DNA from: Longimicrobiales bacterium
GTDB lineage: Bacteria > Gemmatimonadota > Gemmatimonadetes > Longimicrobiales > Gaopeijiaceae
Direction of reading: 5' to 3'
Assembly (NCBI GenBank): GCA_965248195.1
Contig: CBDFIQ010000002.1
Location: 1,824,001-1,888,000 of the forward strand
DNA: 64,000 nt
The notes beneath the pieces were generated by a model. It was not told where the DNA came from. It saw only the letters and a program-made list of their open reading frames with translations, and ran no database searches. Shown here in pieces: positions 1 to 64,000 of this stretch; the stretch's first letter is position 1, and each line of letters begins with the position of its first letter. The position numbers and the translations under genes are program-made.

Positions 1-1373
1 AGCGGATCGCCTCGGAGACTGCCCTCGCGTGGATCGGCAACATCATCTTTTTGGTGGGAACGGTGGCCTTGCTGCTGTGGCTCGACGCGCGGCTCTTCGT
101 GGTCAGCCTGCTCATGGTCCCGCCGAGCCTCTGGGCACTCGTGCGTTATCGACGACGCCTGGAGGTCAGCGTAGGAACGCTCCGGCAGAGCAGCGCGGAC
201 ATCGGCACGTTTCTGATCGAAACGATTCAGGGCATGAAATTGGTCGTCGCGTCCAACGCGCAGGAGCGTGAGCTCGATCGATTCGGACGCAGAAATGACA
301 CGTTCGTCGACGCGCTGATGTCGATGCGATGGCTTTCCTATCTAGCCGGCGGCCTCCCGGGGCTGATCCTCTCGGCGGGTACGGCCATCGTCTTTCTGTT
401 CGGCGGCTCCCGGGTGATCGACGGTTCGATCACGCTGGGCACCTTCGTCGCCTTCATGGCCTACCAGATGCGCCTCCTCTCTCCGGTTCAGGGACTCATG
501 AATCTCTGGGCCAATTTCGCCACCGCCAAAGTTTCGCTCCGCCGAGTGCATGAAATCCTGGACACGGAACCCGGCGTCAGGGAACGAGATCACCCGCTCC
601 CTCTTTCTTCCGTTCGCGGCGCCTTGTCCTTCGAGGACGTTTCCTTCTCCTTCGGGCGAGGAGAGCCCGTCCTGGAGGGGGTGAACTTCCGCGTGGAACG
701 GGGGGAGATTCTCGCGATCGTGGGGCCGAGCGGAAGCGGGAAATCCACCGTGGCGGATCTTCTCACTCGGCATTTCGATCCAGACCAGGGCAGCATCCGC
801 CTCGACGGGCATGACCTGCGAGATGTCTCGTTGACGGACCTACGACGCCATATCGCGTCGGTCGACCAGGATCCCTTCGTGTTCAATTGTTCGATCGAGG
901 AGAACATTCGATATGCCGATCCCTCGGCAGAGTCGCAGGCGGTGGCGGAAGCGGCGGCGGCGGCAGGTTTGTTCGACTTTCTCGCCGGCCTCCCGGACGG
1001 CTTGAACACGGCGGTCGGTGAGCGCGGGCTCGCCCTCTCGGCGGGCGAGCGACAACGCATCTCCATTGCCCGAGCCCTCCTCACCGATCCCGAGGTCCTG
1101 GTCTTGGACGAAGCCACCGCCGCATTGGATCCACTGGCTCAGGAGCGCGTCATCGAGGGATACGAGGCCGTGATGAGGAATCGTACCACCGTGCTCATCA
1201 CGCACCGCCTGGAGTTGGCCCGGCGCGCGGATCGAATATTGGTGATCTCCGGCGCCCGCATCGTCGAAGACGGGTCGCCGGCCGAGTTGATTCGCGCCCG
1301 GGGACCGTTCTATCGGCTCTTTCGGCGAGAACTGGAGGCATCGTCCGCCAAACCGGTCGAGGCAGGAGCTTGA
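1..1373 (+). CDS. ABC exporter, fused TM + ATPase domains (QhpF-like peptide exporter), 5' end outside window
   Basis: TM helices followed by Walker A GPSGSGKST, signature LSAGERQR, Walker B VLVLDEAT and H-loop ITHR. The frame is open upstream of the ORF-track start at 51. Confidence 0.9.
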   Translation, partial: RIASETALAWIGNIIFLVGTVALLLWLDARLFVVSLLMVPPSLWALVRYRRRLEVSVGTLRQSSADIGTFLIETIQGMKLVVASNAQERELDRFGRRNDTFVDALMSMRWLSYLAGGLPGLILSAGTAIVFLFGGSRVIDGSITLGTFVAFMAYQMRLLSPVQGLMNLWANFATAKVSLRRVHEILDTEPGVRERDHPLPLSSVRGALSFEDVSFSFGRGEPVLEGVNFRVERGEILAIVGPSGSGKSTVADLLTRHFDPDQGSIRLDGHDLRDVSLTDLRRHIASVDQDPFVFNCSIEENIRYADPSAESQAVAEAAAAAGLFDFLAGLPDGLNTAVGERGLALSAGERQRISIARALLTDPEVLVLDEATAALDPLAQERVIEGYEAVMRNRTTVLITHRLELARRADRILVISGARIVEDGSPAELIRARGPFYRLFRRELEASSAKPVEAGA

Positions 1374-2119
1374 CCGGCGTGTCCGCCCGGGCTCCAGCCG
1401 GACATCGGGTCGGGCGGGACCACCCGTCGATTCGTGGCCGCTCGGGACGTGGCGTCACCGTGGCCGTAATCGACAGCGGTGTGCACGCGGAGCATCCCCA
1501 TGTGGGTTCTGTCGCAGGCGGCGTCGCGATCGAGCCGGACGGTGAAACCCATGCCGACTACCTCGACCGTCTCGGCCATGGGACGGCCGTAACCGCGGCT
1601 ATTCTCGATAAGGCCCCGGACGTCGACATCCAGGCGGTCAAGGTGTTCGGGCGAACGCTGGCTACGTCGAGCGGCGCTCTGGTGAAGGCGATCGACTGGG
1701 CCGTTGAGCAGAGGGTGCGCCTCATCAACCTGAGTCTCGGAACCGTGGGATCCGGAGGGGACCTGGTCCTGTGGGCGTCGGTCCGCCGTGCCGTGGAGCA
1801 GGGGGCTCTCATCGTATCTCCCGTGGAGCATGAGGGGCGGGTGTGGCTGCCGGGGAGCCTGGCGGGAGTCGCCGGAGTGACCCTCGACTGGGCATGCCCG
1901 CGGGACGAGGTCCGGGTAGCGCCCCCTCCGGCCGGTAAGGGCGTCTTTGTCGCGTCGGGTTTTCCCCGTCCCGTTCCCGGGGTCCCCGTGGAGGCCAACC
2001 TCAAGGGTGTGAGTTTCGCCACGGCGAACGTCACCGGAATCCTCGCCTGTCTTCTCGAAGATCGCCCCGAGATCCGATCGCTCAGCAACGTTTGGCCGCT
2101 ACTCCACGGGCAGGGATGA
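1370..2119 (+). CDS. Short S8 subtilisin-like serine protease (QhpE-like)
   Basis: Catalytic triad motifs VAVIDSG, GHGT and GVSFAT; no signal peptide or propeptide; TTGA overlap with the ABC gene. Confidence 0.85.
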   Translation: MTGVSARAPAGHRVGRDHPSIRGRSGRGVTVAVIDSGVHAEHPHVGSVAGGVAIEPDGETHADYLDRLGHGTAVTAAILDKAPDVDIQAVKVFGRTLATSSGALVKAIDWAVEQRVRLINLSLGTVGSGGDLVLWASVRRAVEQGALIVSPVEHEGRVWLPGSLAGVAGVTLDWACPRDEVRVAPPPAGKGVFVASGFPRPVPGVPVEANLKGVSFATANVTGILACLLEDRPEIRSLSNVWPLLHGQG

Positions 2120-2137
2120 CTTCAGCCCTCACGGACT

Positions 2138-2153
2138 GCTACCGTACGGTAGC
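2138..2153. terminator. 16-bp perfect palindrome between convergent genes (possible terminator)
   Basis: GCTACCGTACGGTAGC lies between the stops at 2119 (+) and 2157 (-); no U-tract. Confidence 0.35.
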
Positions 2154-2156
2154 CCC

Positions 2157-3308
2157 CTACCTGACCGCGCCGATCTCGCCGAACACCTCGTTCTGAATCC
2201 CGTACTCCCTCCAATCTCGGTAGTCGAAGTGCCACCACTCACCAGGATTGACGGTGAATCCCTCGGCCTCCATCACCCGCCGCAACAAATCCCGATGCCA
2301 CCGCTGTCTTGCGTTGCCGCCCGGATAGTCCGCATAAGAGCGGTGCGAGAACTCATCGTAGGAACTGGGCATTGGAATGGGTTCTCCGGTCACGAGTGCA
2401 TAGAGCGAGAGATCCACGGCTGCCCCTCGGTTATGCCTCGACCCACCCGCCGGATTCGCGACGAACTCACGCTGATCGGTGGGAGTGGCGTCCCAAAACA
2501 TCTTGGTCACGTACCAGGGACGGTACCCGTCGTGTATCAGTAGTCCGTAACCATAGGGCCCGAGCGCTCTGTGGGCCCGCGCCACGGCCTCGGCACCGGG
2601 ACGTTGAAGGAAGGCACGGGGGTCATCGTAGAAGACGGCGTTCATGAAGTTGTTCAGAGTTGCGTATCGGATATCGAGCTCGATCGTGGGAGCCAAGGAC
2701 GTGAGGTCCACCAATTCGGACTCTCGGAACGGCCCTGGCTCCACCGGTGGTGACGCCGCGAGCGCCTCGGTCCGAAGCTCCTCGACGTCCCGTACAGGGT
2801 CGATCCGGAAGGTCTCCCCCCCCACGGTGCCGATCTCCCGCCTCGTGAAAGACGCTCCGCCCATCTGGAAGCCCGCCGCACGGCCGTCGCCTCTGCGTGT
2901 GAAAAGGAGACGCTCCGCCGATTCGGCCCCCGATTCGACCCCCGGGGGACGCCCGAGAAACTCATCCGGTGACAACTCCTCCAACGGATAGGCCAACTCT
3001 CCCTGTCTTAGGTGGAGCCGCGAATCGTCCTCCAGGATCAGCCAGATGGTGTCGTCAGGCCCGTATTCCCCGATCAACCCCACCCAGTGGGTAGGCGGAG
3101 CCTCCGGGGCGGGCGACTGAGATGTAGCGGGCCCACCCGGCGGGAGAGCGGCTTGGCCCGGCAGTGAAGCCGGTCCCCCCTCTGACCGATTCGGAGCTCC
3201 GTCCGGCGAGCAAGCGGAGACCCAAACACTGGAAGCAACCATCAGCGCCAGCCGATAAGCGCGTCGGCTGGATCGCTTGGTGGGGTTCACCTCATGGCTA
3301 AACGGCAT
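2157..3308 (-). CDS. ddpX: D-alanyl-D-alanine dipeptidase (M15D, VanX/DdpX family), probable lipoprotein with extra N-terminal domain
   Basis: DGYRPW, SRHNRGAAVD and EWWHF zinc-peptidase motifs; lipobox-like VSAC followed by a Pro-rich linker. Confidence 0.85.
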   Translation of the reverse strand: MPFSHEVNPTKRSSRRAYRLALMVASSVWVSACSPDGAPNRSEGGPASLPGQAALPPGGPATSQSPAPEAPPTHWVGLIGEYGPDDTIWLILEDDSRLHLRQGELAYPLEELSPDEFLGRPPGVESGAESAERLLFTRRGDGRAAGFQMGGASFTRREIGTVGGETFRIDPVRDVEELRTEALAASPPVEPGPFRESELVDLTSLAPTIELDIRYATLNNFMNAVFYDDPRAFLQRPGAEAVARAHRALGPYGYGLLIHDGYRPWYVTKMFWDATPTDQREFVANPAGGSRHNRGAAVDLSLYALVTGEPIPMPSSYDEFSHRSYADYPGGNARQRWHRDLLRRVMEAEGFTVNPGEWWHFDYRDWREYGIQNEVFGEIGAVR

Positions 3309-3427
3309 GGCTAAACCTCATGGCTGGACTTCAAGGCTGAACCTCATGGCTGAACCTTTGGACTTCATGGCTGAACCTCATGGCTGAGCCTCATGGCTGA
3401 ACCTTATGGCCGAACCTCATGGCTCAA
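3290..3427. repeat. Tandem array of 13-bp units (consensus CCTCATGGCTGAA), 10 full copies plus one 8-bp partial
   Basis: Units start at 3290, 3303, 3316, 3329, 3342, (3355 partial), 3363, 3376, 3389, 3402 and 3415. Confidence 0.95.
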
Positions 3428-3459
3428 GCGTCGAGATAGCTGAACTTCGAGCGTCGAGC

Positions 3460-3489
3460 TTGAACCGCGCCGCACGAATCCCTTAGACT
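3460..3489 (+). promoter_or_regulatory. Candidate sigma70 promoter for hmuY
   Basis: TTGAAC-18 nt-TAGACT about 30 nt upstream of ATG 3519. Confidence 0.4.
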
Positions 3490-3518
3490 GTAGGCCCGAC
3501 CAGCACAAAAGAGCCAAC

Positions 3519-4184
3519 ATGACCACACATCACGACACCATCGGTGGCGAAGCCGGGACCGGAGTTTCGCTTCGTCCGCCTGCTGCGGCGATCGCGATCA
3601 TCGGCCTCCTCTCGATCGCGGCCGTGATGTTCGTGGTATCGAGCCTTCGGCGGTCCACCCCGCTGACTTGGTACCCGGTGTCCGTCGTGGATCCCCAGGA
3701 AGTGGGAGACCGGCTCGTTGGACCGTCGGTCTTTACGGTCGACGGAAGGGGGGACGAGCCCACCCTCTTCGACTTCTCCACCGGCTCGGTGGTCGAGTCG
3801 CCGGCTCCTCTGGGGTGGGACCTGGCGTTTCGGAGATTCACGATCCTCGCGAACGGGGGGCCGGACTTCGCCGGGCAGGGAGGGATCCTCAACCTCGGCA
3901 TCATTTCGCTCGACTCCCTGACGAGCGTTCCGACGAACGGTTACACCGTGAACACGCCTGGCCACGAGGTGAGTAATGCCGCAACAGCCCAGTGGTACGA
4001 TTACAGCTGGACCAGCCACGTCTTGAGCCCGAAACCCAATGTTTTCGCCGTTCGGACCGCCGACAGCCGGTATGCGGTGTTCGAGATCTTGAGCTATTAC
4101 TGCCCGGCCGCCCAGGCTGGCTGCACGACCATTCGGTACCGTTACCAGGGGGCCGGGGGTGCGGGGTTCGGCCCGGACGGATAG
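3519..4184 (+). CDS. HmuY-family protein with N-terminal membrane anchor
   Basis: WDLAFRR..I..NGG, WYDY....H.L.P...VFAVRTAD..YA.FEILSYY and terminal IRYRY are typical of HmuY. Confidence 0.85.
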   Translation: MTTHHDTIGGEAGTGVSLRPPAAAIAIIGLLSIAAVMFVVSSLRRSTPLTWYPVSVVDPQEVGDRLVGPSVFTVDGRGDEPTLFDFSTGSVVESPAPLGWDLAFRRFTILANGGPDFAGQGGILNLGIISLDSLTSVPTNGYTVNTPGHEVSNAATAQWYDYSWTSHVLSPKPNVFAVRTADSRYAVFEILSYYCPAAQAGCTTIRYRYQGAGGAGFGPDG

Positions 4185-4192
4185 CCCCCGAA

Positions 4193-4717
4193 CTAGCCCA
4201 CGACGACGGAGATGCCGACAAGGGCGCGGAATTCGGACCTCTTCTGGAGATCATCATTGAGGCTCGGAGTGCCCCGGGTGTTCTCTCTCCATTGATCTAT
4301 GCCGAGCTCGAAACGGAGGTGCAACGGCCCGGGCCCAATCTGGCGCTTGTTACCGACCGCAACGCCGTAGCCGAACTGGCTGACGCTCGAGCCACTTGCG
4401 CTGATTAGTAGCAGACCGACTTCTCCGCGGACATACAGGTTGGCCCGATAATCATACACGATCCCCGGCAGAAAGCTGATCACCGACACCGTCTGGCCAG
4501 AGGAGCGCTGGGCGAAGAGCGAGATGAGCGACTCGATGGTGAAGGTCTCAATCGGAAAACCGATACGCAACCAGTTGGACGGGATCTCGAACGTCGTTTC
4601 AGTGAGGCCGCCAACGCGCTCGATCCTCACACCGGAGTCGAATCCGAGCTGGAGTTGAGCCTCGGCAACGGGGGGTAGCACCAATAGGCCCGCCGCAAGA
4701 AATAGTGCGAGTTTCAT
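4193..4717 (-). CDS. Small outer-membrane beta-barrel protein
   Basis: GGAGG then ATG at 4717; signal peptide ending AEA-Q; alternating beta-strand pattern ending FRALVGISVVVG. Confidence 0.7.
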   Translation of the reverse strand: MKLALFLAAGLLVLPPVAEAQLQLGFDSGVRIERVGGLTETTFEIPSNWLRIGFPIETFTIESLISLFAQRSSGQTVSVISFLPGIVYDYRANLYVRGEVGLLLISASGSSVSQFGYGVAVGNKRQIGPGPLHLRFELGIDQWRENTRGTPSLNDDLQKRSEFRALVGISVVVG

Positions 4718-4818
4718 TCGACCTCCAAGCTGGTTTCGGTGGGTTGCATGGAATGTCATGGCCCCGTTGACCACGAACGGAGACGAATTAAAACGATGCA
4801 CCCGCATGGAGAGACTCG

Positions 4819-5661
4819 TCAAGCAGGTGGCTCCGGCTCGACGGTGAGCAAGCTTGGCAGGATCTGCCCGGCTCGGCCTCGAATGCTCGACACGGCGATT
4901 GTGGTCAGCGGCGTAGACTCTGGGTTCACCTCCACAACCGCGCCTCCCGACTCTCGCGTCAGGAGGGGCAGTGAGGCCGCCGGGTGTACCAGCCCGCTCG
5001 TACCCACGACCAGGCAGACCTCTGCGGTCTCCGCGCTTTCCATCGCCTGTCGAAGGATCTCGGGATCGAGGCCCTCTCCAAACCAGACGACGTCCGGCCG
5101 TAGCAGTGCCCCGCACTTCCTGCACCGTGGCAACGAAGCCTCGCTCTCGGCTTCGACAGGATGGCGATCCGAGGTCCGATCGTCGCATCCGGTGCAGCGT
5201 GTCCGAAAGAGAGACCCGTGGAGCCGAACGGGCGCGGCTCGAGCGGCTGAGTCCCCAGGGAAATTCCCCTCGGACACAGCTTCCTCCAGGGCTAATTCGT
5301 GCAGACCGTCCACGTTTTGGGTCACGAGTCGAGCATCTGCGTTTCTGAGGGTCAATCGGGCGATCGCTGCGTGGGCGGCATTGGGGCGGCAGACCCCCAC
5401 CCGCTCCCTCCGCCACCCGTACCACTCCCACACGAGTCTAGGATCGTCCTGGAAAGCCTCAGGCGTCGCGAGCGCCTCCGGCCTGTGCGTCTTCCAGAGA
5501 CCGTCGGGGCCGCGGAAGGTGGGAACCCCGGATTCCGCGCTTACCCCCGCCCCCGTAAGGATCAGAATCCGGCGGGCCGAGCCCAACAGCCGGCGCACCT
5601 GTTCTATCTCGTGAAGGTCGTGCGCCGAGAGCGTCCGGTCCGCCTGGCGGGTCTGTTCCAC
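4819..5661 (-). CDS. cobB: NAD-dependent deacylase (sirtuin, class III-like)
   Basis: GAGVSAESGVPTFRG, TQNVDGLH, LHGSL, two CxxC, RPDVVWFGE; WYxxR motif of desuccinylase-type sirtuins. Confidence 0.95.
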   Translation of the reverse strand: MEQTRQADRTLSAHDLHEIEQVRRLLGSARRILILTGAGVSAESGVPTFRGPDGLWKTHRPEALATPEAFQDDPRLVWEWYGWRRERVGVCRPNAAHAAIARLTLRNADARLVTQNVDGLHELALEEAVSEGNFPGDSAARAAPVRLHGSLFRTRCTGCDDRTSDRHPVEAESEASLPRCRKCGALLRPDVVWFGEGLDPEILRQAMESAETAEVCLVVGTSGLVHPAASLPLLTRESGGAVVEVNPESTPLTTIAVSSIRGRAGQILPSLLTVEPEPPA

Positions 5662-5693
5662 GGCCTACGTCCCGCTCCGACCGGGATCCACCA

Positions 5694-6062
5694 TCACCTA
5701 CGCAGCACAGCCCAGGCCAGGGCGCCCCAGCCCGCGATCAGGGCCAGTCCACCCACAGGCGTGACGGCTCCGAGCCAGCGTTGCCCCGTGAGGACCAGCG
5801 TGTACAGGCTCCCCGAGAAGATGACGATCCCGACGATCAACAGCCATCCGGCGAGCGTTGTCGCCCCCGACGGCCACCTGGAGGCGGCCCACGCCACGGC
5901 GAAGAGTCCGAGCGCATGGTACATGTGATACCGTACGCCCGTCTCGAATATCTCCAGATCGGCGGGGCTCAACCGGCCACGCAGCCCGTGAGCACCGAAG
6001 GCTCCCACGATGACCCCAATCATCGCCGCAAGCGCACCAGCGACCGCAAAAAATCGCTCCAT
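5694..6062 (-). CDS. DUF423 (YgdD/TMEM256) membrane protein
   Basis: GAFGAHGL, YHMYHALG, FSGSLY, TPVGG. Confidence 0.9.
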   Translation of the reverse strand: MERFFAVAGALAAMIGVIVGAFGAHGLRGRLSPADLEIFETGVRYHMYHALGLFAVAWAASRWPSGATTLAGWLLIVGIVIFSGSLYTLVLTGQRWLGAVTPVGGLALIAGWGALAWAVLRR

Positions 6063-6244
6063 GATCTTTCTCCCTTACCTCCTCACCAAGGTTGGACCCG
6101 CCGCCCCTAACCGGCTCGTGCACCACGCGTCGGGGGTCGCCCGAATGCGGGCTCAACCATAGGGGCGACCAGGCCCGGCTGCCAGAGCGGTCTTCATGCC
6201 CTCGCCAGGTAGCGCGCATACACCGAGTCCTGTAACCTCCCGAC

Positions 6245-7460
6245 ATGCCCCTCCCCACCATCGAGAAAACCGACACGCTCCGAGACTTCGGGGGCGGGAC
6301 CCGCCGCGTCGTGGTGGCGGTGAGCATCGCGCACTTCATCAACGACCTGTACTCGTCCTTCCTCAGCCCGCTCCTGCCACGGCTCATGGACAATCTGGGG
6401 ATTTCGATCGCCTTGGCTGCGAGTCTGGCGATGACGTGGTCCCTCGCCGGCTCGCTTGTCCAGCCCGCCGCCGGGTACCTCGCCGATCGATATGGGCGAA
6501 AGCTCTTCGTGATTGGTGGACCGTTGGTCTCAGGCGTCTTCCTGTCTCTCATCGGACTCGCACCGTCGGTGGAGGTGCTGGCTCTCATCCTGATCGCTGG
6601 GGGGATGGGCAGCGCGGCGTTTCATCCGCCGGGGGGCGGCGATGTCGGGTGGAGCCGCGGAGGGGAAGGGAAGTGGCCTCCGGATGTCCGTTTTTTCGTT
6701 TGGTGGATTACTGGGGTTCGCGGTCGGACCCTTGACCGTGGTCGGTCTCGTGGCCGTGGTTGGCCTGAGCGGGATGTGGATCGCCATGATCCCGGCGATC
6801 GCCGTGTGTGGCGTGCTCTTCATGATCCTCCCCGCGGATCGCCCCCATCCCGACGCGGCTCCTCCGCCGTTACCCATGGAGATGCTCCGGGCTCTGCGAG
6901 GCCCACTCGGCGTAATTTTCGGGATCGGCGCGCTGAGCGGATTCATTCAACGCCTGTTCATGACCCTGTCGCCGATCATCTCCTTCCAAGACGGCATCTC
7001 CGAAGCGACCGGCGCTCTGATCCTGAGCGTCTACATGGCCGGCCAGGCGGCCGGCACCGTCGTGGGCGGCGTCCTCACAGACCGCATGGACCGCGTTCTC
7101 CTCCTCGCCGGATTGACGGCGATTGCGATTCCGGCCCATTTACTCACGTTCTGGCTGCCTTCCGGCTCCTGGTTGATGCTCCTGTGCGCCGCCGTGGCAG
7201 GATGTCTCAACCTCGCGCTCATGCCTCCGGTCATCGTGCTTGCGCAGGAGATCATGCCCGAAAGCAAGGCCGTGGGCTCCGGGATCGTCATGGGTTTGGC
7301 GTGGGCCACGGGATCGGTGGGCGTGATCGGCTTCGGCTTCCTGGCCGATGGCATCGGGCCCCGGCCCGCCGCAATCGCATCGCTTCCGCTCCTCGCCATT
7401 GGAACGGTTTTGGCCTTTCATCCCGCACTCCGGCTCCACCGCAAGCCGGCGCATTGGTAA
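6245..7460 (+). pseudogene. FsR-like MFS transporter split by a +1 frameshift in a G6 run (6631-6636); may be a sequencing error
   Basis: N-half (HFINDLY, QP..GYLADR, AFHPP) is in the 6245 frame and C-half in the 6642 frame; removing one G gives continuous HPPGAAMSGG...GLRMSVF. Confidence 0.8.
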
Positions 7461-7472
7461 GGAGCCGACGAC

Positions 7473-8168
7473 GTGCCTCTTCAGGTGATTCCGCGGCGCG
7501 ACCGCAAGCTCAATGCCTTGATCAAGACGGCGACGGCGACGGCCTACCGAAAAGGAGGGCTCATCTACCAGCAGGGTGAGCCCTCGGCATTGGTGTTCCT
7601 GGTTCAGGAAGGGCACGTCCGCTTGACACTTCCGAAGACAGGCGCCGACTGTGGCCGCATCGTGGGGATCGCAGGGCCCCGAGAATTGGTGGGTCTCGAG
7701 GCTGTGACGCTCAACGTCCTTCGACGTTACACGGCCATCGCCGGTTCGGCCTGTACCGTCATCCCGTTGAAGGGTGCCGCAGTTTTCAAGGCGCTTCGGG
7801 CCTCTCCCATGACGCTCTCGCAATTCCTGCGCAGCAACGACCACGACCTGGCAGAGGCCCGGCTCATTTCATTGTCCTCCGGTTTTTCTTCCAAGGCCCG
7901 AATCGCGGATGTCCTCCTGGATCTTGCATACCGTTTCGGAGCGGATGATGGGCGACGGATCAAACTCGACCATTGGTTTACACATCAGGAGCTCGCAGAC
8001 CTCGCCGGCGCGCACCGCTCTACGGTAACCACGGCAATCAACGACTGGATCTATGACGGCGTGCTCAAGCAACAGCTGCGGGGCCTCATAGTCAACAAAC
8101 CCGGGACGCTCAGAAAGGCGGGTACCGAGGCTTCCAGAAAGCGGACAAGGAAGGTGGCCACCCGTTGA
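7473..8168 (+). CDS. Crp/Fnr family transcriptional regulator
   Basis: cNMP-binding-like N-terminus (IYQQGE, GHVRL) and HTH THQELADLAGAHRSTVT. Confidence 0.9.
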   Translation: MPLQVIPRRDRKLNALIKTATATAYRKGGLIYQQGEPSALVFLVQEGHVRLTLPKTGADCGRIVGIAGPRELVGLEAVTLNVLRRYTAIAGSACTVIPLKGAAVFKALRASPMTLSQFLRSNDHDLAEARLISLSSGFSSKARIADVLLDLAYRFGADDGRRIKLDHWFTHQELADLAGAHRSTVTTAINDWIYDGVLKQQLRGLIVNKPGTLRKAGTEASRKRTRKVATR

Positions 8169-8193
8169 CCCTCATTTAGCGTAAGGATAGGTT
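8165..8193 (+). promoter_or_regulatory. Candidate sigma70 promoter for TPR gene
   Basis: TTGACC-17 nt-TAGGTT upstream of ATG 8238. Confidence 0.55.
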
Positions 8194-8237
8194 TCCCAGT
8201 CCTTTAGCGGATATTTTCACGGAGTTGAACCGGCTGA

Positions 8238-8930
8238 ATGTCCAAGCGTCACCATCCCTCGTCCCGGCGCACACCCCGAACGCCTCACGATCAAGACGAC
8301 GCGTTCGTCGCTGGGGTCATCGATTCTTCCGAATGGGCGAGGACTCACAGGCAGGCCATCACGCTCATCGTGGTCGCTTTAAGTCTCCTGCTGGCCGGAG
8401 GCATCTATTACGTGAACTTCCAACGGTCACTCACGATTCAGGCCGTGAACCGTCTCGAGTTCATTCACCAGACGATCTCGATCTCCGCGTTTGAGGATGC
8501 GAAGGCCCAACTGAGTACGTTTTTGGATTCCTTCGAGGGTACGGATCAGGCTCGAGAAGCGGTGATTCTCCTCGCGCGGTTGCACCTCGAATCGGGCGAC
8601 GCCCCGGTGGCGATCAGCGTGCTCGAGCGCGCCGACCTCGGGTTCAGGGATCCCATCGGAATCCAAGCCAACTCTCTTTTGGCGCGTGCCTACGAACATC
8701 AAGGGCGATGGCCTGAAGCCGAAGACACGTACCTGGAGGTCGCCGATCGAACCGATTTCGATTTTCAGATCCGGGAGGCGCTCAACAGTGCAGCTCGAGC
8801 CAGGCGCCGTCAGCAGGATAACGCGGGTGCCGCAGAGCTGTACGAGAGAATCCTTGCGACGTTTGAAGAAGGCGACCCTGCACAGGGTCTCTACGAACTC
8901 CGCCTTGCCGAGGTGCAGCTTCTTTCCTGA
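8238..8930 (+). CDS. Membrane-anchored TPR protein (YfgM-like)
   Basis: Short basic/acidic N-terminus, one TM helix, TPR-like helices (LLARAYE..G.W.EAE..Y). Confidence 0.75.
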   Translation: MSKRHHPSSRRTPRTPHDQDDAFVAGVIDSSEWARTHRQAITLIVVALSLLLAGGIYYVNFQRSLTIQAVNRLEFIHQTISISAFEDAKAQLSTFLDSFEGTDQAREAVILLARLHLESGDAPVAISVLERADLGFRDPIGIQANSLLARAYEHQGRWPEAEDTYLEVADRTDFDFQIREALNSAARARRRQQDNAGAAELYERILATFEEGDPAQGLYELRLAEVQLLS

Positions 8931-9002
8931 CGCTGCCAGGGTGTCGGCCACCCATTCCACGTCCTCTAGCCCGATCTAGCCAAGTTCATGACCGACCCCA
9001 CA

Positions 9003-9030
9003 ACTTCGTATAATATATATTATGTTAACT
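9003..9030 (+). other. dif site (XerC/XerD chromosome dimer resolution)
   Basis: ACTTCGTATAA-TATATA-TTATGTTAACT, an 11-6-11 layout. Right arm differs at one base from the E. coli XerD arm TTATGTTAAAT; whole site resembles B. subtilis dif. Intergenic and AT-rich, between convergent genes. Confidence 0.9.
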
Positions 9031-9103
9031 TCATCGCTTTCTCTTTGTCTGCCATGTGGCCTGGCAAGCGGACCCCCTCCCCTCAGGCCCTCCCCTCAGC
9101 CCC

Positions 9104-9643
9104 CTACGGCGTCCGATCGCGGGCCGGAGGGTCTAGCGCAACCACCTCCACCTGACCCGTACCTATCGCTGCCATCCCCAGCTTCGATGCGGCCGCGAAT
9201 GAAAGATCGATGATCCGATCCTCTATAAAGGGTCCCCGATCATTCACCCGAACGACGATGGACCTTCCGTTCCCCAGATGGGTGACCCGAACGTAGGTAG
9301 GAAGCGGCAGGCTCTTATGGGCCGCAGTCATCTGGTACATGTCGTAGACGTCCCCGGAGGACGTACGCCGCCCGTGGAAATATCCCCCATACCACGACGC
9401 TATTCCCTGCTCCCGGTATCCGGCGCTCGTGTCCAACACACGGTAGGTGACCCCGTCGATGACGTAGGTCTCGGGATTACCCGATCGGCTCTTGAACTCC
9501 GCCTGAGGGATGGCGTCCGGAAGCTCATCGAAGTTGATCCCATCTCCCGACGGAGACGAAGGCCCGGGTGACCCCACACCAAGGGGCACGCATCCCGGGA
9601 CCGTGCTAGCCACGAGGGCCATGACGATGCACCAAACACGCAT
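9104..9643 (-). CDS. rlpA: Septal ring lytic transglycosylase RlpA family lipoprotein (no SPOR domain)
   Basis: GIASWYG, MTAAHKSLP, VRVNDRGPF..RIIDLS; lipobox VPGC; alternative start 9676. Confidence 0.9.
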   Translation of the reverse strand: MRVWCIVMALVASTVPGCVPLGVGSPGPSSPSGDGINFDELPDAIPQAEFKSRSGNPETYVIDGVTYRVLDTSAGYREQGIASWYGGYFHGRRTSSGDVYDMYQMTAAHKSLPLPTYVRVTHLGNGRSIVVRVNDRGPFIEDRIIDLSFAAASKLGMAAIGTGQVEVVALDPPARDRTP

Positions 9644-9808
9644 CCGTTCCGAGTGACCAGCCTCACAAGGACGCACTTCCCGATCCTTCTATATACATGT
9701 AATTATGCATTTTAGTGGATGGCACCTCATGTTTTTTAGAGATAATACGAATTCCACGTTCCGGACAACGCGGCACTTCTTAATCCTGCGGAGCCTAACA
9801 TGGGGGGA

Positions 9809-10510
9809 TCAGGGCTTCCTAGCCAGGAGGGCGATCCTGCGCCTCAAGATCGGGATCCACCCTTGAAACGCTCGCTCGATTGATCGCAGGCCGCCGACAT
9901 GAGATTCAGCGTAATACGCCCTCTCCACTACGAACCCCGCACTTCCTACCAATGTCTTTAGTCGATCCATCGACTTGTAGTCCACGTGGCTCACATCCCG
10001 CCGGAGGAGGACGTTCCGTGCCTTGAGCATCTCCAGGAAATGCCCTCGATGCGGAGTCCACAGACTGAGCCGCCCCCCTTTCTTCAAGACTCTGAACGCT
10101 TCAGCAACCACGTCCTGAGAGTCCTCCGGATAAAGGTGCTCGACCAGGTCCGCACCAATCACGAGGTCGAAGCTCTCCCCCTCGAGGCCCGTGTCTCGGG
10201 CATCCGCACAGAGGAAGGACACACCTTCGATCGCCGACCCGGCCAGCCGCTTCTCGCACAGGTCGATGCTCTTCTGACTGAAGTCCACTCCCACCATCTC
10301 CACGACCCGGTGGCCGAGCGCCCAAGAAAAGGTGCCCCACCCACACCCCAGGTCCAGCACCCGCTCCTCCGGGTCCGGATCATAAAGCTGCAGGACCTTC
10401 TCGATCCGGTATCTCTGGAACGGGCTATCGAGATCCTGGAGGTGTTCAGTCCCTCCCTCGAAGTAATCACTCCGATCGTAGAACTCGCGACCAATCCGCT
10501 CCTCGGTCAT
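9809..10510 (-). CDS. Class I SAM-dependent methyltransferase
   Basis: VLDLGCGWG, GVDFS, FDLV, LVEHL, RVLKKGG. Confidence 0.9.
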   Translation of the reverse strand: MTEERIGREFYDRSDYFEGGTEHLQDLDSPFQRYRIEKVLQLYDPDPEERVLDLGCGWGTFSWALGHRVVEMVGVDFSQKSIDLCEKRLAGSAIEGVSFLCADARDTGLEGESFDLVIGADLVEHLYPEDSQDVVAEAFRVLKKGGRLSLWTPHRGHFLEMLKARNVLLRRDVSHVDYKSMDRLKTLVGSAGFVVERAYYAESHVGGLRSIERAFQGWIPILRRRIALLARKP

Positions 10511-10532
10511 TGCGCCATCACCGCCCGCAGCG

Positions 10533-11264
10533 CTATAAGCGTCCGAATAGATCGAGAAATCTCAGCTTCCACACCTTCCACATCGCCTCTCGGACGATCT
10601 TCTTCGACATCTTGGACTCACCCGATTCCCGCTCCTCGAAGACGATGGGAATCTCCGTAATCGTAAATCCCTTACGCCAGGCCCGGAGCTTGAGCTCGAT
10701 CTGGAAGGTGTACCCGTTGGACTCGATTCGCGCAAAGTCCAGGCTCTCTAGAACCTCTCGCCGCCAGCAGTTGAAGCCGCCGGTGGCGTCCTGCACGGGC
10801 AGGCGTGTCACGAATCGGGCATACCAACTCCCGAAATAACTGACCAAGAGGCGGCTCATGGGCCAATTGATCACCGTCACACGGCCGTTTAGGTAACGAG
10901 ATCCGAGAACGATATCGAAGTCCCGGGCCTTGTCGATGAAGAGCGGCAGGGCATTCGGGCGATGAGAAAAATCCGCGTCCATTTCGAAGAATAGCGCATA
11001 ATCACGCTCCAAACCCCAACGAAAACCCTCGATATAGGCTCTCCCGAGCCCCTGTTTTTCGGATCGGTGAATCACATGCACGCGATCGGATTCTCGGCTC
11101 AGCCCGTCCGCAAGGTCGCCGGTACCGTCCGGCGAAAGATCGTCCACCACCAAAACGTCGATGCGCGGGTCCTGTGCCAGGATCTGCGGGACGATGAGGG
11201 GTAGGTTGTCCGCCTCGTTGAAGGTGGGAACGATCACGACGAAGCGGGCATCGTGATCAGTCAT
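10533..11264 (-). CDS. Polyprenol monophosphomannose synthase (DPM1-like GT2)
   Basis: VPTFNEADN, VDDLSPDGT, MDADFSH, GSRY, GYTFQIE, GESKMS. Confidence 0.9.
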   Translation of the reverse strand: MTDHDARFVVIVPTFNEADNLPLIVPQILAQDPRIDVLVVDDLSPDGTGDLADGLSRESDRVHVIHRSEKQGLGRAYIEGFRWGLERDYALFFEMDADFSHRPNALPLFIDKARDFDIVLGSRYLNGRVTVINWPMSRLLVSYFGSWYARFVTRLPVQDATGGFNCWRREVLESLDFARIESNGYTFQIELKLRAWRKGFTITEIPIVFEERESGESKMSKKIVREAMWKVWKLRFLDLFGRL

Positions 11265-12223
11265 GGGCGGCTCTCCTCAAGGTCTCTCTTCTCAAGGTCT
11301 CGGGACCGGCGCCCACCGAGCGCCAGGAGCGCCGCCGGGACCAGCTCTACCGCAGTCGTCCAGAGCCGAGCGATGACAGCCAGCACGACCGTGGCTTCCC
11401 TCGCCATGATCGGTTGAAGTAGAACCACCAAGACCCCCTCCCGAATCCCGGCCCCCGCTGGTGCGAAAACCGCGATGTATCCAGCCACATACGCCGCCGC
11501 AAAGGCCGGACCCACCTGCAAGAACGTCCGCGACTCCCCGAAACTCAGGTAGAGTAGCCAAAAAGCCGTCGCGTAGATCCCCCAATTCACAACGTACAGG
11601 GTCAACCAGCGGAGACCGACGTTTCCGCTCCCCAGGCCGTCACCGGGAGGATCTGTCCTGGTGACCCGAAACCAAAATGCCACGACGTGGCGAAAGAGGG
11701 GTGGTACGACCACCGCACCAACGATGGTCAGAGCGACTCCGAAACCAGCGATCCGCCCCCACCACCCGATTTGCCGCCAGAGCTCATTGGCGCCGAAAAG
11801 CGCTCCGACTCCCACGAGACTGGCACCCAAAAGGGCGATTCCCTGCCCCAGAATCGCGGCGCCGGTGGCCACGCTCGCCTGGACGCCTTCGCGCTTGGCC
11901 AGATACGCGAGTCCCGCGATCTGCCAAACTTTTCCGGGCACGTAGCGTCCCAGGTTCGCCATCATGAACACACGCACGGACGTCCATACGGGCAGCCGGG
12001 GACCCCCCAGGTCTCGCACCAGGCGTCCCCACATCGAGGCCGACCACACGTAGCCAACGACGAGAACCACGCAGGACGCCAAGAAAAGGGTCGGGCGAGG
12101 ACGCCAATCACCCGTATTCAGCGTGCCGAGGAGGGCAAGATCCACTCCGACCCGATCGAAAATGAACCAAGTCACGACCACGGTAAGGCCGACCTGGAGT
12201 AACCGAACGCCGACCTTCTTCAC
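11261..12223 (-). CDS. Lysylphosphatidylglycerol synthase TM-domain / flippase-like membrane protein
   Basis: NLGRYVPGKVW and APAGAGIRE motifs, multiple TM helices; GTG start overlaps the upstream TGA. Confidence 0.85.
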   Translation of the reverse strand: MKKVGVRLLQVGLTVVVTWFIFDRVGVDLALLGTLNTGDWRPRPTLFLASCVVLVVGYVWSASMWGRLVRDLGGPRLPVWTSVRVFMMANLGRYVPGKVWQIAGLAYLAKREGVQASVATGAAILGQGIALLGASLVGVGALFGANELWRQIGWWGRIAGFGVALTIVGAVVVPPLFRHVVAFWFRVTRTDPPGDGLGSGNVGLRWLTLYVVNWGIYATAFWLLYLSFGESRTFLQVGPAFAAAYVAGYIAVFAPAGAGIREGVLVVLLQPIMAREATVVLAVIARLWTTAVELVPAALLALGGRRSRDLEKRDLEESRP

Positions 12224-14766
12224 TCCGCCCGGCGCTCCGTGCTCCGACGCCCTCGCATCCAGTCCATGCCGACCAGGCCGGCCACCACCGCCAGGCTGAG
12301 TAGCGTAAGACGAAGACTCCACCGGAGTTGGTCGGATTCGTAGTAGAACTCCACCGTGTGCTCGCCGGCCGTTATCGGCACGGCTCGCAGCGAGTGGTTC
12401 ACCCTCAGTACAGGGACTTCCTGGTTCCCGATTCGAGCTCTCCATGCCGGAAACCAGTTGTCGGCCAAGACGAGGAGCGCCGGCCTGTCGGCGCTTATCT
12501 GAAGCGTCATGTGGTTGTTGCTCCGTTCGAGCCAGTCGACAAGTCCGACCACCTCACCACCCGTGAGTTCGATCGGAAGCGGATCGGACAGCACCACCTG
12601 TCGAGCGGGATCGAAATCGCCGGAGAGCATGTGAGGTACCGCTTGGTCGTCCGGCAAGACCACCGCGTCCGACACGAGGCGAGCCCGCGGAAGATCCGAG
12701 AACTCGTAGACCGTCTCGTAGGGCCGTCCCTGGATCGTGGTCTGACTCAACCTACGGAGGTTGTCGGTGATGTCCGCCGGCAGGCCCTGGTCCGCTGGAG
12801 CGCCGAGTTGATCGGGCCAGAGGATATACCGGACATTGAGGATGCGGAGAACGTTGGCGCTGGCGATCAGGTTCGCGGGCAGACCACTTCCCACCATCCC
12901 GATGAGCTCCCTATAACGTTCCAGATCATTCGGATGATGCCCCCCCGCGAGTTCGAGACCGAACATGCCGGGACGGACGTCCTGGCCATTCAGCCCCCTA
13001 AGCGAAAACACACGGAACGGGTCCTCTTCACGCTGCCGTTCCAGAAGGAAGTCGATATTGGGGTCGGGCGCCCGAAACGCGGCGAAGTCTTGGGTCTGGA
13101 TGAACGGAACATCGACGCGGATCAAGTCCAGCGAGATGAGCATTCCCAATGCCACTACGGCCCCCAACGGCGCGAGTCGAGCCGTGCGGAGTCCCCAAGC
13201 AACGCCGGCCGTCGCGGCGGTGAGGATCACCGCGAACATGAAGCCACGCACGATGAACGGTCCGGCGTTGGCGAGAGTCTGAGCGGCCTGCGCCGGCATG
13301 TCCCGATAGACGGCAAGGCTCCACACCGCGTTGAGGGCACCCGAGACCGCGAGCACGAATCCGAGCAGGACCACCCCCGAAGCGCCCCAAAGAAAACGTC
13401 CCGGCCGAGTCCAGTCGGCCTCACTCCCTTTCCCGTCGAGGTCCAGGAGGCGCTCGACACCGAAAGCCATCAACGTCACCACCGAGAAACCGAAGAGGAA
13501 AATGGCGAGCGACGGCGCCCGAAAGAGACGGATCCCCGGTACGACCTCGTAAAAAAGGCGCCACACCGGCGTGTGGCTGCCAAGGCCGAAAAGGAGCGCC
13601 ATACCACCGAGCCCCACCAGGAAGAGCCTGAGTGAGCGTCGAGCCCCCCCGAAAAAGGACAACCCCGCCAGAAGCAGGACCACGAGGCCGACGTATTCGT
13701 GGTTCCCCTTGAAGTCATTCCGTCCCCAGTAGGTTCCTCGAGCCCAATCCGCGTTCGCCGAGCTGACGCCCACGAACTCGGGGACGGCGAGCGCCACCAC
13801 CTCCTCGGGGTGGAGGGACCAGGAACTCGCATACGCCCGCGATCCCTCAGCGCTAGCGTCGGTGGTGGTGGCCGTCCTGCGCGAGTGGTCCACCACGTAG
13901 GAAGCAGCCGGAAGGAACTGGACGGCCGCCACGCCCGCACCCAGCACAGCGGCGGCCACGAAGACCAGAAAGCGCGTGAGGGCGACGCGACGGCCCCGCA
14001 AGCTTCCGTCCGGCCCTCCCGCAGGCCCGATCTCTTGGGAGGGGCTTACATCCTTGGCACGCCAGATCAAAATGGTGCGAAAGAGCACGTAGGCCCCCAC
14101 ACCGCCAAACAGGAAGTAGGCCATCTGGAAGTGCGTCGTGAGCATCACCGCCCCAACCACCAGCGACACGAGCGCGATCGACCTCATGCCACCGCGCACG
14201 AGAAACGACTCGGTGACCCAGAAGAGGAGTGGTGTCAGCGCGACTACGAAAATCTTGCCGTCCTGTCCCCCGAGGACGAGGGTGACCATGAACGGAGCCA
14301 ACCCATAGGCCAGCCCAGCCAGGAGGGCCGAGGGTTGCGACAGGCCGAGACGGCGGATCCAAGCGTACATGAAAATTCCGGCGAGGAACACATGGAGGAC
14401 CAGCTTCCACCCCAGCGCACGATACGGATCCAGCAGGAAGAGGAGAAGCGCGCTTGGCGGGTAGAGCGAATCTCCACCCGCGAGCGACTCCACAAAGGGC
14501 GTCCCACCCAAGATGATCGGATTCCAGAGCGGAAATGCCCCACCGGACACCGCATTCGCGTAGAACTCCCGCGCCATGTATCCGAGCGCCAGGGTGTCGG
14601 AGCCATACAGCATGTCCCGCGAGAACACGAATTCACGGAAGAGAAAAAGCGTGACGGCGCCGTAAAGGAGGGGCGGAACCCACCCGGGAATCTGGAGCCC
14701 GCGGGCCGATGCGGACGCCGACTCGAGGCGTTCTGGTTTCTGGGTGGCTTTTCTCCTCTTCGCCAC
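12220..14766 (-). CDS. YfhO-family polytopic membrane protein (GT-C-type glycosyltransferase)
   Basis: PLWNP...GTPF, YPP, C-terminal LVLADNWFPAWRA...VNHSLRAV...GEHTVEFYY. Confidence 0.85.
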   Translation of the reverse strand: MAKRRKATQKPERLESASASARGLQIPGWVPPLLYGAVTLFLFREFVFSRDMLYGSDTLALGYMAREFYANAVSGGAFPLWNPIILGGTPFVESLAGGDSLYPPSALLLFLLDPYRALGWKLVLHVFLAGIFMYAWIRRLGLSQPSALLAGLAYGLAPFMVTLVLGGQDGKIFVVALTPLLFWVTESFLVRGGMRSIALVSLVVGAVMLTTHFQMAYFLFGGVGAYVLFRTILIWRAKDVSPSQEIGPAGGPDGSLRGRRVALTRFLVFVAAAVLGAGVAAVQFLPAASYVVDHSRRTATTTDASAEGSRAYASSWSLHPEEVVALAVPEFVGVSSANADWARGTYWGRNDFKGNHEYVGLVVLLLAGLSFFGGARRSLRLFLVGLGGMALLFGLGSHTPVWRLFYEVVPGIRLFRAPSLAIFLFGFSVVTLMAFGVERLLDLDGKGSEADWTRPGRFLWGASGVVLLGFVLAVSGALNAVWSLAVYRDMPAQAAQTLANAGPFIVRGFMFAVILTAATAGVAWGLRTARLAPLGAVVALGMLISLDLIRVDVPFIQTQDFAAFRAPDPNIDFLLERQREEDPFRVFSLRGLNGQDVRPGMFGLELAGGHHPNDLERYRELIGMVGSGLPANLIASANVLRILNVRYILWPDQLGAPADQGLPADITDNLRRLSQTTIQGRPYETVYEFSDLPRARLVSDAVVLPDDQAVPHMLSGDFDPARQVVLSDPLPIELTGGEVVGLVDWLERSNNHMTLQISADRPALLVLADNWFPAWRARIGNQEVPVLRVNHSLRAVPITAGEHTVEFYYESDQLRWSLRLTLLSLAVVAGLVGMDWMRGRRSTERRAE

Positions 14767-15932
14767 TAGGCGCTACTCTCCCCTGAAGGATCCGGTACTC
14801 GTTCACGGCCCCGGTCACGGCCCTCGTCGCGGCCCCGGCCGAGGAGACCCTGATACACCTCCAGATGCCGATCCACGAGGCGAGCGTTGCTCCATCGCTC
14901 CACCACCCTGGATCGGGCCGCCGTACCGAGCACTCTGAGGTCGTTGCGTTCGAGAAGTGAGCTCACCGTGGCAGCGAGTGACGTCGGGTTGCCCGCCTCG
15001 AAAAGCGCCCCGACCTCATCGTCGACGATCTCAGGAAGCCCGCCCACGTCCGAGGCGGCAACGGGCAACTCGCACGCCATCGACTCGAGTGCCGCTACCG
15101 ACGTTGCTTCCATCAGGGATGGGAAGACGGCCAATTCCGCGGAACTCAATAGGCCTGGCATCTCGTCATGCCCACGCGCGCCCAAAAACTGGACACGGTC
15201 CCCCAATGCCAAGTTCGCAGCCAACGTTTCGAGCGTCTGCCGCTCGGGCCCGTCCCCGACGATCACGGCCTCGACGTCCACCCGCTCGGCGATGAGTGGC
15301 AACGCCCGAAGGAAGAACTCGACACCATTCTTCTCGAAGAGGCGCCTCGGAACGATGACCCGACGACGAGTCCCAGCAGGGAGCGAGGGCTCACAGCGGT
15401 GAAAAATCTCCGTCTCCACACCATTAGTCAGCGCTTCTACGGAAACGCCCGGTGCGAGCTCCTCCGCCACTTTGGCGATCTCGGCACTCGCGGCAAGGTT
15501 GTAGTCCGACCATGCGAGAAAGCGTTGAAAGATCGGCCTCCAAAAAGGACTGCCCGCCCGCTCGAGGAAGTGCGAGGTGTGCCAGGTCGAGACCAGCGGA
15601 ATGCCATTGGCTTGTTTGGCCACGACTCCGGGAAGCACCGATTGGAAGGCCTGCGCGTGCACCACGTCCGCCTTTCGGGCGATCCCGACAAACGTCGGTG
15701 TCGACGCTCCCGCGTGCACCGCCCATCCGACCGGATTTCGCGCGGGCAACCAGGTCCTCCAGACGTCGATGCCATCGATCACATCATGAGCCGCCAGCCC
15801 CGGTTTCGAACGCGACGTAACGACCGACACGCGACAGCCTCTCCTCACGAGGCCGCGGCAGAGATAGTAGACATGGCTCTCCAGTCCGCCTACTTCTGGA
15901 GGGAAGTAGAGGCAGTGCATCGCCACTTTCAC
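14766..15932 (-). CDS. Glycosyltransferase family 4
   Basis: YFPPEVGGLE, NGVE, FPSLME...ALESMA, DVGGLPE. Confidence 0.9.
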   Translation of the reverse strand: MKVAMHCLYFPPEVGGLESHVYYLCRGLVRRGCRVSVVTSRSKPGLAAHDVIDGIDVWRTWLPARNPVGWAVHAGASTPTFVGIARKADVVHAQAFQSVLPGVVAKQANGIPLVSTWHTSHFLERAGSPFWRPIFQRFLAWSDYNLAASAEIAKVAEELAPGVSVEALTNGVETEIFHRCEPSLPAGTRRRVIVPRRLFEKNGVEFFLRALPLIAERVDVEAVIVGDGPERQTLETLAANLALGDRVQFLGARGHDEMPGLLSSAELAVFPSLMEATSVAALESMACELPVAASDVGGLPEIVDDEVGALFEAGNPTSLAATVSSLLERNDLRVLGTAARSRVVERWSNARLVDRHLEVYQGLLGRGRDEGRDRGRERVPDPSGESSA

Positions 15933-17101
15933 GGCCCGGCCCAATCCGCCGTCGAGCGTGAATCGCCCGTGAGTACCGACGCTATGATGTCCACGATCCG
16001 CTCCCCTGCCCTACCGTCACCATACGGATTGGAGGGAGGTGCGGGCGGGCCTCGGTCCTGACCTCCCGCGAGGATCCGGCTTCCTTCCTCGAAGATTTTT
16101 TCCGGGTCGGTTCCCACCAGAATCGCCACACCGGCCTCGACGCCCTCGGGCCGTTCCGTGACGTTCCTCAGTACGAGGACGGGCGTCCCGAACGTGGGCG
16201 CCTCTTCCTGAATCCCACCGGAGTCCGTCAGAACCAGATGCGCGCCCTGGAGTGCCAACACCAAATCGCGGTAGCCCAGGGGCTCGACCAGATCGATCCG
16301 AGGATGGTCACCGAGCAGCTGCTGGGCCGGCCCGACCACGTTGGGATTCGGATGGACTGGATAGAGTAGACGGACGTCATCGTGCTCGTCGACCAGCCTA
16401 CGGACGGCGCGAAAAATCTCCCCGAGCGGTGGGCCGAAGGACTCCCTCCGATGCGCCGTCAAGAGTACGAGCCGGCTACGTTCCTCCTCCAAGATCGCCC
16501 TCAAGAGCGGCGCCTTTGCCTTCCCCTCCATGGACGCCATCCGCAGTAGGGAATCCACGACCGTATTCCCCGTGACGTAGACATGTGAAGGCTCGAATCC
16601 CTCGGCCAAGAGCTTATCACGAGCGGCGCTCGTCGGGGTGAAGTGCAAGTCGGTGAGGACATCCGTGAGACGCCTGAAAATCTCCTCGGGAAACGGCGCC
16701 CACTTGTCACCGGAACGGAGCCCGGCCTCGACGTGCCCCACTCGAGTCCTTTCGAAGAACGCTACGAGGGACGAAAAGAACACCGTCGCCGTGTCTCCTT
16801 GAGCAAGAAGCAGGTCCGGCCCGTACTCCCCGACCACCCCGCCAAGCCCCGTAAGACACCCCTGAGCCACGTCGTAGAGGCTCTGTCCCTCCTGCATGAT
16901 CCCCAGGTCGTAGTCGGGCCGGAGATCGAGGGCATCGAGCACGTGGTCAACGAGATCGCTGTGCTGCCCCGTGAGCAGCAACCGGCTATCCAACCCGGGC
17001 TTCTGCCTCAACGCCGCCACCACGGGTGCCATTTTGATGGCCTCGGGCCGGGTTCCAACCACCACCAGGATGCGCGGTGGTGAGTTTTCGGGAGTCGTCA
17101 A
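15929..17101 (-). CDS. wecB: UDP-N-acetylglucosamine 2-epimerase (non-hydrolyzing)
   Basis: GTRPEAIKMAP, GHVEAGLRS, TAHRRE, TDSGGIQEEA, TERPEG; TTG start overlaps the upstream stop. Confidence 0.95.
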   Translation of the reverse strand: MTTPENSPPRILVVVGTRPEAIKMAPVVAALRQKPGLDSRLLLTGQHSDLVDHVLDALDLRPDYDLGIMQEGQSLYDVAQGCLTGLGGVVGEYGPDLLLAQGDTATVFFSSLVAFFERTRVGHVEAGLRSGDKWAPFPEEIFRRLTDVLTDLHFTPTSAARDKLLAEGFEPSHVYVTGNTVVDSLLRMASMEGKAKAPLLRAILEEERSRLVLLTAHRRESFGPPLGEIFRAVRRLVDEHDDVRLLYPVHPNPNVVGPAQQLLGDHPRIDLVEPLGYRDLVLALQGAHLVLTDSGGIQEEAPTFGTPVLVLRNVTERPEGVEAGVAILVGTDPEKIFEEGSRILAGGQDRGPPAPPSNPYGDGRAGERIVDIIASVLTGDSRSTADWAGP

Positions 17102-18063
17102 CGATCCCCGCGCCTGAGGGAGTCCACCTCTTCTCTCAATTGAGCGATCATCTCCGCGACCAACCCGAATCCAAACAGCAGGAAACCCACGGTCTCCAGA
17201 AGGATCACCAGATAGAGCAGCGGCCGGAAGCCGAGGCCCTCCACGAAACGAAGATAGAATGCCACCACACCGACGATCATCCCCAGCGCGATCAACGTCA
17301 TTCCACTGAACCCGAAGAGGATCAACGGCTTTCGGGAAAACAGGATTAGGAACCATACCGACAACAAGTCGATGATGCCGACCCCGATCCGAAACAATCC
17401 CGTGTACTTCGAAACGCCCGCCCGGCGGGGATGAAGCTCGACGTCGATCTCACTCACGGAATAGCCGCGTGCGTAAGCGAGAACGACAAAAAAACGATGC
17501 CAGTCCTTTCTCAGGGACATCCCTTCGAGGATGTCTCGACGAAACGCCTTCATCGAGTTCAGGTCCGAAACGGGAATCCGGAAAATCCGTCGGCTCAGCG
17601 CATTGTAAAACGATGAAACCACCCGCTTGTCATAAAACCCGATCTTTCGCCCCGTCACGATATCCCATCCGGCGTGGAGCCTCTCGAGAAACCGAGGGAT
17701 CTGGTCGGGCAGGTGCTGGAGGTCCGCGTCGAAGAGAACGAGATAGGTTCGCTCCGTGGAACGGGCCGCGGTCATCATCGCCTCCGTCTTGCCAAGGTTC
17801 TTCGGATGACGCACGACCTTCAAGAGAGGCCAGCCTCTGGCTTCCTTCTCTACCAGATCAGCGGTTCCGTCGGTGGAGCCATCATCCACGAGCACGATTT
17901 CGCCGCTCAGGTCATAGTGTTCGAACGCGGCGCGGAGTTCGGAGATCAACGCCGGAACCACGGGAGCTTCGTTGAAGGCGGGAATGACGAGGGCAAAGTC
18001 ACGTCGAGCCTCGGCGGTCAGGCCCATTGCGGCCTTGCGCGCCAGAGCCGACGATTCCATCAA
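17098..18063 (-). CDS. Glycosyltransferase family 2 (ArnC/GtrB-like, two C-terminal TM helices)
   Basis: IPAFNE, VDDGSTDGT, DADLQ, HPRRAGVSKY, C-terminal TMs. Confidence 0.9.
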   Translation of the reverse strand: MMESSALARKAAMGLTAEARRDFALVIPAFNEAPVVPALISELRAAFEHYDLSGEIVLVDDGSTDGTADLVEKEARGWPLLKVVRHPKNLGKTEAMMTAARSTERTYLVLFDADLQHLPDQIPRFLERLHAGWDIVTGRKIGFYDKRVVSSFYNALSRRIFRIPVSDLNSMKAFRRDILEGMSLRKDWHRFFVVLAYARGYSVSEIDVELHPRRAGVSKYTGLFRIGVGIIDLLSVWFLILFSRKPLILFGFSGMTLIALGMIVGVVAFYLRFVEGLGFRPLLYLVILLETVGFLLFGFGLVAEMIAQLREEVDSLRRGDR

Positions 18064-19556
18064 ACCCGCTTTCGCATGCGGGCGGGAAGGATGGCGAGCT
18101 GATCCCGGTACTTCGCCACAGTTCTTCGTGCGATCTTGACCCCCTCGACCTTGAGGAGTTCAACGAGTTTCTGGTCCGTCAGGGGCTTATGGACATCTTC
18201 CTCTTCGACCAGCTTTCGGATCTTGTCCCTGACTCCCCTCGCCGAGATATCTTCGCCGCTGGTCGTCGCCAAACCGCTGGAAAAAAAATACTTGAGCGGG
18301 AAAACCCCGCGCGGAGTCTGTACGAATTTTTCATTCGTGACCCTCGACACGGTGGACTCATGCATCTCGATGTGATCGGCGACTTCCCGCAGCGTCAGCG
18401 GCCTCAAATGCTGGACGCCATGCTCGAAGAACTCACGCTGCCGGTCGACGATGAACCCCATGACTTTCAGCATCGTCTGGCGCCGCTGCTCGATCGCCTG
18501 AATGATCCAGTTCGCCGAGTTGAGCTTTCTCGAGACGAACTCCTTGTTTTCGCCCTTGAACAGCGCCTTGTCCTGCGCCAGGCTCTGGTAGGACCGCGCA
18601 ATCCGGAGCCGGGGGATACTCGTGTCGTTGACGAAAACCATGTACTCGCCGTCGATCTTCTCGACGATGAGATCAGGAACGATGTATCGCTCGGGGTCGG
18701 CCGAGTACTTCATGCCGGGCTTAGGATCGAGCTTGGCGATCTCGTCGGCCGCGCCCTGCACGTCGAGCGGCTTGAGGCTCATCTCTTTCGCCACATCGGC
18801 CCAGCGGTGGTTGACCAGATCGTCGAAGTGGCCCTCCGCGATCTGATAGGTTACCGAATCGGCCCTCCCGAGCAGGCGCAGTTGGATCAGGATCGACTCC
18901 CGGAGATCGCGTGCGCCCACGCCCGGTGGATCAAAGGCCTGAATGCTCGTGAGCATCGCTTCGGCCTCGGGCAGGTGGTACGGCTTGAATAGCGCATCCA
19001 ACTCCGCCTGGGCCCCGTCGGAATCCTCGAGGGCGTCGATCTCTTCCTGGGCAGCCGGACGCAAATCAAGCAACCACGAATTCACCCCGGTCACGACGTC
19101 TTCGAGTTCGCACGTCAACGTGCCGGCGTCGTTTACGTTTCCGATGACCTCTTCCCCAAGGCGCGCCTCACGCTCGCTGAGATCGAGAAGCCGGAGTTGG
19201 CCGTAGAGGTGATCGCGAAGATCAGTCGTGTCGACCGGCGTGCGTTGATACAGCTCGATCGGCTCGTACTGCTCACGCCGCCCACCCACGTCGAAACCGT
19301 CCAGAAGTATTCCTTCCCAATCGATCTCGTCATCAGGTGGATCGTCTTTGCCCTCTTCCTTGAGTTCTACGTCATCGTCGGCATCTGCCTCGGTCATCTC
19401 GAGGAACGGATTCTCCTCCAGCTCCGCCTTGAGGTGCTGTTGAAGGTCGAGCAGTGGCATATAGAGCAACTCCATCGCCTGATACAGGCGTGGGTTTATC
19501 TTCATCTCCTGGCGGAGCTGTTGGCTCTGAAAGAGCTTGGTGCTGAATCCGCTCAT
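18060..19556 (-). CDS. rpoN: RNA polymerase sigma-54 factor
   Basis: [16 protein letters not shown] and RpoN box ARRTVAKYR. Confidence 0.98.
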
Positions 19557-20416
19557 GAAGTCTTCGGTCGCCCTCCAGCGCGAGGCTTCTCGAACCGGCC
19601 CCTCATCCGCTCGGTCAGCGAGGGGCCCAAGTAGATTCTCGCCACCTCATCGTCCCACACGAGTTCAGAAACGTTGCCACTTATGCGAATTTGACCCTCA
19701 TACATAATGTACGCTCGATCGACGATCTCCAGGGTTTGTTCAACATTGTGGTCGGAAATGATGATGCCGATTCCCCGACCCTTGAGGGAGGCCACGATGT
19801 CCTGGATGTCGTGAACCGCGATCGGGTCGATGCCAGCAAACGGCTCGTCGAGAAGCATGAATTTGGGCCGCTGCACCAGAGCCCGTGTGATCTCCAGCCG
19901 TCTCCGCTCCCCACCCGAAAGTGAATACGCCATGTTCCGTCGTAGGTGGCCGAGGGAGAGCTCCTCCAAGAGGTCCTCGAGTCGAGCCGCTTCCTCATCC
20001 TTGGAGAGTCTCAAGGTCTCCAGGATCGCCTTCACGTTTTGTTCGACGGTGAGCCTCCGAAAAACGGACGGCTCCTGAGCCAGGTACCCGACACCCTTAC
20101 GGGCCCGCCGGTACATCGGAACATCGCTCAAATTCTCTTCGTCGAGGAACACTCGGCCACGGTCAGGCGGAATCAATCCGACAAGCATGTAAAACGTCGT
20201 GGTCTTCCCCGCCCCATTGGGCCCCAAAAGGCCGACAATCTCCCCCTGGGTCACGGAGATGGCGATATCGTCCACCACCCGTCGCTTTCGATAGATCTTC
20301 GTTAGGCCCTCACCTCGGAGCCGGCTCGGCACCTCGAGCTCCGTGTCGGACCCGGCCGGTGAGGACAGCCCATCCATGCCCTCCTCGGGCCGGGGTCCCG
20401 AATCGAGGTCACTCAC
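19553..20416 (-). CDS. lptB: LPS export ABC transporter ATP-binding protein
   Basis: [30 protein letters not shown]; start uncertain (GTG 20416 or a downstream ATG). Confidence 0.95.
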
Positions 20417-21914
20417 GCGCTGCTCCGTTCCCACCGGGTAGAACGCTATCGGGCGGCGGCGGCGGTGCGCGTCTCGGCTGCAGGTAGACCCCCGTAGGAT
20501 TATCCACTTCCATTCTCTCCACCTCACCATCCTTCATGTAGAGACGCACCTCGTCGCCGATGACGTAATTGAGCTCGAGCGCCGGAGGTCCTGCGACCCC
20601 ACCCGCGACCGCCGGCTCCGGGGCCGACCTGTAAAAGCTACGCGCCTCACCACGAGCGACGAGTAAGTCGATGTGCCGCCCGCTCGGCTCGGCGGCCTCC
20701 GGTACATCCGCGGGGGGCTCGCCGGGATCCAACGAATCCGATCGGAAAGTCGCGATGATCGTGTCCCCCTCGATCCAGTCGGACCGGATGAGCTCGTCGG
20801 TGGTGTCCGTGTTCAGTGAATCTCTTGCCGTCGATACGCCGCGGGCGGTCCCCGTTGCGGTTACCCGCTCCAGCTCGCCTCCCGATAAGTCAGCCTGGAT
20901 GGAATCGCCGCTCAAGACAAAGTCCTCGGCCACCGCTTGGGGCTGCGTCGGATTGGCAGATAGAGCGGGCTGGTCCGCCCCCCCGCTCACCGGGGTGAGA
21001 TCTTCCTCGACAGCCCGTCGGACGGCGAACGCGCGTTCCAATTCCTCCTCGTCGAAGACAAGGCGAATCATCGGTCCCCGCATATCAACGTCCTCCGCCA
21101 ACAGCCGGGCCTCGCCTCGTGCTTCTATTTGGTCAATCCGATCGTTGGGCAGAACCATCGTGATCGTGTCTCCTCGCACGTCCAACGTGTCCCCCGACAG
21201 GGTGTCCTGAGAAAGGATGCGAGCGTTCTCGAAGAGGATCAGCGACCCGATGTCCTGTTGAAATTCCAAGGAATCGCCGTAGGCCTGCATGGTTCCCTGG
21301 GTGAGCTCCACCCGTCCCCGCGCCTGGAACAGGCGATCGCCCACCAGGTGGATCACGTCCGCGTCGACCTCGTAGGGTACAGACTCTTCCGAATTTTCCT
21401 GCTGAAAAGCTTCAGCGGGGTCCTGCAGGGACATCGAGTCCGACCTCACTCTCGGAACGAGGCGTGCGTGTGGCCGGCCCTCCCGCACCGTCACCTCCTC
21501 CTCGGGACGATCGTCGCCCTCTTGAATAAGGACGAGATCCTCTCCGGTCACCCAGGACCCGTCCTCGAGGTTGATCAACCGGACGGACCCCTGAGCTTGG
21601 AGCCGGCCCACGCCGTCGAAGTATTGGGCCCGGTCGGCGTACAATTCCCTTTGGTCGTTCCGAAATATCACGTTGCCGAACAGCTGGTGGAAGGAGGTGG
21701 CCTGGAATGTGACCGAGCTGTCCGCTTCGATTCGCATTCCGTCATCACACTCGAAACGCGGAACGGAGAAGTAGCTCACGCGCGAATCATTCGTCTGGTT
21801 CGATACGACCCGGCGTGAGCTTGTGAGCTCACAAGACTGCTGCCCGGCTGCCTCCGTCCCCCCGAAAAGAAGGGCGAGGCCCACCAGAAGGAGGCGAAGG
21901 GCCCGGCTGGACAT
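20409..21914 (-). CDS. Long LptA/OstA-like beta-jellyroll periplasmic protein
   Basis: Signal peptide; repeated ADS/GDS/GDT beta-jellyroll motifs; lies between lptC and lptB. Confidence 0.75.
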
Positions 21915-22468
21915 CAGAAGCGGACCGTCCCTCCGCGCGTCCGAGCATTCCGAATGAGGACCCGCTCAAAATTCAGGTCCGAGTTGAAGCTCGTTCCCTC
22001 CACCACGTCGTCCCCGTCGTACATCACAGTGGCGGAGTCGCTTCGGATCACGTTGGCATCAGGACTGTAGCGTAACTCGTAGCTCTCGATTCTCCGGCCA
22101 TCCGCTCGGATAAGCAGGACCGCGTTGCCCTCCGCGTGCAATTCGTTCGATTCTGTATCCAGCCTGCCCCGGTCGGAGGTCACGATCGCCTTCTCGGTAC
22201 CGAGTTCTTCGTTGTACGCCGTCAACTTCACGCTTCCACGAAGCAGCGCGACCGTCGAGTCTTGAAAGAACAGGGCTGTGTCCGCCTCCACGACGGCCTC
22301 CCGGACCCCCCGGCGGGTCAGATAATGCGTGAGTCCGAAGATGATGTAGTCGGCCTCAGTAGCCGCCAATTCCGGGTCGACGACCATCCTGGGGGGGCTT
22401 TCGGTGCACGCCGCGAACAAAAGTACGCCGGCCAAAACCTGCGCACATAACACCCTACTGGTAGCCAC
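21914..22468 (-). CDS. lptC: LPS export periplasmic protein LptC
   Basis: Lipobox-like FAAC, ADTA/SDRG/GNAV jellyroll pattern and synteny; start uncertain. Confidence 0.8.
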   Translation of the reverse strand: MATSRVLCAQVLAGVLLFAACTESPPRMVVDPELAATEADYIIFGLTHYLTRRGVREAVVEADTALFFQDSTVALLRGSVKLTAYNEELGTEKAIVTSDRGRLDTESNELHAEGNAVLLIRADGRRIESYELRYSPDANVIRSDSATVMYDGDDVVEGTSFNSDLNFERVLIRNARTRGGTVRF

Positions 22469-22568
22469 TATAGGGCCCTCGACTTCATAAGTGCATACAC
22501 CGCCTTTTCTACCCGAAGTTTGATTTTTCGTCCCAGAGGGGCCATCGGTCTCCAAGCGGTCCACGGCG

Positions 22569-23138
22569 TCACTCCTGGGAACGGGCTTCACGATACTCGC
22601 GGACCAACCCGTCCCACTCTCCCCTTGCCGTCAGTAGCTCACGTGCGAATTCCCTGACGGCACCCCGGCCGCCGCGAGCCTGAGTGGTCCAGCGAGACAC
22701 AGCTTGGACCTCCGGCACGGCATTCGAGACGGCAACAGGGAGGGCGACACGCTCCAGGACCGGAAGATCCGCAAGGTCATCCCCGACCATGGCGGCCTCC
22801 TGCCACCCGAGACCCCGGTCATCCAGCAGCTTCTGCACGATGGGTAGCTTCTTGGCGTCCGGATCCTGGTGGCACTCATCGACCCCGAGCTCTTCCGCAC
22901 GCCATGCCGTGGCTTCCGAGACACGTCCCGAAACAATCGCCACCGCGATCCCCGCCCAGCGGAGCATCTTGACCCCCAAACCATCCTGGATGTCGAAGCG
23001 TTTGAGTTCTATCGCCTTCTGGCCGGGCCGGGCGCCGACGTAGACACCACCGTCGGTCAGGACACCGTCCACATCGAGTACGACCAGCCGTATGCGACCC
23101 GCTATTTGGGGATCGATGTCCCCCGACGGACCAGCCAT
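22569..23138 (-). CDS. kdsC: KDO 8-phosphate phosphatase (HAD)
   Basis: LDVDGVLTDG, GDDLAD, GGRGAVRE. Confidence 0.93.
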   Translation of the reverse strand: MAGPSGDIDPQIAGRIRLVVLDVDGVLTDGGVYVGARPGQKAIELKRFDIQDGLGVKMLRWAGIAVAIVSGRVSEATAWRAEELGVDECHQDPDAKKLPIVQKLLDDRGLGWQEAAMVGDDLADLPVLERVALPVAVSNAVPEVQAVSRWTTQARGGRGAVREFARELLTARGEWDGLVREYREARSQE

Positions 23139-23144
23139 GGGTCG

Positions 23145-23974
23145 TCAGCCCGCGGGGGCAGGAACCCCGGGGTCGCCCTCGGTCAGGCCGACCTCGGCCA
23201 CGGCAGCTCGAATCGCGATAACACTTTCCAGCAGCGGCTTCAGCTGGTCCAGTGGAAGCATGGTGGTGCCATCGGACGGAGCGCTTCCAGGATCCGGATG
23301 CACCTCCAGAAAGAGGCCGTCACATCCGGCCGCAACGGAGGCCCGCACGAGGGGCGGTACGAATTCTGGATCGCCCCCACTGGATCCCGAGGCGCGGCCC
23401 GGCCGCTGGAGGGAGTGGGTGCCGTCGAAGATGACCGGCACCCCGCACGCAGCGCGGATCCGCTGAAACGAACGCATGTCGACGATCAGGTCTCCATATC
23501 CGAAGAACGTGCCCCGCTCAGTCACCGTTACGCTGGGCGCTCCGGCCTCCCGGGCCTTCTCAACGGCGCCAAGCATGTCTTCTGGGGTCATCCACTGGCC
23601 CTTCTTGATGTTGACGATTTTCTCGGTTTCACCCGCAGCTCGAAGCAAGTCGGTCTGGCGGCAAAGAAACGCAGGAATTTGAAGTATATCCGCGACTCGG
23701 GCCGCCGCCGCCGCCTGTTCAACCTCGTGGACGTCCGTGAGGACCGGAAGACCGGTCTCCACCTTCACGTGCCGCAGTTGCTCGAGCCCGTCCTCAAGGC
23801 CGGGCCCCCGAGGTGAGTTGGCTCTCGAACGGTTCGCCTTGTCAAACGAGGCTTTGAACACGACGGGAATCCCCACCGTGGACGAAAGCCAAGCCAACTG
23901 TCGGCCGATCTCTACGTTGAGGCCATCGTCTTCGAGAACGCAAGGACCGGCGATCAACGTGAACCGGTCGAGCA

Positions 23975-23975
<1 letters not shown>
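23145..23975 (-). CDS. kdsA: KDO 8-phosphate synthase
   Basis: IAGPCV, KASFDKANRS, QIPAFLCRQTDL. Confidence 0.97.
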
Positions 23976-26451
<2,476 letters not shown>

Positions 26452-26468
26452 GAAGCGATGCCTGTTGC

Positions 26469-26485
26469 CGCAAATATCACGCCAA
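26469..26485 (-). promoter_or_regulatory. Candidate sigma54 (-24/-12) promoter upstream of kdsB
   Basis: Minus strand TTGGCGTGATATTTGCG gives GG-N10-GC with TTGC. Confidence 0.5.
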
Positions 26486-26585
26486 TCAAGTTATGCGAGG
26501 CAGAGTAGGGTTGGCAACGCCTGACCCCTACAGAGGACAGCTCGCGAGCGCTCGCCCGCCGTACGCCCTGCTTGTGAGAGCCTCT

Positions 26586-27161
26586 CTAAAGAGCCAAGAA
26601 ATTCGCCAGCAGAGTCTTGCCGTGCTCCGAAAAAAGCGACTCGGGGTGGAACTGCACCCCCCAAACCGGCCGATCGCGGTGGCGGATCGCTTGAATCTCC
26701 TCGACTCCGTCCTTCTCTCCACTCCACGCTACCGGAATCAAGCTGTCCGGGAGCACCCCCGCATCCGTCACCAGGGAGTGGTAGCGCGCCACCGTGAACG
26801 GCGACGGGATCCCCCGGAAGATTCCCTCCCCACTATGCCGGGTCGGGGCCGTTTTTCCGTGCATGACCCGCTCCGCACGTACCGTCCTTCCCCCGAAGGC
26901 TTCACCCAAAGCCTGATGACCCAGGCAAACCCCCAGCATGGGTATCGAAGGATCCAACGATCGAAACAGCTCAACGCTTACCCCGGCTTCACGCGGCGTG
27001 CACGGGCCAGGAGAAACCACCACGCACGACGGCGTCATAGCCCGAATTTCTTCCACGCTTCGTTCGTCGTTTCGGGAGACCGCGACGTCCGCGCCCAACT
27101 CGCCCAGCAACTGGACGAGATTGAAGGTGAACGAATCGTAATTATCGATGACGAGTAGCAT
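26586..27161 (-). CDS. Anthranilate/aminodeoxychorismate synthase component II (TrpG/PabA)
   Basis: IDNYDSFTFNL, SPGPCTP, GVCLGHQ, RYHSL, GVQFHPES. Confidence 0.95.
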   Translation of the reverse strand: MLLVIDNYDSFTFNLVQLLGELGADVAVSRNDERSVEEIRAMTPSCVVVSPGPCTPREAGVSVELFRSLDPSIPMLGVCLGHQALGEAFGGRTVRAERVMHGKTAPTRHSGEGIFRGIPSPFTVARYHSLVTDAGVLPDSLIPVAWSGEKDGVEEIQAIRHRDRPVWGVQFHPESLFSEHGKTLLANFLAL

Positions 27162-27306
27162 GCCCAAAGGTGGCTCCCCCCGCCGGCTCAGACCAGACCT
27201 CGAGGCCCCCATGAATCACCCTGGACAACCCGTAACAAAGGGGAGGATACCGGGTGTAAAAGGAAGTCCGGGCTGCTCCCCCGGTGTCTGGGCCACGGAG
27301 ACGCCT

Positions 27307-28338
27307 TTGTTCACTCAATGTTTGCTTTGTCACACGCCGTTCCCGCCGAACGAGGAGTTGCAATACTTCACGACCTCCACTCGCGTGGCCTACGATGCGG
27401 TACGTGGACGTCTCTGGGCGATCTGCAGGTCCTGCAAGAGGTGGTCACTCGCCCCCATCGAAGAGCGTTGGGAGGCCCTCGAGGAACTGGAGAAGGTGGT
27501 GAGGGACAGAGCGAAGCTCCTCTCACAGACCGATAACGTCGCCCTTCTGCGGGCTGGCGAGCTCGATGTCGTTCGGGTAGGCCGCGCAAACCTCACCGAG
27601 GAGGCTTGGTGGAGGTACGGGCGGGAGCTCACCCACCGAGCAGCGAAGCATCAGAAGCTCACCTTCATAGGAACCGCAGCGGCTGCCGCCGCGATTGCGG
27701 GAGGCTGGGCCAGCGGTGGCATCGGCTGGCTCGGTGCATGGCTTGTCTGGGAGAACGCGCCGCAGCAGCTGACGCAGGCCGCCCGATGGCTCCGCTTCGG
27801 CGGAAGCGCTTGGCGGGGCAACCGGCCCTGCACCCGCTGTGGACAAATTTTCCGGAGTGTCACCTACCAGGATCGTACACAGCTGATCCTTTCGCCCGGG
27901 ACCGGCAAAGGGCATGCCTTATCCGTGACTCAACGTTGCCCCGTGTGTGGCGACCTCGAGGCAGGAGGTCTGCACCTTCGGGGCAAGGAGGGGGAATACG
28001 TTTCGCGGCGGCTACTCGCTTATCACCATCACACGGGTGCCTCCGAGAAGCGTGTACGCTCTGCGACGCGGCTCATCGAGGAGGCCGGTAGCCCCGAAGA
28101 CCTCACACGCATCGTCATCAAAGAGGGGCGACGGCTCGGCGATCTCCAACGGACCGGCGCCATCGCCTTGGAGATCGCGGCCAATGACACCCTCGAACAG
28201 CGCCTCCTCGAGCTCGAACTCGCCGAAATCGAAGCCCACTGGAAGGAAGAGGAAGAACTCGCCTCTATCATCGATGGAGAGCTCACACCCCTGCCTTTGG
28301 TCGAGAGGCTCCGCAGGAAGGTCCCCCGGGTCGGGTGA
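27307..28338 (+). CDS. Hypothetical protein with four CxxC motifs, a hydrophobic hairpin and an acidic C-terminal helix
   Basis: GGAG then TTG start; CLLC, CRSC, CTRC, CPVC; long ORF filling the gap between minus-strand genes. Confidence 0.75.
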   Translation: MFTQCLLCHTPFPPNEELQYFTTSTRVAYDAVRGRLWAICRSCKRWSLAPIEERWEALEELEKVVRDRAKLLSQTDNVALLRAGELDVVRVGRANLTEEAWWRYGRELTHRAAKHQKLTFIGTAAAAAAIAGGWASGGIGWLGAWLVWENAPQQLTQAARWLRFGGSAWRGNRPCTRCGQIFRSVTYQDRTQLILSPGTGKGHALSVTQRCPVCGDLEAGGLHLRGKEGEYVSRRLLAYHHHTGASEKRVRSATRLIEEAGSPEDLTRIVIKEGRRLGDLQRTGAIALEIAANDTLEQRLLELELAEIEAHWKEEEELASIIDGELTPLPLVERLRRKVPRVG

Positions 28339-28346
28339 GGTAGGGC

Positions 28347-29627
28347 TTACTCTTCTAGGATCCAATCCCTCAGCGCGCGCCACTTGGGAGCCTCATCTTC
28401 GGGCTGGCCGGTATACTCCTTGAAGCCGAAAGCCGCACCCTCATAGTGCTCGGTGGTTGCAACGTAGTGCTGGAAGTTGTCCAGTCCTGCCATCTCCAGT
28501 TCGTCCAGAAGTTGGAGATAGAAATCGTAGATCACCGGGCTCCGATTCGCCACGTCTGCGTTCATGAGGGTGTGGGTCCCACCTTCGTAGGCGCTCAAGC
28601 GAACGTCGGTGTACCCGGCTTGGTCGAGTCCTGATCGTGTAAGCTGGAACCCTTGGATAATCCTGTCGAGATCACTCTGTAGTTCCGCGTCGAAAAGCGT
28701 GGGGGACGCTCCATCGTGTTCCGCACCCACATAGGCAGCCATCGACCACTCGTCGGGCCGAAGCCCGTTCGGGTTGATGACAGGGTCCTGTAGCGCATCG
28801 ACGAGGAGGCCACCCTCCCAGAAAAAATCTTCGTCGTTTACCGTCGCGATGACCTTGACCAACCGGTCGTCATCGCCGAACTCATCGATAAACGCTTGCC
28901 AGATCCTGACCGACGCGTACACGTAGTACCGGGATCGGGCAACATTCGGATCTTCGGAAAGACCGAGCTCCATACCCAGGTCGGATGCCACGGTGAACTG
29001 GCCGTTTACTCCCGGCACGTCGTCCCACCAGGCTCCCTCCGAGTAATCGGGATTCCATACCTCGTTGGAGTACTCCACGTAGATATTGAGCTCGGGGTCG
29101 AGTTGGTCATGCACGAGTCTCGCCAATTCAGCGACGTAATCCTCGCTCGCCTTGGCTGGAATGTTGATCCAGTAGTTAGCGTCTAGCGTATTGCACAGGC
29201 GGATCGACCATTCATACGGCATCGCCAGGTCCTGCCACCCGCTCAGATGGACTTGATGGGTCGGCGGCGTCCGATCGGACCACTCCACGTCATTGCTGAA
29301 GCTGACCGAATGGAATTGGTGGAATCGGATCGTCTCGAAAGGTGCCATATCCGCGAGAAACGGCTCGTAGAAGGGCTGATCACCGGGGACCCAGGCTGCG
29401 GTATTGTAGCCCTCAGCGAAGAGTCGCATGCCAGCGGCTGGGTTGTAGAACCCACTGTTGATTCCTACTCCCATGGTCCCCGTCCGGGGTGCACGGACTT
29501 GCTCCACCCCCGACTCGAGGAGATCCTCGTCCACGAGGGGAGCCGACGGGTCGGTGTAGCAACCACCCGTGAGAGTGAGAAAACTGAGTATCAATACGCC
29601 TTGGCTAGAGCCGCTACGCCACGTCAC
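28347..29627 (-). CDS. Acidic lipoprotein, putative clan GH-A-like glycoside hydrolase
   Basis: AAGGAGG RBS; lipobox TGGC; WINIP, IYVEYSNEVWN and AYEGG motifs. Confidence 0.65.
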   Translation of the reverse strand: MTWRSGSSQGVLILSFLTLTGGCYTDPSAPLVDEDLLESGVEQVRAPRTGTMGVGINSGFYNPAAGMRLFAEGYNTAAWVPGDQPFYEPFLADMAPFETIRFHQFHSVSFSNDVEWSDRTPPTHQVHLSGWQDLAMPYEWSIRLCNTLDANYWINIPAKASEDYVAELARLVHDQLDPELNIYVEYSNEVWNPDYSEGAWWDDVPGVNGQFTVASDLGMELGLSEDPNVARSRYYVYASVRIWQAFIDEFGDDDRLVKVIATVNDEDFFWEGGLLVDALQDPVINPNGLRPDEWSMAAYVGAEHDGASPTLFDAELQSDLDRIIQGFQLTRSGLDQAGYTDVRLSAYEGGTHTLMNADVANRSPVIYDFYLQLLDELEMAGLDNFQHYVATTEHYEGAAFGFKEYTGQPEDEAPKWRALRDWILEE

Positions 29628-29665
29628 TGGACCTCCTTAAGGCCTGAATAAGGGTCGACACAGCG

Positions 29666-29682
29666 TGCATGGGTCGTGCCAA
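29666..29682 (-). promoter_or_regulatory. Candidate sigma54 promoter for the GH-like gene
   Basis: Minus strand TTGGCACGACCCATGCA (TGGCACG, GG-N10-GC) about 40 nt upstream of the start codon. Confidence 0.65.
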
Positions 29683-29839
29683 GGGACTGCGAGTGGTCAC
29701 CACGGAGGATCGTGATGCGGCCTCAGCGATGACCTTTCGGGTGCCGGGGAGCCACCTCCGCCGGATGGGTCGGAAAATCGAGGTTGTAGTGCATCCTGCA
29801 ACGGATCTGGAAGGCTGCGAGGGATCGGGGCGGATTCTC

Positions 29840-31660
29840 CTAGTAGTCCACCGGCCTCAGGTAGAACTCGCCGATCGCGGTGGATGAAAGCATCGCGACC
29901 GTCGGCAGCTCTCTCTTCCAATGGGTTGCCGACAGTCGACGCCAGACGCAGTCCACATCGCTTTCGGGAAACCCGCCACTCTTGAGGTCGTCGGCCGTAT
30001 ACCCACTGAGTAGCCAGTGAAGGATCGGATCGGCGCGATGGTAGGAAATGCCGAGCTCATCCTCGTCATGAACGCCACGGACCAGGTCGGCCGACGCGGG
30101 CTTGTCGATGATCACGTCCGGCACCCCGAGGTGCCTGGCCAAATCCCAGACCTGAGTCTTGAAAAGATCTCCGAGCGGATTGATCGGGGGGGAATCATCC
30201 GCGTGCCACGTGTAGTATCCCAGGAGACGCTCCGACTTGTTCCCCGTACCGAGCGGGAGCGCACTGAGCTTCGCTGACTGGTCGAAAAGGATCACGGAAC
30301 GGAGGCGAGCCGCCAAATTCCCCCGGCGAAGGGGCGAAAGGTCAGGCTCATGCTTCTGCACGTATGCGTCCACGGTCTCCGTAATCTCGATCGTACGACC
30401 CTCGGCGCCGGACGCCTCCAAAACGAGGTCCGCATGGTCCAAGCTCTCCTGGCTGGAGGTCGCGTAGGGAAGGCGAAAGCCCGTCACATTCTCGGGGCCG
30501 AGAGCGCGGACGGCCAAGAGGAGCGACACGCTCGAGTCTACCCCCCCGGAGAGACCGATCACCACGCGCTCGAAGCCGCGCTGTCGAACGACTTCTTCCC
30601 GGATGAACTCCAGCAGAGCGCTTTCGACAAGGGGCAGATCCAGATCGAGCAGGGTGTCGTCTTCGGGATGGACGGTCGCATGCACGGTCGGGCCCCCCCG
30701 CTTGAAGGCGGGCTCGACCTCCGCCGAGCCGGCGCGGGCCGAGGCGGGCGACTGAGCCGGGCCTTGGGCGGGTGTCTGAGCCAGGCCTTGTGCTTCAGTA
30801 AGCGCCCTCTGCAGGTGAGGGAGTGTTTGCTCGAGATCGGCCAACAAGGGCGAGGCCACCCGCGCCCGGTCCAGGGACGCCGACTCCAACCGGGCCACGG
30901 TCACCCCAGCCTCGAAGAGTGGGCCCCGCGCGAGAACCGCGCCGTCGGGGCCAACCGCGATCGACCCACCCGGAAAGACCTTTCCCCCCTCCGAGCCGAC
31001 GAGCTGACTCACCACCACGAACACGCCGTGCTCGAGCGCGGTGGCCGGGGCCAAGGCCTCCCAATGACGCAAATTATGCGGGAGCCCTTCCCCAGCCGGC
31101 GTGAAGCCTCGCGCCGGAGATGCGCTCACTGCGATGATCAACTCCGCGCCCCCTACGGCCAGGATCGTGGGCGGTAGCGAGTGCCACATTTCCTCACAGA
31201 TGAGAAGCCCTGCACGTCCGAACCTGGTATCGAATGCTTGAACGCTTTTCCCGGCCTCCACGAAGCGCGCCTCGTCGAAGACGCCGTAGGTGGGCAGAAA
31301 CATCTTGCGATGGACGTGGGTCGCCTTGAAGCCTTGCTCGCCCGGTGTCAGGTATACCACGCTATTGTAGAGCCTTCGACGATGCCGCTCGAAGAAACCG
31401 AGCACGACATCGGGAGCTGACACGGGCGGCTGGCCCAGTCCCTTGGCAATGTCCGTCGCCGAGCGCGCCGCCTCGGCCACGCCACCCTCCAGGAAGTAGC
31501 CGGTAACGCTCGTCTCGGGAAACACCAATAGGTCGACCGCCCCTGCCTGCTCGGAGATCACATCACGAATCCGAGAGAGGTTGGACGCGACATCGGCCTT
31601 CTTGGGCTTGAACTGGGCGAGCCCCACCCGTAGCTGAAACCCTCCTGGCGGTCGTATCAT
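29840..31660 (-). CDS. nadE: Glutamine-dependent NAD+ synthetase (nitrilase-type glutaminase fused to synthetase)
   Basis: FPE, HRK..LPTYGVFDE and ICEE triad; GLSGGVDS, GTGNKSE, DLFKTQV, KPASADL. Confidence 0.93.
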   Translation of the reverse strand: MIRPPGGFQLRVGLAQFKPKKADVASNLSRIRDVISEQAGAVDLLVFPETSVTGYFLEGGVAEAARSATDIAKGLGQPPVSAPDVVLGFFERHRRRLYNSVVYLTPGEQGFKATHVHRKMFLPTYGVFDEARFVEAGKSVQAFDTRFGRAGLLICEEMWHSLPPTILAVGGAELIIAVSASPARGFTPAGEGLPHNLRHWEALAPATALEHGVFVVVSQLVGSEGGKVFPGGSIAVGPDGAVLARGPLFEAGVTVARLESASLDRARVASPLLADLEQTLPHLQRALTEAQGLAQTPAQGPAQSPASARAGSAEVEPAFKRGGPTVHATVHPEDDTLLDLDLPLVESALLEFIREEVVRQRGFERVVIGLSGGVDSSVSLLLAVRALGPENVTGFRLPYATSSQESLDHADLVLEASGAEGRTIEITETVDAYVQKHEPDLSPLRRGNLAARLRSVILFDQSAKLSALPLGTGNKSERLLGYYTWHADDSPPINPLGDLFKTQVWDLARHLGVPDVIIDKPASADLVRGVHDEDELGISYHRADPILHWLLSGYTADDLKSGGFPESDVDCVWRRLSATHWKRELPTVAMLSSTAIGEFYLRPVDY

Positions 31661-31832
31661 GAGCGACGTCTCCCGGGCACGTCGACGATCAAACGGTTCT
31701 CGACTGTCTCTCGACAAAGTAAGGATTCGACGGTCGAAGCCGAAGCCCCTTGCGTTCCGACCGGAACGAGGCAGGATTCGATGGGGTTTATAGACCAGCC
31801 TCACGACCGTTGCCCACACTGAAAGTGAATCG

Positions 31833-33464
31833 ATGATCCGTAAGACCTTACTCGGCCTCGGGTTGGCCCTCGTTCTGGCGCTGCCTTCGGCGGTCCAGTC
31901 GCAGAATAATACGGGACGGCCCCGCTCCGGAGGGCAGGCGGCCGCGTCCCCGGGCGCTCAGGAGTTCCTGAGCGTTTTTCAGGCCATTCGTGACTACGGC
32001 CTCCAAGAGCTCTCCGACTCGACGCTCTGGCACCGCGCCGTGGACGGGCTGATCCAGGAGCTGAATGATCCGTATGCGCAGACGTTCACGCCGGAGGAGT
32101 ACGAGGATTTCCAGGAGAACAATACGGGTAACTATGCGGGCATTGGCGTTGCGATCACGAACCTCAATGAAGCCATTACGGTCACGGCGGTATTCCGAGG
32201 CACTCCCGCCGACGAGGCCGGCCTCCAGGTCGGTGACCTCATCATTGGGGTGAACGACGAGAGTACCGAGGGATGGACGACCGGAGATGCGTCGAGCGCC
32301 ATCCGTGGCGAAGTGGGAACGACGGTGAACCTCGCGATCGCCCGCCAAGGACTCACCGCTCCACTCAGGCCGACGGTGCGCCGGGACAGTGTTCATGTCT
32401 CGGCTGCGGAAGAAGCGGGCCTCGTGGGCTCGAACGTCGCCTATATCGCGCTCGACCGTGTTGCTCGGGGTTCGACCGATGAAGTGGGGGCCCACCTTTC
32501 CCGCTTCAGCGATGCGCGGGGATTCATCCTCGACCTACGAGGCAATCCGGGGGGGTACCTCGACGAATCGCTTAGCATCTCGGATCTCTTCCTCGACGAA
32601 GGGGTCCTCCTCGCCAGCGCTGAGAGCCGTGTGCCGGGCGCGGCGGGCCGGAGTCGGGATGAGTCGTGGACCGCCGAAACTCCGGACCGCATTCCGGGCA
32701 AGCCGGTGATCGTCCTGGTCGACCGGTACTCCGCATCGGCCTCCGAAATCATCGCCGGGGCTCTTCAGGACCACGATCGAGCCTTGGTGATCGGCGAGAG
32801 AACCTTCGGAAAGGGCGTCTTCCAGAACGTGTTCCGGCTCACCGAAACACGTCACCTTCGGCTCACGACCGGCGAGTGGTATACTCCGCTGGGAAGATCC
32901 CTCCATCGGCCCAGGACGGCCCAGGGTAACCCGTTCCCCGAAGAGCCCGACACGTTCCGCGTCGTCAAGACCCGGGGGGGGCGCGAGCTCGTCGCTGCGG
33001 GCGGCGTGTTCCCCGATCTCGAGATCAGCAACGACACCCTCACGGTGCTCGAGCGGGAGTTCCTCTCTCAAACCGCCCGCGCCCGTGTTCCATTGAACCT
33101 CCGCATCGAGGAGTTCGCCTTCGGTCAAGCCGAGCGGTACCGGGCCGAAGGGAACGACCCTTCACTCGATGCTGCGGCCTTCCAGCAATTTCTGACCGGG
33201 CTCGCCGAAGACGGCGCCGATCGCACGTATCTCGACAATGACGAGGTGCGCAGGTACCTGGAATACTTGATCCTTCCGCGGGTCGCGCAACGGATGGACA
33301 GGATGGGACGGGCCATGGAGCTTCGAGCCAACCGTGATCCAGTCCTCTCGGAAGCCATGCGGCTCCTGGGCGAGGTCGAGACCCAAGCCGAATTATTCGC
33401 GGCCGCGGATCGGTTGAATGCGGCCTCGCGGGACGTCCAGGTGGACGCCAGTCCAATTCGATAA
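31833..33464 (+). CDS. Carboxyl-terminal processing protease (S41, PDZ; CtpA-like)
   Basis: Signal peptide, PDZ domain, LDLRGNPGG, SASASEI, GERTFGKG. Confidence 0.95.
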   Translation: MIRKTLLGLGLALVLALPSAVQSQNNTGRPRSGGQAAASPGAQEFLSVFQAIRDYGLQELSDSTLWHRAVDGLIQELNDPYAQTFTPEEYEDFQENNTGNYAGIGVAITNLNEAITVTAVFRGTPADEAGLQVGDLIIGVNDESTEGWTTGDASSAIRGEVGTTVNLAIARQGLTAPLRPTVRRDSVHVSAAEEAGLVGSNVAYIALDRVARGSTDEVGAHLSRFSDARGFILDLRGNPGGYLDESLSISDLFLDEGVLLASAESRVPGAAGRSRDESWTAETPDRIPGKPVIVLVDRYSASASEIIAGALQDHDRALVIGERTFGKGVFQNVFRLTETRHLRLTTGEWYTPLGRSLHRPRTAQGNPFPEEPDTFRVVKTRGGRELVAAGGVFPDLEISNDTLTVLEREFLSQTARARVPLNLRIEEFAFGQAERYRAEGNDPSLDAAAFQQFLTGLAEDGADRTYLDNDEVRRYLEYLILPRVAQRMDRMGRAMELRANRDPVLSEAMRLLGEVETQAELFAAADRLNAASRDVQVDASPIR

Positions 33465-33473
33465 GGCGGTATC

Positions 33474-33503
33474 CTTAGTGTGGTTTCTGGACACCACACT
33501 AAG
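33474..33503. terminator. 11-bp-stem hairpin between convergent ctpA and xerD
   Basis: CTTAGTGTGGT-ttctggac-ACCACACTAAG, overlapping the xerD TAG. Confidence 0.55.
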
Positions 33504-34437
33504 ACCTTGGATGGTATCTCCGATGCATGTCACGAAGGTATTTCCGGTCCAGGTGCGTGTAGATCTGAGTCGTTGAAATGTCGGCATGACCCAGAAGTTC
33601 CTGGACCGCCACCAGATCCGCCCCTCCCTCCAGCAGATGCGTAGCAAACGTGTGCCGGAGCACATGGGGAGACACCTTGCGTTCGATGCCCGCCAAACGC
33701 GCAGCCGCCTTTACGATCTTCCACACCGATGTCCTGGACAGGGGGCGTCCTCGCTGATTCAGAAAGACGCACCCGCCGCCCTTGCCCCTCTCCAAGGCTG
33801 GCCTCACCTCACGTAAGTAACGGGAAAGAGCCACGCACGCCGGGCGCCCGAGTGGAACCATGCGCTCCTTGGAGCCCTTCCCGAAGACCGTGCACAATCC
33901 CTCCTCCAGATCGAGACTGGTAAGACGCAAGCCCAAGAGCTCGGACACGCGCACGCCGGTGGCATAGAGAAATTCCAGGATCGCCCGGTCGCGCCAGTGG
34001 ACGGGTGAATCCAGTCGAGGTGCCTCCAACAGTGCAGACACGTCGGCGGCATCGAGGACGTTTGGAAGCGGCCGGGCGACACGTGGGTTTTGAAGCCCCT
34101 CCGTCGGGTCGCTTTTCAAAGCGCCCTCCTCAAGGAGAAATCCGAAATAGGTACGGAGGGCGGACTGTGCGCGGCGCACGGAGGTTGGGGCAAGCCCAAG
34201 GTCGCCGAGGTGAAAGACATAGTCTCGTACGTCATCCCCCCCCACAGACGAAGGATCGCGCCGTCCTCTCGCAGTCGCGAAGGCGATGAATTTTTCGAGC
34301 TCACGCCCATACGCGCTGACCGTCAGCGGGGACAACCCACGTTCGAAGTTCAGATAGTCGGCGTACTGTTCAGCCTGAAATTCGATCGCCTCAATCACTC
34401 GGTCATTCCGGTTCGTCACCATGCTGCCCTGGCCCAT
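33499..34437 (-). CDS. xerD: Site-specific tyrosine recombinase XerD
   Basis: RDRAILEFLYATGVRVSE, GKGSKER, HVLRHTFATHLL, LGHADISTTQIYTH. Confidence 0.9.
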   Translation of the reverse strand: MGQGSMVTNRNDRVIEAIEFQAEQYADYLNFERGLSPLTVSAYGRELEKFIAFATARGRRDPSSVGGDDVRDYVFHLGDLGLAPTSVRRAQSALRTYFGFLLEEGALKSDPTEGLQNPRVARPLPNVLDAADVSALLEAPRLDSPVHWRDRAILEFLYATGVRVSELLGLRLTSLDLEEGLCTVFGKGSKERMVPLGRPACVALSRYLREVRPALERGKGGGCVFLNQRGRPLSRTSVWKIVKAAARLAGIERKVSPHVLRHTFATHLLEGGADLVAVQELLGHADISTTQIYTHLDRKYLRDMHRRYHPRS

Positions 34438-35074
34438 CCTCCGGGTCGCTATCCTTCAGATGACTCCTCCGAGATCGCACCCACCACCAGGCCAACCACA
34501 CGACAATCACCCCCGCGATGCTGGCCAACGTCCAGTTCACACGGTTTTGCATCCTCAGTAACTGGTCGATATTCCGCCCAGCGAACGCTCCGACCCAGAC
34601 GAGGGCTCCGTACCAAACCCCCGAAGCCAGCAAGAGAGGGAACGCCACCGATATGGGGCGCTGTCGGATGAGGCCCGCAAAAACGGGCGTAACGGCCCGC
34701 AGCCCTGGTAAGAACCGTGTGTAAAAAATGGCTGCCGCCCCCCAGCGCCGGTAAAACCTCCGAACGATCCCTACCTGTTTCGGATCGAGCAGGTAACGCC
34801 CGAGCCGAGTCTGGAAGAAAGATTCGCCGTAAAGGTAGGCTGCCGTGTAGACCGCAAGCGCGGAGAGCACGTTCGATGTCCAGGTCACGAGAAAGACGAT
34901 TCCCTCGCTCGCGCTTCCTCGGGCAGCCCAGAAACCGCCGAGCAGTACGAACGTGTCGGCCGGAATCAGAGGGACGAGGTTTTCGACTGCCGCCCCCACG
35001 CCCAGCACGGCATACATCAGGACGGGGGGTACGTCCCGTAGCCAGACAAGAAGCCCGTCCACCACCTCGCTCAA
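34403..35074 (-). CDS. DedA family membrane protein
   Basis: EN..P.IP.D, RFLPGLR..P..AG motifs; start approximate. Confidence 0.9.
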   Translation of the reverse strand: MSEVVDGLLVWLRDVPPVLMYAVLGVGAAVENLVPLIPADTFVLLGGFWAARGSASEGIVFLVTWTSNVLSALAVYTAAYLYGESFFQTRLGRYLLDPKQVGIVRRFYRRWGAAAIFYTRFLPGLRAVTPVFAGLIRQRPISVAFPLLLASGVWYGALVWVGAFAGRNIDQLLRMQNRVNWTLASIAGVIVVWLAWWWVRSRRSHLKDSDPEDGPGQHGDEPE

Positions 35075-35076
35075 TC

Positions 35077-35095
35077 TAGAAGGCTGTTGAAGGAG
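35077..35095. repeat. Solo copy of the nuoB-C element terminus between ispF and dedA
   Basis: TAGAAGGCTGTTGAAGGAG, 19/19 identical to 62988-63006, preceded by C (CTAG). Confidence 0.85.
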
Positions 35096-35109
35096 CGGGG
35101 CGAGCCGCG

Positions 35110-35610
35110 TTAGGAGGTCCGACGTGCGCCATCGTCTCCCGAGTGCTCCAGAAGCGCCACAGCGTGAACTGCCATGCCCTCTCCAGAACCGATCCAGCCC
35201 ATACCCTCGTTCGTCTTCCCCTTGACGGAAATCGCCTCGAGAGCGGTACCCAGCACCTCTGCGAGCCGCGCTACCATCTCTTGCGCGCTGGGGGCGATCT
35301 TGGGTTGCTCGGTGATTACCGTGACGTCGAGATTGCAAACCCGAAGGTCGGATTCACCGATGAGTTCGACCACCCGCGCCAGCAACTCCATGGAATCCGC
35401 ATCCTTCCAATCGGGCTCGGAAGGGGGGAAAAGGCGACCGATGTCACCCAGAGCCGCGGCGCCAAGTAGGGCGTCCGTGACCGCATGGGCGATGGCATCC
35501 CCGTCGGAGTGGCCTAGAAGCCCTGGGTGATTCGGAATCCGGACACCTCCGAGAACGAGGGAACGCGCCTCGTCAAAGCGGTGCGAGTCGTATCCGAAGC
35601 CGATCCTCAT
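35110..35610 (-). CDS. ispF: 2-C-methyl-D-erythritol 2,4-cyclodiphosphate synthase
   Basis: RIGFGYDSHRF, GHSDGD, GDIG..FP, KGKTNE. Confidence 0.97.
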   Translation of the reverse strand: MRIGFGYDSHRFDEARSLVLGGVRIPNHPGLLGHSDGDAIAHAVTDALLGAAALGDIGRLFPPSEPDWKDADSMELLARVVELIGESDLRVCNLDVTVITEQPKIAPSAQEMVARLAEVLGTALEAISVKGKTNEGMGWIGSGEGMAVHAVALLEHSGDDGARRTS

Positions 35611-35650
35611 CGAGCCCATCGTATTCGCCACTCCGTTCACTTCGTGGGGC

Positions 35651-36913
35651 CTATTCCCCTCCCCAGGCCCGAATGGCCAAACAAGCGTTGTGCCCGCCAA
35701 ATCCGAAGGAGTTGGAGAGTGCAACTTCAACCGGGCGTTCGACGACACCGTGCCGGGCGTAGTCGAGGTCACAATCCGGATCTGGATCGGTCAAGTTGAT
35801 CGTGGAAGGAATCCGACCCTCCTGGCAGACCAGAGCCGTGACGACAGCCTCGACGCCGCCGGCGGCCCCCAAGAGATGGCCCGTCATCGATTTCGTGGAG
35901 CCCACGATTACCGAAAACGCCGATTCCCCCAGAACCTGCTTGATCGCCGCAGTCTCGGTCCGGTCGTTGGCCTGGGTCGACGTGCCGTGGGCATTGACGT
36001 AATCCACATCCTTCGCACTCACGCCTGCGTCATCCATGGCCATGCGCATAGCGTGTTGAGCGCCCGTTCCCTCCGGTGCGGGCATCGTGATGTGGTGCGA
36101 GTCCGCCGACACGCCGTACCCGGCGACCTCGGCCACGATCGTCGCACCGCGGGCAATGGCCGTCTCCAATGCCTCCAGTATGACGCAACCCGCTCCCTCG
36201 CCGATGACGAATCCGTCTCGGCCGGCATCGAAGGGGCGGGATGCGGCCGCAGGGTCGTCGTTTCTGGTAGACAACGCCCTCATGGACGCGAATCCCGCGA
36301 CGGCCAGAGGAGTAATCGTCGCCTCCCCTCCCCCGGCGATCATGACGTCGGCATCACCGCGCTCTATAAACCGGAACGCATCCCCGATCGCATGGGCGCC
36401 CGACGCGCACGCCGAGACCGTTGCATAGTTCGGCCCTTTCGCCCCGAAACGGATCGAAATCAGGCCTGCCGCGATGTCGGGGATGAACATGGGGATGAAG
36501 AAAGGGCTTACTCGGCCCGGCCCGCGGGCCTTCAGTTGGTCATGCTGGGCTTCCATGGTGGAGATGCCGCCGATTCCGCTGCCGAAGATCACGCCAAAAC
36601 GTTCGGGATCGACTCCCTCGGGCGCGCCCGCGAGTCCGGCGCCTCGCATGGCCTCATCAGCGGCCCCGACGCCAAACTGCGCGAAACGGTCGTACCGGCG
36701 GGCTTCTTTTTTTTCGAGAAAGGTGAGCGGATCGAAGTTCTTCACCTCGCAGGCGATTCGGGTTACGTACTGCTCTGTGGTCTCGAAGAGGGTGATAGGT
36801 CCCGCGCCGGTCTCGCCTGCCAGCAACGCACTCCAGGTCGAAGGCACGTCGTTCCCCACCGGAGTGATCGCCCCGAGGCCTGTGATGACCACCCTACGGC
36901 GGCTATCGCTCAT
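35651..36913 (-). CDS. fabF: Beta-ketoacyl-ACP synthase II
   Basis: RRVVITGLG, SACASG, NAHGTST, GHLLGAAG, NSFGFGG. Confidence 0.97.
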   Translation of the reverse strand: MSDSRRRVVITGLGAITPVGNDVPSTWSALLAGETGAGPITLFETTEQYVTRIACEVKNFDPLTFLEKKEARRYDRFAQFGVGAADEAMRGAGLAGAPEGVDPERFGVIFGSGIGGISTMEAQHDQLKARGPGRVSPFFIPMFIPDIAAGLISIRFGAKGPNYATVSACASGAHAIGDAFRFIERGDADVMIAGGGEATITPLAVAGFASMRALSTRNDDPAAASRPFDAGRDGFVIGEGAGCVILEALETAIARGATIVAEVAGYGVSADSHHITMPAPEGTGAQHAMRMAMDDAGVSAKDVDYVNAHGTSTQANDRTETAAIKQVLGESAFSVIVGSTKSMTGHLLGAAGGVEAVVTALVCQEGRIPSTINLTDPDPDCDLDYARHGVVERPVEVALSNSFGFGGHNACLAIRAWGGE

Positions 36914-36949
36914 GGCCAGAACGCCTCTACAACAGACCCTTCAGTGGCT

Positions 36950-37192
36950 TCACGACTCCTCGTGCTTCTCGATGTAGGCGACGGCTTCGCCCACAGTGCG
37001 CATCTGCTCCGCATCCTCATCCGGGATATCGATGGTGAACTCTTCCTCGAAGGCCATCACGAGCTCAACGGTATCCAGAGAATCGGCTCCGAGATCATCC
37101 ACGAAGGAAGCCTCGGGAGTGACCTTCTCCGGATCCACTCCCAACTCATTGATAATAATTTCTTTGACCTTCGCGGCGGTGTTGTCAGCCAT
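36950..37192 (-). CDS. acpP: Acyl carrier protein
   Basis: [20 protein letters not shown]. Confidence 0.98.
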
Positions 37193-37258
37193 GGTGCCTC
37201 CGTAAAAGTGAGTCCAAACGTGTTGAGTCGACTTGAACCATCTCGGATCAGGATTACC

Positions 37259-37996
37259 CTAAATGGCCATCCCTCCGTCTACCGCGACGACCTGGCCGGT
37301 AATGTAGCGGGCCGCGGGTCCCGCAAGAAAGCGCACCAGCCCACCCACGTCTGCGGGATCGCCAAAACGACGGAGCGGAATCCGAGTTTGTAGCTCTTCC
37401 AGGGCGGCCTCGGGCAGCTCTGCCGTCATGTCTGTCGTGATGAAGCCCGGCGCGATCGCGTTGCAGCGGATCCCCCGCGGCGCGAGCTCCTTCGCGATGC
37501 TCTTCGTAAATCCGATGAGGCCGGCCTTGGAGGCGGCGTAGTTCGCCTGGCCGGCGTTTCCCACGATCCCGACCACCGAGGTGATGTTCAAGACCACACC
37601 GCTTCGCCGTTTCATCATCCCCCTTGCGAGGGCGCGGGTCATGTTGAACGCCCCCTTGAGATTGACGGCGAGGACCTCGTCCCACTCCTCTTCCTTCATG
37701 CGGATGAAGATGTTGTCCCTGGTGATGCCGGCGTTGTTGACCAGAATCTCGATGGGTCCCAACTCCTCTTCCACCTTTCCGACGACCGCCTTGGCGCTTT
37801 CCGCATCGCTGACGTCGCTGCCGTAACCCTTGTGCCCGGCACCCTCGAGCGAGGCCGCCGCAGACTCGGCAGCCTCTCCGTTACGGCCCACGATGGCCAC
37901 TTTGGCGCCGGCGAGCGCGAATTCCAGCGCGATCGCCAGCCCGATGCCGCGGGAGCCTCCCGTGACGAGCGCAACCTGTCCGTCGAGTTCTGTCAT
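37259..37996 (-). CDS. fabG: 3-oxoacyl-ACP reductase
   Basis: TGGSRGIG, NNAGITRD, YAASKAG. Confidence 0.97.
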   Translation of the reverse strand: MTELDGQVALVTGGSRGIGLAIALEFALAGAKVAIVGRNGEAAESAAASLEGAGHKGYGSDVSDAESAKAVVGKVEEELGPIEILVNNAGITRDNIFIRMKEEEWDEVLAVNLKGAFNMTRALARGMMKRRSGVVLNITSVVGIVGNAGQANYAASKAGLIGFTKSIAKELAPRGIRCNAIAPGFITTDMTAELPEAALEELQTRIPLRRFGDPADVGGLVRFLAGPAARYITGQVVAVDGGMAI

Positions 37997-38023
37997 AGAT
38001 CACGCCTTCAGAGATTGCCTCCT

Positions 38024-38947
38024 TCAAGGCTCCCATACTTCGAGATCTTCCGGCTCACCAAGAGATGCGCACGGGATGGCTTTCACAATCCTCCGATTCA
38101 GTCCGCGTAAGACCGAACCAGGTCCGATCTCCAGGAATCGGTCCACACCGGACTCGGCCATATTCAGGACGGAGGCCGCCCACCGTATAGGCGTGGTGAG
38201 CTGCCGCACCAATAACGCCCTTGCTGCGTCTCCTGTCGATACCGGCTCTCCGGTAACATTGCTGATAATCGGAAACGCGGGATCGTGGAAGGACTGGCGT
38301 TCGAGCCAGGCTTCAAACTCTATCGCCGCCGGCGCCATCAGCGGTGAATGAAACGCTCCAGAAACACTCAACCGAACCACACGTTTGGCGCCCCCCTCCA
38401 ACGCAAGCTCCATCGCTCGGTCCACCCCCGTGAGGTCTCCGCTGATGACTACCTGGCCCACCGCGTTGAAGTTCGCCGGGACGCACACACCTGCTTCCTC
38501 CTCGGCCCGCTCGCAGACCGAGACGACGGCTGCATCGTCGAGTCCGATCACGGCTGCCATGGTACCGGGCCGCTCGATACCGGCAGTGTACATCAGTTGT
38601 CCACGTAGGCGCACGGTGAGGACGGCGGCGGCGAAATCGAGCGTCCCCGCCGCAACATGAGCGGAAAATTCCCCCAAGGAGTGCCCCGCGGCCAGCCCCA
38701 CCTCGCCGAGACGGCTCTGGATGACCCGGTATACGGCAGTGGAGTGCACGAGCATCGCCGGCTGGGCATTTTTGGTAAGCACCAGATGGTCCTCCGGCCC
38801 CTCCCATGCGAGCTTGGAGATCGAGAACCCCAGAACGTCATCCGCCTCTTCGAACACGCGAGCGGCCTCGGGATAGGCGGACGCCAGAGATCGGCCCATC
38901 CCGACGTACTGGGAGCCTTGTCCGGGGAAGAGAAGTGCGAGGGACAC
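38024..38947 (-). CDS. fabD: Malonyl-CoA:ACP transacylase
   Basis: FPGQGSQ, GHSLGE, SGAFHS. Confidence 0.97.
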   Translation of the reverse strand: MSLALLFPGQGSQYVGMGRSLASAYPEAARVFEEADDVLGFSISKLAWEGPEDHLVLTKNAQPAMLVHSTAVYRVIQSRLGEVGLAAGHSLGEFSAHVAAGTLDFAAAVLTVRLRGQLMYTAGIERPGTMAAVIGLDDAAVVSVCERAEEEAGVCVPANFNAVGQVVISGDLTGVDRAMELALEGGAKRVVRLSVSGAFHSPLMAPAAIEFEAWLERQSFHDPAFPIISNVTGEPVSTGDAARALLVRQLTTPIRWAASVLNMAESGVDRFLEIGPGSVLRGLNRRIVKAIPCASLGEPEDLEVWEP

Positions 38948-38967
38948 GTCGTTCGGACCGCCCGTTC

Positions 38968-39960
38968 CTACCAGCGGACGGCCATGGCGCCCCAGGTCAG
39001 CCCAGCTCCGAACGCCACGAGTAAAAGGTTCATTCCCGGCTCCAGCCGGCCCTCCTCGATCGCCTCGTCCATCGCCACCGGAATGGTCGCGGAGCTCATA
39101 TTTCCATATCGGTCGACGTTTACGAACACCTTCTCCATGGGAAGCCCCGCGTAACGCGCGGTCGCCTTGATGATTCGGATGTTGGCTTGATGGGGGAACA
39201 CCAAGTCCACGTCCTCCCGCGTCCAGCCTGAGCGTTCCATCGCCTGTCCACAGCTATCCGCCATCGCAGTTACGGCATGCTTGAAGATCTCCCTCCCCGA
39301 CATCCGCAAAAGATGGGTCCGATTCCGGAGTACATCCTCGTCCATCGGGATGGCGGCTCCTCCGGCCGGCCGGTAGAGAAGGTCCGCCAGGTTTCCATCG
39401 GACTGGTGGTGGGTACCCAGGATACCTCGCTCCCCCGCCGACTCCCGCACGACCGCCGCACCCGCACCATCACCGAACAGCACGCAGGTGGCTCGATCCT
39501 CCCAATCTACGATGGAACTCAACTTCTCCGTGGCGACAACAAGGGCGATTTCGCCGCGACCCGTCGAGATGTATCCCTCGGCCACGGTGAGCGCATAGAT
39601 GAAACCCGTGCAGGCACCGAGGACGTCGAAGGCAACGGCTTTCGTAGCCCCGATGAGGGCCTGAACATCGCAAGCGGTGGCGGGAAGCCAGCGGTCAGGC
39701 GTCGCCGTCGCGACGATCAGGACGTCGACGTCCTCGGGTGCCACACCGGCTCGCTCCATGGCGACCCGAGCGGCAGCCGCACCCATATCTGCGGCGGTCA
39801 TCTCGGGGGGCGCGATGCGGCGCTCGCGAATTCCGGTTCGCTCGAAGATCCACGCATCGGTGGTCTCGACGATCGATTCCATATCTCGATTCGTCACGAC
39901 GCGGTCGGGCAGAAATCGGCCCGTCGACACGATCTCGACCAACGGATTTGTCGTCGTCAA
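38968..39960 (-). CDS. fabH: Beta-ketoacyl-ACP synthase III
   Basis: ACTGF, FGDGAGA, PHQANIRI, YGNMSSA; TTG start overlaps the plsX stop. Confidence 0.96.
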   Translation of the reverse strand: MTTTNPLVEIVSTGRFLPDRVVTNRDMESIVETTDAWIFERTGIRERRIAPPEMTAADMGAAAARVAMERAGVAPEDVDVLIVATATPDRWLPATACDVQALIGATKAVAFDVLGACTGFIYALTVAEGYISTGRGEIALVVATEKLSSIVDWEDRATCVLFGDGAGAAVVRESAGERGILGTHHQSDGNLADLLYRPAGGAAIPMDEDVLRNRTHLLRMSGREIFKHAVTAMADSCGQAMERSGWTREDVDLVFPHQANIRIIKATARYAGLPMEKVFVNVDRYGNMSSATIPVAMDEAIEEGRLEPGMNLLLVAFGAGLTWGAMAVRW

Positions 39961-40952
39961 GCCGTGCTGCCCGATTCGATGAGGCGAGCCAGTTCCCGCA
40001 CGAAGTGAGAGACCATCGACGCCTCGGCTGCTCGGTCCGCGACATGGATCGCATTTTCGATCGCCTTCGGCGGTGAGGCTCCATGGCAAATGATGGGAAT
40101 TCCGTTCACACCGAGCAGTGGCGCGCCGCCGGTCTCGGTGTAGTCCAACAACCGGAAAACTTCCTCGAGATCCTGGCTGGCGTGAGCGTCGCCCAAGGCA
40201 TTCGTCAACAGGCCCACGATGAAGCTCGCCACAGACTCGTAAAACTTGAGAAGCACGTTCCCGACGAATCCGTCACACACGAGAACGTCGCATCCACCCT
40301 CGACAATTCCGCGGCCTTCAACGTTGCCGACGAAGTTGAGACCGCTTGCCATCAACGCCTCGTATGTCGCCACAGCCAGCTCGTCACCTTTCTTCGGCTC
40401 CTCGCCGATGTTGAGAAGCGCGATACGGGGTTCGGCAATACCCATCAAGTCCTGCGCGTACACCTTTCCCAAGTGGGCGAACTGGACGAGCTGGTGTGGC
40501 TTGCAATCGACATTCGCGCCCGCATCCAAGAGCAACAGCGGACCGCCGGCGGAAGGGACCACCGTACCGATTGCTGGACGATCCACCCCCTCCAAAGGCC
40601 GGAGGATCAATAGCGATGCCGCCATGACGGCACCCGTAGACCCTGCGCTGATGAACGCGTCGGCCTCTCCTTTCTTATGAAGGCCCACGCCCACGGCGAT
40701 AGAGGAGTCAGGCTTTCGCCTCAGCACGGTCGAAGCCGGCTCGCCCGGCAAGACCCGTTCAGAGGCATGAACGATGCTCAGTCGGTCGGTCGGAAACCCG
40801 GTGTGCTTGGCTAGTTCAGCCTGGAGCACATCGGAGTCCCCGACCAGGACAATTTCGAAATTGGTTTCAGGATTTCTCAGAGCCTCGATGGCGCCGGCGA
40901 CCTCGGCCACGGGGGCCGTATCGGTCCCCATGGCGTCAAGAGCAATCCGCAC
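39957..40952 (-). CDS. plsX: Phosphate acyltransferase
   Basis: IALDAMGTD, SAGSTGA, DGFVGNVLLK, GGAPLLG. Confidence 0.97.
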   Translation of the reverse strand: MRIALDAMGTDTAPVAEVAGAIEALRNPETNFEIVLVGDSDVLQAELAKHTGFPTDRLSIVHASERVLPGEPASTVLRRKPDSSIAVGVGLHKKGEADAFISAGSTGAVMAASLLILRPLEGVDRPAIGTVVPSAGGPLLLLDAGANVDCKPHQLVQFAHLGKVYAQDLMGIAEPRIALLNIGEEPKKGDELAVATYEALMASGLNFVGNVEGRGIVEGGCDVLVCDGFVGNVLLKFYESVASFIVGLLTNALGDAHASQDLEEVFRLLDYTETGGAPLLGVNGIPIICHGASPPKAIENAIHVADRAAEASMVSHFVRELARLIESGSTA

Positions 40953-40976
40953 GTCGATCGATCCCGTTCCTCGAAG

Positions 40977-41159
40977 TCAGTCCAAGTCCGGGTCCAGCAC
41001 CTGCTCTCCACCGTAGTACCCACAGCTTGGGCACACTCGATGCGGGATCTTGGGATCACCACACCGAGAGCAAGTATTCGTGACCACAGGCTCAGCTTTG
41101 TAATGAGTGCGACGTTTACGCTTGCGTTGCTTCGAAGTTCTCTTCTTTGGTACAGCCAT
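40977..41159 (-). CDS. rpmF: 50S ribosomal protein L32 (Zn-binding form)
   Basis: MAVPKKRTSK...CxxC...HRVCxxCGYY. Confidence 0.98.
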   Translation of the reverse strand: MAVPKKRTSKQRKRKRRTHYKAEPVVTNTCSRCGDPKIPHRVCPSCGYYGGEQVLDPDLD

Positions 41160-41168
41160 CGGTCTAGC

Positions 41169-41678
41169 TCACCTGTTCTCGAGTGCTCGGAGGGCATCCC
41201 ACCGTGGGTCCACGCCTCCCGGCGAACACTTACATACGGACTCGTTCAGATTCTCACCACATCCGGCGCACAGACCACGACAATCGACCCGGCATTCCGC
41301 GAAGGCGGGGATGGCGAGGATCACCTCGTCACGCAGGTACGGTCCGAGGTCGATCTCTCGGACCCCCATTTCGAGGCGGTACGTTTCACTATCGTCCCCC
41401 TCCAACAGATCCGACGGCGTGAAGAGAAGTGTGATATCGATTTCGACCTGCCGGTCAACACGATCGAGGCATCGACGGCATTCTTGGCCCACTGTACCCA
41501 CCACCCCACCCCGCACAAGCAACTCGCCTGAGCCCGCCCATGTGGCGTTCAGGACAACCTGAAGGGGCTCTTCGTACGCGAACGGAAACCCCTCGAAGAG
41601 GTCGTCCTCCGCCTCAAACCGCCCCTCGACTCGTAGCGTTCGCCGTCGCTCCAGGTCACCGAGATCGACTTTGAGCAT
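41169..41678 (-). CDS. YceD/DUF177 family protein
   Basis: CRRCL, C..DCRGLC..CG.NLN, DPRW..L; adjacent to rpmF. Confidence 0.93.
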   Translation of the reverse strand: MLKVDLGDLERRRTLRVEGRFEAEDDLFEGFPFAYEEPLQVVLNATWAGSGELLVRGGVVGTVGQECRRCLDRVDRQVEIDITLLFTPSDLLEGDDSETYRLEMGVREIDLGPYLRDEVILAIPAFAECRVDCRGLCAGCGENLNESVCKCSPGGVDPRWDALRALENR

Positions 41679-41686
41679 AGTCGGAA

Positions 41687-41715
41687 AAGCTATCCCAAGC
41701 CCCAGGGGGAGTCAA
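41687..41715 (-). promoter_or_regulatory. sigma70 promoter of the yceD-rpmF-plsX-fab operon
   Basis: Minus strand TTGACT-17 nt-TAGCTT, ending 8 nt before the yceD ATG. Confidence 0.65.
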
Positions 41716-41731
41716 CGCGGCCCGAAGCCTT

Positions 41732-42151
41732 CTACAGGCCGAGCCTTTGATGCGCAGAAAAGAAAAACGCGATCTCGGCTGCAGCGTTTTTGTCCGAGTC
41801 GGAGGCGTGAATCGCATTGCGCTCTTTCGATTCCGCAAACAGCTTGCGAACCGTTCCATCATCGGCCTCGGCCGGATCGGTCGCCCCGACCACCGTACGA
41901 AGCTCGGCGACCGCATTCTCGGCCTCCAAGACCATGGAAATCACGGCGCCCGATGTCATGAAGGTCACCAAAGAGTCGAAGAATGGGCGCTCCTTGTGGA
42001 CGGCGTAAAACGCTCCCGCCTGGACCGTGTTCATCCGGGTCATTTTCAAGGCCCTGACCGCAAAGCCGGCAGCTTCGAGGTGGGCAAGAATATGTCCCGC
42101 TTTACCGGACTGCACCGCATCCGGTTTTATGATTCCGAGCGTAAGGCTCAT
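41732..42151 (-). CDS. ndk: Nucleoside diphosphate kinase
   Basis: IIKPDAV, GATDP, NAIHASDS. Confidence 0.97.
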   Translation of the reverse strand: MSLTLGIIKPDAVQSGKAGHILAHLEAAGFAVRALKMTRMNTVQAGAFYAVHKERPFFDSLVTFMTSGAVISMVLEAENAVAELRTVVGATDPAEADDGTVRKLFAESKERNAIHASDSDKNAAAEIAFFFSAHQRLGL

Positions 42152-42157
42152 TTACGT

Positions 42158-43105
42158 CTATTCCTCAGGCTTGAACGAAGTATCGGGGAAAAGCCACCGA
42201 AGGACTCCCCCACGTGTGAGTAGGCCGACCACCTCTCCCTCTCGGATTACCGGAAGCTGTTCGACATCCCGATTCACCATGATCGACGCCGCCTCGATAA
42301 GGCTCTGTTCTTCCGAGACGCACATTACGGTACGGGTCATGATTTCCCTCGCCGTCAGCTCCACCCGGGCGGACTCAGAGCTCCCCCCGACGCTTTCTAC
42401 TCGGGCCTGCGAGACGAGCTCATTCAACGTCTCCCCGGTCGTGATGACGCCGAGAAACTCGTAATCCTCGCCCACCACGGGAACTGCCTGGAGCCCCCTT
42501 CTGACCATCAGATCCGCCACCTCGGAGTATGGCGTATCGGGATACACCCGGTACTGGATGGGCTCGACCACGTCCTCCACAAGAAGACTCCGATGGGGAT
42601 CGAGATCCATGAACCCCGCTACCCTCAAAACGCCATGGGCGGATCGGGCTCTCAAGAGCGGCGTCACCCTCTCTTCTTCCCGGAAAAACCGCTGCAGGGT
42701 GGGGAGCACCCGATCCCTCAGGGTAATGACGCGCCGGGGTGTAACCATTACCAAGACCATCTCGGACGCGGTTCCGGGTGTGGGAGCGCCGTCGGCGCTC
42801 GCCTCGGCGCGGCCTGCACCCGAAGCTGCCTCGGTTCCCTCCGCCGTAAATGGCGCAAGTGAAACCCCGATGACCGCAGAGATTTCCTCGACGGCCTCGG
42901 ACTCCGCGAAAACCACCACGACGCGCTCGTGTACACGATGGATTTCTCCAGATACGCCCCCAACGAGATCTGCGGCGAGCTTCTTGGCGTCCTCGTCCGA
43001 GACCCCCGTAACGGCTCGGAACGCACTCGTCAAAGCCGACGCGAGATCCGGCGCATCGAGCGGCACGAGGATCGCCCCGCGGCGAAGCATTTCGACGATC
43101 TTCAT
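42158..43105 (-). CDS. CBS-pair protein with degenerate PTS EIIA-like N-terminal domain
   Basis: Two C-terminal CBS domains (AVPVV..GVIT; QLPVI..VGLLT). N-terminus MK..EML....ILVPL.A.D...AL resembles EIIA starts. Confidence 0.75.
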   Translation of the reverse strand: MKIVEMLRRGAILVPLDAPDLASALTSAFRAVTGVSDEDAKKLAADLVGGVSGEIHRVHERVVVVFAESEAVEEISAVIGVSLAPFTAEGTEAASGAGRAEASADGAPTPGTASEMVLVMVTPRRVITLRDRVLPTLQRFFREEERVTPLLRARSAHGVLRVAGFMDLDPHRSLLVEDVVEPIQYRVYPDTPYSEVADLMVRRGLQAVPVVGEDYEFLGVITTGETLNELVSQARVESVGGSSESARVELTAREIMTRTVMCVSEEQSLIEAASIMVNRDVEQLPVIREGEVVGLLTRGGVLRWLFPDTSFKPEE

Positions 43106-43132
43106 TTGTCCTCCCACGAAGATCCGAGCAAA

Positions 43133-44020
43133 CTAAGCAGAAAGCACGCCCTGGATCAGGCCGACAATATCAGCGGGGCGTTTGGCCACCGCGATGCCGT
43201 TCTCCGCAAAGGCCTTCATCTTTTCTTCCGCGGTCCCCGAGGAACCACTGATGATCGCACCTGCATGACCCATGCGGCGGCCCGGGGGAGCGGTCTGGCC
43301 GGCAACGAATCCTACGACGGGGACATTCAGATTCGCGCCCACCCACTCAGCCGCCTCCTGCTCATCGGTACCCCCGATTTCCCCGATCATGACGATCGCT
43401 TCCGTATCGCCGTCGGCGGCGAAGGCCTCGAGCGCATCGACGAAGTTCGTCCCGATGAGGGGATCACCTCCGATCCCCACACAAGTCGTCTGCCCGACCC
43501 CCGCATTCGTCAAGAGGACTACTGCCTCATATGTGAGCGTTCCCGAACGAGAGATCACGCCGACGGGCCCTGGGGTCACGATGTCGCCCGAGATAATACC
43601 CACCTTCGCCTTCCCCGGAGAGATGACACCAGGACAGTTGGGCCCCAGGACCCGCGCCCCGTGATCACGGGCGAAGGCATGCGCCCGGGCCATGTCCTGC
43701 ACAGGGATTCCCTCGGTGATGGCCACGACCAACGAGATCCCCGCATCCGCAGCCTCCTCGACCGCGCTCGCAGCAAAGGCTGGCGGCACGTACACCGCCG
43801 AGGTGTTGGCTCCGGTCTGGTCCACCGCTTCATCCATGGAGTCGAAGATCGGCACGCCCTTACCCTCGGGACCCTCGAAGGTCTGCCCACCCTTCCCCGG
43901 GGTAACACCCGCGACCACAGCGGTGCCGTACTCCATCATCTGAAACGTGTGGAAGGACCCATCCCGTCCCGTGATGCCTTGGACCACCAACTTGGTATTC
44001 TTGTCGACTAGAATCGCCAT
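43133..44020 (-). CDS. sucD: Succinyl-CoA synthetase alpha subunit
   Basis: [27 protein letters not shown]. Confidence 0.98.
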
Positions 44021-44077
44021 CTATTGTCTCTTATTACTCATCCGTGAGGAGACCCGGTCCACCGTCCCGCTGTGCCA

Positions 44078-45214
44078 CTAACCAGCGTTCACCATCTCGA
44101 CGGCTCGCTCAACCACGTCGTCCATGGACGAAAACGCCAAGAATCCGGCTTCGGCAAGAATGGCGAGCCCTTCTTCTTCGTTGGTCCCGGTGAGGCGAAT
44201 CACGATCGGAGGTGCGATGTCGATGCGCGTCGTCGCCTCCACGATTCCGCGCGCCACATCGTCACCTCGGGTAATCCCTCCGAAAATATTGAACAGGATG
44301 ACCTTCACGTTCGGATCCGAGGCAATGATCTCCAGCGCGGACACGACCTTCTCCGGGTTCGAGGAGCCTCCAATATCGAGAAAATTAGCGGGCTCTCCGC
44401 CGTAATACTTCACGAGGTCCATGGTGGCCATGGCTAGCCCCGCGCCATTGACGCAGCACCCCACATTCCCGTCTAGCTTGACGTAGCTGAGATCGGCTTC
44501 CCGCGCCTTGGTCTCGGCGGCGGGTTCCGCCGATAGATCCCTGTATTCGACCAGCTCCGGACGCCTGAAAAGCTCACTGTCGTCGATGCTCATTTTGGCA
44601 TCGATCGCCTTGACCTCTCCCGATTTCGTCGTGATGAGAGGATTGATCTCGATCAACGATGCCCCACTGGACGTGAACGCATCGTACAGCTGGCGGATGA
44701 TTCTTGCCGCCTGCTTCACAATGCCCGGATCGTCGTAGAGCGACTTCGCCAACCAATATCCCTGGTGAGACATGAGGCCATAGCGGGGATCGACGGTGAG
44801 CTTGCGGATTGCATCCGGATCGGAGTGCGCGACTTCCTCGATGTCGATCCCGCCCTCGGCCGACACGATGAACGTGGCTGCCTGGGATTTTCGGTCCACC
44901 AGGATACCCACGTACGCCTCCGTATCGATATCTTCCGCGGGAGTGACAAGAACCTTTTCGACCGTGAGATCAGCTATGGTCATGCCCAGAATCGCCTCGG
45001 CGTGCTCACGGACTTCGTCAGCGGTCGTTGCCAGCTTCACCCCACCGGCCTTGCCCCGTCCGCCAGAGTGCACCTGAGCCTTCACTACCACGGTCCCTCC
45101 ATACTGCTCCGCGATCGACACCGCCTCTTTGGGCGTGGTGGCAATCTCTCCGGGGGGCACCGGAATTCCATGGGCCCGTAGGATTTCCTTAGCCTGATAC
45201 TCGTGGATATTCAT
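44078..45214 (-). CDS. sucC: Succinyl-CoA synthetase beta subunit
   Basis: MNIHEYQAK, GGRGKAGG, NGAGLAMATMD. Confidence 0.98.
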   Translation of the reverse strand: MNIHEYQAKEILRAHGIPVPPGEIATTPKEAVSIAEQYGGTVVVKAQVHSGGRGKAGGVKLATTADEVREHAEAILGMTIADLTVEKVLVTPAEDIDTEAYVGILVDRKSQAATFIVSAEGGIDIEEVAHSDPDAIRKLTVDPRYGLMSHQGYWLAKSLYDDPGIVKQAARIIRQLYDAFTSSGASLIEINPLITTKSGEVKAIDAKMSIDDSELFRRPELVEYRDLSAEPAAETKAREADLSYVKLDGNVGCCVNGAGLAMATMDLVKYYGGEPANFLDIGGSSNPEKVVSALEIIASDPNVKVILFNIFGGITRGDDVARGIVEATTRIDIAPPIVIRLTGTNEEEGLAILAEAGFLAFSSMDDVVERAVEMVNAG

Positions 45215-45255
45215 GCGAGCCTAATGTCAGATGGTAAGGGGAAAGCCCGTGATTC

Positions 45256-48018
45256 CTAGTTGACCGCGCCTGAGGAGAGTCGCTCGAGCAGGGCCCGGAG
45301 TTCGGCGAGCGCCTCTCCGAAACGCTGAAAATCTCCGGTTCGCAGGGCGGCATCCGCCGCCTCGAGGAGCGCCAGGGCCTCAGCAGGCCATTGGTCGGTG
45401 TCCAGGGAGGGAAGATCTGACGAGGCTTCTGGGAAGAACAACTGAGGGGCAGCCGCATCGGCGAGCCGGGCCAGCGCCTGGATCGATTCCTGAAGCGTTT
45501 CCTCCATCGTGACACGGTACCCGTCGCTCACAACGAAGCGCCTCAGTTCGGGGATCGCATCCTCCTCGGCCGCGAGGAACACGGGCTCCATGTAGAGAAG
45601 CGTCCGGTCGACCGGTACTAGATGCAGATGCCCCGTCCACACCTGGCTTCCTCCGGTTCTCCAGAGCGAGAACTGTTGTGAGATCACCGGATCCTGCTCG
45701 ATCAGCGCCTCCACCTGACGTGGCCCCGGTACCTGATCCTCGACGGGAACGTCGAACAAAACGAGTTCGCCGTATCGGTCGGGCTCGCTCGAGGCGGTCA
45801 AGATGGCGGTTAGATTTTGCCGTCCACGTGGCACGAACACGGAGGTGAGCAGAAAGTCCCTTTCCTCCTCTCCCGGCAGCCGATACAGCCCGTACTCCGG
45901 CTGATAGGGCACGGGGGTCGTCCCCTGAGCCAACTCCTGGGGCAGGGTCCAGACATCCTGCTGGCCATGGAAGAGTGGAGCCGTCTCCTGGTGGTATTGA
46001 AAAAGGACCCGGGCCTGGAGGCCCAGCATGGTCCGGGGGTAACGGATGTGGTCGCGCAACCCCTCCGGCATGTCACTCAAGGGCCGAAACAGCGTAGGAA
46101 AGCCTCGAGCGTACGCCTTGAGCAGTGGATCCACGTCGTCGACGATGTAGAAAGCCACCTCGCCCGTGACTCCGTCGATCGTGATCTTCACGCTGTTTCG
46201 GGCGTACCTGACGGGCCTTCCCGCCTCGAGATCGTGCAGAGTCGACAGGGGGAAAGAGCTAGTGCCCGTGAACCCCTCTAGAATCCAGACGATCCGCCCC
46301 TCGTAAATGACCGGGTACGGTGCCTCGGGGAACCGGAGGAGTTGACCGGAGATTTGTCCCACGCGCTCCAGAACGTCCCTTCGGAAAACGAAGCGGCTGG
46401 TCCGATTCACCTCCGAAGCGAAGAGCAGATTCGCATCCCTGAAGCGCCAGGCGAGCGCGAGCGTCTTCAGGGGGGAGTCGAGTTGTATTCCCTCGGGAAA
46501 GTCGATACCGGCCCGTCGCGCACCCCCGTCCCCACCCGCGGGATCCCCCATATCTTCAGGATTGACCACAGCATAGACCTGGCGGCGCGCTCCCACGTAT
46601 ACATTCGGACGAGTCAGCCTGAGAGCTTCTGGTGCCGTCTCATTCGCCGAAAATTCCGGGGGGATCCCAGACACGAACATCGTGGGACGCCCCTCGGGGG
46701 TACGGACCGTCGCCGCGCTGACGACCGCTCCCATCCCTCGGATGTAGTCGTCCCGGAGATGTATATTCTGCCAGTTCGGATCCTGGATTCCCCTCGGAAG
46801 AACCTCTCGTACAGCTATCGCTACCGGGACCAACCCATCCGGACCCTCGTAGCGATCCACGGTCACGCCCGAAAAATCGTAATATGGGAAACGGGCCTCC
46901 AACTCTCTGTAGGTCGTCAGAAGCGCCTGCGAGCTCCAAACGGGAAGCCCCTCGAACTGGGAGGCCGCCGCTTGCCAGTCCACGTCGGGGGTCCGCTCGT
47001 AGTCGAACTCACGCCGCTCCAGATTCGTCAGGTCGAAGCCCATCCGAGTGAACCGCATGTTCTCGAGGATGAACGGCGATTCCCGTTCTAGTTCATTGGG
47101 CTCTACACGAAAGCGCTGGATAAACGAGGGATACGCCTGTCCCACGGCCAGCCCACCCACGATCAAGAGTCCGGAGGCAACGATGAGGGGCAGCGGGCGA
47201 TTCTTGAAACCGCTCCACAGCGCAGCGGCGGACACGGAAAGAGCGAGCAGGCCGAGGATACTGTATGCCGGCATACGCGCCTCGGCGTCGGTAAATCCGA
47301 AGATTCCCTGTACGCCAGAGGTGCCGTTGAGCAGAAGGACGTAACGCGCGAGCCAGAACTGCGCCGCCAACATGAGGCAGAACGCAGCGACGATAACCGC
47401 GAGGTGCACCCGGGGTCGTTCCTCGACCACGAATCGCCCTGGCCCCCATTGGAGGGCCCCGGTGGCCGCATATCCAACCGTGACGAGCGCAAAGACGAGG
47501 AAGGCAGCGAAGAGCCCGAGGGTCACGACCAGTCTAAGAAGAGGCAACAAGATGACGAAAAACGTCAAATCCTTTCCCAGGAAGGGATCCGTCACGCCCC
47601 ATTCCGGTGCATTCAGAAGATAGAGAAGGTTGAGACCCATAGACCCAGGGACGGAGGCCCCAAACCATGCCCCGAGCAACGCGGAAAGCACCGCCACGCT
47701 CCAAACCACAACGGTCTCGGAGATTTGCTCCGAGATCACGAGGTCGCCCACCCGGCGCTTGATCTTGATTCCACCGAGCGAACGGGCGATGAACCGCAGG
47801 TTGAAGAAGCACAGCACGCCCACCAACCCGAATACGATCAGGCGTGCGCCCCACTCCCAGACAACCCGAGTCCAGAAGACCGACGAGTAGCCCAGGGAGT
47901 CGAACCACAGGATTTCGATATAGGCGTTGGCTGCGATCCGCCCGACCACCAGGATCGTCAGCAACGCGATCACCAGCGCCAGCAAGAGGCGCCCCCCCCT
48001 CAAATCTCGGATTTTCAC
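45256..48018 (-). CDS. UPF0182 family membrane protein
   Basis: LWFDSLGY..VF, DP..GKD..FF, PNELERE.PFI, RNSVK..IDG..G.V.FY, HIRYP. Confidence 0.92.
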   Translation of the reverse strand: MKIRDLRGGRLLLALVIALLTILVVGRIAANAYIEILWFDSLGYSSVFWTRVVWEWGARLIVFGLVGVLCFFNLRFIARSLGGIKIKRRVGDLVISEQISETVVVWSVAVLSALLGAWFGASVPGSMGLNLLYLLNAPEWGVTDPFLGKDLTFFVILLPLLRLVVTLGLFAAFLVFALVTVGYAATGALQWGPGRFVVEERPRVHLAVIVAAFCLMLAAQFWLARYVLLLNGTSGVQGIFGFTDAEARMPAYSILGLLALSVSAAALWSGFKNRPLPLIVASGLLIVGGLAVGQAYPSFIQRFRVEPNELERESPFILENMRFTRMGFDLTNLERREFDYERTPDVDWQAAASQFEGLPVWSSQALLTTYRELEARFPYYDFSGVTVDRYEGPDGLVPVAIAVREVLPRGIQDPNWQNIHLRDDYIRGMGAVVSAATVRTPEGRPTMFVSGIPPEFSANETAPEALRLTRPNVYVGARRQVYAVVNPEDMGDPAGGDGGARRAGIDFPEGIQLDSPLKTLALAWRFRDANLLFASEVNRTSRFVFRRDVLERVGQISGQLLRFPEAPYPVIYEGRIVWILEGFTGTSSFPLSTLHDLEAGRPVRYARNSVKITIDGVTGEVAFYIVDDVDPLLKAYARGFPTLFRPLSDMPEGLRDHIRYPRTMLGLQARVLFQYHQETAPLFHGQQDVWTLPQELAQGTTPVPYQPEYGLYRLPGEEERDFLLTSVFVPRGRQNLTAILTASSEPDRYGELVLFDVPVEDQVPGPRQVEALIEQDPVISQQFSLWRTGGSQVWTGHLHLVPVDRTLLYMEPVFLAAEEDAIPELRRFVVSDGYRVTMEETLQESIQALARLADAAAPQLFFPEASSDLPSLDTDQWPAEALALLEAADAALRTGDFQRFGEALAELRALLERLSSGAVN

Positions 48019-48019
48019 G

Positions 48020-49387
48020 TTATACGGCCACCCCCTTCGTCCGCAGCCAAGATTCCATCTCGCCGCGAATCGCTGTCAGTTGCTCCTCCGTCTCGGCCTC
48101 ATAGCGCACGACGATGATCGCCTGCGTATTGGACGCTCTGAGGAGGCCCCATCCACCCTCGAACTGGACCCGCGCGCCATCGACGTCGATCACGTCTCGG
48201 GTCTCCCTGAAGTGATCCTGTGCCGCCTCCATGATCGCGAACTTGGTCTCCTCGGTCACGTCGATGCGCAACTCCGGTGTGGACACATACACCGGAAAGT
48301 CGGAGACCATCTCCGAAAGAGTACGCCCGGACCGTACGATCAGGTCCACGAGCCGGCAGGCCGCGTACGGCGCATCATCGAACCCGAGGTAATTGTCGGC
48401 CACACAGATGTGGCCGGACAGCTCGCCCCCGAGCGCCGCGCCGGTCTCCCTCATCTTCTCCTTGATCAAGGAGTGCCCAGTCTTCCACATAATGGCGTCC
48501 CCACCGGCCTTCGTAAATTCGTCCGACACGACCTGAGAACATTTTACGTCGAAGACGAGCCGTTGCCCCGGCCCCCGGGCGCGGAGGATGTCGAGCCCGA
48601 ACAACAAGAGCAGAAGGTCTCCGCGAACGATCTGGCCATGCTCGTCAACAGCCCCGATGCGATCCGCGTCTCCGTCGAACCCGATGCCCAACTCTGCCCC
48701 TTCGCGGCGTACCGTGTCGATCAAGTCCACGAGGTTCTCGTCCACCGTGGGATCCGGATGGTGATTGGGGAACGTCCCATCGGACTCGCAATACAGGGGA
48801 ACCACCTCGGCGCCCAGCGCTTCGAGTAACTCGACCCCCACCAGCGATCCGACGCCGTTTCCGCAATCCAGCACCACCTTCACGGGCCGCGAGAGATCAA
48901 ATCGTCCGGCCAGATCGGCCAAATAACGACCCAGGACGTCGACACGTTCGGAGGCTCCCGAGCCTTCGTTGAATTCCCCCTCGAGGATCGCGTGCTTCAC
49001 CGCTTGAATCTGGTCGCCGTAAACCGACATCCCCTGGAGCGTCATCTTGATGCCGTTCCATTCGGGCGGGTTATGGGAACCCGTGACCTGGATGCCACCA
49101 TCCGTGGGAAGGGTCTTCTCGGCCCAGTAGAGCGTGGGCGTGGGGACGGTCCCGATATCCACGGCGTCGGCGCCGGAACTGTTGAGCCCTCGGATCAGGG
49201 CTTCGGCTAGGGCCGGAGAAGAAGGGCGGTTGTCCTGCCCGACAGCGATCCGAGGGTGCCGGCCGAGTCGTTGAGCGGCCAGGGTCGCATAGGCCCGCCC
49301 GACGCCCTCGGAGACCTCGGGGGTCAGCTCATCGTCGACAAGACCACGGATGTCGTACTCACGGAAGATATGTTCAAGCGCCGACAT
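48020..49387 (-). CDS. Phosphomannomutase/phosphoglucomutase (AlgC type)
   Basis: FREYDIRG, TGSHNP, FDGDADR, GELSGH, RASNT. Confidence 0.96.
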   Translation of the reverse strand: MSALEHIFREYDIRGLVDDELTPEVSEGVGRAYATLAAQRLGRHPRIAVGQDNRPSSPALAEALIRGLNSSGADAVDIGTVPTPTLYWAEKTLPTDGGIQVTGSHNPPEWNGIKMTLQGMSVYGDQIQAVKHAILEGEFNEGSGASERVDVLGRYLADLAGRFDLSRPVKVVLDCGNGVGSLVGVELLEALGAEVVPLYCESDGTFPNHHPDPTVDENLVDLIDTVRREGAELGIGFDGDADRIGAVDEHGQIVRGDLLLLLFGLDILRARGPGQRLVFDVKCSQVVSDEFTKAGGDAIMWKTGHSLIKEKMRETGAALGGELSGHICVADNYLGFDDAPYAACRLVDLIVRSGRTLSEMVSDFPVYVSTPELRIDVTEETKFAIMEAAQDHFRETRDVIDVDGARVQFEGGWGLLRASNTQAIIVVRYEAETEEQLTAIRGEMESWLRTKGVAV

Positions 49388-49423
49388 GGAACCGTCGCAA
49401 GTTGAAGTGCGTGTCTGTGCGAG

Positions 49424-50932
49424 CTACGGTGCCAGACCGAGTAGCTCCGGGCCCACCGCGGAAAGCCCACTGACGCTCGACCGCGCCAAATCCATGGTGG
49501 CTCCGGGAAAAACGCCGAGATACACGATCAGGACCACTCCGGTAATCAAGGCCAGGCGCATGGCGACCGGTACATGGATCGGCTCGCCCGCGACACCGTT
49601 GGGCGCATCCGTCATCCACATGAACCACGCCACACGAAGGTAATACCAGTAAGAAGCTACGGTCGTGAGCACCAGGATGACCGAGAGGTAGACCATGTTG
49701 GCCTCCATCGCGCCCTGAAGGAGAAATACCTTCCCGATGAAGCCCGCGGTGCCGGGAAAACCGGCCAGAGAAAGTAGGAAAACCGTAAAGAGGACACCGA
49801 GTAGGGGGTGCCTCCAACCGAACCCTGCGTATTCCTGGATCTCGAGACGCTCCTCTCCTTGACCCGACACCAGAATGACGATGCCGAACGACCCGATATT
49901 CATGAACGTGTAGATCAGCAGATAGAACAGGAGCCCCGCAGCAGCCGTTTCATTCGCAGCGACGATCGCCACCATGAGATAACCCGCGTGAGCGATCCCC
50001 GAGTAGGCGAGCATCCGCTTTACGCTCATCTGAACTGTGGCGACGAGATTGGCGACCACCATCGTGAGGACGGCCAGCCACCAAAGAATCGCCCACCAAC
50101 TCTCATAGGCGCCCACGAAAGCCACTGAAAAGACGCGAAGGAAGGCCAAAAACGCGCCGGCTTTCACTGCCACGGACATGAAGGCCGTAACCGGAGTGGG
50201 TGCCCCCTCATAGACATCGGGCGTCCACATATGGAACGGAACCGCAGAGACCTTGAAGGAAAACCCAACCGCGAGAAGCGCAATGCCGAACACGAGAAGC
50301 GCGCCATGCGCGTCTCCGCTCGCAACAGAATCCGCGATGGCCGAAACATGCGTGCTGCCCGTTGCGCCGTAGACGAGCGCTATCCCGTAGAGAAAAAACC
50401 CGGTGGAGAAAGCGCCCAGCAAGAAGTACTTGAGTCCGGCCTCGGCCGATCGGGGATCCCTCCGGTTGATGGCGGCCATTACGTACACCGCGACAGACAT
50501 GATCTCCAAGCCGAGGAAGATGACGATGAGATCGCGAGCAGCGGCCATGATCATCAATCCCACGGTCGAATAGATCAGCAACCCGTAAAATTCCGCCGCC
50601 TGCAGGCCCTGCCGCTGAACGTAGCTCTGACTGATCAGGACTCCGAGCAGGGCGCCGGAGAGAATGATCCAGTTCGAGAACAACGCGAAGCGGTCCAGCG
50701 CGATCATCGAATGCGTTCCCACTTCTGTGACACTGTAAAGCCAAAAGTTCGCAAGCGCGGCCGCGAGGATCCCCAGCACGGTAAGCGATCCCAGGTCGGC
50801 GGATGTCCAGGGACCGCCGGAGCGGCGGGGACTGACACCGACGAGGAGGATTACCATCCCCCACACCGACAGGATGATCTCCGGTGCAAGCGCTACGATG
50901 AAATGGGCCTGATGACTGAAATCAAGTTCCAT
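49424..50932 (-). CDS. nuoN: NADH-quinone oxidoreductase subunit N
   Basis: EAGLKYF, FK....PFHMWTPDVYEGAP, KRMLAYS. Confidence 0.97.
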   Translation of the reverse strand: MELDFSHQAHFIVALAPEIILSVWGMVILLVGVSPRRSGGPWTSADLGSLTVLGILAAALANFWLYSVTEVGTHSMIALDRFALFSNWIILSGALLGVLISQSYVQRQGLQAAEFYGLLIYSTVGLMIMAAARDLIVIFLGLEIMSVAVYVMAAINRRDPRSAEAGLKYFLLGAFSTGFFLYGIALVYGATGSTHVSAIADSVASGDAHGALLVFGIALLAVGFSFKVSAVPFHMWTPDVYEGAPTPVTAFMSVAVKAGAFLAFLRVFSVAFVGAYESWWAILWWLAVLTMVVANLVATVQMSVKRMLAYSGIAHAGYLMVAIVAANETAAAGLLFYLLIYTFMNIGSFGIVILVSGQGEERLEIQEYAGFGWRHPLLGVLFTVFLLSLAGFPGTAGFIGKVFLLQGAMEANMVYLSVILVLTTVASYWYYLRVAWFMWMTDAPNGVAGEPIHVPVAMRLALITGVVLIVYLGVFPGATMDLARSSVSGLSAVGPELLGLAP

Positions 50933-50938
50933 GCCCGC

Positions 50939-52549
50939 CTACTCCACCGTTTCGGCGCCGGATGCGGTTCGGTCGAGGATCACGTCCGACGCATCGATCG
51001 CGACCGAATCTTCTCGACTGGACTCGATGAGGGCCGCCCCCGGCGGGGCCGCGGCGTACACGCGCTCGAGCACCATCTGGACGCTGGGCTCCATCCTTCG
51101 CAGCAGTGGTGTCGGATGCACGCCGATCACGATCATGAGAGCGATCATCGGCGCCAGAATGGTTATCTCGCGGCGGGACAGGTCTTGAACGGCTCGGTTC
51201 TCCGGTTTGTCCAGCGCGTTGAGGAAGACACTCTGCACCATCGGCAGCATGTAGTACGCGGCGAAGATGACCCCGCTTGCCGCGAAGATGGCCAGGCCTG
51301 GATGGAGCTCGAAGGTACCGAGGAGCGTGAGGAACTCCCCGACGAACCCGCTGGTGCCCGGCAACCCGATCGAGGCCAGTGCGGTGATCACGAACGCCGT
51401 GGCCAGCCAGGGTGCCACACGCCCGATACCACCGAAATCCTCGATCAGCCGGGTGTGGCGGCGCTCATACAGCATGCCCACAAGGAGAAAGAGGGCCCCC
51501 GTGGAGATCCCGTGGGAGATCATGACCAGCAACCCCCCTTGCAGTCCGTTCGGGTTGAGGGCGAATACGCCGATGACGACGAACCCCATGTGTGCCACGG
51601 AAGTGTACGCCACCAGCTTTTTCGCGTCGGGCTGAACGGCCGCCACCAATGACGCGTAGATGATACCCACGACACCCAGCGTGAGCATGAGCGTTACTAC
51701 GGTCGGATGTTGAGCGGCAACGGGAAAGAACGGCAACAGGAATCGCACGAACCCGTAGGTCCCCATCTTGAGCAGGACTGCCGCCAGCACGACGGACCCG
51801 GGCGTCGGTGCCTCTACGTGCGCGTCCGGCAGCCAAGTGTGGAACGGAAAAACGGGAACCTTGATGGCGAACGCCAATGCAAAAGCCCCGAACAACCACA
51901 TCTGCTCTGCCGGCGTCAGGGGAATCTGGAGTAGGTCCACGAAGGCGAAAGACGCCACGCCGAGCAGCGCCTTGCCCCGGGCGTATATGTATAGAATTCC
52001 TACGAGCATCAGGAGGGATCCGACCGCCGTGTAGAGGAAGAACTTGATCGCGGCATAGACCCTCCGCTCTCCTCCCCAGATTCCGATGATGAAGTACATC
52101 GGAACGAGCGTGAGCTCGAAGAACACGTAGAAAAGAAACAGGTCCACGGCCGAGAACACTCCCACGACCCCGACCTCGAGCAGAAGCATGAGGGCGTAGA
52201 ACGGCTTTTGTCGCTTCTTGATGTAGTTGAACGACCCCAGGATGGCGAGCGGGGTCGTGAAGGTGCTCAGCATGACCATGAACAAGCTGATCCCGTCGAG
52301 GCCGAGTGCGTAATTCACACCCCACGCGGCGATCCACGGCCAGCTGCTCGCGAGTTGATAACCCCCGCCCAGAGCCGGATCGTAGGCCCACCAAAGTCCC
52401 ACGCTCAGGACGAAGACCACGAGGCTCCAGCGCAGGGCAAGGACCTTGGCCCGATCTTCGGCAGCCCAGAGGACGTGGACCATCCCGACGAGCGGAAGCC
52501 AAATCAGTGCGTGAAGCACCCAGCTGTCGTATGCCAGTGCGTTCAACAT
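50939..52549 (-). CDS. nuoM: NADH-quinone oxidoreductase subunit M
   Basis: DGISLF, FHTWLPDAHVEAP, LKMGTYG, GLPGTSGFVGEF. Confidence 0.97.
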   Translation of the reverse strand: MLNALAYDSWVLHALIWLPLVGMVHVLWAAEDRAKVLALRWSLVVFVLSVGLWWAYDPALGGGYQLASSWPWIAAWGVNYALGLDGISLFMVMLSTFTTPLAILGSFNYIKKRQKPFYALMLLLEVGVVGVFSAVDLFLFYVFFELTLVPMYFIIGIWGGERRVYAAIKFFLYTAVGSLLMLVGILYIYARGKALLGVASFAFVDLLQIPLTPAEQMWLFGAFALAFAIKVPVFPFHTWLPDAHVEAPTPGSVVLAAVLLKMGTYGFVRFLLPFFPVAAQHPTVVTLMLTLGVVGIIYASLVAAVQPDAKKLVAYTSVAHMGFVVIGVFALNPNGLQGGLLVMISHGISTGALFLLVGMLYERRHTRLIEDFGGIGRVAPWLATAFVITALASIGLPGTSGFVGEFLTLLGTFELHPGLAIFAASGVIFAAYYMLPMVQSVFLNALDKPENRAVQDLSRREITILAPMIALMIVIGVHPTPLLRRMEPSVQMVLERVYAAAPPGAALIESSREDSVAIDASDVILDRTASGAETVE

Positions 52550-54727
52550 TTAGAGCACGATCATCGAGAGTATGGCCAGCACACCCACGGTCAGGATAAA
52601 CGCGTAGGTGTTCACCTGACCCGTCTGGAACAGGCTGGCCACCCACCCCAATGCTCGAGTCCCGTTGCCCACCAGATTGACGGTCCCGTCGATGATCGTG
52701 GCATCCACGACCCGCCACAGGACTCGCGAGGTCGTCAGGACGGGATCCACCACCCACCGGTGGTAGAACTCGTCTACGTACCACTTGTTGAGGAGAATGC
52801 GGGAGAGGCCCGTCGGCTCCGCATCCTCGGCCGCCACCGGCACTGTTTTGCTCCCGAGGAGCCAAAAGGTGGCCAAGACCACAGCCAGGGCCGCGAGGAA
52901 CGAGATGAGCCCCCACACCCACTCTCCGCCCCCGAGGAGGGGGGCGGCCTGCGCGAGCTCGCCCAGGTTGGTTTCCTGTACGCGGTGGGCGGCTTCGGTG
53001 ACGGGCTCGAGCCAGTCGTGGAGCCACTCGCCCATCGGAAGCCTGCCAAATCCCCCCAGTATGGACTCTCGTAGATCCGTCGACACGTTGATCCATCCTC
53101 CGAAGGCGGACAGCGCCGCCAGGATGACGAGAGGAATCCACATCGTCCTCGGGGCTTCGCGGAGATGCTGGGCCTCCGCCGATCCGGTTCGGTTCTCGCC
53201 GTGGAACGTCATGACCATCAGTCGCGCCATGTAGAACGCGGTCAGCATGGCCGCGACCAGCGCAAGGATCCAGTAGACCGTGTAGAAGCCCGCGTACGGC
53301 GCGTTCTCTGCGCCCGCCATGGCACCCGTCATCCAGATGATTTCGTCCTTCGAGAAGAAGCCCGCGAAGGGCCAGATCCCTGCGATCGTCAATGTGGCGA
53401 GCCACATGGTGGCATACGTGATCGGCATGTACGCCTTGAGTCCACCCATATTACGCATGTCCTGGGCGTCCCAATCCTTGTTCGTGTGATGCAGCGCGTG
53501 GTGCATGGAGTGGATGACGGCCCCCGCGCCCAGAAACAGGAGCGCCTTGAAGAAGGCGTGCGTCATGAGATGGAAGATGCCCGCCGTGTACGCCCCCACG
53601 CCGACACCCAAGAACATGTAGCCCAACTGGGAGATCGTGGAATAGGCCAAAACCTTCTTGATGTCGTTCTGCTTCAAGGCGATCGTCGCGGCGAAGAGCG
53701 CCGTAAGTACACCGATCCCGGCCACCATGGCGCTGCTCAGCGGTGCGAGTGCGAACAACACGGAGGACCGCGCCACGAGGTAGACCCCGGCGGTCACCAT
53801 GGTGGCCGCATGGATGAGGGCGGACACCGGCGTCGGACCCGCCATGGCATCGGGCAGCCAAATGTAGAGCGGGATTTGGGCGCTCTTACCCGTTGCAGCC
53901 ATGAGAAAAAACAGTGTCACCATGGTGACCACCGGGTCGCCGTACGTGAAGACGGCCTCGGCCTGGCCAAAGATGCCGGCGAAGTCCACCCGGTCGAAAA
54001 TGATGTACAACCAGAAGATCGCGACCAGGAAGCCCAGGTCACCGATCCTGTTCACGATGAACGCCTTCTTCCCGGCGGAAGCCTTAGCCTCGTCGCTGAA
54101 CCAGAATCCGATCAGGAGATACGAGCAGAGCCCCACACCCTCCCAGCCGATGAACATGATCGGATAGTTGGCTCCCATCACCAACACCAGCATGAAGAAA
54201 ATGAACAGGTTCAGGTATGCGAAGTACCTGGGGTAACCCGGATCATCCCGCATGTACCCGACGCTGAACACGTGGATCAGCAACCCCACTCCGGTGATGA
54301 TCATCATCATGATCATCGAGAGCTGGTCGAGCTGGATGGCGGCCGCCACGTCCAGTCGATCTCCGGAAAAATCTTCACCCGTGGTGATCCACGACCAATA
54401 GCTACGGATCACAGGCTCGTGCAGCTCGGCACCCAACATCCCGATGAAGTTCACCAGGGTGAGCAGGAACGCGAGGAGCATGACCCCAGGGCCCACCCAC
54501 GTGGGTAGGCTGTGGGTGGCTGGCCGGCCGTTCTCGAAGAAGTCGAATTCCCCTCCGGCCCGGACCGCATTCGCGGATTTCCGGGCCGCGGACAACGCGA
54601 GGGCCCCGTTGAAGGCGAAGCCCAATAGAGGCAACACGATGATGAGCCACGGAAGGACGGGTTCCCACGCGGCGGTCGACTCCCCGAGCCCGGCGGCCTG
54701 CATCGGGAAGAGACCGAAATGCCTCAC
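52550..54727 (-). CDS. nuoL: NADH-quinone oxidoreductase subunit L
   Basis: GKSAQIPL..WLPDAMAGPTPVSALIHAATMV, KKVLAYST; start uncertain. Confidence 0.97.
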   Translation of the reverse strand: MRHFGLFPMQAAGLGESTAAWEPVLPWLIIVLPLLGFAFNGALALSAARKSANAVRAGGEFDFFENGRPATHSLPTWVGPGVMLLAFLLTLVNFIGMLGAELHEPVIRSYWSWITTGEDFSGDRLDVAAAIQLDQLSMIMMMIITGVGLLIHVFSVGYMRDDPGYPRYFAYLNLFIFFMLVLVMGANYPIMFIGWEGVGLCSYLLIGFWFSDEAKASAGKKAFIVNRIGDLGFLVAIFWLYIIFDRVDFAGIFGQAEAVFTYGDPVVTMVTLFFLMAATGKSAQIPLYIWLPDAMAGPTPVSALIHAATMVTAGVYLVARSSVLFALAPLSSAMVAGIGVLTALFAATIALKQNDIKKVLAYSTISQLGYMFLGVGVGAYTAGIFHLMTHAFFKALLFLGAGAVIHSMHHALHHTNKDWDAQDMRNMGGLKAYMPITYATMWLATLTIAGIWPFAGFFSKDEIIWMTGAMAGAENAPYAGFYTVYWILALVAAMLTAFYMARLMVMTFHGENRTGSAEAQHLREAPRTMWIPLVILAALSAFGGWINVSTDLRESILGGFGRLPMGEWLHDWLEPVTEAAHRVQETNLGELAQAAPLLGGGEWVWGLISFLAALAVVLATFWLLGSKTVPVAAEDAEPTGLSRILLNKWYVDEFYHRWVVDPVLTTSRVLWRVVDATIIDGTVNLVGNGTRALGWVASLFQTGQVNTYAFILTVGVLAILSMIVL

Positions 54728-54731
54728 GAGC

Positions 54732-55025
54732 TCACCACTTGAGGAGGTTGAAGCTGTCCACGTTCACCGTCTCGTAGTGCCGGAATATCGAGATGATGAT
54801 CGCCAAACCGACCGCCGCTTCCGCCGCCGCGACCGCAATGACGAAAAACACGAAGATCTGACCCTCGATGCCCACATACCTCGAGAACGCAACGAACGTG
54901 AGGTTCACCGCATTGAGCTGGAGCTCGATGCAAAGAAACATGATGATCACGTTTCGGCGCACGATCACACCCAGGGTTCCGAGCACGAAGATCATGCCGG
55001 CCAGCACGAGAGACTCGGCCAGCAC
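54732..55025 (-). CDS. nuoK: NADH-quinone oxidoreductase subunit K
   Basis: RRN....[18 protein letters not shown]. Confidence 0.97.
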
Positions 55026-55027
55026 CG

Positions 55028-55549
55028 TCAGGACGCCTTCTTGGCTAGGACGAGCGCGCCAACGATGGCCACGAGAAGCAGGATCCCCGTCAGCTCGAAC
55101 GCAACCACGTAGTCCGTGAAGAGCGGCCTCGCGATCGCCCCCACGGCCCCGTGTTCAAGTAACGCCGCGTCGATCGCGTCACCCGGGCCGAGATCGGTCG
55201 CGAGACCGGCCGTACCGCTCCCCAGCTGCCAAGCCAGCAGGCCACCCATGCCACCCGTCACCGCAAATCCGATGATCATCGCGACGTTGCCCCGGATGTC
55301 CCGCTGGTACTCGTGTCCCAGGTTGAGCAGCATGATCACGAACAAGAAGAGCACCATGATCGCGCCGGCATACACCATGATCTGGACCGCCGCGAGGAAG
55401 TGAGCCTCCAGAAGGACGAAAATCCCCGCCGTGCTGGCCAAGGTCGTCACCATGAACAGCAGGCTCGCCACCGGACTGGGGCTCACGACCACCCCCACCG
55501 CGCCACCGACTGCGACCGCGGCAAACATGAAGAAGAGAACTTCAGTCAC
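55028..55549 (-). CDS. nuoJ: NADH-quinone oxidoreductase subunit J
   Basis: [22 protein letters not shown]...LLLVAIVGA. Confidence 0.97.
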
Positions 55550-55556
55550 GCGCCCT

Positions 55557-56057
55557 TCACTCGCCAGCCGGGTCCGCTGGATCCCATAACAACGTCGACG
55601 GATGGTCTTGTTGCATCAGCCGATCCAGGTCGTAAACGAAGCGGTCCCGCGTGTATTCTGCGTTTTCGAAGTCACGGCCCACGTGAATGGCCTCGACCGG
55701 ACACACCTCCTGACACATACCACAGAAAATGCACCGGAACTCGTCGATCTCGTAGACGATAGGGTATCGGTTGCCCTGGTCGTCTTCCCCACCGACGAGA
55801 CGGATGCAGTTGGCCGGGCACACCGTCGGGCACAGACCGCACGCAACACACTTGGGCCGCCCGTCCGCATGAACCTCCATGACGTGCGTGCCACGCCACC
55901 GGGGGCTCAGTTCGGTCTGCTCCTCCGGGTACTGCTGTGTCACCGTCTTTGGGGTCAACATGTGGCGGAGCGTCAGGGCCATACCCTTGAACGCGGCCCG
56001 CAAGTAGGAGGTCCGCCCCGGATCCGGCCTCTGGATGAGTCGTGTGGTTATAGTCAT
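55557..56057 (-). CDS. nuoI: NADH-quinone oxidoreductase subunit I
   Basis: CVACGLC...CP and CIFCGMC...CP 4Fe-4S motifs. Confidence 0.97.
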   Translation of the reverse strand: MTITTRLIQRPDPGRTSYLRAAFKGMALTLRHMLTPKTVTQQYPEEQTELSPRWRGTHVMEVHADGRPKCVACGLCPTVCPANCIRLVGGEDDQGNRYPIVYEIDEFRCIFCGMCQEVCPVEAIHVGRDFENAEYTRDRFVYDLDRLMQQDHPSTLLWDPADPAGE

Positions 56058-56102
56058 CTCATTATTCCATAATATCTTATGTCTATTTGTCTAATATTGT
56101 TT

Positions 56103-57401
56103 CTAATCACTAGCCGCTACCCCTTCCGCCACCATCACTCCCCGGCTACCCGCCACAGGCCCCCGCGCGACGGCTCCATGTTTCGCCGCCGCACCCTCGA
56201 TGATTCGGCCACGATCGAGGAGGAAGACGAACGCCACCGTACAGATCGCGCTGACGCCTGTGAGCGCCAGCCCGTGAGCAAATCCGGAAACGCCGAACTG
56301 GTCCAAGACCAGTATCGTCGTGGAAACGACCATGATGTACGCCAACGCAGTAGGCAGCATGATCTTCCACCCCAGCTGCATCACCTGATCGTAGCGGAAA
56401 CGTGGCACCGTCCAACGAATCCAGATGTAGAGGAGCAGGAAGAACCCTGTTTTTACGGCAAAGCCGGCGAAGGTCAACAAGGTCTTCCAAACGGCCGGAG
56501 CGGCGGCGATGGGGGCACCCGACGTATCGAAGCCCCGAATCAGTTCGCCCTGGTACCAGAAGGCATCGTCCCACGAACCGGGCAGGTCCCACCCGCCGAA
56601 GAAGAGTGTAGCCATGAGCGCCGCCGCCGTCAGCATGTGCGCGTATTCTGCGATGAAGAACATGGAAAACTTCATCGCGGAGTATTCGGTGTGGAAGCCG
56701 GTGATGAGCTCCGACTCTGCCTCGGGCATGTCGAACGGCAACCGGTTCGTCTCCGCGAACGCCGACACCACGAACAGGATGAACCCCAACGACAGCGGAA
56801 ACGCGAACCAGAGCCCCAACTGCTGTTGTTGCCATACGATCTCGGTGAGCGTGACGTTGCCGGCCATCATGAGCACCACAATCAGGCTCAGGCCGAGGGC
56901 TACCTCGTAGCTGACCATCTGCGCGGAAGCCCGCAGGGCCCCGAGGAACGCATATTTATTGTTGGACGCCCATCCCCCGATCACGATCCCATACACGCCC
57001 AGGGAGCTGACCGCGAGAATGTACAAGACACCGATCGGCACGTCGGCGATGATCATGTCGACGACCCCCCACGGCGTGGGAAGCGGCGCCGCGAAGGGCA
57101 CCACCGCGAACGCAACGAGCGCGGGACCCATCGCCAGCATCGGCCCGAGCATGAAGTAGAACTTCGAGGCCGTTCCGGGGAGCGCTTCTTCCTTCACGAG
57201 ATTCTTGAGGCCATCGGCGATCGGCTGAAGCATCCCGAACGGACCGACGCGATTGGGGCCAAGCCGGTCCTGGATGAACGCGGAAATCCGCCGCTCGGCG
57301 AGCGTCGTGTAGGCCACCGTCAGCATCACCACGCCGAACATGACGGCGATCTTGAGCGAGGAGGCCAGGAGGAGGGGCAGACCTGCAATCGGAGTATTCA
57401 C
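56103..57401 (-). CDS. nuoH: NADH-quinone oxidoreductase subunit H
   Basis: Q.RLGPNRVG, AETNRLPFD.PEAE.EL, PRFRYDQ. Confidence 0.97.
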   Translation of the reverse strand: MNTPIAGLPLLLASSLKIAVMFGVVMLTVAYTTLAERRISAFIQDRLGPNRVGPFGMLQPIADGLKNLVKEEALPGTASKFYFMLGPMLAMGPALVAFAVVPFAAPLPTPWGVVDMIIADVPIGVLYILAVSSLGVYGIVIGGWASNNKYAFLGALRASAQMVSYEVALGLSLIVVLMMAGNVTLTEIVWQQQQLGLWFAFPLSLGFILFVVSAFAETNRLPFDMPEAESELITGFHTEYSAMKFSMFFIAEYAHMLTAAALMATLFFGGWDLPGSWDDAFWYQGELIRGFDTSGAPIAAAPAVWKTLLTFAGFAVKTGFFLLLYIWIRWTVPRFRYDQVMQLGWKIMLPTALAYIMVVSTTILVLDQFGVSGFAHGLALTGVSAICTVAFVFLLDRGRIIEGAAAKHGAVARGPVAGSRGVMVAEGVAASD

Positions 57402-57402
57402 G

Positions 57403-59052
57403 TCAGTCCCCAGGCCCAGTCACAGTCACGAGTGCCCCGGACGGCCCACCCTCCGAGCCGATCGACTCGTAATCCAGCCCCTTATAGGACTCCACTGCGT
57501 CGGCCACGAGACCGAAGGCCTCTTCCGCCCTGCTCGGCCCCTCCTCATCCCGGAGCGCGCCCAACAGCGCCCCGAGCACCAACCAAGCTGGGCGTGCCGC
57601 CCCGGGGCCCGACAACGCGGGCCAAAACCGTTGAACCCGTCCCGCATGGTTCGTGAACGTCCCCTCCTGTTCCGCGAAGGTAGTAACCGGAAACTGGAAG
57701 TCCGCCGAGACGAGGGCCAACGACGTGTATGCTCCCAAATAAACCACCAGTGAGGCGTTGGGTGCGAAGACCTCGGGCTGATCGTCGAGTGCGTCCCCGA
57801 GGACCAGGACCACACCGTCGTGGTCCGCCAAGTCGTCCAACCCCCCCTGCCCCGCGTTGTTGCCGACCCGGACGCATCCGAGTAGTTCCGCACCGCGCTC
57901 ATTGGGCGCCAAGCCCTTCCGGCGGGCCAGTCCCTCGTACCCTTTCAGCGCGATCTCTTCATCAGCCCGTGGAGAGCGGAAAACGAGGTCGCCGCCGCCA
58001 AGAGTTTTGACCAGCCGTGACACCGCGCCCAGATCCTCGTTCGACCAGAAGGGCGACACGACCGCTTTCACCGAAGTCTTGACCAGGTTGTCGATCCGTT
58101 CTTTCAGCGCGTCGAGCGCCGCGGTCCAGCCCATCGCCTTGTTACGGCTCTCAATGAGCATGACCGGTGCCTCCAGCCGGTCGCCCCTGTTGAGCCACTC
58201 GTAGCGGCCGCGTCCGTAGTCGCAGATCCAGTGCCCGTTCACCTCCAGGTTGGCTCGGGGCTTCATGCGGTGTACCAGGTTGTCCCGAGTGTGCAGCTCG
58301 ATGTTGCACCCCTGGCTGCAATTCGGGCAAATCGAGGGCGTGTGCTCGAGGTCCCACGCTCGGGCCTTGTGGAGGAAATCTTTTGACACGAGCGCGCCCA
58401 CCGGGCAGATATCCACCACGTTTCCGGCCCACTCGGCCTGGTCCAACCCCTCCTGGAAAAACGTATCGATCACCGACCGGTTACCACGTTCGACCACCGT
58501 GAGCAGCGGATTTTCCTCGACCTCGTCCATGAAACGCACGCACCGCGTGCACATCACACAGCGATCCCCGTAGAAGAGGACGTCCCCTCCGAAATCGTCG
58601 CGCCCCAGCACACGCTTGGCGTCGCGCCCCCGACCGTGCTCCCGGCCCTCGGCGAACACGTAGTCCTGGAGATCGCACTCCCCCGACTGGTCACAGATGG
58701 GGCAGTCGAGAGGGTGGTTCAATAGGTAGAACTCCAGCACGCCGCGCCGCATCCGCTTGGCGTTGTCACTCTGCGTGCGGACCACCTGCCCGTCAGCCAC
58801 GACGGTCGTGCACGACGCAAGAAGCTTGGGCGCGCCCTCCACCTCGACCAGACAGAGCCGGCACATGGCCGGGGACGAAAGACCTGGGTGATAGCAGTAG
58901 TGCGGCACCTCGGTGCCGGCGCCCTGTGCCGCCTGGAGCAGCGTCGTCCCCTGGGGCACTGTGACCTCTTGCCCGTCTATCGTAAGCGTCACCACCTCGA
59001 CGTTGGAGCCGTCGAGGCTGGCGCCATCGACCTCGGTGGTCTTCTTGGCCAT
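57403..59052 (-). CDS. nuoG: NADH-quinone oxidoreductase subunit G (short form)
   Basis: CYHP, CRLCLVE, NHPLDCPICD..GEC, CVMCTRC, CPNCSQGC. Confidence 0.93.
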   Translation of the reverse strand: MAKKTTEVDGASLDGSNVEVVTLTIDGQEVTVPQGTTLLQAAQGAGTEVPHYCYHPGLSSPAMCRLCLVEVEGAPKLLASCTTVVADGQVVRTQSDNAKRMRRGVLEFYLLNHPLDCPICDQSGECDLQDYVFAEGREHGRGRDAKRVLGRDDFGGDVLFYGDRCVMCTRCVRFMDEVEENPLLTVVERGNRSVIDTFFQEGLDQAEWAGNVVDICPVGALVSKDFLHKARAWDLEHTPSICPNCSQGCNIELHTRDNLVHRMKPRANLEVNGHWICDYGRGRYEWLNRGDRLEAPVMLIESRNKAMGWTAALDALKERIDNLVKTSVKAVVSPFWSNEDLGAVSRLVKTLGGGDLVFRSPRADEEIALKGYEGLARRKGLAPNERGAELLGCVRVGNNAGQGGLDDLADHDGVVLVLGDALDDQPEVFAPNASLVVYLGAYTSLALVSADFQFPVTTFAEQEGTFTNHAGRVQRFWPALSGPGAARPAWLVLGALLGALRDEEGPSRAEEAFGLVADAVESYKGLDYESIGSEGGPSGALVTVTGPGD

Positions 59053-59056
59053 CGCG

Positions 59057-60349
59057 CTACGCGGCCCCCACTCGTTCGCCACGGCGGATCAACGCCAGGT
59101 ATTCGTCTCTGAATTTCTCGATGGAGGACTCCACGGGAGCGGCCACCGAATCCGAAAGCACGCAGATGGTCGTGCCAGTCATCTGCTGGCTGAGCTCGAT
59201 CAGCGTGTCGAGGTCATCCTCGGTCCCGCGTCCGTCCGTGATGCGTTTGAGGATCGTCGTGACCCAGGCGGTGCCCTCCCGGCACGGCGTGCACTGGCCG
59301 CACGACTCGTGGGCGTAGAACGCCGCCATGCGCATGACCTGGTGCACGATGTCCGTGCTCTCGTCCATTACGATCACGGATGCACACCCCAGCATCGATC
59401 CGGCCTCGACCACCCCTTCATAGGAGAGCGAGCAGCCCTCGGCCTCTTCGGCGGACAGAAGCGGAACGGAGCTGCCACCGGGGATGACCGCCTTCAGCGC
59501 CCCATCCCCAATCATGCCGCCACACACGTCGTAGATGAGTTCCTTGAGCGGAAAGCCGAGCGGAAGCTCGTAGTTACCCGGGCGCTTCACATGCCCGCTC
59601 ACGCAGAACAACTTGGTACCGGGACTCTTCTCCGAGCCCCACTGCCGATACCACTCTGCGCCGTTCCCGACGATGTGCGGGATCGCGGCAAGAGTCTCTA
59701 CGTTGTTGATCGTTGTCGGCATCCCGAAGACGCCTACGGCGGCCGGGAATGGTGGCTTCACACGTGGCTCGCCGCGACGTCCCTCGAGAGAGTTCATGAG
59801 GCCGGTCTCTTCACCGCAGATGTAGGCACCCGCACCCGCAAAGACCGTCACATCGATTTTCTGCCCGGAGCCGAGGACATCGTCGCCGAGAAAGCCGGCC
59901 TCATACGCGTCCTCGACCGCCTTCGCCAACACCTCCGTGGCTTCGAAGAACTCGCCTCGGCAGTAGATGTACACGTGCTCGGCGCCCATCGCATAGGCAC
60001 CGATGACGCATCCCTCGATGAGCTGATGCGGCACCCAGCGCAGAAGCTCACGGTCCTTGAACGTGCCGGGCTCGGATTCGTCGGCGTTACAGAGCAGGTA
60101 ATGCGGCTTGGCCCTATCCTTGGGCATGAAGCTCCACTTGAGCCCGGTTGGAAAACCGGCTCCCCCCCGGCCGCGCAGCCCCGACGCCTTGACGATCTCG
60201 ACCACATCCTCGGGACCCATGTCCAAAGCCTTCTTCAGCGCCTCGTAGCCTCCACGGTCCTGCCAACCCTTCAGCGTCCGTGCTTCAGGGTCGCCGAAGT
60301 ACTTGGAAATAATCTGGACTTCCTTGTCGTGGCTGTACGGGTACCCCAT
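59057..60349 (-). CDS. nuoF: NADH-quinone oxidoreductase subunit F
   Basis: GRGGAGFPTG, NADESEPG, YICGEET, ESCGQCTPCREG. Confidence 0.97.
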   Translation of the reverse strand: MGYPYSHDKEVQIISKYFGDPEARTLKGWQDRGGYEALKKALDMGPEDVVEIVKASGLRGRGGAGFPTGLKWSFMPKDRAKPHYLLCNADESEPGTFKDRELLRWVPHQLIEGCVIGAYAMGAEHVYIYCRGEFFEATEVLAKAVEDAYEAGFLGDDVLGSGQKIDVTVFAGAGAYICGEETGLMNSLEGRRGEPRVKPPFPAAVGVFGMPTTINNVETLAAIPHIVGNGAEWYRQWGSEKSPGTKLFCVSGHVKRPGNYELPLGFPLKELIYDVCGGMIGDGALKAVIPGGSSVPLLSAEEAEGCSLSYEGVVEAGSMLGCASVIVMDESTDIVHQVMRMAAFYAHESCGQCTPCREGTAWVTTILKRITDGRGTEDDLDTLIELSQQMTGTTICVLSDSVAAPVESSIEKFRDEYLALIRRGERVGAA

Positions 60350-60351
60350 GG

Positions 60352-61041
60352 CTATTCGCCGCTCGCCGGACGGATCGGGGAAGCCACGCCAGCGTCCCTG
60401 TTCCTCAAGTGGGCGACGATCCGCGGAACCTCCTCGGTGGTCACGTTCTCGTAGTACCGTGAGTTGATCTGGACACACGTCGGAAAGCCGCAGCCTGCCA
60501 GGCATTCGGCCTCGATCACCGTGAACGCGCCGTCGATGGAGGTCGCGCCCATCTCCGTATTCGTGTGCTCCAAAAACGCCTCGAGCACGTCCTGCGCTCC
60601 ACAAAGGTTGCAGCTGATGTTGGTACACACCTGGACGAGGTGCCGCCCTACCGGTCGCTTGTTGTACATCGTGTAGAAGGTCGCCACCCCACGCACGTAG
60701 GCAGATGAAAGGTCGAGGAGCTCCCCCACGCGATCCATGGTCTCGGGAGAGATGTGCCCCCGAATCTCCTGGGCCAAATTGAGAGCCGGCAGCAGCGCAG
60801 CCCGCCTGGTGGGATACCTGGTCAGGATTTTTTCGAAGCGCGCCTCGTACGGCCCCTCGAAGAGGGGCGCCTCGGGATTCTTTTCCTCCAACATGAACGG
60901 ATACGTGGCCGATGCCGCAGGGTGTCCGCCCTCGAGCGGACGGATCCCCACGAAATCGGTCCCCCGAACCTGCTCTTCGGTCAGATCGTACTCGCCCACA
61001 TTTCCCGCCCAACCAGGGTTCCTGAAGGGGATCTCACTCAT
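60352..61041 (-). CDS. nuoE: NADH-quinone oxidoreductase subunit E, with N-terminal extension
   Basis: GVATFYTMY, CTNISC, ECLAGC; ATGA overlap with nuoD. Confidence 0.93.
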   Translation of the reverse strand: MSEIPFRNPGWAGNVGEYDLTEEQVRGTDFVGIRPLEGGHPAASATYPFMLEEKNPEAPLFEGPYEARFEKILTRYPTRRAALLPALNLAQEIRGHISPETMDRVGELLDLSSAYVRGVATFYTMYNKRPVGRHLVQVCTNISCNLCGAQDVLEAFLEHTNTEMGATSIDGAFTVIEAECLAGCGFPTCVQINSRYYENVTTEEVPRIVAHLRNRDAGVASPIRPASGE

Positions 61042-62243
61042 CGATCGATCTCGCCCAGCACAATGTCCAGAGAGGCGTTGATCATGATCAGGTCGGAAAC
61101 CAAGTGGCCCTCGGCCAGCTTGGCGATCACCGAAAGATTCACAAACGACGGCGGGCGAATCCGCCACCGTACCGGCTTCTCTCCGCCGTCACTTACCACG
61201 TACATCCCGAGCTCCCCCTTCGAACCCTCCACGGCGAAGTAACAGTCACCCGCAGGGACCGAGATGCCCTCCGTGATCAACTTGAAGTGGTGGATCATCG
61301 ATTCCATGTCGTTCATACAATCGGTCTTGCTCGGCAAGGAAACCCGGGGATCCGCAACATTGATCGGCCCATCCGGAAGACGCTCGAGGGCCTGCTCGAG
61401 GATGCGCAAGCTCTGCCGCATCTCCTCCATACGGACCAAATATCGGTCGTAGCAGTCTCCGTTTTCACCGATCGGGACGTCGAAATCGTACGTCTCGTAG
61501 TCGTAATAGGGATTGTCCTTGCGAAGATCGTAATCCACGCCGGAGGCTCTGAGGTTGGGGCCGGTGAAACCGTAGTTGAGCGCGTCCTCTCCAGAGATCA
61601 CTCCGATGTCGAGGGTACGCCCGAGATGGATTCCGTTTGTGGTCAGAAGAGAATCGATCTCGTCCAGTGTCTTGGGAAGGGTCTTCACGAAGTCGCGGAG
61701 CGAGTCGGTCCAGCCCTCGGGGAAGTCCGCCATCATTCCGCCGATTCGGGTGGCCGATGTGGTGATGCGTGCTCCCGTATACGATTCATGGAGCTCGTGA
61801 ATGCGCTCCCGTTCCTGAAACGCGTACAGGAAGGGAGTGAAGGCCCCCACGTCGATCGCGGTCGTCCCGAGCCAGAGCAGGTGGCTGAAGATCCGATCCA
61901 GCTCCATGCACAGCACACGGACGACCTTGCACCGCTCCGTCACCTCGAGTCCCATGAGTTTCTCGACCGCCATGACGTAGACGCAGTTGTAAATCAGGGG
62001 CGCCAGGTAGTCGATGCGGTCCGTCAGGGGAACGATCTGATTCCAGGTCCGGTACTCGCCGAGCTTTTCGAAGGAGGTATGCAGGAAGCCGATGTCGGGA
62101 GTGACCTTGAGCACGGTCTCGCCATCGAGTTCACATAGAAGACGCAGAACGCCATGCGTGGCGGGGTGCTGCGGCCCGAGGTTGATAAGCATGGGCTCCG
62201 AACGAAGATCCGACTCCCCAATCTCCAGGATTTTCTCCGTCAC
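61038..62243 (-). CDS. nuoD: NADH-quinone oxidoreductase subunit D
   Basis: NLGPQHPATHGVLR, DRIDY, C-terminal DIVLGEIDR. Confidence 0.97.
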   Translation of the reverse strand: MTEKILEIGESDLRSEPMLINLGPQHPATHGVLRLLCELDGETVLKVTPDIGFLHTSFEKLGEYRTWNQIVPLTDRIDYLAPLIYNCVYVMAVEKLMGLEVTERCKVVRVLCMELDRIFSHLLWLGTTAIDVGAFTPFLYAFQERERIHELHESYTGARITTSATRIGGMMADFPEGWTDSLRDFVKTLPKTLDEIDSLLTTNGIHLGRTLDIGVISGEDALNYGFTGPNLRASGVDYDLRKDNPYYDYETYDFDVPIGENGDCYDRYLVRMEEMRQSLRILEQALERLPDGPINVADPRVSLPSKTDCMNDMESMIHHFKLITEGISVPAGDCYFAVEGSKGELGMYVVSDGGEKPVRWRIRPPSFVNLSVIAKLAEGHLVSDLIMINASLDIVLGEIDR

Positions 62244-62941
62244 GGAGCGTCCTCCGCCGCCTCGTCCGTCGCGTCGGCCGGCTCCGGAGGTGCGAGCCCG
62301 GGGGCGCCACCCATCTTCAACGCGTCCGCCGTATAGTCGTCGTGATAGTCCTGGGACAGGGCGCGCTTCGTCTGTTCCGCCCTGGAAAAGCGCCCTCGCA
62401 GAGGAAAGTCCTTCCGGAGGGGATGGCCCTCTGCGTAGTTCTGCGGCATCAGAATCCGGCGAAGATCGGGGTGGCCCCTGAAATCGACACCGAACAGGTC
62501 GTAGACCTCCCGCTCGAGCCAATTCGCGGCATTCCAAAGCTCAACCACGCTGTCGAGGGAGAGCTCGTCGAGAGGCAGTTCGCACTTGACTCGCAGCGCC
62601 CGTTTGTGCGCCACGGACCACAACTGGTATACGATTTGTAGCGGTTTGCCGCCCCCGTAATCGACGGCTGTCACGTCGACCAGTAGATCATAGCGCTGCT
62701 CAGTGTCGTCCCTTAGCCACTCCAAAACCGATCGGTTACGGGCAGCATCGACGAACACCACGTGCTGATCGCCCGCCTGCACTTCATGGTGGAGGACCAT
62801 CGCGCCGAATCGGCTTTGAAGCGCCGTCACCGACGGGTGTCCTGCTGGCTCATCGTCGCTACCGCGAGGCGTACCCGTAGGGCTATCCGAGGTCTCGGGG
62901 CCTCGCTCCACCGCGTCGAACGCGGAGCCGCTCTCATCCAC
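62240..62941 (-). CDS. nuoC: NADH-quinone oxidoreductase subunit C
   Basis: DVTAVDY, WLEREVYDLFG..F.GHPDLRRIL, GHPLRKDFP. Confidence 0.96.
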   Translation of the reverse strand: MDESGSAFDAVERGPETSDSPTGTPRGSDDEPAGHPSVTALQSRFGAMVLHHEVQAGDQHVVFVDAARNRSVLEWLRDDTEQRYDLLVDVTAVDYGGGKPLQIVYQLWSVAHKRALRVKCELPLDELSLDSVVELWNAANWLEREVYDLFGVDFRGHPDLRRILMPQNYAEGHPLRKDFPLRGRFSRAEQTKRALSQDYHDDYTADALKMGGAPGLAPPEPADATDEAAEDAP

Positions 62942-62987
62942 CCTGGCGGGCCCTCTTGGTGGCTCGCGAACTTTGGGAACGGAACAT

Positions 62988-63294
62988 TAGAAGGCTGTTG
63001 AAGGAGTACAGTGGGCCGCGTTGCGGATGCCACGGCCCCAGCTCCTAGGCGGAGCGACGACGCCATAGCCGTAGCTATGGCTAGGAACTCCAACAACGGA
63101 GATGGGGTCGTGCCACCGCAACCCTTCAAGTTGTAAGGTCATATCATTCATGGTCATGGGCACAGGGCGGTTGTGCGGTTGATCCTGCGTCTCTCCTCCT
63201 CGGAGTAGCTCTGCTACGCCTCGTCGTCGTTCCTTGTCTGAACGCGCACAAGCGCCCTGTGCGCGACTCGCTGTACTCCTTCAACAGCCTTCTA
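62988..63294. mobile_element. Non-autonomous MITE-like element with 24-bp perfect TIRs and two internal 103-nt hairpin arms
   Basis: TAGAAGGCTGTTGAAGGAGTACAG (62988-63011) and its exact reverse complement (63271-63294). Outer TA is likely the target duplication. No credible ORF. Confidence 0.88.
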
Positions 63295-64000
63295 GGGAAG
63301 CAAGTCCTCGGAGCGCTCCGGGCGCGTGGTCTGAGCGAGGGAGGTGAGCTGTTCCTGTTGCGTCGAGTTTCCAAACGGGCCCGCCAGCGCCTCGACCTCT
63401 TCGGCGTCAGCGCGGGGACGCCCTACGAGCGAGGGATCTTCTGCCCTGAGCCCGTAGTGCTCCGACAGGCTCTCATGGCGAATCTTCTCCTGGATCATCA
63501 TCAAGCCGTAGATGAGACCTTCGGGACGTGGCGGGCAACCGGGGACGTAGACATCGACGGGGATGATGGTGTCGATCCCCTGAACCATGGAATAGGTGTC
63601 GAACACCCCGCCTGAGCTCGCACACGCGCCCATCGAGACAGACCACTTGGGCTGCATCATCTGGTCCCAGATCCGCCTCAGGACCGGTGCGAGCTTGTAG
63701 GGAACCCGACCGGCACAAATCAGCACGTCGGCCTGCCGCGGGCTGAACGACATGCGCTCCATTCCGAAACGAGCCAGATCGAAATTCGAAGCGGCCGAAG
63801 CCATCATCTCGATGGCGCAGCACGCGGTACCGAAGGGCATGGGCCAGAGCGAATTTCGCCTAGCCCAATTAACCACGAAATCCACCTTCGTGGTGAGGAA
63901 CGTCGGGCCCCCGAACCCGAGCAGTCCGCCCTTTCGTCCCTCCGCCTGGCCCAGCGCTTCAACGTCCGCGAGGCTCAGCGGATCTCCACCCTCACCGTCG
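63292..64000 (-). CDS. nuoB: NADH-quinone oxidoreductase subunit B (true start probably upstream of 63885, possibly outside window)
   Basis: [32 protein letters not shown]. Confidence 0.97.

Follow-up and report, generated by a model that had tools for sequence, protein, structure and literature searches.

A multicopy MITE with IS1182-type ends and an interior of two inverted, homologous hairpin modules in a Longimicrobiales genome

Two hairpin arms of equal length stand between two genes near the end of the stretch of Longimicrobiales DNA analyzed here (the window, 64,000 nt). A sequence-only reading had proposed them as a candidate new system, possibly an ssDNA site, a guide-like RNA, or a catalytic RNA. 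The locus raises two questions: to what kind of unit the arms belong, and whether their fold is selected as DNA or as RNA.

The element and its copies

The stems, loops, and coordinates quoted in that reading were all present in the sequence. However, the arms are not a free-standing module. They form the conserved interior of a 303-nt element with terminal inverted repeats (TIRs) at positions 62990 to 63292, which is noncoding, with stops in all six reading frames, and a 33-nt inverted repeat of 91% identity encloses both arms (62988 to 63020 and 63262 to 63294). The element is a MITE, present in many copies and bounded by IS1182-type ends. The TA at 62988 to 62989 is the left TA of a YTAR target and is duplicated in this copy, as judged from the sequence and from empty sites in congeners. 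It is followed on the plus strand by a 22-nt TIR (62990 to 63011), which we call type A and which is IS1182-like, and by an inner extension of the terminal stem (63012 to 63019) that pairs with 63263 to 63270 in the inverted repeat and in the DNA fold. The right 22-nt TIR (63271 to 63292, minus strand) is identical to the left one. Between arm 1 (63020 to 63122) and arm 2 (63160 to 63262) lies a central spacer (63123 to 63159, plus strand) that varies between copies. As DNA, the whole element folded into a terminal stem and two arms with a z-score of -11.

The insertion site is the TA of the stop codon of a minus-strand open reading frame (63292 to 63885, TAG stop at 63292 to 63294) that we take, from its sequence, to be nuoB-like. 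The element provides the last base of this stop, which is the first G of the right TIR. A second minus-strand frame (62240 to 62941), presumably nuoC-like, follows downstream on the transcript. Six of the ten congener loci compared were informative, and all six lacked the element at this site and had a single TA or a variant of it there. Elsewhere in the window, a lone shortened type-A end was seen at 35079 to 35115 (plus strand), in or beside the start of a dedA-like gene, with neither arms nor a partner end.

The element is dispersed in this genome (4.86 Mb, 63% GC), with 24 full copies in addition to single-end remnants. Twenty of the copies have type-A ends and four have a different 22-nt end (type B), all around a common interior. 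Matches were found in 34 of the 61 genomes searched, namely, this genome, 27 of 36 from its family, among them all 11 congeners, and 6 of the 24 from two other families. Among named records, the type-A end occurred nearly always in Gemmatimonadota, chiefly Longimicrobiales. We recovered 125 distinct TIR-bounded elements of 169 to 491 nt, one-armed forms included; the range arises from added small hairpins or a missing arm, so that two equal arms of 103 nt, correctly described for the window copy, are a property of this size class and not of the family. A scan of metagenomes with the arm-2 core gave 120 loci. A terminal or arm stem could be detected in 74 distinct ones and not in 40 others, chiefly because too little flank was available; the metagenome loci had at least seven end types, all in the same register. 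The arms were also seen with other end types in two or three viral contigs (46 to 55% GC). Two long arm patterns matched nothing in viral contigs, and a search of plasmids and phages for the element was without meaningful match. At L293:188-1501, an open reading frame between two arms proved to be a gene, presumably SurA-like, flanked directly by two separate element copies.

Homology and fold of the arms

Arm 1, with its purine form on the plus strand, was delimited by its fold and by alignments and consists of an outer stem, an asymmetric loop with AGGC (63047 to 63050) opposite AAC (63092 to 63094), an inner stem with tandem G.A, and an apical loop (63070 to 63073). Arm 2, with its purine form on the minus strand, was delimited by fold, covariation, and covariance model; beneath a GTAGC/GCTAC apical stem it carries a zipper in which three tandem G.A steps are spaced by single C-G/G-C pairs (63189 to 63233). 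When folded with RNA parameters, both 103-nt arms were far more stable than shuffled sequences on either strand, with z-scores on the two strands of -7.3 and -7.1 for arm 1 and of -3.8 and -5.0 for arm 2. The common core that had been proposed for the arms was recovered by homology search: a covariance model built from arm-2 sequences only found arm 1 of the window on the opposite strand (24.9 bits, E of about 0.001), and an arm-1 model found arm 2 of other copies with scores of up to 51 bits. The two arms are thus homologous and point the same way relative to their respective ends, and the match on the opposite strand bears out the suggestion that one module is presented on each strand.

Both arms covaried, in line with the selection on structure that had been suggested for them. 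Pairs changed on both sides numbered 20 of 30 in arm 1 (20 sequences) and 14 of 27 in arm 2 (18 sequences), in hand-picked alignments and against shuffle and slid controls that leave relatedness in; none of 500 shuffles matched the covariation of either arm, and the slid controls were far lower. In 58 copies of near-identical length, the top MI-APC pairs were those of the predicted stems, including the C-G/G-C spacer within the G.A zipper, and on the purine strand of arm 2 one of the spacer pairs switched from C-G to G-C jointly with its partner. The tandem G.A mismatches themselves were nearly invariant, with at most 4% variation at the zipper positions in 48 copies. Since copying within a palindrome would erase mismatches, the persistence of G.A argues for selection on a specific noncanonical fold.

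Optional sub-hairpins with fixed junctions, in the form of tetranucleotide-plus-hairpin modules, were inserted at several stem positions and on both strands, and a CGTAGC-nnn-GCTACGCC apex was present in 37 of the 125 elements. Among the 45 distinct inserted sub-hairpins in a set of 192 elements, 22 of 27 triloops were GNA, in the form C(GNA)G, and the tetraloops comprised six GNYA, four GNRA, and no UNCG. Similarly, the central spacer of divergent families was a short CCC-GNA-GGG hairpin, with GNA in 10 of 11 short central loops. The apical loops of the arms had no loop motif, and GNA was confined to the optional sub-hairpins and the central loop. In the available part of one study (PMC13037366), GNA was the only triloop type that gave a stable DNA mini-hairpin, whose tested RNA equivalent had far lower stability. 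Taken with that partial account, the C(GNA)G triloops are a DNA rather than an RNA signature, and they favor the ssDNA option of the earlier reading. At C2:1415133, C2:2294074, and C2:2400744 of this genome, arm 2 carried a 65-nt branched insertion that, on the minus strand, is itself composed of G.A steps with a C(GAA)G loop.

Two-armed MITEs as such are not new. The sequence-only reading held that ordinary MITEs need no such architecture, which does not agree with bcr1 of Bacillus and CIR of Caulobacter and Brucella, both two-armed and the former with compensatory changes, according to the sections available of PMC3184786 and PMC2229807. From those same sections, the likeness to bcr1, CIR, ERIC, and NEMIS extends to the two-armed or cruciform fold, compensatory changes (bcr1), TA termini, and orientation-dependent effects on transcripts (ERIC). 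In contrast, homologous arms on opposite strands, a conserved G.A zipper, added hairpins with GNA triloops, interchangeable ends, and TIR changes that occur in pairs were found here and do not appear in the descriptions of those four families in these sections.

End types, transposases, and paired TIR changes

End types A to D each resembled the ends of autonomous DUF772 elements in the same bacterial family, with 14 to 16 of 16 nt identical for types A and C and 12 to 14 of 16 for types B and D; type A matched the first 16 nt of the autonomous elements L122 and L123 at 14 to 15 positions. The transposase of a type-C element (L140) scored 373 bits against the NCBIfam IS1182 cutoff of 270, and its genome (G031) also held type-C MITEs, while that of L122 (type A) scored 262 bits, slightly below the cutoff. 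DUF772 transposases occurred in 32 of 121 family genomes. Thirty DUF772 loci were fetched for the comparison of ends, and several had ends matching types A to D; the seven autonomous elements inspected for their flanks all had clean CTA/TAG. None of the 30 loci gave an arm match at useful E-values, and the interior is therefore not a deletion product of the IS. Thus, the element is like the IS1182 family (IS5/IS1182 group) and its MITEs in having a TIR that starts with G after YTA, CTAG-type targets, and no coding capacity, but it is unlike IS1182-derived MITEs in that its interior is not a deletion derivative of a parent IS, that one interior occurs with many end types, including an IS630-type end, and that flank duplication is mostly absent in the genus.

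No IS1182 transposase was found in this genome with the DUF772 profile or by tblastn with six IS1182-type proteins, nor, with the queries used, in seven of the eight congeners searched: G004, G005, and G008 gave none, and neither did four of the other five, for which one protein query was used. The remaining congener, G006, had three distant IS1182-like transposases. The ends also varied beyond this group: in another family of the class, the arm-1 module lay between IS630-type ends shared with an intact IS630 element, and the copies in genome G108 had still other end types. At L163:2210-2530, a single element had two different end types, type A opposite another, which were complementary at 17 of 22 positions; one of its ends resembled the end of an IS1182-like element in G006. 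This genome also contained 13 near-identical copies of an IS5/DUF4096 element at CTAG sites (among L001 to L016); in four of them a single open frame spans the two domains, and most of the remaining copies are split. The ends of this resident element differed from those of the MITE and the arms were absent from it; cross-mobilization of the MITE by it is neither shown nor excluded.

In the 81 type-A copies, 65 deviations from the consensus were identical at both ends versus 37 at one end, and shuffling of the ends gave a mean of 9.2 and a maximum of 19 two-sided changes. Fourteen perfectly matched end haplotypes were singletons among these copies. Compensated variant types were much more frequent in the TIRs (18 over 22 pairs) than in the arms (2 over 11 and 2 over 19 pairs). 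The copies are recombinant mosaics: among the copies of this genome, 1,133 of 2,278 informative site pairs were incompatible in the four-gamete test. Eight sites carry the element in two species. In nearly every case that could be measured there, its best paralogue was at least as close to it as its orthologue; the modules at these shared sites often differed, and junction bases were altered.

Flanks of 2 nt were equal in only 21 of 94 copies, and TA was present at 79 of 188 ends. The window copy has TA at both flanks, and 15 of 22 site comparisons gave a net gain of 1 to 2 nt. Insertion without duplication, or with carry-over of donor flanks, is not claimed from the empty sites, since a number of these seemingly empty sites contain TIR remnants and the element occupies them in at least two relatives. 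Template switching into the flanks was considered and rejected, as complementarity at positions -1 and -2 was below that of shuffles (39 versus 45.6 and 27 versus 35.4, respectively). Collapsed remnants of about 25 to 35 nt, made of fused TIR ends only, were present at C1:738161, C1:1132196, C2:694227, and C2:2533367 of this genome and at L251:69-101, and they are consistent with deletion across an extruded hairpin.

The reading that we prefer, with a probability of roughly 55%, is that this is a MITE with IS1182-type ends whose interior consists of two inverted hairpin modules, and that these likely act by folding ssDNA, bringing the two ends into a paired stem; one end would then probably serve as template for the other, and the element could take up new end types. 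Insertion at YTAR sites, often at stop codons, would be the work of an IS1182-family transposase supplied in trans. Upon transient single-strandedness, either strand could fold into a Y or cloverleaf in which about 30 bp form the terminal stem and one of the arms is in its purine form. The terminal stem may then allow repair or template switching to rewrite one TIR from the other and alter the junction bases, and recombination between copies would shuffle the modules. The invariant G.A zipper and the AGGC/AAC loop would probably be read by an unlinked protein, and the biased orientation of the copies would likely come about because insertions that place the other, polar strand on an operon transcript are lost. 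Points against this reading are that no IS1182 transposase was found in this genome and that equal flanks and flanking TA are so often missing from the copies, in contrast to the clean CTA/TAG flanks of the autonomous elements.

MITE interiors are usually seen as leftovers of a parent IS, whereas here the interior is conserved and the ends are exchangeable across unrelated transposase families and probably phyla. Should the fold act as ssDNA, it would offer a testable mechanism by which MITEs could outlive their transposase, keep their ends matched, and switch host IS families, and such maintenance would be an undescribed way of keeping these elements. A search of the literature open without subscription gave no account of this element family, of one interior occurring with interchangeable DDE ends, or of IS elements or MITEs whose two TIRs are corrected together.

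Alternative readings of the fold

The alternative that survives best is that this is an ordinary double-stranded DNA MITE and that selection on its fold acts on the RNA, in that copies between operon genes persist only when their transcript is compact and nonpolar, as proposed for ERIC, NEMIS, and bcr1. We consider this possible, though not our choice. Its main support is orientation. Of 70 sites, 53 were informative with crude ORF calls, and at 48 of these the transcript bore the minus strand; an independent metagenome set gave 18 to 6 in strict contexts and 27 to 10 when one-sided contexts were included. The replichore bias was weaker (19/24 and 31/46); a replication-strand bias is present but is explained by gene direction and was set aside as a cause. 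Because orientation tracks transcription, an RNA-level role explains it more directly than ssDNA does. Additionally, the favored strand had fewer unpaired C residues in 72 of 94 copies, which weakly fits selection against Rho-type polarity. The neighboring genes were diverse and mostly housekeeping genes, with one tyrosine recombinase among them, and the available sections of PMC2229807 and PMC3184786 describe orientation-dependent effects of ERIC on transcripts and the compensatory changes of bcr1.

Other results do not fit RNA-level selection. The inserted loops are GNA and GNYA rather than GNRA or UNCG, modules and purine-form arms occur on both strands (54 versus 33), the two strands fold equally well as RNA (-175 versus -174 kcal/mol), and the 14 singleton double changes in the TIRs are left unexplained. 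RNA-library contigs covered the element about 30- to 80-fold over nuoB/C, but a likely DNA run gave an excess of more than 100-fold; since that run shows the same excess and the contigs give neither strand nor ends, the coverage does not speak for a distinct RNA. The element matched no promoter or terminator, and IHF-like sites in the spacer showed no excess over shuffles. If tolerance at the RNA level is all there is, the element would be a well-documented yet modest example of a structured MITE.

More tentative, and in our view rather unlikely, is a broader form of the ssDNA reading in which the interior is a portable, cross-phylum ssDNA chassis for MITEs. The arm would be a handle for an unlinked protein, the TIR stem of the folded strand would be cut and resynthesized, and the capture of one local DDE end (IS1182, IS630, or IS5-like; TA or CTAG targeting) would convert the element to that transposase. 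If true, DDE ends would have a route of transposition or end exchange that runs through a folded strand, of which we found no description.

Whichever reading holds, a possible relative outside this phylum is the set of 24 multicopy intergenic repeats of about 113 nt in Geobacter metallireducens, Gmet_R1001 to R1024, which were called predicted short RNA elements in 2009 and left unexplained in the part of the report available (PMC2700814, Fig. S1). They share the CGTAGC-nnn-GCTACGCC apex, found in 37 of the 125 elements, and the flanking loop signature with our arms, a likeness whose homology was judged by eye only, and the exact published motif matched none of the 125 elements. Unlike the elements described here, they are single armed, were read as RNA, and have no reported link to TIRs or a transposase in the sections of PMC2700814 at hand. 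If the fold acts as ssDNA, it would account for this repeat, and Geobacter would provide a culturable test system.

That the arms are REP/REPIN-like or Ssn-like recognition hairpins, spread or edited by an HUH or GIY-YIG ssDNA nuclease with the IS ends as passengers, appears improbable. This reading accords with the tetranucleotide-plus-hairpin modules at fixed junctions and several stem positions, with the independence of the arm from the end type, and with the compensated ssDNA hairpins that REPINs keep (PMC3116915, in the portion available). Like REPINs with their RAYTs and NTS/SRM-Ssn, the element is nonautonomous, with hairpins that are likely selected as ssDNA and show compensatory changes (PMC3116915 and PMC11893778, each from a partial text), but it differs from them in having DDE-type TIRs and in having no RAYT link, no SRM pattern, and no REP doublet. 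No cognate RAYT flanked by the same hairpins was found, the published SRM pattern of Ssn matched 0 of 125 elements, and integron attC boxes (RYYYAAC...GTTRRRY) were absent from both strands. The 64 flanking proteins scanned (of 91 called) contained no transposase, HUH nuclease, or reverse transcriptase, that is, no partner. Y1_Tnp occurred in only 6 of 151 family genomes and was not found in this one. The sole arm adjacent to a Y1 gene belonged to a MITE inserted at the stop codon of that gene: at L422:1235-1399, a one-armed element with a further end type lies at the stop codon of a Y1-transposase-like gene. This genome does contain a short GIY-YIG frame of Ssn-like size, apparently frameshifted (L429:1476-1730, near C2:2553288), which can be counted in favor of a nuclease; the arm-1 model found no match beside GIY-YIG loci.

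A guide-like or catalytic RNA carried between IS ends is very improbable: although the internal loops are conserved, the stems covary, and predicted short RNAs is what the similar Geobacter repeats were called (PMC2700814, as far as available), the loops are of DNA type and stay constant whatever the ends or the site, so that they do not look like guides and nothing covaries with a target, no hammerhead core was present, no reverse transcriptase was found in this genome, and the element had no promoter or terminator match. An Rfam covariance-model search at gathering score gave three weak chance matches at the window locus and none for 20 other copies; without a family match, the arms remain undescribed in Rfam, as had been suggested, and the catalytic option gains nothing. 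Among other frames of this genome, one of 682 amino acids with two Bac_DnaA domains (C2:1101121-1102662) is distinct from dnaA, which lies at C1:800644, about 190 kb from the GC-skew minimum at C1:989028.
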